A DNA stretch of 64,000 nt. It comes from Anthoceros angustus. Its lineage: Eukaryota > Plantae > Anthocerotophyta. Numbering within the stretch: position 1 is the stretch's first letter; each line of letters begins with the position of its first letter. The stretch spans positions 682,001 through 746,000 of the forward strand of contig MU008162.1 of assembly GCA_010909165.1 (NCBI GenBank). The letters are read 5' to 3'. A model generated the notes under the pieces. It did not search any database, had not been told where the DNA came from, and saw only the letters and a program-made list of their open reading frames with translations. Below are positions 1 to 64,000 of the stretch, one piece after another. The translations under genes were made by a program, and so were the position numbers.

Positions 1-898
1 CATGTGCCATCGCATCATGTTGTTCTAAGCTGGATGTCCCAGTTTGATTTGTCCAAAGACGGTTACATCTCACAGGAGGAGTTCATACACGGCATGGGCA
101 GATGGCTGGCGACCGTCATCAAAGCCAAAAAGAACAGTGAGGGCTCCCACAACACTATATGGAATGCCGAGTGGCAGGTATGCCCCTTCCAGGTCTCTTA
201 ACTGAATTACAAACTCGTTTCACAGCTCTGACCCTCAGGAGTCCTGCAGAATGCCAGGAATGAGCTCGCACTACTGGACGACTCTGGAGACGACGATGAC
301 GAGGAGGAGGAGGAAAAGGAGGCTAGTGCACAATTCATCATCATCAAGGCCATCTTGCTCATTGCCTTAGGAGCTATAATTGCGGGGGTCTTTGCAGACC
401 CTCTGGTTTCAGCCATCACCAACTTCTCCAATGCTGCTGGCATCTCTCCGTTTTTCGTTGCCTTTGTTGCCACACCCATGGCCACAAACTCCAGTGAGGC
501 CATTTCTTCAATTCTGTTTGCTAAGAGCAAACGAAAACGCAACATCTCCATGACATACTCTCAGGTCAAAAGCTTCATCCTTTCCCATCACCCATCTTCC
601 TTCACTCCAGGTTCTGGCATGTAGTGACCCATCTGTGGTGAGCTTGCAGGTTTATGGAGGTGTGACAATGAACAATACCTTGTGTCTGGCCATCTTCTTG
701 GCCGTGGTGTACGTAAGGGGGCTGGTGTGGGATTTCTCCTCGGAGGTGGCAGTCATCGTCTTCAGTACTGTTGTGATCGGAATTTTAGCTAGTTTCCGAA
801 CCACATTTCCTCTGTGGACAGGTCTTGTGGCACTGGCCATTTATCCCATCTCCATAGCCCTTGTTGCAGTTCTGGATTCCTTTTTTGGCTGGCAATAA
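1..898 (+). CDS. NCL: Na+/Ca2+ exchanger-like protein (NCL family, EF-hand), 3' part; gene starts upstream of the window
   Basis: EF-hand DLSKDGYISQEEF. Exchanger TM motifs ADPLVSAITNFS, PMATNSSEAISS and YGGVTMNNTLCL. GT-AG introns at about 178-249 and 565-649. Stop TAA 896-898. Confidence 0.9.
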
Positions 899-1233
899 TC
901 TCAACTGATGTGTAGACGAGCCGCTGCCTCTTTTTTGGATGTTATGGAAACTTCAAGGAATGCAGGTTCAAAACTGTGCATTGTCACCTTGGTGTAATTT
1001 TTAATCACACGTGTAATAACATGCGCGTAGCCTCAGTTTCTACCTGTGTACATATTAGGAAACAGCAGGACAAAGTAATACAATAGCCTTCTTCTGAATT
1101 TGAATGAGACTGTCCGAAAGGTGCTTGAGACAATATTTGAAGATAGTACGCATGATTAAATACGGGATGAATAGAATACAATGAAAATATTCGCAAGCTG
1201 CCAGACAAAACAATCTTTAAGACTCATGTGGCT

Positions 1234-3420
1234 CTAAGTGAACAAAAGGTTCCTCGCCGCAGGAATTGTACAAGCTAGGGAGCAGACAGCACCCATCAAA
1301 ATGTACGAAGCTGCACAAAAGGGCATCAGATCTGGTTCACCGGCTGCGATTGATGCAGAACCAAACGCATGAGAGCTGCGAAATCAAGTACACTTCTGGG
1401 TTAGAAGAGTGGCACAATTACAAGGTAAGAGACCATCGTTTATGCAGCCAGAGTACCTGCAAGCAGTAGTAAGACCCCGAGCAATGAGGTCATCTATCCG
1501 CAGACGGGACAGCAACCACTTGGAAAGATTTGCCCCTAGCAATCCCGTGATTATGCTCGCAGCTAAAGCCAAGGAGACGTTGCCTGCATTGAGTAAACAA
1601 ATAGAGCAATTGATTTGAGTCACAACGTGCAAGTTTGTGAAGGTTGGCGACAACGAAAAGGCAGGGCATGTGCCGACACTCAAACCAGGTCACCTTGTAA
1701 TGTCTGAGTGATTGGAACAGCAAATGGCATGGCAACACTTCGTGCCGCGACTGACCGAGTTAGACCAGCATCCAAGCCTAACTGGCGCCCGAGCACTCCA
1801 GTCAGCAGAAGGGAGAACAAGCCGGCTGCTGGAACCACAGCCAGTATCTCACGTGCATGTCGCTTCAAGACCTGCACAGCAAGCAATATCACGTTCGCTG
1901 ATCAGGGGCAGAAGGTGGGATGACAACAAACGGTCGTTCTTCGGTCACTAGTTGGAGCTACCTCGCGTTGCCGGAACAGTGTCAAGGAGTAAGAAACTGT
2001 GAGGGGACCGAGAAAAGCCATTAGCACATCGCCTCCGCCAGGGGTCCTCACATCCGAGGTCAAGTACAATCCTGAACAGCAGCCATAGCGCGTCTGTCAG
2101 TGAAAGGGAAAAACTGTGACACCCGCCCATCATCATAAGGTTGTTGGAACTCGGGACTCGGGAGGCGAAGGAAACAAACCCAAAACCGACAAAAAGCTCT
2201 GCTCTGTGACAACGCCGAAGAAGAAGGCTGCCACTATTGTGAACGCGGCGGCAGTGAGAACGGGATGGACGAACTTCTTGACGGGGCCTGGGAGGCTGCA
2301 ACCGGCAACAGAGCGGAACATTTAGACCGTTGCATCGCCTGTGAGCTAGCCATGCCCAATTCACAACATTTGCCAACTGCAGCACAATTCTCAAACTCGG
2401 AGCATGGACCACTCACTGCGAACCAAGAAGAAATCCAGACACCGTTGCAGCAGCGAAGAACGGAGCAGCTGTGGTCGCCGGGTTACCCAAAGCCGCAGGT
2501 GCGGCGTAGGCCAGACCAAATCCTGCTACCCCGACTCCAGCCCAAGAGAGCATCTCCCAGATCCCGAACGGGGCTGTGGACACCATGTTCGGCGCGTCCC
2601 CGAGCCTGCCATTGAAACTCTTCCTCGCAGCCGACGCCACCCCTCCCACGGCCAGCAGGTTCACCACCCACGCCAAAGCTGCATTCACAAACAAACACCA
2701 GAAAAATGCGTCCACTCAACCCCCGACGCCCACACCACCTCGCACCCAACACCCACACCATCAGGGGGAGGATCTGGACGCACCTACCAGAAACAGCAGC
2801 CGCCCGCCCTGCCCCGGACTCATATTCTGCACCGCGGCCGGCAGCATCACCAGCGGCGGGGTGTAGAAGAGCGGCATCCAGCGCTGCATGAGCTCCGTGG
2901 CGGGCAGGAAGAAGGCCATGACCCGCTTAGACAGCTTGGGGAACTTGATGTCCGTCCCAGCCAGCGCCCCGAAGAGCAGCAGCATGCCCACCGTCGGACT
3001 GGGCAGGCTCCGCAGCCCCGCTGGCAGCACCTGCCACTGCGCGATTCCCGCCCCCAGCGCCTTCTCCCCGCCCACCAGCAACCCAACTGCGAGCGCGATC
3101 TGCAGAGGCTGCAGCGGCCTCCCCTGCCCGGACACCTGCTCCGAGAGCTCCGCGTCTAGCACCGCCTGCACCGTCACCACGCCCCTCCTCCTGCTCCGCC
3201 TCCACGTCCTCAGCGCCGCAGCTCCCAGCTCCTGCCTGCCCACCTCGAATCTCCCTCTCCAGCCCCGCCATTGCACGCTGCATCCCCGGCCCTGCAGCCC
3301 GCTTGATGCAAACAACGCTGTTGGTGCTGCGCAAATCCTCGTACCTGCCGCAGCGGATTCAGGAACCAGGAGAGCAGGCGCGCCCACTGCTCCTGTGCTC
3401 AATGCGCCCAAGCCTGCCAT
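1234..3420 (-). CDS. PLGG1: Plastidial glycolate/glycerate transporter-like (LrgA/LrgB family), multi-exon
   Basis: Transit-peptide-like N-terminus. Motifs QRWMPLFYTPPLV, TAAPFFAAATVSGFLLGS, VKKFVHPV, ARSVAMPFAV and ARGLTTACS. The last exon FCAASYILMGAVCSLACTIPAARNLLFT* ends at 1234. Confidence 0.88.
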
Positions 3421-3747
3421 TTTCAAAATTGCACAAATCCAAATTCAGAAGATGGGAGCAAGAAGCAGGCGGAATCCAGGGCGATGGAGCTGCAGACAAC
3501 CAGGCTCCGGTGAGCCCGACGCTTTCGCATCGCTCTCATGGCGGGAATGGGCGAGCATTACACTGGGCTCACGTGGCAGGATATCGTCACTTCCAAGTGT
3601 CGCCGGCAGACCCTGGCACTTGGCAAACAAGGACTGCGTGAATCGAGGAGTGTGGATACATGGTTTACAGCAGGCGTTTTTGAGATGGAATAAACGAGAG
3701 TGTGGAGGGGAATGTGACCTCATCTGTTACACAAAAGGGTCTTTTGT

Positions 3748-6146
3748 TCATGCTTGCAGCAGCTCGTCATAATCAATTTTATGGAAGGCTTGCTTGGTCT
3801 TGACATCCAAAGCTAGGTGGACAGTGCAACCCAACAACTTCTGAAGGTCCAAACGGGCACCAGTGCCGATCTCCCTGCACGGGTGGGAAAAGTCTGAAGG
3901 GTCATGGACAATCCGATGAAAAAGCTGACGAGCAGGCATAGAGAAATTGCTCCATCTACTTGCCTGATAATGGATCCGCCTTTTCCGACTATGATCTTTT
4001 TATGGTCCTCCTTTTGCACAATGAACTGTTGTTCGATTCGAATGGAACCATCTTTTAGAACCTTCCAAGAAACATGATGGTGGTCGATGGCGTATGGGAT
4101 TTCCTGCTTGGGTATCGAAGATGAAGATCAGGAACGCGGGCTGCGACTTCAGTGAACAAAGTGATTTGAGGACGGGAAAGGGAAGGCGTGAGAAGAGGGT
4201 ACTACCTCATGTATGTAGTTGTACAGGTGCTCTCGAACAACTTCCATGGCAAGATCCTGCTTCGCGGTTGGGCTTGGGTTTCCGCGTTCATATTGCCAGG
4301 GTCTCAGTATACCCTACAGTACCCAGGCACATGAGACGCTGACAGAGCACTAGACATACAGGAGATGCGCGGCAAAAAGGAATTGAAGCATAAGGCACAT
4401 CAGATTGCTTTACCAACCTGATCAACCAAATATTCGCGAATGTCTCGTACTCCTGAACCACTTTTACTGGAAATCATAAACACCCTGATGAAAGTGAACG
4501 GCGGGTTATCAGCAGAAGCACTCAATGAAGGATTGCCCAAAAACAACATGCGAGCAGCATGAAGAAAACAGACTTGAAACTGAACATCACCTGTCGAAAT
4601 TGGCAAGTTGAACAAAATGGTCCGCTAGAGGTAGCAAGGATTTCTTGTCAGTTATAAGATCCACCTTGTTCAGGCACAGAATCTTCTTCTTTTCCCAGTC
4701 ATCTTCCTCCCCCAACTTTGCGACCAGCCGCTCCACTCGCTTATCTGGTCTGTAGCAACATAATTAGCACGTGACTATCCACATAGCATGATAAGGAGTA
4801 CGCTCCACACAGCTGTCCAGCAACTGACCTAAGTATCTGTCGACTCGCATCCACAACCACAAGTATTGCTTCACAGGTTGCAGCGGCCTGCCAGGCCGTG
4901 CCGACTGAGGCAATCCTGGAGCGTCTTATAGGATACCCTTGAGAATCTACTTGAAGGCCAGGTGTATCGTAAATCACCTTGAAAGAGGACAAGGCGTTCA
5001 TCAACTCCCAGGCACCAACACACCCCATCTAGAAAAAAAATTCTTCCACGAATTCAATGGACGAGGCTTGGTTGAGCTTCACCTACCAGCTGAGTGTCTC
5101 CTTGCGTGTGCACACCGACGTGGTCAGCATGGGTCGTATTCGTCTTTCGTGAAACTGCTGAAACCTTACTCCCCACCTGCCGCCATCACCATCACCTCTG
5201 TTAGCGGCTCCTGACTGCAAGTCCACCGAGATGTCAAACCTTCCTCAAGCTGGTAGCCAGGAATGAGCATGTGCAGGCATTCTAGAGCACCAAGGCACAC
5301 CGCACAATTTAACGGGACGGCCCCTAGCATCTGAAACGTCACCAGATTACAAACCACACCCACCAGCTGATTCGTGAGTGCCGATTTCCCCGCATTTGGA
5401 GCCCCAACCACTGCCACACTGAGGGACCGCTGTTCGGTTTCAGGGACAAATTTCTCCTCCTCAAGAATATCAAAAGCTTGCCTAAGCACGCTTGCTGCAA
5501 CATCTACATCTGCATTTACTGCTGCTTCCACGTCACGAAGCTCCCTGCCCTCTGATACCACAACAGCCCTCTGAGCGCCCTTCTGTCTCCGCTTCGCTAT
5601 CCTTTCCTTAATTTCCTGTACCACAGAATGCTCAAGTGAATCCTGCTGGTACTCTTTCCCAAGCCCCTTCGCTACTTCACCGCCGCTTCCCGCTTCCAAA
5701 TCCTCATTCCCACTTGCTTCCCTATCATCTCCTCTACCAGAAGCATCCCCTCTCGCTGAGAATGCGATACTGCTCGGGTTGAACCCAGACCGATCTCGCT
5801 CCCTAATGCCATCCTGCGGTTCAACGGAGGAACAGCCTGAATCATCATCCCGGCTTTCTGAAGCTAGCACCCCGGTAAGGGCAGCCTCAGCTTTTGTTCC
5901 TCGTGCCCGAAACCCTCTTCTCCCGCCAACCCACAAAAACTCTGGAGCACATTCCACCAATTCCCTCGCCCTGCCAGACAATTCAGAATGCGATGAGGAA
6001 GCTCGCAATAGGTCGGAAGCAGCAGCCCCAAGACGGTCAGGGGACCACAGCAATTCCCGCTCCTGCAAGATTCCAAATTGAGTCGATTTGCCTTGACCCG
6101 CAAGAGACTTGCAAGCAGCCCTCAGGAGGAGCTTCCGAGCTTGCAT
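3748..6146 (-). CDS. ERA: ERA-like GTPase, organellar (mitochondrial ERG/ERA2 type), multi-exon
   Basis: G1 VVGAPNAGKSALTN, G3 YDTPG, MISSKSGSG, KH-domain KKIIVGKGGSII, and C-terminal GARLDLQKLLGCTVHLALDVK. Confidence 0.9.
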
Positions 6147-6239
6147 TTCACCTTGCTCCAATTCATCTGCTGATTCACAAGAGGTCCACAAGCAACCCGA
6201 GATCCCGAAGGCAAGACACCGGGGCCTGCAGGAGGAAAG

Positions 6240-6262
6240 GGTTTAGGGTTTTAGGATTTAAG
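6240..6262 (-). promoter_or_regulatory. Telo-box (AAACCCTA) about 100 bp upstream of the ERA start codon
   Basis: GTTTAGGGTTTTAGG on the + strand is AAACCCTA on the gene strand. Telo-boxes are known in promoters of plant translation and ribosome-biogenesis genes. Confidence 0.5.
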
Positions 6263-6412
6263 GCACAAAAATTTTACAAAATACAGTTTCAGTGATATAG
6301 TAGTACAAGGAAGCTCATCGAATGACATGTCCGATGGAGCTATTAAAGATGACGTTGCCGACAGATCTCTAGAAGCGATCACGATGCTTGACTAGTCCAA
6401 TAGTATGAAAGT

Positions 6413-8757
6413 TCATCGATCTATGTTCAGCTGAACAGTGAGTTCGCTCACACCCAGGTCATTGTACACGCTGTGCACATGTCTCAGAATTTTCTGCTCA
6501 TCCGCCCCTTCCTTTACCTGATGCACACAAGACGGGTTGTGAGTTCTTTTCCTGGGTCTCAACATGCAAGAAAATGCAGAAGCAGGGACAAAAAAGGCAA
6601 GGGCTCGGAGACGGCACCCGTAAGATCATGGTCCCGACCACAAAACCTGGAACCATGTCCCAGAAGCGAGTGATGGAGCACTCTGACACGCCCTCATGCA
6701 TCAGGACCTGATCGACAAGTCATGACACACTGTATATGTCAGAACAAGTCCAGAAGATGGCCAGGCAGATATTTTTCATGAAGGGTTCAGGAAGAGGTAG
6801 ATACCTGGCGCAGGCATTTGCTAAAAGCGGAAGTTGAAATTGCGGTTGGGGACATCTGTAGCAGCACTCCACCTGATGCTTTGAAGATGGGCATAGCCAT
6901 GAACACCACAGAAACTGATACCAGGAGGAAGCACAGCGTTTCTGCGTTGGTCACTCTGCAGCAGAGGACAGTTGTTTACAGTGTGTACAACATTATGGAG
7001 GAGGCCTTTGGGTCTGTTAAACGTAAGCAGAAGAAAGACTTGGGTTTACCCAAGAGCGAGTAGCCAGGATGCCAGAATGACCCCTGCACTGCACAATAGA
7101 ATGCTTTCAAGGTCAGATCAACCATGTGGTTTCTACAAGCGGAAAGTGAGATGATACAGGTGCAGCTTGCAGACGTACCTGCGGATGGAATCGGCTAATA
7201 CATGGAGGCACACTGCGTGTAGGTTCATGTCTTCTGCTTTCCTATACGCTGGATTCAATGACAGTGGGCACGCACGTCAACCCAATGCCAGCCTACAGAA
7301 AAGTGAGAACTGGATGAATGAGTGCAGCTGTGCATGATGGGTGAAGAAGTTCACCAACACGTAGTCGCGCATACTGTCGGAAGAACCATACTCCCAGTAG
7401 ATTGACAAGAAGATTTGTCACTGCTGACACTATTAGGTAGTGCCTGCTCACAAGGGCACCACAAGTATGTAAGTCCATGGGGTGCACGACAGGAACAGCT
7501 TCCGCCTCAGTGAGGGCTCAGAGGAGGGCTCACTTGTGCTCAGATTCGTCCTGAATGAAGGCATGCAGAGCTTCCACAGCAAGAGAAAACGACAGAAACA
7601 GAAGAAACAGCTGCAGTGCCACACAAGGCACAAGCTTAGTACCAAGTGTAGAAAGGAAGAAAGGCCTGCCTGCCTGCCATCACTCACTCACACCAGCAAC
7701 CAAAAACGACGTACAGCATTTGTAAAAGCTGCTAGAACTTCCAGCCTCTTGTATCTGCAAGGCGGAGAGAAAACCGAGTTAGAAACCCATCGTCACAATG
7801 CAGTTCCACAGAGCCACATCACACACATACCCGTATGTAAAAGTTTCGTCTGGCTTCTTCTGTGAACCCACCAGAGCATAGAGAGAAAAAGTGAGAACTC
7901 CGCATCCAAATGTAAGATGAAAGGAGTCAGACACTAGGCCTGCAAACAACACTCAGCATCAAAAACGCATACCAACCAGCACCAGAAACTGCTCACTACA
8001 TCCAAGAACGACACTAACCAATCCGCCCACTGAACAGGCCGATGAGGAATTCGATGGCAGAGTAGAGAAAATTGAGCAGAATGAGCAGGAACAGCTTCTT
8101 TGCCGGTCTCAACCCAGACCTCAAGATGGGGCTCAAGGCCACCAACATCCGCGCCCTCCTCCCAGCCCGCTGCCATCTCCTCTTCACATCCTTTCTCTTC
8201 CCGTCCAAACCCACTGCCTCATCCTCCCCAGAATCGGCCTCCGCCTTCTCGCCCCGCTCCATGGACAGCAGGCGGGTCAAGCTGGGCTCCAGATTCCGGC
8301 CATCCGCCCGAGCCTGCGGAGCCTTCTGCAGCACCGGAGGCTCCCTGGTGAAGGAGGGCCAGGAGGCGAAAGCGGCGCCTGCTCTGGCAGATGCGGAGCT
8401 GAAGGGCGAGGTCTGGGGGTAAGGAGACCTGATGGGCTTGGAGGGGATGGCCGGGCTGGGAAGAGGCCGCCCATTTCCGCCCCCGGGGAGCCTGAATTCT
8501 GCAGATGCCGCCGGCGGCTTCAGCGGGGAGGAAAGAAAGGTGGGAGTGGAGTAGGAAGAACCCGAGAGAGAGCGGAAGGTTCGCTGAGGCTGGGATTGCG
8601 CAAATGGGGGAGTCGGCAATGGAGCATCCGCAGATCTGTTCCCGGTCTTCCTTGGAGGCGTCAATGGAAGCGTCTCGAAGGTAGCAGCACCGGCTGAGTC
8701 CGTGGAGAATTCGGCATGGCTGGGGAGCTTGCCGAGAGAACCCAAATTCGACTCCAT
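6413..8757 (-). CDS. MTP5: Metal tolerance protein (CDF/ZnT family), MTP5-like, multi-exon
   Basis: KKLFLLILLNFLYSAIEFLIGLFSGRIG, LVNLLGVWFFRQYAR, LQMAPP..AFSKCLRQ, RFWDMVPGFVVG, and final exon HVHSVYNDLGVSELTVQLNIDR*. The start is uncertain: ATG at 8757 or an upstream in-frame ATG near 8994. Confidence 0.85.
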
Positions 8758-9060
8758 GGATTCCTCTGAGCTCAGATTCTCCGGCCGAGCCCAAATCGCT
8801 ACCGGCCTCTTCCTCTCGCATGCCGCAGCCTGGATGGAGCTCGCCTCCTCATGCTGCCGGCTTCCAGGAAAATTCGAAGGGGGAAGGCGGAATTCGGAAT
8901 TCAGCTCTCCCGGGCCGAACTTCCGTCGCACGTCCGCGGACGAGGAAGCGAGGGGGACGGAAAAGGAGGACCTTAAGGGCTGGGTTGCTTGCATCAAATT
9001 TGAAATAGCCACAGGAGGGAGTCGGCAGAGGAAAAGAGCTCTGTTAAGGACAAAATTTTG

Positions 9061-12000
9061 TCAGGCGGTGAATTCACAGGAAGCAGATCTGGTTCCACAG
9101 GAATTCACTGCTGCAATGCTTGTGGATCTCGGGTTCTTGGGGAAGAGTAGTTCTAGGACTTCGGGATTTACATAATACGACTGAGCCGGCCTGATTAACT
9201 CTAAGAGGGCATCCCCTGCCACCTTCCAGGCAAAGATGACACTTCCTGCCCTTTTGCCGTTTTCGAGGACCTTGTCCTCCTTTCTCATGGCATCCTGATA
9301 CACCACTGCATAGATTGCGGATGCCTCTTTCTTGATCTGCTCAATGTCTTTGGTCCTGCAGGCAAAGTCTGGGCCTCCATACAGACGCTGCAAGACAAAA
9401 ACGGAAACAGAGTTTGGTCTGTGGGAGATGTGCTGAAAGCAGAGTGTTGGATGGAAGGAATTGGATGGGTCTGCTTACCTCCTTGAACCGGAGTATCGCG
9501 GATTGACACGCAGAATTCTTAATCAAGACATTTGTCTCAGCACATGCCTTGCGCATGATGCTGAGGTATTCTCTGTACAGGCCTTCCCATTCACCGAAGT
9601 ACTTCTGGTATCCATCGATCTCGAACCGGTTATCCACTTCGATGCCACCTGCTCACATGAAACATCACTGTTGGTAAGTCATGCTGTTTCAAAGAATCTC
9701 ACGGGTTGGTTGAGGAGAACAGACCTGAAGGGAACCAAGGGAAGTCTGATGGGTTTTTCACCAGATCGTAGATCCACCCCAAAACCGTCTTGGATCGCTC
9801 TTTACGTTGCTGTTGCATGAAGTGGTCTCGGATATCCTTGTCCATGTGATGCGGCCACACGGTGACTTTCAGATCCGTGGGCACATCGGTTCCCTGCCAA
9901 GCACATATGGTAAACCATAAAAACCTTAACACTCACTATTTGCTGTACGGATCCAGACAGTGCGTCACCAAGCTCACCTTAACACCAGACTTTTCCGCGT
10001 CCAAAGCCTCATAGTATATATTTACAAGCCTGTTGCATTTTCTCAGCACGTCTTCCCCAGATTCTCCTTGCCGCCGAATCTCAGCATACTTGTCCATGGT
10101 GGCCAACCATGCATTCGCTGCCTTGCCCTTGATAAAACTTTACAGACCACTCAGTTAGACACAGGACTCAGAACATCAAAATTCATGAGCTCACCTAGTC
10201 CATGACTCAGAGCATGTAAACACGGACCTTGGTCTGAAACAGGAATCCAGACACAGCTCGAAATAGTCATTTTCAAAAGCTTTGCAGTCCGCAGGAGCCT
10301 CCTTGGGTTTTGGAGCTTTCTCCTTCCTGGGCACTTCCCAAGGACTGCTGACCTTGAAGTGTCTGATTATCTGCACAGAGATAGTTTCAGAAGTGCACAG
10401 ATAGATTCATCCAAAACTGCCCCTAACTGACCGTTACCTCACCTCTCTGTTGAAGCATATCCAGAACTCGTCACCGTCCAAATCGCTGTTGGCCATCTCG
10501 TCGACCACAGACCGCTTCCCCTGCACTGAGAAGAAAATGCCGTATTTTCCCGATCCAATAACGTTCATAAACCCAGCAGGGGGAGGGACAGCCTGAAACT
10601 TGTGGATGTCGCCAAGATGCAAGCCAGGAGGTTTGTATACAAGAACTTCCTCAGCTATTATAGGGTACTCTCTGCGTTCGACCAACAGCATTGTTGGGTT
10701 CCAAAATGAACAAGTCAAGAGCAAGACAAGAAGAGACCAAGTTGGTGACGCTTACTTTATAATCACAACCTCCTGGGGTTTCAGTTGGCCAGTTGGGTCA
10801 GCTAAGCCTTTCAGATAGCAAGTCTGATTCACGGGTATCCTCCCGCGGCTCAGATCCGTCAAATGTGAGTTCAGCAAGTCAGTTAACGTCTTCTGAATGA
10901 AGCACTCCTTGGTACCGAGACCCGCCAATACCATGCGCAGGGCAATCTGGCACTCGTCCCTCTCCCGGACGTTTCTTGCTAACTCTGCAACAACCAAACC
11001 AGACAATGGTAAATCGTTCAGGGTTTCACACGAAGTAAGTTTCTATCAGCAGCTGCATCTCATCAGCATCACCCACCCTTAAACGCTTTCCCGATGTCCT
11101 TGTAGTAAGTTTTCAAGACTTCCAGCCTTTCTAGGGCAAATGCCCTGATAACCTCCTCAGGGACCCCATTGCATACCAACAGCAGGATCAGCTGCGGAAA
11201 GAGCTTCGCTAACTTTGGCTCTCGGCTGTTGAACCAAGGCAATACAAGATATCAGTTGACAACATCTCAAAATCTGAGTGACAAACCTTCTGTAGGGAAA
11301 GAACAATTCCAAATTACCTTGTTGCACAAAGTTCTAGAGCAGTATATGTTGTCCCCGAACATTTGGGATCAGCTGTGACCTTCCTCATAGAAGGTCGGAC
11401 TTGGATCGTTTGGGGAGGCAACTGGTAAGGAGAAGCGAGATCAGTTCGCAGTTCACTCTAGGTGAGTCAATGACAGGAGAGAAATCACACCTCTCTGTTC
11501 ACCAGAAGGAGACCTTTGTACACGCTCCCTTGGTGGAAGAGTCGCTGTTGGACGTATAGACAATAATCCTGCAAAATACAAACTTCCGGTTGTGCCGAGC
11601 TCTTGGGTGAGCTCCAATCAAGATGACCTGAAAGTACAAACTAACATTCTGTACCGGCATTCAGAGCTTCTGTACTATACACCGGAGCCTAAGCAGTCTG
11701 CTCGTACTCGGAGTTGCAGTCCATACTGGGAGATGTCCTTTACACTCTGCATACCTCCGTCGGCTTGGTAGGATCTGTCCCAACTTTCTTCTTGCCCTTG
11801 AAAACAGACGTGGGACAAAGACGCATTAGGTCCTCAGAGATAAATCCGATGCCATCAGTGTGGATCATATCGTCACCGTTGACGTTCCTACAAATCACTC
11901 CCGACTCATCCTGCAAGCAACAATGACGACCGCCTGGTAAGGCCGGAACTCTTCTAAGCAAGAGAGCCATGTCACCAACAGCAACGTACCTGGCAATGAA

Positions 12001-13899
12001 TATCAGGAATCAGCTCCACTTTTACATTTGACCAATCCAGGTGAACAGGCACCGTCTTCGACAGCGCAAGCTCCATCCTGCGAGTAAATTAGCCGTCAGA
12101 CGGACCTTGTAACACGAGGGGAAAGAGGCGACCCAAGCTCACAGAAGTGCAGCAGCGAGAGCTTGGAGTGGATGAACTAACCTCGCTTTGCGCTTCGAGA
12201 GAAGTGGAACAGTATGGAAGTGTCCCAAGTACTCTCGAGCATCATGTACAGTCTGAAACTGTCGGAACTGGGGATTTTTCACGTCCGACTCAGCCTTCGA
12301 CTGGATGCACAGGAAGACAAACTTGGCCCCAGTTGCGACATCCTCACCAAAGCTACCGGGCTTCTTCCTCTCTTGCTGGTCCTTGCAAGCTGCGCACATA
12401 CAAACAAACAAAAAGCCACATCACGCACAACACTGGATGCATAACACGCCAAGTTTTTCCAGGAAAAGACCCTCACCATAGAACCTGTAGGTCCGCAGCC
12501 CCAGGACCAGCCCTTCTCTATTAATGCGTCTGAGCGCACCTTCAGCATCTTGCCGTTCATCTTTTTTGATCCTCAAATCAACCTTCAAAATGTTTTGAAA
12601 TCCAAACGCCCTCTGCAAGGGCGTACTCTCCGACTCCAAAAACAGGTTCTGATTGACACATTGTCAGCACGCGTGCGGCCTGCACTCCACCCCAGTCCTA
12701 CCGCCCACAATTCTGAAGGACTCACCAGAAAGACAACAGAACCCGCTCGATCAAGTTTGCAATGAAACGCAACGTGCTGGTCCTTGACGTCAGCTCCTGC
12801 CTGCCACGGCTCATCACACGCACAAATCAGGAGCAGCAAGCAGCCGGTTCAGGGACGCTCGCGTCAGAGGAGACAAGCAATTAACCAAGTGAGGCTCAGC
12901 TGAGAGCCGGAGATTGCACACTTGGTGCATTGCTTGCCCCGCTCCGCCGGGACACCAGGGCGGACGAATGCAGAAAGCTGAAAGGCGTACTTGAAACGAT
13001 CGCTCCATCTGCACCGCGCCTTCACAATGCCGCAGCCAATCCTCCACGGAGTACAGGTCCATGTCCTGGAACTGCAGAATCTTCTGCGGCAAAAGATGCC
13101 TCGCCCACGCGTCCCTGCCACACCGGAAATTGGGAAATCAGCCAGGCACAAGAGAACCGTCTCAGCCAGCACAGCACACCACAGGAATGCATCGAGCCAG
13201 GCCAACTCACGGTCCGAAATACTTCATAATCAGGAACTGCTTGACAAACGGCAGCTTCCCGAAAGCTGCCCATCGCTCCTGCTGTTGGTCCAGGAGCTCC
13301 TGCGGCCTGGAGAGCTGCAGCCTTCTGACAACGGAGTCCTCCTGACCGACAACAAAAGCTGGCCTCTTGGGACAGGGCTCCGGCGATCCAGAGCCGGGGC
13401 CTGAAGAATTATCATCCGCCCTGCCCCGCTTGCCCAGGAATGGGGCCCGGACCGCCCGCTGGGGAGTGTGGGGCGACGGGGGCCCGGGCGGCAAGAGCCG
13501 CCCGGGCGGGGTGAGCAGGTGCGGAGGGAAGGAAGGGAAGGGTGAGGGAGGGAGGGAGGGAGGGAAGGGAAGGGAAGGGGAACAGAAAGGGGAAGGGGAA
13601 GGGGAAAGGGAGCTCTGCAGGAAATCGGAATCCGGCATGCCCGCTGCCTTCTCGGCCAGGTAAGTGATGAATGCCGAGGCCGACTTGACCACCTGCGAAT
13701 TCACCACCTTGCGGAGCACCCACAATCCGCGCGGCTCGTCCAATTGCGCCACCCGAGAGCGGGCACTGTCCTGGACAGTTTCCTTGGTCTTCCTCTGAAT
13801 CAGGGTGACCAGCCGCTCCATCGCCGGGGGCAAGAAGACGCACGACGCAGGTGCTGGTTCCCCTGCCCCCGCCCCTGCCCCTGCCCCTGTTCCCGCCAT
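9061..13899 (-). CDS. RDR: RNA-dependent RNA polymerase, gamma clade (RDR3/4/5-like), multi-exon
   Basis: Gamma-type motifs HTDGIGFISEDLMRLCPTSVFKG, QRLFHQGSVYKGLLLVN, LPPQTIQVRPSMRKV, KPPGLHLGDIH, catalytic NSDLDGDEFW (10470-10484), and C-terminal FAWKVAGDAL. Confidence 0.9.
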
Positions 13900-15587
13900 C
13901 GCCTCCCCTGTGCAAATCGATTCCGATTGCCCCTCAGCTACATGTCAGGGCGCTGGCCCTGGCCCTGGCCCTGGCCCTTGCACCATCGCCATCCACTCTT
14001 GCGTTCGTTCGGCTCCTCGCTGGCCCGCTCCTCCGCACTCCTGCGAAGACGCCCCTGCACAGTCACCTGCACAATACGTAGACATGATGTAATAATGCCC
14101 ACAAAGACGAAGCACAATACGGAATCTCTGTCCTACAGTCTAAGATTCACGATCCAATCCAAATTCAAAAAGCCACCACACTTCGTTTGGACAAAGCTGC
14201 ACTTCGTTATTACAGGACGGGCCGGCTGGGCCCACGCTATCTACCCAGACAAGTCTGGAATGTAAGCAAGTCTTCCTCTCATCAGGTTAATTCCGAGAGA
14301 ACCGCAGACGATGTCAGTTGGCGTGAAGACCGAGGGGGAGAAGTGGAAACCTGAGCCAAGACCTACATACAGTCTGTGCAATCTGTCTCAAGATGTGAGT
14401 ACCTGGGTTGGGGGTACTGAAACATGTACAAGGAAACAGAAAACATGGGAAGGCATGCCAAGGGACAGTTTCAGAGAGCCAGAGAGAAGCAAACAGCACT
14501 TCAGGTCACAATACGGGGAGACAGCAGTTGCACGCACGGTACTCAAGATTATGGCATTCGATGCTTGCATAGCATCCAGGATGCTTTACAGTGCAGAGAA
14601 CTGGGGGCCGTTTTGTCCACCAACAGGCTGCTGCTGCAGATTTCAGGAGCACCTGGCGTCAAGAAGTTAGAGATGCTAGGCAGCAGAGCGCAATGCGGAG
14701 GACGCGAATTCGTCGCAACCAAACACAGCACTGGCTGAAGCGCACCCATAGGCAAAGAGGCTAGTAGCTACACGACGAGAAGCAGAGAGGGCCGGTGACT
14801 AACCTCATTGCGTGGCGCGTGCGGTGGGGAATCCTTCCTCTCCCCAAGCAAATCTGAACAAGTCAGGTATGAAGGCAGAGATGCTACACTGCAGGCAATG
14901 CAGCATAAGGAAGTGCCCAACGAATGCAGCGTGGTAGCGCATTGGGACTCACCAAATAGCTAGCTAGCTCTTCACGCGACAGTCAGTAATTGAAGGCCAC
15001 AACATTTCCCCAACTCCGACACCCATCTGCCATCGCACCCTACTGCCCATCGCTGCCCTCGCCACGCTCATGTTCCGGTGTCCTCCCTCCCTCCTGTCTC
15101 CACCTCGTCAGGCTTCCACAACACCACGCTTTTCGGAACACATTGAGCTCGAAACGCTACGGTCAAAGCACTTGACCTGTTATTCCTCCGCAACTAATAT
15201 GTATCATCTTCTGCCTGTCTCGGGCAGGCAGTACCTTTGGCATTCCCTCAGATTCGAAACACGACACTACAGGCTTCCTCTCCACGGCAAACAAAACTGC
15301 CCCCAAGCACAAGGGACCTAGGTTCGGCAACCTTGCATATACATAGATATACATACAGTGTTGTTTTCAGTCAGCTTAATTCCTGTTGGGCACGCCCGTT
15401 TCCTTGTGCGAGACCAGAGCCAAGGTGTAAAATCCACTTTATCTATCGACATGGTTGTGAAGTGTCAAGAAAAAGGCTGTACGCTGCACAGCAACCGCGT
15501 TAAATTAATGTACAATAATGGGCAAATGCAGATTAATGCAGAGCCCATATCTACTCCTCAATGACCAACCTACAGTACATAGGTACT

Positions 15588-17664
15588 CTAGCCCTGTAGA
15601 AGGTACTTGGAGAAAGGAAAGTTGATGCTCCGAGCAACCTGTGGATAACCCAGATGCCAAGTGTGAGTGGACGCAGTTCCTAGCTAGTTGTTCCTGGCTG
15701 AAGATGAAGAGGCGGGGGGAAGCCTGAGTCACTCACCTCTTGGATGAAGTCCTCATCCACGTTGCAGCAATATCTCGAAGAGCCTTCCAGTGGGTTGCTG
15801 CATCCTTTGATGAGCAAGTTCACGCTGACGAGAGAGGAAAGCTGCATCAACACGTCTGCAGTTATGGAGACAGATACCACATTCTCTGAATCCAGGGAGG
15901 CAAATCCACTTCCAGCAGCATCTGCTGCGTGGTGGTCCACTACGCACTTGAAGATAGCCAGGAGTCTTTCCAGAGGGAAACTGCCGGGGCCTTTTAGATG
16001 CTTCTCACGTATCTGGAGATCTTTCTTCTCCAGTGACATCACAGAGCATCTGAAACGGAAAGCGCCACGAGGTTGGTTAAGAACGACACCATGGAAACAA
16101 GGACCCCAAAAGTTTGATGCTACAGGCTCGGAAAATCGTGTCACCTTCTCTTCTTCGGGCCTCTAGGTGCATCGGTAGAGTCAAACAGGGCGCCATCCAG
16201 TGTTGCGGCATTTCTGGACGCAATGTAAGCAGCCAGCAGTAGATATTTGCTGCATGCCGAGAGGTGGAAGTCCAACTGTACTGTTTTCCTCTTGGTCGAA
16301 GTCCTCCATCCTGACGTTTCTGGGCCCTCGTCGCTTGCATGATGGGAGGCATACTCTTCGATGGGGAAGGTTTGACCAAGCGCTGAACGCACATGCTCCT
16401 GGACCAAAGTGCACAGCTTTCTCTTCCCAGCATTGGTGTTAGGATTGACCAATCCTTTGACCACCGGCTCGCAATATTTCTTGAACAGAGGCTCCAGACT
16501 TTGGGCGAGGTCAGTAAGCCTGCCAGTCGCCCTACTGAACGGCTTCAAGACAGCTCTGTAACCCAAGGAGCAAAAGAAACATCAGTTGAGAACCAAGTTC
16601 GTCCAACATGCTTCCAGTTCCGGAGCCCAGGGTACTGAGAGATAACTCACCTTAAAAATGCACTGTACAGATCAGAGTGATGCGGGGATTGCTTTTGCAG
16701 GACCTTGGATAGCTGATCCTCGGTGTAGTCGGGAAAGAACATAGGGCTGAGCTCCCGGAAACCAGTGCTAGAGTAAAAAGAGTCCGGTCCGAGATTGCTG
16801 ATGAAGATGAGACCTAGGTTCGGCAACCTTGCAAGCTCAGGCATTCTCACAAGTGCGGACAGTAAGCAGCTTCCTCCAGCCCACTGCCGTATCAACTCCA
16901 AGTTGTCAATAATTATGTATACAACCTCACGTCCTGCCCTCCGGAAATCACAGTCCTGGTGACCCTGAGCAATGACACTGCAACGAGCATTAGAACAGGA
17001 GAACAAGAGCACCTTCATCAAACACACCAAAGCACAGGTAGGCTCACCTAGTATCCTCCTGGACAGGCGACCGAGATATGGCCTTAGAACAAGCTTCAGC
17101 AAGATAATCAATGAAATCCGTAATCCTATCACATCGTTTTGCACTGCTGTAATTGTTGCTGGCTGACCGCACATGGCCTTCAAGCTGGCTGAGAATACTT
17201 TCAAACAACAGCCTGGGACTGTGGCAGGACCTTATGCTCAAGTAAGCATGAGGCCTTCCAAGCAGCTTGAACATGTGTCGGACAATCCTCGTCTTGCCCG
17301 TGGCAGACGAGCCATACACGAGCAAAGGAGGAAGATAATCAAACGGATCTCCAACCAGCCCCAGAAGCTGGTTGATCTCTGTCTCTCTCCCGGGGAACTG
17401 CTCGCAAAGGTGCCTGTTGAGATCGTGGCGTGACAGCGGGCTGCATTCCCCCTCATATCCCCCCCGACAAGAATGCGAAGTGCTAGGGATGTCCGCAGCG
17501 GCTGCTCCTGCTTCGGAATCCAGCGACTCTCTCCGCGCACACTGAAGAACCGACGTCGGGCTACAAACAACCGCAAGCTCCCCGATCTTGTCAGAAACAT
17601 GATCCTGAGACTGAGCCGCATCCTCCATCGGGAGCTGAACGTAAATGGGACTACTTTCCGCCAT
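15588..17664 (-). CDS. ORC5: Origin recognition complex subunit 5, multi-exon
   Basis: FPGRETEINQL, Walker A VYGSSATGKT, IIIDNLELIR, FFPDYTEDQL, KYLLLAAYIASRN, GPGSFPLERLLAIF, and last exon VARSINFPFSKYLLQG*. Confidence 0.93.
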
Positions 17665-18378
17665 CTTCAGCGATCCCGTCCTCCCCTTCCCCACTCCTCT
17701 GCTAACCAGATTGCTCCAACATTTCACCCTCGGAGAAACCTCACCAGCAGGATGGATCTTTACCACCACGATGCTGCCTCCTCAAAGTCCTATCAAACAT
17801 TCCAATGCCGCCGAGACACTCCTGCCTTCCACACTCTGATGTAAATCGAGCACCGAGCAGATTCAGCTCCTCCAATCCGCAACAGGAGCTCCCCGCGCAG
17901 CACAGAGCAGCAAGCGCTTGGCGCGCTTGGCGGGAAAATGCGCGCACTGTCTCGGCAGGGCAGGCCAGGGCAGAGCGGAGCGGAGCTCAACGTTCTCGAA
18001 TTCGCTCCAGAATTCGCTCCAAGCGAATTCGACCCCGTGGTGGGTGGGAAGAAGTGTTTCCCGCCTTGTCTCGGCTTTCCCGCTCTGTCCTGGTATCCGA
18101 TGGCAACGATCCCGCAAGGCAAAAAACCGGGCCGGCGAAACTGAAGCCGGACCGGCGTCCCGCGTGATTGGCCGAGGCGCACGGCCCCCGTCGTTGGCGA
18201 TAACGGGGGCGAAATTAGCGGCGAAACAGGCCGGCGAAATGCCGGATACAGCAAGTGACGACGGGAAGGAAGCCTATTCACGGCCCAGGCTCCCAGCCAG
18301 ACGGCCGGGGACTTCGAAATTTTGCTGGGCTCGAGTTTTAGCAATGGTCATTCAGGCACCCCATCCGAGCATGATGTG

Positions 18379-18603
18379 GAAGAAGAAGAAGAAGAAAAAT
18401 TTTATTGAAGTCCGCTAAGGACGGATTTCCGTCATGGGACTTGGTACTTAACAACTTATACCATGGTGTGCCTAAGCTACTTGCACCAAGGGCATCCACT
18501 CCCTTCAGGCACCCCATCTAAGTACCGATCCAAGCTCAGGATGCTTAATCACGGCGTTGTTATAAATGTGTGTCCATTTGGCCTAGGCGATGTGGACACA
18601 CAT
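18379..18603 (-). mobile_element. About 225-bp SINE-like non-autonomous retroelement, copy 1
   Basis: Reverse-complement near-copy of 46812-47029. Ends in AATAAA followed by a (TTC)n tail. Possible TCCACAT target duplication. Confidence 0.75.
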
Positions 18604-18838
18604 ATGTGGAGATAGAGCTGTTTCTTCTTCTGGGCTTATGCGAAAGGAGGGACGAAGACGAATTTAAAGACGACTCGATTCACGGTAATGGACTGAAAAT
18701 TCTCACATGCAAATCTGTGTCGTGATCCGCAGCTCTGAGGATAAAGTGAGCCACTGTGGGATGAATTCTGCAACACCTCTACATTCTCAGATGGCATGGT
18801 GGGACTGATTTTCCGAAAAGTTCAGGTCGCAGCAGGCA

Positions 18839-21168
18839 ATGGCGGAGATTGAGGTTGCAAAGCTCCTTGGGGAGAATGCACGCCTGCAGAAAGAGGTCGC
18901 AGAGCTGCAGCGGAAACTGGGTCAGCTCTCTAAGGACGGAGATGGTGCCTCAGAGGTGGCCAAGGTGGCCAAGGTGGTGAATAATGTGGGAGGGGGGGAT
19001 GTGTGCGAAGGAGCGCAGATAGGGCACGGGCTGTCCGCTGACATGATCCGAAGGTACAGCCGGCAGGTTTTGCTTCCATCCTTCGGGGTGCAAGGTGGGT
19101 GTCATGGTCTGGGGAAGTAGGGAGGTGATGCTGCCGGTCCAGTCAATTGTGTGTATTGATGTCCTGTGGCTGGGCCGGAAATCAGGTCAGGAAAGGTTGT
19201 TGAATTCGTCAGTGCTGGTGGTTGGAGCTGGAGGGCTGGGCTCTCCTGCGGCTTTGTATCTCGCTGCAGCTGGATTTGGTGAGCTACTTTGGGCCAGCAT
19301 ATTGTTTAAGGCTGGAAACGTTTTGTCTAGCTTCTAGAAGTCTCACTGGATTTCGTTTTCGTTTTACTTTCAGGACGTCTAGGAATTGTTGACAGGGACA
19401 CTGTGGAGCTGAACAATTTGCACCGCCAGGTTAGTGGAGGCACAGATGGGGCTTTGATTTCATGGTTATGAGATTGTGATTCCTTCCGCGCTTAAGTTTT
19501 TCTATTGTGTCTCCTGGAATAGGTTATTCACACCGAAGCATTTATTGGTTTCCCAAAGGTCACATCTGCAGCTACAGCGTGTCGGGAGTAAGCGGCTTCT
19601 GACACTTGATGTGTGCCACTTCCTTGGTCTGATGTCATCGTTCTCAGAATGATGGCTTCTGTGAGTGCAGTATCAATTCTTCCCTTGATGTGACGGAGTA
19701 TCATGATGGGCTGGATGCGGGTAACGCTGTGGGCATCATCAGCCAGTATCCTGCAGATGTTGTACTCCTCCGTTGATTGCTTAGCCCGCAGAATATTTGC
19801 CGTTCGACTGTGTGGGTGTCTGTGTTGGATGCATGGTGCACTTTGACGTCCCAGCAGATATGATGTTATAGTGGATGCAACAGACAATCTACCTTCAAGA
19901 TACATTATCAACGATGCCTGTGTCATTGCTGGGAAGGTACTAGTGGACACTCGCCATTGACCCCCTTCCTCTCCCCCCTGTTGGTCATTGAGAAACCAAT
20001 TACAACGTGACCTTATGCAAGTCTGATGTCCTTATCCAGCCTTTGGTTTCAGGAGCAGCTCTTGGTCTGGATGGTCAGGTATGCCTAGTGTGTTCATAGT
20101 TCTTCTCTTCCGATTTTCATGTGGACACGGTTATTGCTTTTCAATGACCCCTTCCCTATGCTGCAGTTGAGTGTGTACAACTACAAAAATGGACCGTGCT
20201 ATAGATGCTTGTTCCCTGCACCCCCTCCGCGAGCAGCATGTCAGAGGTGCTCTGACAGTGGAGTGCTTGGCATAGGTGAGCATGGTCTCTGAATGGCCAT
20301 ATAACTTATGCAATGCCTGCTATGACCAGCCATGTGTAATGTATTCTTCTTTCTCCATGCAGTTCCAGGTGTTATTGGTTGCCTTCAAGCCCTTGAGGCA
20401 ATCAAGGTTGCCAGCGGGTTGGGGAAACCTCTCAGTGGTGCATTGCTCATATTTGATGCTGAGCTTTCACGAATACAGACGGTAAGTTATCAAGCTCATG
20501 TTCTGATAACAAAACATGTGCAGTTGCAACACTGATCTAGTGCCTTGTTCAGGTGAGGCTGAGGGGAAGAAATCCAAAGTGTGTAGCGTGTGGAGACACC
20601 CCAGAAATATCTCATGGCAACATGCAATCCTTTGACTACGAACTATTCACACAATCAACCTCATCTGACGAGGTATTTGTGTTCTCAATTTATGTGGCAA
20701 GGTTTCACTGCAGAATGCCACCTTCTAAGCAGATACGTGTTGCGTGTACTTGTACCACAGGCCCCAGGTCGGATCCAAAGGCTGCCACCATCACTTGGTG
20801 TGTCCTGCACAGAATACAAACGTCGCCGTGATCAAGGTGAAGCTCACTTGCTGCTTGATGTTCGAAGTAGGAATGAGTTCTCCATTGTCTCTCTCCCGGA
20901 TGCGGTGAACGTCCCCTTCTCAGATTTAGGCAACCAACTAGAGGTTGTAAGATCGGCCCTGGCCACGGTCCGCAAGAAACTGTGTAGCACCCATTTAGAG
21001 GTTGAGCCTCGGGATGAAGTCCCTATTTTCGTGATTTGCCGGCGAGGAAACGACTCTCAATCAGCTGTTCAACTACTGAGAGACGTGGGCTTGACTTCTG
21101 CTTTGGACATTACCGGTGGCTTAGTATCTTGGGCCAAAGAAGTGTACCCAGAATTCCCTGTATACTAG
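18839..21168 (+). CDS. CNX5: Adenylyltransferase/sulfurtransferase MOCS3/UBA4 (CNX5): ThiF plus rhodanese domains, multi-exon
   Basis: [65 protein letters not shown], and rhodanese loop ICRRGNDSQ. Confidence 0.95.
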
Positions 21169-21539
21169 AACAAGTTGGTCCAAAGAAGGTGGGAAACTTC
21201 CGGCGTCTTTTATAAGACTAGAAGTGCACTAAGTTGTGATCCTGGAAGTTTGCGCAAGGATACTTGGGCAAAAGAATATATATGTGAATTAGCAGTTTAT
21301 ACAAGACACATTCGGACAACTTTGGCTCACAGGCTCTGTGTCTAGGTAATGAGAGAGCCCAGATGAAGTCTAATATGGGGACCACTGCTGGATAACATAC
21401 AATGGGACTGTGGGATTTAAGCACTCCACAGAAAATATTGAATAAGAATACACTTGTGAAACTACAGGCAGTACTGGTACTTGTCCTTCAACATGGTCGG
21501 TCAACCAGAACTGAAGGAGATGTCGACGAATTGCCAGGA

Positions 21540-24500
21540 CTACACGAGAATAGCCGAAAACATGTGCCTAGCCACTCGCCAAACTACTCTCAGCATCAGA
21601 AACCACAGGAAGGCAGATAACGCACCCAGAAGAAATACAAAAACGAACCCGCTGTTTGATCCCTTGACAACTTTCCTGGGCTCTCCAGCAAATTGCATGT
21701 CCATCTGGGCTTGCCGTAGACCACATTTGCACGCTCCCACCTGGAGATCTGATTCAGAGGCTCGCTTCGCGTCATCCAAGCGGTGTGGTGGGAAAAGGAC
21801 AGTATTCCAGGACCCCGACATCGGGCTGTATGCGGGCCGCTCATCTCCCTTCTCCGCGCTGAAACAATTTTTCACGGCCACCTGCAGATGTTCTGCTGCA
21901 CCTGGGCATGAACATGAGAAAGTAACAGCAGTAACCCTTGCATTCGTGGCTGTGACATGGATTGCACTGAAGCCCACTGCTGGTTCCCCACCTTTCCAAG
22001 TTTGCTGTTCCCAAGGCCGCAACTGACCACTACCGGGATACTCAGCAGCTGATGCTGGCAATGCTGGCACAGATCCCAAGATCTTCAGCAATCCAGCAAG
22101 AGGGGTCTTCAACTTACCACCCTGCTCCTCTTTCAGCAAGACACTCAGCGCTTGCTGTTCTGATTTTTCACATTCCGATTTTTCACATTCCGGGAAGGAC
22201 TCCAGAGTGGAAGGTACCTTCAGGTTCATGGCCGCAGATCCTTCCCCTTCCTCACTCCGGTGTGACTCCTCTCCCCTGTCTGACTCCCCCTCTCCGCTGT
22301 CTGGCTGCTCTAACCCACGTATATCATCTACCTGTAGGCCTTGGGAGAGCTGGAAGGGGCCTTCGGTAGCACTTTCTAACTCACCAGGAATAACCATTTC
22401 AAATTCTTCACTATCCTCTTGACTCAGAGATGTCCAAGAAGATGTGATTGTAGACTGCAATCTACAGTTGTCGGCATCATCATGTGAGAAGGTCAGAGCT
22501 GGAGATGCGGGTGGTGGCTGCACAATAACCCCCAGATCCATGGGCTCCTCTAAAGGATGACCTGTCTCTACTAACCCAGAAGAGGGTTCTGCCTGTTCAT
22601 CAGTTCGTCTGGAGACTTGGCTACCTCCAGATTCTCGACTCAAAGTGGCCAGAGTCTCAATTTCTCTGGCACTGCCCCGAGGCTCACTACTGGCCACCCC
22701 AGACACTTCTACATCCGGATTTGTATCTGGAGGCCAACCACCAGTCTCTGAACTGCTCAACAAGATGGTTCCCAAATACATTGGACTTCCACCACCTCCC
22801 AAATTGCTAGTCGTAGACGTGACAGCACCTTCAATCTCCTCCTCCAATCCTCGGTCAAACAGTCTTGCACAATCCCTACCAGGATCCATGCCTGGGTATG
22901 GGCCCCTTAATTGCAACCGCAATCGATGTGTTGCATCTGCTGGAGGGATATACTGGAGATGGTGATGCCCATCAGGCCCAACTTCACTGCCAGCGCCATC
23001 AAACATTTGCTCCATCTCCCCAGCCTGGACTGCTATACGAGCAGGTTGCACCTCACTGCTCTCCAGCGCTTGTCCATAATTTTCGTTTTCTGACAAAATT
23101 CCCTGACCGGGTTCATGATATTCCATATATATATTATCAGGACTAGGAGACAAATCTAATAAATCCGCAAACATCATTTCTTCGCTATACATAGGGTAGC
23201 TTGAGGAAGAGGGGACAGATCCTGCACAAACAGCCAGAAAAACATCGTCAACCCAGATTGGCTAACGAGAACACCTAAATCGCCCACACTCGCGTACCGT
23301 TGGAATGCTACACACACTCAACAGAGCACAGGGCACATCACTAACCCCTTCAAAAGCAGCAGTACCACACCTCTCTCAGAGCGAGCTTTTCCATTATTAC
23401 ACCTTCATGCGGGTAAGTTATAGAGGGGCAAGGGAGCGTTAGCCTCTCGAGGTGAGAACATTTACTCCGCTGATCAGAAGTAAATATTCTCACCAGTAGA
23501 TAACTTGGCGCCAGCCTTACACTGAGACCGTACCTGGAATGGACATCATGGGTCTGTTCTCCATCACTTCCGCATCTCCTACTGAACCAAAATTTGTGCT
23601 TGCATGAGCACCAACTACTCCGAGTGGATATCCTGACTGCATAGGGCCCCCAGAACCCTGAAAGAGATCCTGAGAACGGAAAAATTGTCACGGTTAAACA
23701 TCTGACCAGACAGACCAATAATACGTAGAACAAGTCGAACACCTCAAAGTCCAGGGACATCTTGAGCCACCAAGAGATGCTCTCAACCCCCTCAAAGGAC
23801 AGACTGTCTCGAAACCCCCCAGTTCTCCCCCCACTCAACTGGAGAACGACAGCCACTTCCTTAAAGGCAGGAGATCGATAGCATCCCCTGCTGAAACGAG
23901 CCACCCCCTTCCCCGTGGCTCTAACCATCATATCATGTAAGTGTACCCACATCTTCTTGTTAAGCTGATCAAGAGACGCCTTACACCCTCAAAGACCACT
24001 GTCCCCCGCAAGGAGAACCATGGCCACACAAGATAGTCATCGAACATTTACAGAAGGGTAAACATTCTCACCTCAGTGTTCCTCAGCAGCCCACCAGACG
24101 GTTCTGCAGCCTGACGGTCTGGCTGCTGAGATGATACACGGGCCATGGTCGCATCCTGGGCGAGCAAGGAAGAAGAAGGATCTTCAGGCCACGAGAGCAC
24201 GTTCTCATGGAAGGCATAGTTGCCATTCAAAGGCCTTTGCATGCGCATCGCCCTTCCGCGGCCTCCATCTCCAAACCAGGGGTCACGGAAACCAGATGCA
24301 TCAAACCCCCACTGGCTCATCTCAGGTATGTCGTCCCAAATCTGATCCAACTCGGCGAGCAGCCCGCTAGTAGTCACAGGTATCTCCTCGCCCAGACCAG
24401 TGAAGTTCGCATCGAAGTCCCCTACGATAGGCACATCACCCAAGTTGTCCAAATTTAACGGACCCGCCTCGGTCTGCTGGAGAATGTCCACCATATCATC

Positions 24501-25583
24501 CGCCTCATCAGCGGTAGCAAGCTTGTGAAGATCTGGCATGTCACTTATATCCAGCAGCCACATATCAGGTAGCTCCCCAAAATCCTCAGGCACGTTGAAG
24601 GGATCCATCGCAACATCTGCAAGAGGCACGTCATTCTGGCCCGAGGTCCAGAACTCCTGGTCAGACACACAATCAGCCCATCCCACACGAGAACATCCAC
24701 TACACAAAGTCTCCTCCTCACTCACATCAACAGTGGAAGTGGATGTGGTCGCCGGTTCCGCTCCAATGGACGGAAAGTTGCTCTCCACTTTGAGGGATGG
24801 ATCCTCCGTCTTCGACGTCGTTGTCAGAATAGGCCCCTGGAACTCGTCCACCGTCTCCGGCGGATCCTCCACCTCCTGGAACGCGGCCCCACGCTCCTCC
24901 CCGTTCTTCGGTCCAGGCCCGCTCTTCTTGAAAACCCGACACAGCACATACGCATCCTGGCCGGACGAGCTGCCCTTATCACCACTCTCCTCCTCCAGCC
25001 TGTACTCGTGCATCACCCAGTCGGTACGCTCCCCATGGGGGGCGCGACCCCTGTAAAACACCAGCGTCTTCTTCATCCCGATGTTACGAGACCGGCTCTT
25101 CACAGCCCGATCCTTCCCCGTAGCCTTCCAGTAGCCCGCCACAGTCGCCCGGTTGGTCCGCGAGCCATTGGGGTACTTCTTGTCCCGAGGGCTGAAGAAG
25201 TACCACTCCTGATCCCTACTCCCCAACCCAGACTTATCTGCACACAAAACACACTTCCCGTCAACCCCGATGCACCTCCCTACCGCATCGTGCACCCCTA
25301 CCCACCTACTGCCAACCCACCGTGCACACTTCTCAAACATCCATGCACCAGCTCCTACCCCCCACCCCGGCGTGCCTACTTCACTCAAAACACCCCCAGA
25401 CAAGCCTACCGCAAGGCAACACCAACCTGGAAGGTCCCACGGCTCGCATTTGTAAAGATCCACTTCGGCGATAATGTTGAACTCGATGTTCCTCCCGCTC
25501 ACCTTCCGCTTCAGATAGTAGGCAACCAGCTCCTCATCAGTCGGATGAAACCTGAAGCCCGGAGGCAGCTGAGCCCGCGCCAT
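21540..25583 (-). CDS. Membrane-tethered NAC transcription factor (NTL; ANAC053/078/017-like)
   Basis: NAC domain [15 protein letters not shown]...[22 protein letters not shown]...WVMHEYRL...[18 protein letters not shown] phase-consistent internal exon lies at 23534-23669. The last exon 21540-23155 has HRLRLQ and a C-terminal hydrophobic helix [19 protein letters not shown]. Confidence 0.88.
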
Positions 25584-27025
25584 CAACAACACCGCCACCA
25601 AGATACCCCAAACCCGTCCCTAACACAGCCCGGCAAATCTCCTTCAGCAACACCACCGGCTCCACAGCCCTCGTTTACAAACTCCCCCTTCGACCAGCTT
25701 CCTACCCCAACACCTCGCCAGCTGCTCCCGGCAAGTCACACTTCCGCCATACCTAGATCCGAAGTCTAATTGCACTCTTTTTTTGACGTTTTTCTGCTAC
25801 GCCTATCCCTACTCCCCCTCCTCCGCCGTTTCCTCACGCTTTTCCTTCGATCCCGCCTCCCACCCCCGCTACAGCGATCAACAGAGCTCCCCGTCCCCGC
25901 CAAGGCCCCGCCACCCGCGAGCACCAGAATGCGCCCGCCGGGCCGTCAGCCTCCCATGAGAGGCCGCAAGCGCAGCCGTCAGGGCAACATCCGACTGAGA
26001 TCGCCAGGCGCCAAGACGACACGCATCGAGCGAGAAAAAGACCACAGAGAGGCGGCTGGGCGAGAAGGCTGCCGCATATAACCCCTCCGGGGAAGAGAGA
26101 GACAGCGCGATCCGGGCAGGCAAGAGACTGCCCCCCTGCCCTGCCCGGCCCGGCCCGGTCGCTGCCTCCCAAAGCTTCGTCGCCCATGTCGTTAGCGCGG
26201 AGCTTGCCGCGTCCCCGCCTCCAGGAAGAAACGTTTCTTATCCAGCGCCCAGTCCGGCGCGCAGGACCCAATCGTGGCAGAATCACGGCGCTCACATCGA
26301 GCTGGCTCCCGCACGGAAGCAGCCCGCATGCAAAGCCCAACGGAACGGGGAGAGGGAAACGGAACGTGAACCCTAAAACCCCGGTCAAGCCTGGTCAATC
26401 GGTCACCTACCCCTCGCCGCGAAGCCACCGACTGGCACAGTCCTCTGCGGGGACTGTTCCCGGTCAGGCCGGAGCCGCGGGGCCTTCCAAGGCGGAGGAG
26501 GCTGCCTTGCGCGGCAAGTCTTGCGGTCCCCGCAGAGGACGCCCAGCTTTCAATTACCTGCAGCATCCTGGGTTTTTGTCATATTCGGACCGGGTACCGG
26601 CTGCCCGTAACGGGGTGGCAGGAAGCACGTCAGGAAGGTCCGTCCGCCTGCCTTTCGCTCGCTCGTCACTGTGCATTTCAACTCGCGGTAAAGACTGGAC
26701 TTGATAGCCGCAGCACGTGCAGGTTAAGCGTAAGTCATCCCTAACTTACTGCTAATGTTCATGTTGTACCCTACTGGATATTAAAATGCTAAAATTAACT
26801 CCCCGACACATGTTCCTTACGTAAGCTAGCCAATGAGACGAGTTGTATGTGGACGAGCATCTTATAACGCGGCTTCCCTTTACTGTGGTTGTTAGGTCCA
26901 CACTATCGCAACGACAAGGGTGCGAGACTTCTTCCGGTATGCAGTATCCCAACGATAACTTCGAGGAACCACACGTGAAGTACGTGAGCTCTCTTTTTTA
27001 GGCGTGATGAAGTACACCCACCACG

Positions 27026-27352
27026 AATTGCTATGAAATATGCAGCCAGTAGGCGCGGCGGACTCCCTCTAGTGAGTTCTTGAGCCAGACATTTTTTAAT
27101 TTGGTATTTTTAAAATAAATCAAAACAGACTGGGGGAAAAATCTTCAGCAAGGGTTGAAGGTGACCAGCTTTGTGCTCGATATGTCCAAAAATTTAAAAT
27201 TTTGTTAGGTTTTTTATTTAGTATTTTTAAAATAAATTAAAAACCAGGGAAAAAATCTTCAGCAAGAATTGAAGGTGACTATGGAAGGGAGATGACTATA
27301 GGTCACTAGAGGGAGTCCACCGCGCCTACTGGCTGCACATTTCATAGCAATT
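27026..27352. mobile_element. Foldback/MITE-like element with 50-bp inverted repeats
   Basis: 27026-27075 and 27303-27352 are reverse complements at 48 of 50 positions. The interior holds copies of a unit of about 75 bp that recurs at 28150-28345. Confidence 0.7.
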
Positions 27353-27386
27353 ACCAAATACAATAGTCACCGTCAATATTCACACG

Positions 27387-27444
27387 ACGGTATTCCATAG
27401 TCACCTTCAATGACCAAGAATTGAAGGTGACTATGGAATACCGT
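27387..27444. repeat. Perfect 25-bp inverted repeat with an 8-nt loop
   Basis: ACGGTATTCCATAGTCACCTTCAAT (27387-27411) pairs with ATTGAAGGTGACTATGGAATACCGT (27420-27444). Confidence 0.9.
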
Positions 27445-28149
27445 TCTCGTCACGGCCCATCGTGTGTGTGACATGATGTTTTTTGCTGTATTGTACTCAA
27501 ATATGCCACGGTATCTTCAGGATTCCTTCATATAATACACGTACAATATGTGCCACATCAGCCTCCGTAGGACCCTACGCAGGCAAAAAAACTTTCTATT
27601 ACACACTTTTGGCCTAGTGTTCCCATTGTGTCATGCAGAAGTTTTGTTGTTTGGGGTTTTAGGGTTACAATCACCACACACACATGTTTACACGTTTATT
27701 TCGACAAAGTTTGGCCTGCATGTTGGCTTCGCTCTCGCGTGAAGGGTTTGCTCTCGCGCGATAGTGGCTACAACATGCATCTAAAGCTTGTGCATCGTGC
27801 AGCATAAGAGGCTCAGCCTAGGCACGGGTTTAGGGTCCTTTGTCTCATTTCTCCTCACTCCCCTTCATCATATAGCATCTGATGGCGTGGAGAAGGCATC
27901 CAGGCCACTCTAGACAACCTTCATGCCTTGTCCATGCCATCAGAAACATGTAGCAGCTGGCACAACCCTAACCACAAGTGGGCAAGAGAAAAAAAGTTTG
28001 TGTGCATATCAGCTTGACGAGATCGACACATCAAGGGGCCGCGGCGAACACCGATGTGGTCACCTATGGAATACCGATATTGTCACGGGCCATCCATATC
28101 TTTTTAGGGTCCTGTACAGAAAGAAATAGTCCCGCCGCATGGTATTTTT

Positions 28150-28345
28150 CAAATAAATCAAAACAAACGGGGGGAAAAATCTTCAGCAAGGGTTGAAGGT
28201 GACCAGCTTTGTGTTCAATATGTCCAAAAACTCGTTAGTATTTTTTTTAATTTGTAATTTTAAAATAAGTCAAAACAAACCGGGGGAAAAATCTTCAGCA
28301 AGGGTTGAAGGTGACCAGCTTTGTGTTCGATATGTCAAAAAACTT
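28150..28345 (+). repeat. Two copies of a unit of about 75 bp shared with the 27.1-27.3 kb element
   Basis: AAAACAAAC(G/C)GGGGGAAAAATCTTCAGCAAGGGTTGAAGGTGACCAGCTTTGTGTTC occurs twice here and in similar form at about 27120-27195. Confidence 0.85.
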
Positions 28346-28417
28346 AGAAACTTGTTAGTGTTGTTGCAAGCTAAGGTGACGCTAGCTCGTGCAGCGAGGC
28401 GATGTGGGTGATGGAGT

Positions 28418-31688
<3,271 letters not shown>

Positions 31689-32530
31689 GATATCAAGAAG
31701 TGCACTAGATGATTGAGAAATAGGAGCATATTGTTCACATATATAAGCATATAAGGGAAAGCTTTCTCGATGACAGATATATTTGTTTCGCTATAATGAT
31801 AGATTATTATTGAAAATAATAATATTTTCTATAGATTATTTGTTATTAGACATCACCATATATTTAAGTGAATGGCATGTCACACAAGTACACCCATCTA
31901 TAAAATACTCTGGTCCCTGGACCCCCTGGTCTCCTTCGGTTGTCCCCTCCTGGATGGGCTTTTCCCATCGTTTTTTCACCTCAATAAAATCTTCTTCTTA
32001 AAATACTTTGTAGAGTTCCTGATTATAATTATGCTTATTACCATTGTTCACTTCAAACATGAAGATTACTAGAGCCATGCAACCTAAGAGTGAGATAAAT
32101 ATTAGAGCTTGAAAAAAGCAAAACCACTTCTTATGTGATCAAGACCTGAAGATATTATTTAACTCCTTTGTAGTTATCTCATCTCAACTCATATGAAAAA
32201 TAACATTGGAGTATGATCTCATGATTACTGAAACCACCTTCTACTAACTTAGTAAACGTGAGATTGTTAGACACGCTGTGTAGAACAATGGAGGGAGTTA
32301 AGATTGATAGGAAGTGGAGCTTCACAGACCGTCACATATTAACCCTCCAAGAGCAAGGAATTTTCTTTCTAGATTAGAAAGGATGAGACTTTATTTTTGG
32401 AGGGTGAACAAAAAAAGAGATTATTTCACCAAAAAAAAGAACGAGATTTTATTATTAAAAAATATTAAAAATTATATAAAATCAACTCAACTATGTTTGA
32501 CTAAAGTTGTAATGAACAGAGGTAGATTAT

Positions 32531-32880
32531 CCCATCTACATCAATACAATATGAAAGGGAGATCCCTGTAAATTGGAATAGTATACTCCATGAAGGTTTG
32601 AAAGAAAATCCTACGGGCCCTCGCAAGTCAAAACTTGAAATATGAAAAAACCCTCAGCAATGGACACCTTTAGTATGAAGAAGGCCACGAAGTAAGAAAA
32701 CCTACCTCTCATCTACGTCAATACAATGTGAAAGGGAAATCCATATAAATTAGAGAAGTATAGTCCATGAAGGTTTGAAAGAAAATCCTATGGGCCCTCG
32801 CAGATCAAAACTTGAAATCTGGAAAAAAACTTCAGCAATGGACACCTTTTGTATGAAGAAAGCCACGAAATAACAGAAAC
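32531..32880 (+). repeat. Two diverged tandem copies of a 177-bp AT-rich unit
   Basis: CATCTAC at 32533 and 32710. Both copies share CCATGAAGGTTTGAAAGAAAATCCTA and CAGCAATGGACACCTTT. Confidence 0.85.
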
Positions 32881-32894
32881 GAGTGCTTGCTCCA

Positions 32895-33000
32895 TATATG
32901 CCTACGCAAATGGTAGGCATTGGCACATCCTTGCGGAAAAATTGTGCATATATGCCTAGGCAAATGGTAGGCATTGGCACATCCCTTGTGGAAAACTTGT
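32895..33000 (+). repeat. Tandem duplication of about 55 bp
   Basis: ATATGCCTA(C/G)GCAAATGGTAGGCATTGGCACATCC occurs twice. Confidence 0.8.
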
Positions 33001-33178
33001 GGAGTTCATCACGCTTGTATGCACTTTTTCAAACTATGTAGCCTCATACTTTTTCAAACTATGTTTTCGGACGATGTGGCCTCACGCTTTTTCAAGTAAG
33101 TAAAGTTTGAATGTAAAGGATAGCATTCACTGCTTCACTTGGGAGGCATGGCACCGTACATGGCAGATACGGGATTCG

Positions 33179-33530
33179 AACAACAACAACAACAATTTTA
33201 TTTATGTCCACTAAGGATGGAAGCACCAGCATGGGACAGAGACACTACAACATAAAAAGAGGTGAAAAACTGAAAACACATAACTTGAATTACATGGACG
33301 GTAACCAGGTGCCAACTCTCCGAGTGAGCAGTACACACGTACACACAAGGTAGACTTCTGACCTAGTAGAATAGGACTGCATGGTGAGGACGATGCGCAG
33401 ACGCGCAGTTGGTCCAGGTCCCATGACAGAAATTTCCATCCAAGTGAAAAAAAGAAAGAAGAAGAATTTTATTTAAATTAACTTTACTTAAGTCCACTCA
33501 GGACGGATTTCCGTCATGGCAAGACATGAT
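33179..33530. mobile_element. Cluster of LINE/SINE 3'-tail fragments in both orientations
   Basis: (AAC)n-ATTTTATTTATGTCCACTAAGGATGG..CATGGGACAGAGA matches 63575-63660. A + oriented GTCCCATGACAGAAATTTCCATCC sits at about 33417. A - oriented GTCCACTCAGGACGGATTTCCGTCATGG at about 33493 matches copies 18379 and 46812. Confidence 0.7.
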
Positions 33531-33940
33531 AGAAGAAAAGAAGACGACATGACCGCGCGGTGAGGAAGAAGCGCAGGCGCGCGGTTGGGGCCTGTTGCCA
33601 TGTTTATGCATGGATAACGCGGATATTCTGTTCCCATGGAGTGACGACCCGGCCCGACCCGGCCCGGCCCAAGCCCTCGCTATTCCCGCGGCGTCATGCA
33701 CTTCAAATATGCTGTGCCTTGAGGAAGCCCGGAACCGCCACGAGCTGGATTTTGCTCCACGCATCACGTCACGACCCGAGGGGCTTGGTGTTTTGAAAGG
33801 GGCAGCAATTCTGCGACGACGTTGGGGAGTGGCAAATTTCTGGTTGCCGACCGGCATTTTTCGATCGTCGGGGGAGGGAGGCCGGGGAAAGGTATAATCC
33901 GGCAGGAGAAGCAGCTCCGATGCTGTAGGCTAGCAATGCC

Positions 33941-36073
33941 ATGGCGCCAGGGCGGCCGCAGCGGCTGGCGCGCAGCTCTGTGTCTTACAAGGACGCGCCC
34001 TCGGACGAGGACGAGGTGGCCAGGGAGCTCCCGCAGGCCGTGGAGCAGGCCCGGCCTAAGCGTAGCCTGAGCCTGAAGCGGTCTTCCAGAGCTCAGGTGA
34101 GGAGATTCTGGGAAACGGTTTTTGGGTTTTTGTGGGTTTTGGGAGAGATAATTGGAGGCCTGGTCTTGACTGTGGCTTGTTGCCTATGTGCTGCTCGGTG
34201 TCTGTGTCTGGCAGGAGCGGGCTAATGCTAAGGTCTTACATTCCGCTGCCTCTCCGTGCTTTGCCTAGTTTCTGAGACATGAGATGAAATGAGGCAACTT
34301 GGTATCTCTGACCTAGGGGGATTCTGGTGGTTGAAGGAGGTTTCTTCTCTTGCAGTCATACAGAGTGTCTGCATGTTGTGTGGAGGTTCTGGAGTTGACG
34401 TCCAGTGGCTTTTCGTTGCAGGACCGTGCTGAAGCGAAGCAACTGGAGAGGGCCATCTCCGAGTCCTTGAACTCTGCTTTTGTGCACACCTACAGTCGGG
34501 GAGGGGATAAGGGCTCTCGTGTCAAATTCCGAGAATGTGATCTTGAGGCCAGGGAAGCTGGCCAGATTCTCCAGAGGTTGCATCAAACTCCGGAGGATGT
34601 TGCTTTTCAGGCTCCACTCGATGCATTTTCGGTGGAGAACAGTTCCTCAGGGGCGTGTGGGCAGGCAGCCAAGGAAGTGCTCGCTCCCCAGGTGTGCGAG
34701 GTATGCACAATTTGCTGTGCTCTGAAGCAGTCATTTCTCGCGGAAGGGATGCGACACTGAAGTGCATCATCTGCCCTGACAGGAGCAAGAGGATCAACCT
34801 CAGGCTCCAGTCGCTGCAGAGGAGCTTCCTGTGCGTCAAGCATCTCCAGATCTCGAGATTGGGGACGAGGGTGGTCACCCTCAAGACCAGTTGAATTCTG
34901 TCGACTCGGGTGACCAAAGAAGGGAGAGCTGTGAGGATGAAGAGGATGAGGACGTAGCAGCTTCCAGCGAGGATGACCAGGCAACGAGAAAATTTACTGC
35001 TGATGTCAAGGCTAGTGTTCTCACATCCCTGGTGTGGTAAAAATGTACCTTCGTCCAATCATCCAGCTGACATGGGATGTCCTGCAGGGCCCAGGCAGGG
35101 AAACGAATGCACGGAGACGGAAAGATGACGACGAATGGTCGGCTGATGAGGAAAGTGAAAGCGAGGAAGACGAGGACGATGTATTTGCGCAGGACTCGGA
35201 TGATTCTGATATCGGCAAGGGTGGAGCTAAGAAGAAAAGGACGGCACATCCGGCGTCCAACAGATCCGACGTGATCAAACGAGCTCGCTCTAATAGGGTA
35301 AAGTGGGTGAATGATGTCTATCCCAGGTTCAAGTTTCTCTGAGCTTGCCTTTTCTTACCTCCAACTTGCAGGCAGCGCCGATGAAGCCAATGTGTACAAA
35401 AGAAGCCTCTCCCAAGGTGCCGAAGATGCCAATGTCGGACACCAGGACAAGGCCAGCAGCCAAAGTGACTGAACCTTCAAGTCCTGTCCAGGGGAATGTA
35501 AACCTCCAAACCTTCCAAGCAACCGAGCACCTTGAATTTCATGGTTTCCTTTTCTCTAACCAAGTGCTCGTTCTATTCAAGCAGGTAAATGCTGCTGCGA
35601 AGGTCACTTTTGTGAAAGCTGGGAACCAAAAGGGTACAACAACTTCAGGTAAGAGATCTCGACAGCAACAGCCCAGAGTTCATGCCATCGTGCAGTTTTT
35701 GGGCGAAACCTTTTTGTTCCCTTTGTATCCATGGTAAAGGAGTTGTCGCTTCTTCAGGTTTGCAACCTGCAAGGCTGCCCCTGAAGCCTCTAAACCACAT
35801 TTCAACACCCTCCAAGACAAGCGCTCTAGCGGCAGCATCAGGTGATATCTCCTCCCCTCCTCCTTTGCCTTCTCCCGTGGATTTGTAGGTGTTTTTTCAG
35901 CCAACAGGAACAGCAGAAGCACCATTGGGTTCGGATGTGTGATATTGATCTGCTTTCCACACACAGGCACTGGTCCCCCCTTGCAGTTTCCGAATGCACC
36001 ACATCGGCGAGTGCTAGGCTTGTCAAAGCGGTACCAGCCTCCGCCCCTGCACCCCTATTTGCAGGGAACGTAG
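33941..36073 (+). CDS. Low-complexity acidic/basic protein of about 400 aa, laid out like RAD51AP1/NUCKS, ending in a GLSK...PLHP motif
   Basis: Eight phase-consistent exons: 33941-34096, 34422-34700, 34783-35010, 35088-35297, 35372-35497, 35585-35648, 35758-35841, and 35889 or 35968 to 36073. C-terminus HRRVLGLSKRYQPPPLHPYLQGT*. Support for the gene model is good; the family assignment is tentative. Confidence 0.65.
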
Positions 36074-36252
36074 TTGACTGGTGTGTCATCAAGATAAACT
36101 GGGTGGCTCTGCTCTCGATGCCTTGGTTGACGGAAGGAGCTAGATTACCTAGATTAACATCGCAAGATGGTCTGCAAAGAACTTGCTTTCCTCCTGCTGT
36201 CCTTCCCGACAGACAAGCTGCATTGTTTTTATAATGTTATCGCAGCCCAGCA

Positions 36253-38493
36253 CTATAAGATGGATGCCAAGTTGCGCTTCAAGCCAGCGCTGAAAGTTTC
36301 TTGATCAGGGCAAGACCATGACATGGCCCTCCTTAACTCTCTCAACTTGGCATACACCAAATCTTTCTGCTTGTGGTTTCTGTCCTGGACTACAAAGACA
36401 TGCACCTGGCCCCCCAGTTCAACCCAGCTCTTCCCTGGCTGTTTCCACGCACCTGCCTTCGCTCTCATTTCGTCGATCTTCCTGGCCTCCTTCCACAAGT
36501 CAGCCTCAGCATAGATGTTGGACATAACTATATAGGAAGTGCTGTGTTTGGGTTCTAGCGTGACAGCAGAATCGAACGCCTTTCTTCCTAGTTGCACGTT
36601 CCTGAACTTTCGGCAGGCACCCAGCAGACACAACCATATGGCCAGGTTGGGCTGGATAGGCATCCTCGACAAAATGTCCTGCACCTCATCAAAGCGTCCC
36701 GCACGAGCAAGCATATCAAGCAGGCTAGCATAATGCTGAATAGTTGCGGCGATCCCATATTCCCCTGTCATGCAATCGAAGTACTTGAGGCCATCGTCCA
36801 CCAAGCCAGCATGACCGCAGGCAGTAAGTATGGATACAAATGTGACTCCATTGGGATTGATGCCGGCCTGTTGCATTTCTTTCAACAGATTCAAGGTCAT
36901 CCTATGCTCCCCCTGACGAGCATACCCTGCAATCAATGCACTCCATTGCAGCACATCCTGCCTAGGCAGACTATCAAAGACAATCCGAGCAGAATCCATG
37001 CACCCACATTTTCCAAATGCATGGACGAGAGAGGTAGATACTGCATTCAGATCCATTCCGATGTTTAATACATCATGATAGACCTGAGTGCACATATTCA
37101 GAGCCCCTATATTGCTGCATGCTTTGAGAAGAGAGATAAAAGTGGCAGACGTTGGCATCACACCAGCTTCCCGCATTTGAGCATACAGTTGCATCGCCTC
37201 CTCACCATGTTCTTGTTGAGCATATCCAGCCATCATTGCATTCCAACAAACAACATCCCGTTCACATAACTTGTGGAAGATCTGCTTTGCATCCACCATG
37301 CTCCCACACTTTGCATACATATCAACAAGGGCTGTTCCGACAAACACATCTGACTCGCACCCTTTGCTTAAAACATCACCATGAATGGCATGACCCATCT
37401 TGAGGGCTTGCACTTTTAGCAGTTGTCCCTTGACAAACACAGACTCTTCCCCTGCTGCAAGGCTGCCACAAGCTTTCAATACGCTGACAAATGTCCAAGT
37501 ATTTGGCTTCACGTCGTCTCCTTTCATTTGGTGGTAAAGTTGCAAAGCCGCCTCACCTTGTTCTTGCTGCGCATATCCACCAATCAATGCACTCCAAGAC
37601 ACTACATTGCGGTGGTGCAGGTCGTTGAAAACTCGTTGCGCATCAAGCATGCTTCCACATTTGGCATATGTATCAACCAACGTGGTTCCCAGAAATACAT
37701 CTGCTCCAAAACCCCCTCTCACAATATCAGCATGGATTTCCTTGACCTTTCTCAGAGAGTTCAGCTTCATCTGTTGTCCATCACAAGTTCCAGCCTCTTC
37801 TGCAGCCGACAGGCTTCCACAAGCTTTCAAAGCACTGATGAAAGCCCGATCATCTAGTCTCACACCCTCCCTTTGCATCTGCTCAAAAAGCTGCAAAGCT
37901 TTCGCCCCCTGCCCTTGCTGTGCATAGCCAGAAATCATGGCACTCCATACGACCACATTCCGCTGGGGAACCCTGTCAAACACTTGCTGGGCATCTACCA
38001 TGCTCCCACATTTGGCATACATGTCAACCAGAGCAGTTGCCACGAACAGCTGCAGCTCACACTGGTCCTGAACCACTCTGACATGAACCCTCTTGCCCTC
38101 CTGCAGATCTACCAGGCCGCTACAGGCTCGAAGTACACTCACATATGTGTACTTGTCCGGATTGACACCCTCTGCCACCATCTGGTGGTAGCGTTTCAAA
38201 GCCTCTCCATTCTGCCCATTTTTGACAAGCCCTGAGATACTGGATGTCCATGTGAAAGTACTGCGTTGTGGCACCCTGTCAAACACCTTGAGGGCACCCG
38301 GCAGACCTCCACAGCCCACAAACACGCTGACGATGGAATTACCCACATAGCTGCTGGACTCTAGCCCAGCCTCAACAATATGGGCATGAACTCTCCATCC
38401 TTCATCCAGGGCCTTCATCCTTGAGCATCCTTGCAGCAGATACCCGTAAGTCCCAGCAGGAAGCACCACAGCCCGCTGGCTCAGGAGGTGCAT
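36253..38493 (-). CDS. PLS-class pentatricopeptide repeat protein with E/E+ extension and no DYW domain (organellar RNA-editing factor type), intronless
   Basis: Repeated LVDMYAKCGSM.DA..VF...RNVVSW motifs, HYASLLDMLARAG, and E+ KQPGKSWVEL..HVFVVQDRNH. The ORF ends without HSE/CxDC/DYW. Confidence 0.92.
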   Translation of the reverse strand: MHLLSQRAVVLPAGTYGYLLQGCSRMKALDEGWRVHAHIVEAGLESSSYVGNSIVSVFVGCGGLPGALKVFDRVPQRSTFTWTSSISGLVKNGQNGEALKRYHQMVAEGVNPDKYTYVSVLRACSGLVDLQEGKRVHVRVVQDQCELQLFVATALVDMYAKCGSMVDAQQVFDRVPQRNVVVWSAMISGYAQQGQGAKALQLFEQMQREGVRLDDRAFISALKACGSLSAAEEAGTCDGQQMKLNSLRKVKEIHADIVRGGFGADVFLGTTLVDTYAKCGSMLDAQRVFNDLHHRNVVSWSALIGGYAQQEQGEAALQLYHQMKGDDVKPNTWTFVSVLKACGSLAAGEESVFVKGQLLKVQALKMGHAIHGDVLSKGCESDVFVGTALVDMYAKCGSMVDAKQIFHKLCERDVVCWNAMMAGYAQQEHGEEAMQLYAQMREAGVMPTSATFISLLKACSNIGALNMCTQVYHDVLNIGMDLNAVSTSLVHAFGKCGCMDSARIVFDSLPRQDVLQWSALIAGYARQGEHRMTLNLLKEMQQAGINPNGVTFVSILTACGHAGLVDDGLKYFDCMTGEYGIAATIQHYASLLDMLARAGRFDEVQDILSRMPIQPNLAIWLCLLGACRKFRNVQLGRKAFDSAVTLEPKHSTSYIVMSNIYAEADLWKEARKIDEMRAKAGAWKQPGKSWVELGGQVHVFVVQDRNHKQKDLVYAKLRELRRAMSWSCPDQETFSAGLKRNLASIL

Positions 38494-38769
38494 CACATCA
38501 ACCGCCTCCTGAGACACAAACTCTTCGACGTTCCAAAGCCAGGATTCTTGCCCGCGCTGCAGGATCCACTGGGCACCACGGCCAGCTCCAGTCAATCATC
38601 CCATCAACATTCAGTCCTTAATTCATTGTTCTTCCCATTCCGGGTTCACTCTGTTCCTTCACATTCTGGTTTCACTATGCTCTTCACATTCATATATATG
38701 AAAGGCGGTCGGTCGGTCAGTGTGGGGAGGCTTTTCCCATCCTGACTGTGAACACAGAGCTCGGGTGCG

Positions 38770-40167
38770 ATGGAGCCGCAGGAATGGAGTCGGGAGAGCG
38801 GGACAAGCAAATCGAGCGAAATGCCGCACTTGAAGCTCTACATCGTGGAAGGTGGGTTCAACGGAGCTGTGTGCCTGACGGCGGAGATGCGCGAGAGGGT
38901 ATGGGGCGGGCTGCCGTCGGAGCTGCTGGAACGGGTGCTAGCGATGCTGCCCACCACCACCCTCCTCCGATTCCGCGCTGTGTGCAAATCCTGGCGGACT
39001 CTCCTGGAATCTTCCAAGTTCCAGGACCTGGTGGCAGCGTCGGGAGCCCGGCATCCCCCTGTGCCGGGCCCTGTCTGCTCCTTCCAAATGGTGCCCTCTG
39101 CGCTGCCCTGGCGGAGGCTGCAGCCCGCGCACCCGCTGGCCGGCGGGGCAGGCGGATTCATGTGCGATGTCTGCCGGGTGGATCTCTCCTTCCTCCCGAA
39201 AACCGTGCTGGCGTGGGGATGGAGCACCACTTTGGCGCAGGACGGGCTTCTCTGCATCTTCAACTCCCGGTTCTCCAACCAGCTGACGGGCATCTGCGTG
39301 GTGAACCCCATGACCCGGTCCTGGAAGGTGATCCCCATGGTGGCCATGATGGGGTTTAGGATGGCGGAGTGGAGAGTGAAGGTGCTGGTGCAGGAGAAGC
39401 GGAAGGAGGGGCCTGATCCCGGGTTCCGGCTCATCGTGGTGTGGGACGGGGAGGGCGGACCTGGGTTCGGGGTCTTCTCCTCTTTGAGCAACAGCTGGGA
39501 CGTGAGCCCCTGGCATCGGCAGCGGCTTCCCCGTCTCCGGCGCACGGATCGCCGGGGCTTTCAGCTTTTCGGATCCGTCTTCCATTTGGATGTGCTGACG
39601 AGCAGGGCGATCTACAGCTACAGCACCTTGGGGGATCCCTCGGATGGGGACTATGTGCCGGGGAACACGGTGAGCACCATGGGAGTGTGCCCGCTGGAGG
39701 GGGTACACCCTGGAGCGGGTCCGGGTTTGTTGACGGGGCCGGACATCTGCTTCCACACCAGGGATCTGGTGTTGGTTGAGCATGAAGATGTGGTGTACTT
39801 CGTGGTGGGGTATAGGCAGGGGTCGGGGCGGCAGGCTGCTGTGGAGATTGGGGTGCTGGATCAGGGGGATATGGTTTGGAATCGGGTGAGCGTGTTGCCC
39901 ATCGCGGATCTGACTAGCAAGTGGCTGCCTAGTGCCAAACGTAGCCTTGAAGGGGGGGAGGAATTTATGGGTCTTGGCGGGGCTGTGGTGCTGGGAGACT
40001 GCATCTGGTTGTCTGTCGGAGTGTCCGGTGACTGGCATGTGCTGAAGTTCGACTTGCGGACGAGAGATTGGCAGTCTGTGATGCATGGTCCTCTCTTGGA
40101 TTCGGTATGTGAGCTGTGGTGCCTGGGGAACAAACTGTTTCGACCCAGAGTAGACTTCAAGTTTTGA
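38770..40167 (+). CDS. F-box protein with a beta-propeller (kelch-like) C-terminus, intronless
   Basis: F-box WGGLPSELLERVLAMLPTTTLLRFRAVCKSW, then DGLLCIF and CVVNPMTRSWKVIP. Confidence 0.88.
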   Translation: MEPQEWSRESGTSKSSEMPHLKLYIVEGGFNGAVCLTAEMRERVWGGLPSELLERVLAMLPTTTLLRFRAVCKSWRTLLESSKFQDLVAASGARHPPVPGPVCSFQMVPSALPWRRLQPAHPLAGGAGGFMCDVCRVDLSFLPKTVLAWGWSTTLAQDGLLCIFNSRFSNQLTGICVVNPMTRSWKVIPMVAMMGFRMAEWRVKVLVQEKRKEGPDPGFRLIVVWDGEGGPGFGVFSSLSNSWDVSPWHRQRLPRLRRTDRRGFQLFGSVFHLDVLTSRAIYSYSTLGDPSDGDYVPGNTVSTMGVCPLEGVHPGAGPGLLTGPDICFHTRDLVLVEHEDVVYFVVGYRQGSGRQAAVEIGVLDQGDMVWNRVSVLPIADLTSKWLPSAKRSLEGGEEFMGLGGAVVLGDCIWLSVGVSGDWHVLKFDLRTRDWQSVMHGPLLDSVCELWCLGNKLFRPRVDFKF

Positions 40168-42398
40168 CTGCACTTGTTGCAGTGCCGCCACTTCTCTCGT
40201 CTTGCAGGCCCATGGCCTTCATGGGAACATCCTCTGATCTTCTCCGAAGCTCGGTGCTCTTCATCCTCTTGGGTGACTTATCCGAATTCGGAAGCCATTC
40301 AGAACTCAAACCAGATGAGATCATTCAAGTAAGTCATACACAACTTGCTATAACAGGCCAGTTTTGACCTTGCCATTTTTCGAGGACTATCACATTAACC
40401 ATCTCGTTAAGGTTGTTTGTGTCCCTTAAACTTGTGTTGGGTCACTGCTATAAGCACAAATCTCAGTGAGCAAGGATTCTCAGGGAGCGAATGTCTTCGG
40501 AAGGCTTTTTTGATCGGGATGGTCCCCGTAATTTAAGTAGTTCTATCAGCTTCCATAGCTCTTGAATCTTCGAATCCAGACGAAGGGCTTCCTGTGAGTC
40601 GAACTGTCATTCGGTACTCCAAGGCTTCACTGAAAAGCCCTTTTGAGTGAAACCCCTTCGTCTGGATTCATCTTCCTTGGACATCACTGCAGCGGGACAT
40701 CACAACTTCCTTCAAGGTTCACGGTTTTATTAACGTCTCGCGCTGAAGGACTCAACTGTATCCAGTTGTGTAAGAGTCTCATTTGGATACCCTTTCGGTA
40801 TCGCCTTCTGGCCTGTCCAGCAGCTATAATGGAACCCGTTGGTTGCAAAGTGTTCTCAGGTTTGCATGTCTTCTATCACTGTGAAATAAAGTCAAGCCTC
40901 AGACGGCCGCTATAAGTGAGGGACATCCTGTCCCCGCCGGGGTGGTCAGGAAGATGGAACCCACGTCTCGTATGCAAAAGATCTAGAAACGATTCCACCA
41001 GAGGAAAGCTTGAATCTGGACTCGCGTTTATGAAACCAAGGCCTACAGCCACATCTGCATCTCGCTCGCTCTTTCCTCCTTAACGTCTATGAGATGTCGT
41101 CCATTTCTGTTCATCTACACAAGGAGGCCGTAGACGTTTCTCCTGCATGCGAGCCTGAACAGAAATGAGCGGAAAAGGACAGATGAGAAGACAGTATTAC
41201 AAGCAGTTTGCTGCACCCACTGTGTCTTGCTGGGAACCCTACCTGCCAGCCGAGAGACGGCATTACAGGCCGGTTACTTCTGAAGGACCACGACCACACC
41301 GAACTCCCGCTGGCTAGGTACGTAACCTAGGGTAAAGACCAGTATAGCCCTTTTGTGAGTGTGGTGTACGACTCAGGACACTGGAATTTAATCTCAGGGC
41401 GCCTTCCTGCTTCGCCCTGGACCCTCACCTCCATATCCGTGACATTGCCAATCACGCTCGTCAAAATGCTCAACATATCCGCTGTTTGAGAGCCCTGAAC
41501 GAGGCTGTTGGATGCAAACCCTAAAGCGGCTACAGTCATCCTCGGGGTCGTGAGATGAAACTCAGCACTTGCTTCAACACCCGGAACCCTGCTGCACAAG
41601 ATACATGTGGGGGAAGTTGGAGGTGAAGAAGCCATTGGGAGCAGGAACTTCAGGCAGCTGCATGACCGGGGTTACGTGACATTCGTGTGCCGAGCTCATC
41701 AAGGCATGTGCTCATATTGGAGCCTTGGACAAGGAAGCCTTGGACAAGGAAGCCTTGGGAGCGATCCTTTTCTTGGGACCCGTTTGGTTGTTTGGCTTTC
41801 ATGCATCCAAAATGTGGTTTGGTTGTTTGGTTTTCGTGCACGCAAAATGTGGTCGAGGCCGTAAGACCTACTAAACTTGGCTTCAACAAGCTGGTAAAAA
41901 AACTGTGGTGTCAAAGCACGTTCTTATTTTGGACCGCTCGACCTCCGGTTCTTAGTTCTTACTATCTAGGTACCTATATAGCTTGTTCCCATATTAAGAG
42001 TATATAAATTCGTTGATGTAAACGTTTGAAATAAACGAACTTGTCTAACTACTCTAGTCCTCGAACTTGTCTAACTACTCTAGTCCTCGGCTGTCCTTTA
42101 AGCTCTTCTCGAATTTTTATTTTTCGTATTTGAAGATTTTATTTCACTTTACTTTATAGTGGGTAAAACTTTTATTTTATCTAGTATCTTATGAAATTCT
42201 ATTTTTCTATTACACTTTACTCTACTCCTCAACTTTTTGCATTTAATAAGCGAGTTCATAGTCATTCGTCCCTAGTGGACTTCAAAAACCACATCTTCGG
42301 TTTCTTCTTTATCTAATTCTTTTAACACTTTGAGTTCGAGGTTTCATGTGACAAATAGCTACTTCAATAGGACAAAACGACCAACACAAAGCCAAATT

Positions 42399-43304
42399 AT
42401 GGAGTCGAGTAACCCAAAACTTCCAAGAATCGACAAATATGAGATCACGAAAACCTTATTGGGGGAAGGCTCTCAGGCTCATGTCGTGCTTGGAAAAAAT
42501 ATTGTAACCGGTAACCTGGTGGCCATTAAGACCTTTAATGATATCAATCATGATAATACAATGAAGGCAGTATTAATTGAAATAGCATACTTACAATTTT
42601 TGGACCATCCAAACATATTGAAAATACATGACGCATATGTATACCAAGATCAGATATTTTTAATCACAGAATTAATGCGATGTGGTTCATTAGGTGACTT
42701 CTTAGATCAACAAGGTCACTTGAATGAAGATACTGCAAGACATTATTTTCGTCAAGTCATTTATGGTTTAGAATATTGCCACAGTAAAGGCATTTTTCAT
42801 CGTGATATTAAACCAGATAATTTACTTTTGAATGAACACAAGGTTTTAAAAATTGCGGATTTTGGATTTGCTTGCAAAGGGAACTCACAAACAGAATATA
42901 ATGATTATTGTGGAACCAGAATATACATGGCTCCCGAGATTGGTTTGAGATTGAAATATAAAGGAGGACCATGTGATATATGGTCTGCCGGAGTAACCTT
43001 ATTTGAAATGGTAACGGGGTCTGAGCTCTTTATTGAAGAGGATAATGATGTTTTAGTTAATGAGTGTGCACTTCAAAGTCTTGAGCAACTTTCTTTTGGG
43101 TGCATTAGTCTACTATTAGGATTATTAATTCATGATCCAGAAATACGTCTCAATATTTCAGCGATAAAAGTGCATGAATGGTTCACAAACAATAAAACTA
43201 TGGACACCAAAGAAAAATATAAGATTTTTCTATTAAATGTTTTCAAGACGGAAATGAGGAAGTTAAACAAGGGCGGCTCTAATAACCCAATCTTAATAGA
43301 TTGA
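42399..43304 (+). CDS. Intronless AT-rich Ser/Thr protein kinase (CAMK/SnRK-like), apparently intact
   Basis: GEGSQA loop, VAIK, HPNILKI, HRDIKPDN, KIADFG, CGTRIYMAPE, DIWSAGV. The ORF is uninterrupted. Confidence 0.88.
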   Translation: MESSNPKLPRIDKYEITKTLLGEGSQAHVVLGKNIVTGNLVAIKTFNDINHDNTMKAVLIEIAYLQFLDHPNILKIHDAYVYQDQIFLITELMRCGSLGDFLDQQGHLNEDTARHYFRQVIYGLEYCHSKGIFHRDIKPDNLLLNEHKVLKIADFGFACKGNSQTEYNDYCGTRIYMAPEIGLRLKYKGGPCDIWSAGVTLFEMVTGSELFIEEDNDVLVNECALQSLEQLSFGCISLLLGLLIHDPEIRLNISAIKVHEWFTNNKTMDTKEKYKIFLLNVFKTEMRKLNKGGSNNPILID

Positions 43305-44476
43305 AAATATTTTTTTTTACGGGTGCAAGCATGCTTTGGTGTTACACTTAGGTACCGGATGTCAATACACACTTCGCTATCTTGAGAGGCATAGGAAGGA
43401 ATGAAATTCTTCTTGATCTTCTTCTTGTATAGGAAGGTGTAAAGTTCAAGTTTTCAATAATTTTGTTGTTACTTATATCTATATATTTATTGCAACTTGA
43501 ATTTTTTAATCTAAAGTTAAAAATTTTGCCTTTTTGAACTTACCAGGTTGACATATGTGGTCAACCTCTTTTCTTGTCACTTTCCCTTCTCTCCCTCTCC
43601 TCCTTAGAAACTCGCCACCTTGCCATTGCGTTGTGCTATTGCTTGTTGCGCTCCATTCGCTTAGAAGCAAGAGTCTCCACTATGCAATCGGCAATACCTC
43701 TATACATTGCTGAGAGCTCTCGAAACATTTGTATCTAATAGTTTCTTCTTGAAAGGGTTTGTCTTCAATGTCTTTTGGGCCATCAGAAACTAACATTGCA
43801 TATGTCAAATTTCAGAAAATGTAGCTCATCTACAAACCAAGGCCCATGCATTTGTACGTGCGTAAAACTTGAAGGCGCTGGACATCTCGCACACCAGTTG
43901 AAAAAATCCAACTACAAGTTGCAGATAGGGCACATAGAGTGAGGTCAAAAAGGTTTAATTAATCTTGTATACTAAGGAAATATACAAAAATAACGTCAAC
44001 CAGAAAATTACTTTCAAAAATAGTATTGCAAACTTTTTCAAAAACAACATAATCAATTAGGAAAATTCGAGCATTAGACCTCGCTTGAGGAAGGCAGGTA
44101 CGCATAGATAGTGGGATGACGTACAAATTTTTCTAACCACCAAAATAATAGCACTACATCCTAATTATGATTCACCCTTGGGGTGCTTAGCTATGGAATT
44201 CTTATTTCAAGATGTTTATATGCACCCCGCTCTATAAGATTTAAATATCTCACATAGAAATAATTATTGCAGCAATGCGCTGGACGTCTGACGCATCTCC
44301 TCCATCATTTGCATCATGCTGGATGTCAAACAAGACTGAGGTCTCGAGGAAATGCGCCGGATGTCTAGCGTAGACTGCTACAGATTAGCGTCAATGCCCC
44401 GGACGTTGAGCGCATTGCCTTGCCCCTATACCTCCCTATGTTGGATACTGTATTGATGCAATTCCAGGGCAGTGTA

Positions 44477-45671
44477 ATCACAAAAACCTTATTGGGGGAA
44501 GGTTCTTAGGTCCATGTCGTGCTTGGAAAAAATATTGTAACTGGCAACTTGGTGGCCATTAAGACCTTTAATAAGATCAATCATGATAATACAATGAAGG
44601 CAGTATTAATTGAAATAACATACTTACAATTTTTGGACCATCCAAACATATTGAAAATACATGATGCATATGTATGCCATGATAAGATATTTTTAATTAC
44701 AGAATTAATGTGAGGTGGTTCATTATAGGACTTCATAGATCAACAAGGTCTAAAAGAAGATACTGCAAGACATTATTTTCGTCAAGTCATATATGGTTTA
44801 GAATATTGCCATAGTGAAACAGTCGACAACAAGCTAGGCCACTCGAGTCATCCACAAACGACCACCTCGGAGACGAAGCTACCATAGCCAGATACGGCCG
44901 GGCGGCGGGAACCCTAGGAGGTAAGGGTATTCTGGATTATAAGTCAGCTAAAATAATGGATAAGAAATAATGGAAAGGATAAATAGTTTAGGATGGTTAA
45001 ATAGTGTTAATGCCCAGTTCTACATTGACAAAAGAGGAAAGAAACGCAATTGACCCCAGCTGACCCCAGTAGAAAACCGAAACCAACGGCTAGAATAGCG
45101 AAACCAAGAAATAGGTAGTTTTACGAGGGTAGCACGGCCTTCTTGGCCTACACCCTGCCCGTGTATTTGTAGCCAATCGCGAAAGCGAACAAGGGAGTCC
45201 ATTTTCCCTGGAACATTAAGATCTGAGCTGGCGCAGCTTCGTAGCACACAGTAAGGGCATTTTCATCGCAATATTAAACCAGAGAATTTACTTTTGATTG
45301 AACACAAGGTTTTAAAAATTGCAGATTTTGGATTTGCTTGCAAAGGGAACTCACAAAAAGAATATAATGATTATTGTGGAACTAGATTATACATGGCTCT
45401 TGAGATCGGTTTGAGATTGAAATATAAAGGAGGACCATGTGATATATGGTCTGCCGGAGTAACCTTATTTGAAATGGTAACTGGGCATGAGCTCTTTATT
45501 CAAGAGGGTTATGATATTTTGATTGATGTGTACGCACTTCAATGTCATGAGCAACTTTCTTATGGGTGTATTAATCTAATTAGGATTATTAATTCATGAT
45601 CTAGAAATACGTCTCAATATTTCAAGGATAAATATATAAGATTTTGAAATGAGAAAGTCAAACAAGGGCGG
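44477..45671 (+). pseudogene. Truncated, disrupted duplicate of the 42399 kinase
   Basis: Collinear with 42444-43275. It has in-frame stops (GGTTCTTAG, ATGTGA), a frameshift near HRD, a 3' deletion and an LTR insertion at 44815-45246. Confidence 0.9.
44815..45246. mobile_element. Solo LTR (432 bp) inserted in the kinase pseudogene
   Basis: Starts TG and ends CA. Flanked by CATAG (44810-44814) and CACAG (45247-45251). The uninterrupted kinase reads GCCACAGTAAAGG at this site, consistent with a 5-bp TSD carrying one substitution. Confidence 0.85.
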
Positions 45672-45878
45672 TTAAGTCGCGCTGTCAAGCAACATAGCCA
45701 TTCATGCCCGGATTCCATCAAAAAGAAAAATGAAATGATCAGGTCTCCAAGGTACAAGCTTGATCAAGGAGCTACCTCTGAGGATGCCTAGGGCCTTCGA
45801 ATATGAAAACGTGACACAAATCTATGACTTGTGCCCGACAATGCCATCCCACAAAGTTGCAAAGAAGACAAAGATCAT

Positions 45879-46370
45879 TGTAGGGACGAAGGATGGCTGC
45901 CTCTTTACTAGATAAATATAAACAATCCACTTAGCTTGGAGTGTTGCTCTACATATGTAGCCCCTGGCTCTTGCCATCTCCCACTGGTGCACACTCCTTC
46001 TTCCCAATGAATAATAGAAGCTAAGTGTTGCTCTACATATATAGCTGTGGTCGTACTTTCGCTGACGGACTAGCCGGGCGCACACTAATCGCGTGTCGTG
46101 TAGTATGGGGTTCGAGCCCAAGGGAATGGTTCTCTCCGTTTGCTTATTGTTCACCTATCTTGGATCCATAATTGATCCGAGCTGCTATTGTTATCAAACC
46201 TGTACCACCGGACCCACTTGGTTACGAGGGTGGGTGGCGGCCTCACCTTTCTTGTGATCCACTAGTCCAGCCACTGTCGTTGTCCAACGGCGCCGCCGGA
46301 CCTCCACTTGGTGGGGAGCGAATCGCGGGCGCAACGTGACCCCCGATCGGGCGCTACTATGGCGATCGCC
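45879..46370 (+). mobile_element. LTR-retrotransposon 5' LTR followed by a PBS-like sequence (internal region truncated)
   Basis: TGTAGGG...GCGCTAC(T)A terminal inverted repeat, immediately followed by TGGCGATCGC (TGG start typical of a tRNA PBS). GTGTTGCTCTACATAT is repeated internally. Confidence 0.55.
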
Positions 46371-46702
46371 TAGTTACGCGGACGTGGGACCAGAAGCGAT
46401 GCTCAAGGTACCGCCCAACCCTTCTGACGAATCGAACCAGGGTGCACACTACCCTTTGTAATGTCAGCGCCCGGAGGTTACAGCCTCGGGCCCATCCGTA
46501 CCACCGCCCGAGCCTTCTACTTTGTACCCTCCGCTCACCTTCCTTCATATTCTATAACCAACACTACCGTACAGGCCGGTATGGCCAAACGTTTAAGGAC
46601 TCGTACACGTCCTGGTATCCACCCCGTCCGGGAATCCTTCCTTCCACTCCTTTCTCGTCACTCGCGTTTATACTCTAGGGTCTTTCGTGTTGTGGTCGTG
46701 CG

Positions 46703-46785
46703 CTCCAATGAAGTCTAGGCTGCAGCACCTCCGCATCCACGCCCGCTCAATGAAGTCTAGGCTGCAGCACCTCCGCATCCACGTC
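46703..46785 (+). repeat. Tandem duplication of about 42 bp
   Basis: CTC(C)AATGAAGTCTAGGCTGCAGCACCTCCGCATCCACG occurs twice. Confidence 0.85.
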
Positions 46786-46811
46786 CGCACAGTCCAGCCG
46801 CTCCTGGCTCA

Positions 46812-47029
46812 ATGTGTGTCCAAATGGCTTAGGCCAAATGGACACACATTTATAAGAATGCTGTAATTAAGCATCCTAAGCTTAGATCGGTACTTAGATG
46901 GGGTGCCTAAAGGGAGTGGATGCCTTGGTGCAAGTAGCTTAGGCACACCATGGTACACATTGTTAAGTACCAAGTCCCATGACGGAAATCCGTCCTTAGT
47001 GGACTTCAATAAAATTCTTCTTCTTCTTC
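46812..47029 (+). mobile_element. SINE-like element, copy 2
   Basis: Same 5' start (ATGTGTGTCCA hairpin) and same 3' end (GTCCCATGACGGAAATCCGTCCTTAGTGGACTTCAATAAAA(TTC)n) as 18379-18603. Confidence 0.75.
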
Positions 47030-47657
47030 CACACACCCTCGCCATTCTGCACCGTGATATCCTGATGTGTTGAAAGTAGATATCACCTTCTGGCCTTTCC
47101 GTCAGCTTTCATCGTTACAAAGTGTTTTTGGGTTCCCATCGTTAAGGTTTTTGTCCTTCGGCCGTTTCAGTTTCACGGTTTCAGAGTTCCAGATGGACAT
47201 GTACACTTCTGATAACTTGGGAGATTTGCAACTGTACATCGCATTTTCTGAGAGATTTTATCTTGTCTTCTCTACCTTTTTGCGGATTCTCCTCCATAAT
47301 TCATGTCAGGATTGTCAAGGCCGCAAATCATCTCCATGCCGTCCCCTGGCCTCAAAGGTTGCTCACGTTGGCCTTGCAAGCTTCCAAACTAGTTCAAGAT
47401 TAGTTGGTGCGATTCTGCTGGAGATGGGGAAGTTGCATAAGAGCATGAGCTGGTGTGGCCCAAGGAGGAGGAGGTTCTTCTTGGGCTAGATGGAACATGA
47501 GCTGTGTGGGGGCTTCTGGTAGAGGAGTCTCCGACTCATGTTCCATCTACCGTGTCGCTTTACGGGTGGAAGATCTGTGTGGGGGCCCTATGTGTCCTGC
47601 TGCTTGGGTTGTTGCCCACTTGGAGAGTGGTTGCATAGGCAGACAAGCAGGTGATTC

Positions 47658-50330
<2,673 letters not shown>

Positions 50331-50711
50331 TGCTATGAGGAGCCAAAAGCTTTGGTTGACGCTAAGCAGCGATTGCCACATACCGCCTCCGTATCTGCCT
50401 CTGGAAAATGGAACTATGAAGCAAGCACCTAAAATCTTTCCTGCATCAACGTTGCTCGAATGTTGGTGTTGTTGCTCGAGCTCATATTGTTTTGTCCCTC
50501 TGGTAAGGTTTCTTACAGTTGCTGTGGGGGACGGACATTCAATCTCATGAAGAACAGATAAAGGGGCCTACGACTTCACCTCGCTTACGACATCTCGACA
50601 AGCTTTCCAACAGTTGCTATGGGGAAATGGAGAACAGCTAATGGGACCTATTCATGACCTAGCTTACAGACCAGTGCTTCTTCTCTGAAGGGCCCAAATG
50701 CATACAACCAG

Positions 50712-51336
50712 CTACTTTTTCTTGGAATGCTCCTCCTTTGGTCCATAGCTGCAATCCAGCGCAAGAGGACAACTCAGACCCTTGTCTCACATGGCTTGAG
50801 TCAGAATGCAGAGACCAGAGTTTTTCAGCAAGTTTGTCAGTGAGCCATAGCGCACGCTTACTTATGCTGTGCCCATCTTGAGAGCTGGTAAGCTTGAACA
50901 GACTCATTAGCAGCGTGAGTGCCCATCAGAAAGTAATTGCGTGGCTTGACCACCCATGCAAACCTCATGAACAGTAAAGAGTAGATACACATGGCTGCAC
51001 AATGCGGATACCAGACTCCTTCAGCAAGCTTTCCAGTTGTGAAACAGGAAATGAGGCCTCTGCAACAAAGTCCTCGAGATCTATACCTCCTGTCATGTTG
51101 CCAGATATCATTTCGGGCGGTTTAGTCGAATCCGCAACGGCCTACAGACAAGCCCACGTCCTTCCTGAAGCATAGCTGCAGAGCATATATGCATCTAAAT
51201 TGCAGAAACTCTTAGAACAAGTAGAAGAATGGCAACGTACAGCGAACACAACGCCCCAGTTGACAGCCGGACCCCAGAAATGGGTGGTCTTTGGTCCCAC
51301 TGGACTGTTCCAGAAGGCCTTGAACCCTCCTGACAT
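50712..51336 (-). CDS. MPC1: Mitochondrial pyruvate carrier, MPC1-like (copy a), 4 exons
   Basis: MSGGFKAFWNSPVGPKTTHFWGPAVNWG / KPPEMISGNMTG / MCIYSLLFMRFAWVVKPRNY..HAANESVQAYQLSRW / NYGPKEEHSKKK*. Confidence 0.92.
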
Positions 51337-51541
51337 CGCTGCAGCACGAGGGCAGATCAGACTAGGTTGCAGAGCATTACCCTAACACGTTCATGTTTCA
51401 CGGACATTCAACGGTCAAAAGGTGACAGTTATGAAAAATTAGGGCTTTCGACAGCTCAAGTAGATAAGTAGATATGTACTTTCAGCCTTGCCAAAGCAGC
51501 GCCATCGCTGGCAAGTTCAAACTATGCTGCTGGCTCTAGTC

Positions 51542-53595
51542 CTATCGCAGAAGGATGGGTGCCATTCGTGTCAAGGTCCTAGGCTGCTTGACAGCATTTA
51601 GGAGAGCTATGAAGATGCTGAACAACGTCAAAGCTCCAGCTTGGTGGGCAGCACCAAGGGAGACGGGTACGTATGTTAGGAGAGTGGAGACTCCAAGAGT
51701 CACCTGCGCAAAACATGGTCTGGTTATTTTCCACTCTCAAAGACCACATGGCCTATTCCAAACCCAAAATGATACTCAGAAGTACCTGAATGGCAGTCAT
51801 GGCAAGAGCACTATTCAGCAGAAATCGCACTTGTGGGTTCACAGTTAGATGCCTGGTTGTGCACCAGACGGTGCCCACGCTTATGAGTGTAGAAATTGCA
51901 AGAATTCGGTGGTCGAGCTGATTACACCCACGAGGCATGCTTTTAGAAACGAACTAAAATGATGCTAATACTAGAACCCACTGAGCAGTGACCACGACAC
52001 TAAGCTGCCAGATGGTTATGCTACTGTATCTGCTACAATGCACGTCCATGCGCTTGTCTCACCTGAACAGTGCTTGTATTCTCAAAGAAGTTCCTGAGTA
52101 GGGGTTGCATCTCGAGAATATCTTCAGGGATCCACCGGTCTCCCATTTTGGGAAACGTGTTGAAGGCATGGCCCTATGACAATCACAACCAAGAAACACC
52201 AGCAGTTGTCATTTCATTGTTTAGAGGAACAAGGTACTCACAAGACACGGGGTTCAACTGTTAGTTCAGCTGACTGGAAGCTCTTACCGCATCATTTCCA
52301 GCAACGAATGCCCCAGATAGGGCTGTCAAACCCACGAGGGTAGCCACAGGCACAAGAAGCTTCCACAGCTTCCTGTTTGCTGAAATCATGTCCACCGTGC
52401 TAGTGACTGACTCGGACACGCCAACAGACAGGGCTGTCCAAAGAAGGCCTGAGTAAATGGCAAATGCCGATGTCAGGTGAACAGCCAGACGATAAGGGCT
52501 GACTCTTGGCTGAGCGTATTCAGATTTGGGCTCCTGTAGACAAGAATTCCACCTTCAATCTCATGGCAGGACATCGTGCTGTCAAGTAACAGCCGAAGCT
52601 GTCAGTTCAATCTGCACAGAAACTATTGCTATTTGACCCAGGTCTTGCTGATTCAGTTATACTTGAGCACATTCTGAATCCATGCAAACCAACACTTTGG
52701 GCAGCTGCAAAGAGATTTACCTCAAGCCCACTCCTGACCATCCACCATCCCACGAATCCCTGAGCAGCGCCCATGCCAAACAACACGGACAGCCTTGCAG
52801 CAAGTGGGCCACTGATGTAGCCCTTGAACCCGAAGTAGGCAAAAGGTACGGCGAAGAGCACTCCAAGTCCTCTGCCCCACATTCTGTGAGCATACTCCAT
52901 CCAGTATATGAACTTGAATTGCTCTAGACTCATACCCTGATTCACACTGAAGCATGCACTTATGTGAGTGGTGACACCCCGCCCACATGTCATTCCATCG
53001 CCCACCCACCCAACCACAAGAATCCAATTCAGTGCCTGCCAAGCTCACCGTTTGTACTCAGGAGACAGCTTGTACTTGTCAAACTCCACCCGCCACTCCT
53101 CAGGTGACAGAGGAGGCAGAGTCCCAGCGAACTTCCAGTCCGTCATGGACAGCCCAGACCTGGTCAGTCGTGTGACTCCTCCCAGCACAACCAAGCTGAA
53201 CACCCACCCTGTGCAGCAGAGCAGCCATACTCGCACCTTCCTCTGGCCTGCGGCTGCAGCCGCAACCGCAGCAGGGGCGTGAATTACAGCGGCGGCGTGG
53301 ATGCAATGCTGAGCTACTGCAGTGGGGCGTCCGCAAACCTGCAACCCATGCAACCCAGAGGGAATTCCCAGGAGTCAGGGTACTGCACCGCCCAACACCC
53401 ACACACCATACATGAGAGGCTGACACGAACATTGTTGAGGGGCAGATTGGAGTAGCAGCGAGTGAAGACCGATCTGGCTGCAAACCCAGCAAAGCCTTCT
53501 CTAGCAAAGTGCGGAGCTGATGAAGCAGCTGACTGCTGCCGGGCCAGCAAAGCGCGCCAGCAGGAAGGAGCTGCGCGGCGACCAACACGGAGCAT
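51542..53595 (-). CDS. COX15: Heme A synthase COX15, multi-exon
   Basis: VVLGGVTRLTRSGLSMTDWKF, FKFIYWMEYAHRMWGR, GFVGWWMVRSGL, VSPYRLAVHL, GAFVAGNDAG, DHRILA, LGAAHQAGA. Confidence 0.95.
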
Positions 53596-53908
53596 CCCAG
53601 CAGGCACGAGGGAAGACGAATGCACCAATTGGGGCCAGGGATCCGAGACGTTCCAAAGCCCAAGCGTATTCAGAAACGGACGCGCTATCGCCACGACCGG
53701 GGCCCTACCACCGAGACGAAAAGCCCGGCCCAACGTTGAAAGCCTTGACGCGGAGAATGCAAGAGCTCGTATCAGCAGCTGCTGGCAGCCTCCAGGGAGG
53801 CGCGATGGTGGATCTGGGTGTGGGCGGCGCTGGGTCGTGATGGGGACGAGCGGGATGGGTGGAGCTGGAGGGTGAGTGCCGACCGGCGGTAGCGGGCAGC
53901 GGTGCGGG

Positions 53909-55855
53909 ATGGAGGCGACCAGGATGGAGCTGCACGGGCTGGTGCACAGGACGGATGAGATTCGGACGGCTTTGCGGGAGCCGGATACGCGGAAGCAGGA
54001 ATGCGAGAATCTGAGTAAGCAGCTGGGCATGCTGAGGGAGCTGCTGCTGAGCGCAGCTCGGACGAGTGGGCTGTATGAGAGGCCCACCAAGAGGATTATT
54101 CTGGGTGTGGAGAAGTCTTTGGAGAAGGCTCTGGCTCTGGCCAAGAAGTGCAAGAAGAGCGGCTTCGTGAGGAAAGTGATCATCATGGCCTCGGCCACGG
54201 ACTTCAAGAGGGTGACCCCCATGATCGAGAGCTCAATTGGGGACCTCAGGTGGCTGCTCAGTGTGTCTGCTAGTGGAGATGAGCGGTCGGAGTATGTTGG
54301 GTTGCCGCCTGTGGTGGCCACGGATCCTACTCTGTGTTTCGTATGGGAGCACGTGGCCCGTGTACAGTCAGGGATGGCGGAGATCAGGGCTGATGGTGCT
54401 GATGATCTGGCCACTTGGGCTCGTGATAATGATCGGAATGGGAAGATGATCATCGAGGAAGGAGGCCTGCCTCCGCTTCTCAAGATGTTGCGGCATGGGA
54501 CTGCAGCAGAGCAGGAGAATGCAGGCAGGGCTCTTGGGGTGCTTGCCAGGGACGAACAGCGGGTGCAGGAAATGATCAAGGACGGAGCAATTCCGGTGTT
54601 TCTGCACGTGCTCAACGATGGGCAGATGAAGGTGCAGATTGAGGTTGCCCGGGCTTTGGCTCAGATGGCTTCTTACAGTCGGGATGCTCAGAATAGTTTT
54701 GCAAGCAATGGTGCTATTCGGTTGTTGGTGGCTTTGCTTGCCCATGACACTGTAGAAGAGCCCTCTAAGAACAACAAGGTTTCTATGCACACCGTGGTCA
54801 CCTCCAGGTTGGCTAAAAAGGGGGTTGGAGGAAGGGATGCTCACTCGCTCAAACCGTCGGATCATGAAGGCGTAGGAGAGACTGGGTTGAGCCATGGCTT
54901 GAATCACGAGGTGCTGGATGTCGTCAAAGTCTCTCCGGAGAGGTTGGATGCTCCAGTGAAGCCCTCTGGTGTTGCGGGTGTCAAATCTGCCTTTTCCGGG
55001 CCAGGTTCTGGTGGAGGCGGCTCACTGTGGGGTGCAGGAGAGAATGGTAGAGTTGGACATCAGCGGCAGGCAAGCCGAAAAGACAGGGACAAGGAGGACC
55101 CTGAGGTTAAAGCGAAGCTCAAGGCGGTAGTTGCCAAAGCTCTGTGGATGATGGCCAAAGACAACGTGGCCAACTGCAAGAGCATTACGGATACCAGGGC
55201 TTTGTTATGCTTTGCCAAACTGATAGAGAAAGGGGAGGGTGAGGTGCAGATAAACTCAGTCCAGGCAGTCATGGAGATAGCTATAGCCGCTGAGATAGAT
55301 CCAGACCTGAAGAGGGCAGCTTTCAAGACTAACTCCCCTGCTGCTAAGGCTATAGTTCAACAACTGCTTCGTGTAATTCAAGAAGGAGAAGCTGATTTAC
55401 AGGTGCCTTGTTTGAAATCCATCGGCTGCCTGGCCAGGATATTTCCAGCTGCAACGAACGTCATCAAACCTCTTGCTGCCCAGCTTTCCAACAGGGATTA
55501 TCCATCGGTAGCAGCGGCAGCAGCGGCAGCACTTATCAAGTTCGTAGACAAAGATAACTATTTGAAGGTCGAGCATTCCAAATCAATCATCGTAAGCTCC
55601 GGGGTCTCTCCAATTGTGCAGCTTGTTTCTTTTGGTGAACCTGAAGCACAGTTTTATGCTTTGCAACTGTTGTGCTATCTGGCGATCAATGTGGGAGACA
55701 GTGAATCACTCGATAAAGCTCTGCCAGCACTACGCGTTTCCAGGGACGGGAAGTCTTTAGACTCCTCGATGAAGACTCTTATCTCAGAAGCCATACAGTG
55801 CCTGGAGCTGTATCAGGCAGGGACTGAGAAACATGATATGCACGGATTTTACTAG
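53909..55855 (+). CDS. ARO: ARMADILLO REPEAT ONLY (ARO)-like protein, intronless
   Basis: LYERPTKRII, SIGDLRWLLSVSA, IIEEGGLPPLLK, CKSITDTRALLCFAKLIEKG, KSIGCLARIFPA, and C-terminal LELYQ. Confidence 0.88.
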   Translation: MEATRMELHGLVHRTDEIRTALREPDTRKQECENLSKQLGMLRELLLSAARTSGLYERPTKRIILGVEKSLEKALALAKKCKKSGFVRKVIIMASATDFKRVTPMIESSIGDLRWLLSVSASGDERSEYVGLPPVVATDPTLCFVWEHVARVQSGMAEIRADGADDLATWARDNDRNGKMIIEEGGLPPLLKMLRHGTAAEQENAGRALGVLARDEQRVQEMIKDGAIPVFLHVLNDGQMKVQIEVARALAQMASYSRDAQNSFASNGAIRLLVALLAHDTVEEPSKNNKVSMHTVVTSRLAKKGVGGRDAHSLKPSDHEGVGETGLSHGLNHEVLDVVKVSPERLDAPVKPSGVAGVKSAFSGPGSGGGGSLWGAGENGRVGHQRQASRKDRDKEDPEVKAKLKAVVAKALWMMAKDNVANCKSITDTRALLCFAKLIEKGEGEVQINSVQAVMEIAIAAEIDPDLKRAAFKTNSPAAKAIVQQLLRVIQEGEADLQVPCLKSIGCLARIFPAATNVIKPLAAQLSNRDYPSVAAAAAAALIKFVDKDNYLKVEHSKSIIVSSGVSPIVQLVSFGEPEAQFYALQLLCYLAINVGDSESLDKALPALRVSRDGKSLDSSMKTLISEAIQCLELYQAGTEKHDMHGFY

Positions 55856-56224
55856 GAGCCACCAGCTGCTTGTGATTTGTCTCTTCCGCAGAGTCTCTTC
55901 CATCTCGCCAAGGCTTTGCCAGAAGTTGTGTAGGAGGAAATGAATTGAGAGGGTTGCATGCAGCATATCGAGCTCTTCTAGAACTTTCCAGAGCATCATC
56001 TCAGACTTGTATCACATTGACTTGCGATATTTGTCGTGATTGTAATCTACATACTTTGTGTAGTTTTCAAAAGAACGGCCTTTCACAGAGCTGTGTTTGA
56101 ACTTGAGAACTTGGCTCGCTCCAAGACAGCGTTGCCTTCTATATGCACCAACGTCAAAGCTAGGAAGCAACACGACAGCTGCCAGCACAACCTAAAAGCT
56201 GCCAGCACAACCTAAAAGGAGTTT

Positions 56225-56530
56225 CTAGGCAACGGGTTTTCATCGCCCTGCAATGAGTATTGGCCAGTGCCTTTCATCGCCCTCCAAAGGTGTTGGCCAG
56301 GGCGTTTCATCGTCCTTAGCAGGGCGTTGGCCAACGCTATCTTTAGGACGATCACGAGTGCTGGAGACGCGGCATCCTTTCATCGCCCTGCAAAGGGCGT
56401 TGGCCAGTGCCATCTTTAAAATAATCACGAATGCTGGCATCAGCTTACCGATGGTAAGTAGGTCCTTTCATATCTCGGACGCGACATCTTAAGAGCATAG
56501 GTCCTTCCATATCTCGGACGGTAACATCTT
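56225..56530 (+). repeat. Degenerate short tandem repeats, probably a TE remnant
   Basis: TTTCATCGCCCT(G/C)CAA...GTTGGCCAG occurs about 4 times and TAGGTCCTT(T/C)CATATCTCGGACG twice. A 20-bp tandem AGCTGCCAGCACAACCTAAA lies just upstream. Confidence 0.7.
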
Positions 56531-57507
56531 GGAGGCGTTTGGGGGTTCCAGTGTAGATTAGTGCGGGCATGCCCCCCTAGCCTGGTGCCCCGTCATGGGT
56601 TGTCCCCTTTCCTGAATGTCCCATTTCTTTTTTTTATGAAGTCTCTACATTTCTCAAGGAGTTTGCCTTCCAAAGACACAACAGGCAAGAAGGGACTCCA
56701 TTTCAATAATGCAATATAGGACGCATAACAAGCTGGAGTTTCCAATTTCAAAGAAACATGAGCAACCCAAACCTTTCACGAATGTTTTGGACAAGAAGGG
56801 AATAATTGATAGAAAAAATTTTCAATGATTTTCGTAACGAGCCTTTTAGTAAATGAAAGCGAGAGAGCAATTTCAGAAAAGCTTTTATGGAGTGTATCAC
56901 ATAAATAATAAATATATAATAAATGTAGAAGGAAAAAACAACGAGCATATCATCAGAGAATTATTCGTAGGTTTATTAACGTATATTTATTTGGCATAAG
57001 GTTATGCATGTGAAACTGGAACATCATTTTAATGACAATAACTTCAATTTTTTATTTTAAATAAAAATGAGCAAAGAGACGGAATGTGCTGAGTTGTCAT
57101 GCCATCATAAGGCACGCGTAAGAAACTCAAAAACGTTCTTTACGTTGTAAAAAAAGAATGAATTAATAAAAACATCTTATGGTCAAAAGTGGAAATCGAT
57201 AGAAGATGAAAGTGGTCGGCTTATGATCAACACCTTGTTAGCTAAATTTACGCTACAATGCTGAAGCTTTTTGTCAATCACCTCATCCACTTGACGAAAT
57301 ATCTGCGTGAAAGGCAAAATTGTATGATCTAAACTCTAAAGCCTCAAAAAAATGGCTGGCCGAAGACTGCACTCCAGTCGCTCTACGAGCTTGACTTCGT
57401 GTACAGTTTAACTTGTTAGTTGAGGTCTCCCATTTGGCTATGATAGCCTGGAAGAGCATTAAGCCTCCTCAACGCTCCCCTGGGTACACGAGGCAGAGTC
57501 TGACCGT

Positions 57508-59094
57508 TCAGCTCGTTTTTTGAACGTGATGGGATGTTGCAACATTTGTCAATCTCCCTCCCATGAAAAGTGGTGTGTACGAGTGAAAGATAACGAGGGC
57601 CACCAACACCGAAACGTTAGCAGCAAAGAAGAGAATGCTGGCGATCCAAAGAGGGAAGAAGACGTTCCTGCCCTTGAACTCCAACAAATAGGCCCACGCT
57701 AGCCAATGCAGCTGTGTGAAGAGCCAGAAACCGCCACATAGAGCTCCCCCCAATCTTAGCCTGGTCATAGGTAAAATCAAAGGCAAAAGGCAGAAGAACC
57801 AGATGAAGTACTGAGCTGTAATGACCTGCACAAGGACAGATCAACTGTGTCATTCTCAAAAGAGGCCACGTTCAAAACAGATACAGGTCAAAGAGACAAC
57901 CAGTTTGTCATACCTTGTTGAAGGCCACGAAAGCAACAGTCTGTGCAAAGATGCAGAAAGGTAGATCCTTGGCAAAGCTTACAGCCAGGACCAGTTGCAC
58001 CGATATCTGTGGTATGAAGGACAGCAGCCGTTCTAGAACAGTGAAGCCCACGTCATAGTGAAGGTAGATGTGGTAGAAGTAGATGGAAAAGTTATGTCTT
58101 GGATCCGTCCGTGTCAAGTGGTATAACAGAGCTTCGTGCAGAAACTGTCGCCCATACAGCCCATAGGAGACACCAGTTAAAAGGAAGAAGACTCCACCCG
58201 ACACAAGCCCGAAGATCAACCTTTCCCTTGTGATCAGCAGCGCCATGATCCTTGACACTGCCCCAGAGGTTCTCCCACCCTCCGCCGCAGCATGGTTTCC
58301 CTTTGCCACTTTACCATGGTATTGTTCATCAAGAAGGATCAAGATGGATGGAGCATAGATAATTGGGTAGATCCTGAAATGCACAATGATGCCATACCAC
58401 ACGGCAGCCTGTACCACCCGACCTGTAAACAACCACCCCTCAGATGCAGAACAAGATTGCTCACAAACCCAGGCCCCTGCACCAGCACCAGAGACATCCT
58501 ACCTTTCATAAGACAAATGAGCAGTACGAGCAGGACGGCAGACACAAGAGCCTCGCAGTTCCCCCGAGTGGCCACAGCAAAGGTGAAGGGGTTGAAGAGC
58601 CATGCTGCAGCACAAGCCTCCGCCAGCTTCCTGGAGAATCCCCGAAGCCGGACGCAGTCCCGGATCAGCACACCCACCAGCAGATCTGCATGACCACACA
58701 ACGGTCTTATCCTTCAGCTTCTCCACCCTGCTAGAATGCCTGCACCGTTCACCACTGTGCTTCATTAGAAACACAACCTCTCCCGGAGCTCTGGATCGAG
58801 GGACTCACCACCCGAGGCGAACAACACCTTGCCCCAGCACCGATGCAACCAAGAATTGGGCAGCAGAATCAAAGCCAGCAAGGGGGAGTAGCGGTACGTG
58901 TCTCTCAGAAACGGGGACTTCCCGGCTGCCATGAGTCCAGCTGCATCGGAGAAGACCGTGTAGTCGATGTCCGTGTAGGGAACCTCCATATGAGCGTCGT
59001 GCCATTCTCCATACCAGATCAACGCGACACGCAACAGTCCTGCTGCCCAGAGCACACCTCCAGGTGGAAGCCTTCCCCATTTCATTTCCGTCAT
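57508..59094 (-). CDS. PIGM: GPI mannosyltransferase I (PIG-M / PEANUT1-like), multi-exon
   Basis: [86 protein letters not shown]. Confidence 0.95.
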
Positions 59095-59334
59095 CCCTGC
59101 GTGGCCAGATATATCTGGACTGACACGCTCTCATCAGCGTGTCACTTTTCTTTTCAGTTTTCACAAGCTAGGGATCCGCGATTCCGTTTCCAGAAGGCGG
59201 ACCGGGCTCGATCTTTTCCTCCAGGTACGTCTTCCCAGCGGGTGCCACGCCGGGATCGCAGAACCCTAGCGTAGGGGCCTGGTCTGACTGTCTGACTAGT
59301 TGCTTGGAATTGTGATTTCCCACAGGTGCTCGCA

Positions 59335-59979
59335 ATGGCAGCTCTCAGAGCTCTATGGAACAGCCCGGTGGGACCTCGAACCACGCATTTCTGGGGTCCG
59401 GTTGCGAATTGGGGATTTGTTGCCGCAGTAAGTGCTTCGGGGATCCGGTTTCATGCTGGATTCCGTCTGAGGTCGAGTCCATTCGGTGCTTCATTCTGAG
59501 TTTCTTTGAACGAAGCTCCTTCTCGGTTTTTTGTGGAGGTGTCTCATGCCAGTTGCTTAAATTCAGGGTTTTGCGGACATGAGCAAGCCACCTGAGATGA
59601 TCTCAGGCAACATGACTGGAGGTAGGTGTTCATATGCCTGCCTCATTGGTGCTCACAGTTTCTAGCCAGGCCATCCTTTGCTTTGGAGCTCATGCAGCTG
59701 GTTGTATGGCTCTTCCGTGGCAGCTATGTGCGTGTACTCTGCTCTGTTTATGAGATTTGCTTGGATGGTGCAACCACGGAACTACCTTCTCCTGAGCTGC
59801 CATGCTGCGAATGAGACAGTCCAAGGCTACCAGTTCTCTCGATGGGCCAAACACGAGTAATTTTCACACCCTGGTGGTAGGGCCGTTGCTCCTTGTAGGG
59901 TAATACGGGGAATCGTTCTTACGTGTTTGTTTGATGTTGTAGGTTCGGATCCAAAGAGCCTGCCACCACTAGTAGCTAG
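59335..59979 (+). CDS. MPC1: Mitochondrial pyruvate carrier, MPC1-like (copy b), 4 exons
   Basis: MAALRALWNSPVGPRTTHFWGPVANWGFVAA / GFADMSKPPEMISGNMTG / MCVYSALFMRFAWMVQPRNYLLLSCHAANE / EFGSKEPATTSS*. Confidence 0.92.
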
Positions 59980-60099
59980 TGCTCCAAGACTCCGACACTG
60001 GTTTCCGGGGGGTCAGAATTTCATCAGCAAGCTCGGTTTTGCAAATCTGGTGGCAGCTAGAGATAGCAGTTTCTTGTAAATTACCCCATTATTCAAAGC

Positions 60100-63000
60100 A
60101 GAAACTGTTCAGGATCCGTTTATCAGTCTGGTGACTTGTCAACGAATTATTCACCATTTCTAACCATGCCACAGTTATGTGCTCCAATGCGATACTATTC
60201 TCCTGCAGGTCTATTATTGAGAAGGTGATTATCCTGCCTCTTTTCTCTTCCCTCCTTGAGGTTTCTCCTCCTCCCCAACGTTGGGGCTTCAAGAGCCGTT
60301 CCTAAAGAAGCATGATGGGTAGACGACGTCAGGGCTTTAAGAGCGGCTCCTGAAGAAGCATTATGGGTAGACAGGCTTCAAGACCCGCTCTTGCATTATG
60401 GGTAGGCTTCAAGAGCCGCTCCTGCATTATGGGTAGATAGGCTTCAAGAGCCGCTCCTGCATTATGGGTAGATAGGCTTCAAGAGCCGCTCCTGCATTAT
60501 GGATAGATAGGCTTGGGTAGATAGGCTTCAAGAGTCGCCCGCTCCTGCATTATGGATAGATAGGCTTGGGTAGATAGGCTTTAAGAGTCGCCCGCTCCTG
60601 CATTATGGGTAGACAGGCTTCAAGAGTCGGGTAGACAAGCTTCAAGAGTCGCCCCAAGAGTCGCCCGCTCCTGCATTATGGCTAAACAGGCTTCAAGAGT
60701 CGGGTAGACAGGCTTCAAGAGCCCGCTCCTGCATTATGGGTAGACAGGCTTCAAGAGTAGGGTAGACAGGCTTCAAGAGTCGCCCGCTCCTGCATTATGG
60801 GTAGACAGGTATCAAGAGTCGCTCTTGAAGAAGCATTATGGGTAGACAGGCTTAAGAGTCGCTCTTGAAGAAGCATTGTGGGTAGACAGGCTTAAGAGTC
60901 GCTCTTGAAGAAGCATTATGGGTAGACAGCTCAAAAAGCATTATGAGTAGACAGGCTTCAAGAGTCGCTCCTGAAGAAGCATTATGGGTTTCTAGAAAAG
61001 CTTCATGGGAAGGGTTCAAAAAGCTGAAGAAGCATTATGGGAAGAAGCATTATGGGTAGACAGTTCAAAAAGCATTATGGGTAAACAGTTCAAGAAGCAT
61101 TATGGGTAGACAGTTCACAAAGCATTATTGGTAGACAGTTCAAGAAGCATTATGGCTAGCTAGTTCAAAAAGCATTATGGGTAGACAGTTCAAGAGCCGT
61201 TCCTAAAGAAGCATAATGGGTCATTATGGGTAGACAGATAATGGATCATTATGGGTAGACAGTTTAAGAGCCGCTCCTGAAGAATCAAGAGCCGCTCCTG
61301 AAGAAGCATAATGGGTAGACAGGGTCGCGCCTAAAGAAGCATAATGTGTAGACAGGGTCGCGCCTAAAGAAGCATAATGGGTACACACGGTAGACAGGGC
61401 CGCTCCTAAAGAAGCATTATGGGCAGACAGGCCCGAGCGGCTGGGATGTAGGAACTTCAAGACAGGCCACAGCGGTTGGGATGTGGGGGCTTCAAGAGCC
61501 AATCCTAGATAAGCATTATGGGTAGTTGGGATGCGGCGGCTTTAAGAGCCCATCCTGGATGAGCATTACGGGTAGACACGTCCAAGATGGGGCAATCCCA
61601 GATTAAAAACCGAGAGGCCAAGACGGGGGTAGAGAGAGTCCAGCTCCTAAGGAAGGGCATCTGCATCGAGATCTCCATGGCCAGCAGACCAGTGCCCCCA
61701 AAGGTGACAGGTAGGGATGCTTGCTGCCTCGCCAAACCCCCTGCGGCACACTCGCATGAGCTTAGGCCAATGATGTCCCAAGCGCCTACATAACCTATTT
61801 ATCAAACTTCCCCAAGTTGATAGAAAAACTAGGGAGGGGACAATTGTTCTGGTGAGGTACCCTAACCGACACGCGAAACAGGAAGAAAGGATGTTGAATG
61901 CCACATGAGGGTCCCCTAACTGAGAGAGGTCGCTGATGTGGGCCAAGTTCTCCTCCAAAATAGCATCGACAAAAATTTGAATAATGTCCAGGGGTGCATT
62001 GGTACCCCCGAGATGCGAAGTCCCTGTGCGAAAACAATGTTCTCCCTAGGATATTGAAGAGACCATATCCCAGCGGGGACCAAACCTTGCACTTCAGGAT
62101 CTTGACCCTCAAACCCAGGCGGAATAAACTCTGAGGAGAAGAGTTCAAATACCTCCTTGACCTTGTCTTTTAGTCCTAAGATATGAATGTCATCGCCACG
62201 GACAGGAAGAAACACTCCTCGATCGCGAAGGCAGTAGTAGATAGTGCCCTGAAAGTGCGCCATGACAAAGAGGGCACCTCTAAGAGATCCTCTTGTCTCA
62301 TGGCCATTGCGGAGTAAAGTACGGAAACCCCTTCCATAGATGCCCCATGCTGAAAGTAAAGGTTAGACGGAGAATCGTAGAAAGAGCCAAGAAATGGAAT
62401 AAGACTTGCTAACTGCCCGCCCCGTACTTGAGTTCCGTGAAAATAGCCGTTCTAGAGCCCCCAAAGTGGCAATCCCAAATTGAGTGCGCATGGAACTGCT
62501 CCCGGAGTTAAATGACAATGTCGTAGGCTTATGAGGCACAAGAAACCCTCCCCGATGGCGATAGGGCGCACTCTAGGCAATATTGGCTTTTCCATAGCCA
62601 GTGACCTGCTGGAACCCAACACTTGGGAAATCTGGTGGGGAGTCTCTCCGCTCGCCACGGCCGCCACTAGAATGAAAAGCTCTGAAAAACCTCTAGAAGG
62701 ATTCTCGAGAGAAAAATAATCCGGAAGGTGATCGTAGATTGTCCCAGACAGACCACTCGAAGAAAGCCGTGGTGCAGTGGTAAGGGCCTTGCTGAAGAGC
62801 GTCCTGTCAAGACAAAAAGGCTCCTCCGCCACGTTATCCAGGATATCCTCTGGAATGAGGTCACCTGGCTGGATGAATGGCGCGGAGAGCAGCAACGATC
62901 TCCTCAGAGGCTAGCGCCACCAGCTCCGAGCGACGAGCCCGGGCAGCCCTGACGTATTCCCGAGCACGGCCCAGGATGAGGCACCTCTTAAGACGCGCCT

Positions 63001-63500
63001 TGGCGGGGTCTGAACAGACCTGATCCACCTTAGCCGACTCCAGCCTAGACCTCGCTGCGCGCCCGCCCTGCTTCTATAGGGCCTCCTAGTCCCCGGCCCG
63101 GAATCGACGGAGACGGGCAGCCGCCTCCCTATGCCTTCAAGGACCACCCTTGGAGTGGCGAAGACACCATCGAGGGAGAAAGAGAAACAAAGTCCAAGCC
63201 ACCTCGTCCCCGGGGGTCGAGTGCGAAGCACTCCATGGGAAGCTAGTAGGCAAGGCGAACGTTGTCTTGAAGGCACTTCAGGAGACGCCAGAAAAGGCGG
63301 GGTCCCAGAAAACGCACTTCGTACAAGCGAGCAGGTGATCTGATTGCAAGCGCAACCACTACCATGACTCTGGAGGCAAAGTCCTTGTGCTTGTGCCCAA
63401 TGTGATATTTCAACCCCTTAATCCCATAGCAAAGCTGAGCACAGACCGGGCAAGGAGTATTTTTCATTGTTCCTGAAGGCATGGACTGCACCATTGGGGA
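60100..63500 (-). mobile_element. Degenerate CRE-clade-like non-LTR retrotransposon
   Basis: N-terminal C2H2 finger CPVCAQLCYGIKGLKYHIGHKH. RT motifs LAMEKP..VRPIAIGE and GDDIHILG. Post-RT LGDPHVAFNILSSC..RLGYLTRT and ARQQASLPVTFGGTGL. Many frameshifts. Confidence 0.7.
60287..61530. repeat. Minisatellite array of about 1.2 kb with variable units of about 25-40 bp
   Basis: The core GCATTATGGGTAGACAGGCTTCAAGAG(C/T)CGCTCCT is repeated dozens of times, with blocks of variant units. Confidence 0.95.
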
Positions 63501-63569
63501 GAGCTTAGAAATAACTAATAGCGTGATGCAAGCGCTTAGGACAAAGTGCGAAAAGAATGTAGAGAAAAA

Positions 63570-64000
63570 GAACAACTTAATTTATGTCCGCTTAGAATGA
63601 AAGGAGCATCATGGGACAGAGATAGTACAGCATAAAAGAGGGGGAAAACCGAGTACACATACATACGTTTGAACTAGGTAGACATTAACTGTTTGAGAAG
63701 AGAAAAAGGAGGAAAAAAGAGGAAAAAAAGAAGGCGAAACCAATAAGGAGTCCAACAGAGCCTACCGACGGTCAAAAAGCTCAGAGAGACAGAGTTCAAA
63801 AGAGAGCTTAGGAATATAAAAAGAGAAGAAGATGCGCAAGGAAAAACCAGTAACGAGCTCGAATATCAACATGGGCGGGACAATAGAAGAGGAAATACGA
63901 TTCAGATTCAGAGTCCAAGGAACAGAGCTTGCAAATCCGTTGTTCTTGAGGTGATGCGAGTTTGAGTCAGCAGTTGGTTTCGATCTGATGATGGAAGCTA
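63570..64000 (-). mobile_element. 3' end of a LINE (RTE-X/L2-like C-terminal zinc knuckle) with 3' UTR and tail
   Basis: The minus strand encodes RICKLCSLDSESESYFLFYCPAHVDIRARY, preceded by a FHHQIET-like segment. The tail CTGTCCCATGATG...GCGGACATAAAAT is homologous to 33190-33280. Confidence 0.6.

Follow-up and report, generated by a model that had tools for sequence, protein, structure and literature searches.

The window, by which we mean the whole stretch of 64,000 nucleotides analysed here, contains on its forward strand, at positions 33941-36073, a gene of eight exons. These exons follow each other in consistent phases and, as determined by a splice-site check, add up to 1254 nt, corresponding to 417 codons and a TAG stop (Table 1). 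The gene is flanked by a subtilase on one side and by an E-motif PPR protein of the PLS class on the other, both encoded on the opposite strand. Further out, a NAC factor, an F-box protein, a kinase and an ARM-repeat protein can be recognized, and the window is nuclear land-plant DNA. Two E2F-like sites are located near the transcript start, and the total of such sites across the window is below chance expectation; no SOG1-type CTT(N7)AAG element occurs in the promoter. On these grounds, promoter motifs were dropped as support for any reading of the gene.

Table 1. Coordinates of the gene, its coding features and its nearest neighbours (positions of the window).
Feature	Position	Strand	Details
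Subtilase	28418-31220	-	Reading of ORF translations
5' UTR, minimum extent	33755-33940	+	X2 RNA contig covers 33755-34081 with 0 differences
Mini-uORF and out-of-frame ATG within 5' UTR	33920 (mini-uORF); 33936 (ATG)	+	Sequence reading
Exon 1	33941-34096	+	52 codons from ATG; MAPGRPQRLARSSVSYKDAPSDEDE..., then basic patch RPKRSLSLKRSSR; joint 34096/34422 in X2
N-terminal motif R-P-x-R...V-S-Y-K-D...S-D-E-D-E (residues 5-25)	33953-34015	+	Exon 1 translation
Exon 2	34422-34700	+	93 codons; joints in X2
UIM-like helix (predicted) AEAKQLERAISESLN	34428-34472	+	Core L-x-x-A-phi-x-x-S (LERAISES); weak Pfam UIM_2 match
Exon 3	34783-35010	+	76 codons; acidic, net charge -18; joints in X2 and X19
Intron 3, GC-AG	35011-35087	+	Joint 35008>35086, 3 shiftable letters, in X2 and X19
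Exon 4	35088-35297	+	70 codons
Charged segments of exon 4	35124-35210 (acidic tract); 35217-35240 (basic)	+	Acidic tract, then basic KGGAKKKR and KRARSNR
Exon 5	35372-35497	+	42 codons; Pro/Lys/Ser-rich linker
Exon 6	35585-35648	+	21 codons and 1 nt; contains KVTFVKAG, including FxxA
Exon 7	35758-35841	+	84 nt, phase 1 to phase 1
Exon 8 (last)	35967-36073	+	35 codons: (G)TGPPLQFPNAPHRRVLGLSKRYQPPPLHPYLQGT, then TAG; joint 35841/35967 in X2 and X19
L-G-L-S-K, putative counterpart of Site-M L334 G335 L336 S337 R338	36014-36028	+	Sequence comparison
P-L-H-P, putative Site-C counterpart (L345 H346 P347)	36044-36055	+	5 further residues, then the stop
PLS-class PPR protein with E motif	36253-38595	-	

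The gene is real, is spliced as drawn and is expressed. All seven splice joints are present in spliced RNA contigs from a run of the same organism (run X2, organism A), which are 100% identical to the window, so that the eight exons in consistent phase proposed by the sequence-only reading are borne out intron by intron. Five of the joints were also found in a run from a related organism (run X19, organism B, about 92% identical), where introns 3, 4, 6 and 7 are exact and the donor of intron 2 lies 9 nt upstream. Intron 3 was assigned as GC-AG because this is the sole near-canonical cut of the observed joint that keeps the frame, and all the other introns are GT-AG. Moreover, the middle bins of intron 1 (34155-34336) have zero X2 depth, and DNA carry-over in that run must therefore be low. 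For the last intron (35842-35966), and likewise for the frame in which the last exon is read, RNA from both organisms agrees with the gene as drawn, so that one of the refuting outcomes named in the sequence-only reading, RNA showing another last exon or frame, does not apply. Two details of the sequence-only reading had to be corrected. The protein had been described as ending in HPY, with the C-terminal peptide at about 36005-36061 including the stop codon; the real end is ...PPPLHPYLQGT, four residues beyond that Tyr, with RRVLGLSKRYQPPPLHPY occupying 36005-36058 and the stop codon 36071-36073. The length, put there at about 400 aa, is 417 aa.

Comparison of the window with X19 revealed differences of approximately 4-11% in most exons and of about 1% in exon 7, the latter being nearly invariant between the two organisms (1 difference in 91 nt). 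Exon 4, with 3.8% differences, forms with exon 7 the best conserved pair, while the divergence of exons 1-3 and 5 resembles that of intron 5 (7-11%). Within the N-terminal motif, L9Q is the only change among the differences listed for organism B.

Regarding the nature of the encoded protein, the mean hydropathy summed over the exons comes to 0.389 and is thus lower than the Uversky boundary (0.421), which predicts a disordered protein, as had been supposed; the commonest residues over the exons are Ala, Ser, Glu, Pro, Arg and Asp. When exon 2 was modelled alone by single-sequence AF2 (pLDDT 43.6), a helix was predicted with low confidence over exon-2 residues 2-24, spanning the UIM-like stretch. 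The short motifs quoted in the sequence-only reading do occur in the exon translations, in the order given there. This order (N-terminal V-x-Y, acidic Ser run, UIM-like helix, acidic tract, basic tract, linker and tail) is what we take to be the order in RAD51AP1 as well, and we likewise assume that RAD51AP1 shares the N-terminal R-P-x-R..V-x-Y..S-D-acidic motif and the UIM-like L-x-x-A-phi-x-x-S helix. The FVKA of exon 6 was considered as a BRC-like FxxA motif and set aside as uninformative, as a protein this long should have about one such motif.

The exons were also scanned singly against 24,736 Pfam models, and three of them returned one match each. The sole match of exon 8 was RAD51_interact (PF15696), over profile positions 13-39 of 39 and ending three residues before the stop, with a score of 13.3 bits and an E value of 0.1. 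The family expected from the first reading is thus the only one recovered with this exon, yet the gathering score of 25 bits is not reached, and the match is gone upon rescanning once 41 intron-coded residues precede exon 8; it would probably go undetected if the whole protein were scanned against Pfam. The core of the UIM-like helix is present and UIM_2 is the only match of exon 2, again below the cutoff (12.1 bits vs 21, E 0.25). For exon 1, the only match was Shugoshin_C (PF07557), over residues 4-17 (GRPQRLARSSVSYK), with 13.1 bits vs 23.3 required and an E value of 0.084, while exons 3-7 gave no Pfam matches.

We then compared the C-terminal tail with the residues that have been defined experimentally in human RAD51AP1. 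It has been reported that the last 25 residues of RAD51AP1 are enough for RAD51 binding (Kovalenko et al. 2006, PMC1636435). In the same work, in which yeast two-hybrid was used, the R316A, L319Q, L328A and H329A substitutions lowered RAD51 binding, with L319Q abolishing it, while R321A, L322S and K326A left it unaffected, and the whole motif was found to lie in one short last exon in both RAD51AP1 and RAD51AP2 (PMC1636435). A cryoEM study from 2025 at 3.0 A, which uses isoform-1 numbering (R333 of isoform 1 being R316 of isoform 2), defined 332-LRLGLSR-338 as Site-M, in which L334 and L336 occupy a hydrophobic RAD51 pocket and D50 of RAD51 is paired by R333, and placed L345 and H346, which form Site-C, in a shallow groove of RAD51 (PMC12704761). 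The same study described a Site-N, the WVPP sequence upstream of the C-terminal motif (PMC12704761). Site-N is the DMC1/RAD51 P-motif.

The plant tail reads H-R-R-V-L-G-L-S-K-R-Y-Q-P-P-P-L-H-P-Y-L-Q-G-T. The counterparts of L334, G335, L336, S337, L345, H346 and P347 are identical in it and equally spaced, the Site-C Leu coming nine residues after the Site-M Leu in both proteins, and five residues follow the final Pro in both; on the human side, the nine-residue spacing is taken from the published residue numbers and the five-residue end is counted from P330 of the 335-residue isoform. R338 is replaced by Lys, a conservative change at one of the three positions that tolerate mutation in the human protein, and L339 and K343 are also changed, at positions where human substitutions were harmless. 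In contrast, R333, the mutation of which weakened binding in the human protein, is Val in the plant tail, with Arg-Arg immediately before it. No WVPP or [WF]xPP sequence corresponding to Site-N was found in exons 5-8, the nearest being QFPNAP. A short last exon with an RNA-supported joint holds the entire motif, which is also the arrangement in RAD51AP1 and RAD51AP2. Judged by sequence comparison, the tail would agree well with the residues to which experiments have assigned RAD51 docking, and its position and exon layout are those expected.

Outside the tail, the likeness is of a more general kind. RAD51AP1 is also disordered and of similar size (335/352 aa in human against 417 aa in the plant), it carries two DNA-binding regions, and acidic and basic tracts are found in both proteins. 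On the other hand, the acidic third exon and the linker of the plant protein are without an alignable counterpart in RAD51AP1, no UAF1-binding SIMs were identified in the plant protein, and Pfam and PDB scans of single exons gave no significant profile or pairwise similarity to RAD51AP1. NUCKS1, whose features we in part assume and in part take from PMC4787752, resembles the plant protein in its N-terminal basic V-x-Y, acidic Ser/Asp runs, acidic tracts and Lys-rich DNA-binding patches. It is a paralogue of RAD51AP1 from which the C-terminal RAD51-binding domain is absent in all vertebrates (PMC4787752), whereas the plant protein would, by its sequence, have a C-terminal motif of the RAD51AP1 type. 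RAD51AP2 shares with the plant protein a C-terminal RAD51-interacting motif in a short last exon, but it is a meiosis-specific protein of 1159 residues, otherwise dissimilar both to RAD51AP1 and to the plant protein. It has only this C-terminal motif in common with RAD51AP1, and human RAD54 has a weaker version of it (PMC1636435). As for Shugoshin, plant residues 4-17 match positions 1-14 of the 24-position PF07557 profile at a sub-threshold score, but this basic motif is N-terminal in the plant protein and C-terminal in Shugoshin, and the coiled coil of Shugoshin is absent from the plant protein.

Searches for relatives were carried out with several pieces of the protein. For exon 2, a type of sequence with the lowest conservation, neither a word search nor an exhaustive phmmer search of 1.84 billion representatives returned relatives; two bacterial repeat proteins matched by the latter were rejected as spurious from their sequences. 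A stop-free piece of 75 aa holding exon 8 gave no candidates sharing three words in a word search, a metagenome scan with a stop-free piece of 49 aa gave 599 pattern matches, none of which was confirmed, and the ESM Atlas gave no usable match for exons 8 and 1. A custom DNA pattern for the motif was discarded as a metagenome query since, calibrated on the above scan, its roughly 30 bits would let through on the order of 1000 random matches. Searching the PDB by phmmer with exons 8, 1 and 4 returned nothing relevant, which is uninformative, as a true match to the human exon would have an estimated E value of about 600 with exon 8. The exact products of the neighbouring PPR and F-box genes are absent from the protein collection as well, and the best relatives of the neighbouring PPR protein found there are at most 46% identical. 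This indicates that the protein collections lack the genome and its close relatives and, therefore, that blank searches say little about other plants. Full-text searches of the literature turned up no publication about a plant counterpart of RAD51AP1 and none citing PF15696 or PTHR15361. As to true kinship or chance resemblance to RAD51AP1, none of the database searches demonstrated kinship.

Based on these results, the interpretation of the gene as a RAD51AP1 counterpart, already put forward from the bare sequence, is partly supported, namely by the tail residues, their spacing and the exon layout, and is weakened by the sub-threshold profiles, the change of R333 and the absence of WVPP. We infer that the protein may bind RAD51 and DNA, have a role in recombination and share common descent with animal RAD51AP1/NUCKS1. 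That it is a real RAD51-binding, RAD51AP1-like factor acting through its C-terminal tail is plausible, and we judge its chances to be about even. True common descent with the RAD51AP1/NUCKS1 family, with a tail of working Site-M and Site-C in land plants, or at least in hornworts, is a narrower claim that we regard as possible while stopping short of calling it probable.

If the protein works like RAD51AP1, it would be an intrinsically disordered nuclear factor whose extreme C-terminal peptide, contained whole in the last exon, would dock on RAD51 and possibly on DMC1. The leucines of L-G-L would lie in the groove that separates the recombinase's N-terminal domain from its ATPase core, and the Leu-His pair in a shallow groove on the ATPase core. 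In addition, the Lys/Arg patches that follow the acidic tract would bind DNA or nucleosomes and, in combination with the docked tail, might stabilise the recombinase filament and aid strand invasion, while further contacts, with ubiquitin or chromatin, may come from the UIM-like helix and from the basic V-x-Y motif at the N-terminus.

It is also conceivable that we are dealing with a disordered protein of the nucleus or of chromatin that is specific to its lineage and unrelated to RAD51, and that the likeness of its tail is that of a short linear motif arisen by chance. Such an origin would fit the fact that all profile matches are sub-threshold and fragile: the E value of 0.1 obtained with PF15696 corresponds to about 4e-6 for a single model and, over some 30,000 C-termini, we estimate that about 0.1 chance C-terminal matches of such score would occur per plant proteome. 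It would also fit the lack of any relative of exon 2 among the representatives searched, the absence of R333 and WVPP from the plant protein, and the intron-like variation of most exons between the two organisms, which is in keeping with a fast-evolving disordered sequence; moreover, the match was singled out by a reader knowing many motifs. What chance accounts for less easily is that the seven identities fall at buried or mutation-sensitive positions and come together with the spacing, the tail and the short last exon, a combination that is jointly unlikely, and that the L339 and K343 changes coincide with mutation-tolerant positions of the human protein. For the pattern LGLS[KR]x5PLHP, the chance per position is about 3e-11, an optimistic figure, since the pattern was set once the match was known. 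The window contains it a single time in six-frame translation, and approximately 3e-4 exact matches to it are expected per proteome of 1e7 residues. With both sides considered, coincidence is a serious contender, though its probability stays well under one half.

Alternatively, a RAD51-docking tail may have originated independently in plants, by convergence, on a scaffold unrelated to RAD51AP1/NUCKS1. A peptide of this kind can occupy unrelated proteins, as illustrated by RAD51AP2, which has just the short motif of RAD51AP1, and by the weaker version in RAD54, and a separate origin would agree with the fact that the scans and searches with single exons detected no similarity outside the short motifs. 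The parallel motif order, which we presume for RAD51AP1, would nevertheless be odd for an unrelated scaffold, and overall we find such convergence improbable.

What the gene means for recombination in this lineage depends on whether its tail binds. Should the tail fail to bind, the gene would be that of an expressed, fast-evolving disordered protein. Should it bind plant RAD51 or DMC1, as expected from a RAD51AP1-like factor, the protein would represent a new accessory factor for plant recombination, unstudied so far, and would provide a way into gene targeting and into meiotic recombination in a bryophyte lineage that can be transformed. Binding would also push the origin of the family, or at least that of the docking peptide, much deeper. 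RAD51AP1 has been termed vertebrate-specific (PMC3401455); if the plant gene shares true descent with it, the family would not be specific to vertebrates and would predate the split between plants and animals.

The splicing of the eight-exon candidate gene could be followed in two RNA runs, one from the same organism (X2, with contigs 100% identical to the window) and one from a related organism (X19). Intron 3 is of the GC-AG type, which is confirmed by spliced contigs from both organisms. Intron 5 is in frame and without a stop codon, so that a retained-intron isoform would add 29 residues with the frame intact, and it is indeed spanned by unspliced contigs in both runs. However, intron 4 is likewise spanned by an unspliced contig in X2, and therefore the unspliced contigs over these two introns may simply be precursors. 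In X19, the intron-2 donor (34691) lies 9 nt upstream, resulting in a protein three codons shorter. Moreover, an additional joint within 34093-34215 lands in the middle of intron 1 and is followed by unlike sequence, which suggests that the first intron is structured differently in that organism, or that an additional exon exists there.

Features in and around the candidate gene (window coordinates)
Feature	Position	Strand	Description
E2F-type WTTSSCSS sites (n=2)	33682-33689, 33883-33890		either side of the transcript start
Mini-uORF (ATG CTG TAG)	33920		ahead of the main ATG
Out-of-frame ATG	33936		five bases 5' of the main ATG (33941)
Intron 3	35011-35087		GC-AG type
Intron 5	35498-35584		87 nt
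Exon 7	35758-35841		
PLS-class PPR gene with E motif	36253-38595	minus	intronless 780-codon ORF

Regarding the 5' leader, the frame opened by the out-of-frame ATG runs for 44 codons, overlaps that of the candidate gene and stops at 34070. The two E2F-type sites compare with approximately 0.15 expected for the span from the window's own density, and across the whole window the motif is found less often than in shuffles; we take these sites as a hint of possible cell-cycle regulation, not as evidence for it.

At the other end, the candidate gene converges with the PPR gene (best database relatives at most 46% identical), the stop codons being 180 nt apart. An X2 contig covering exons 7 and 8 extends through 36073-36400 and beyond, into the PPR gene, and thus the 3' ends of both genes probably overlap. 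Across 33700-36400, a DNA contig from another run, X1, departs from the window chiefly through deletions of one base, with 23 gaps over the 2.7 kb. This pattern looks like a sequencing artefact of X1 and not like genuine variation.

Finally, exon 7 (LQPARLPLKPLNHISTPSKTSALAAAS) carries a single difference in 91 nt between the two organisms, as compared to 7-11% elsewhere, and matched no known motif or family in an exon-wise Pfam scan. It may represent an unrecognised functional element immediately upstream of the C-terminal tail that resembles the RAD51-binding motif of human RAD51AP1.
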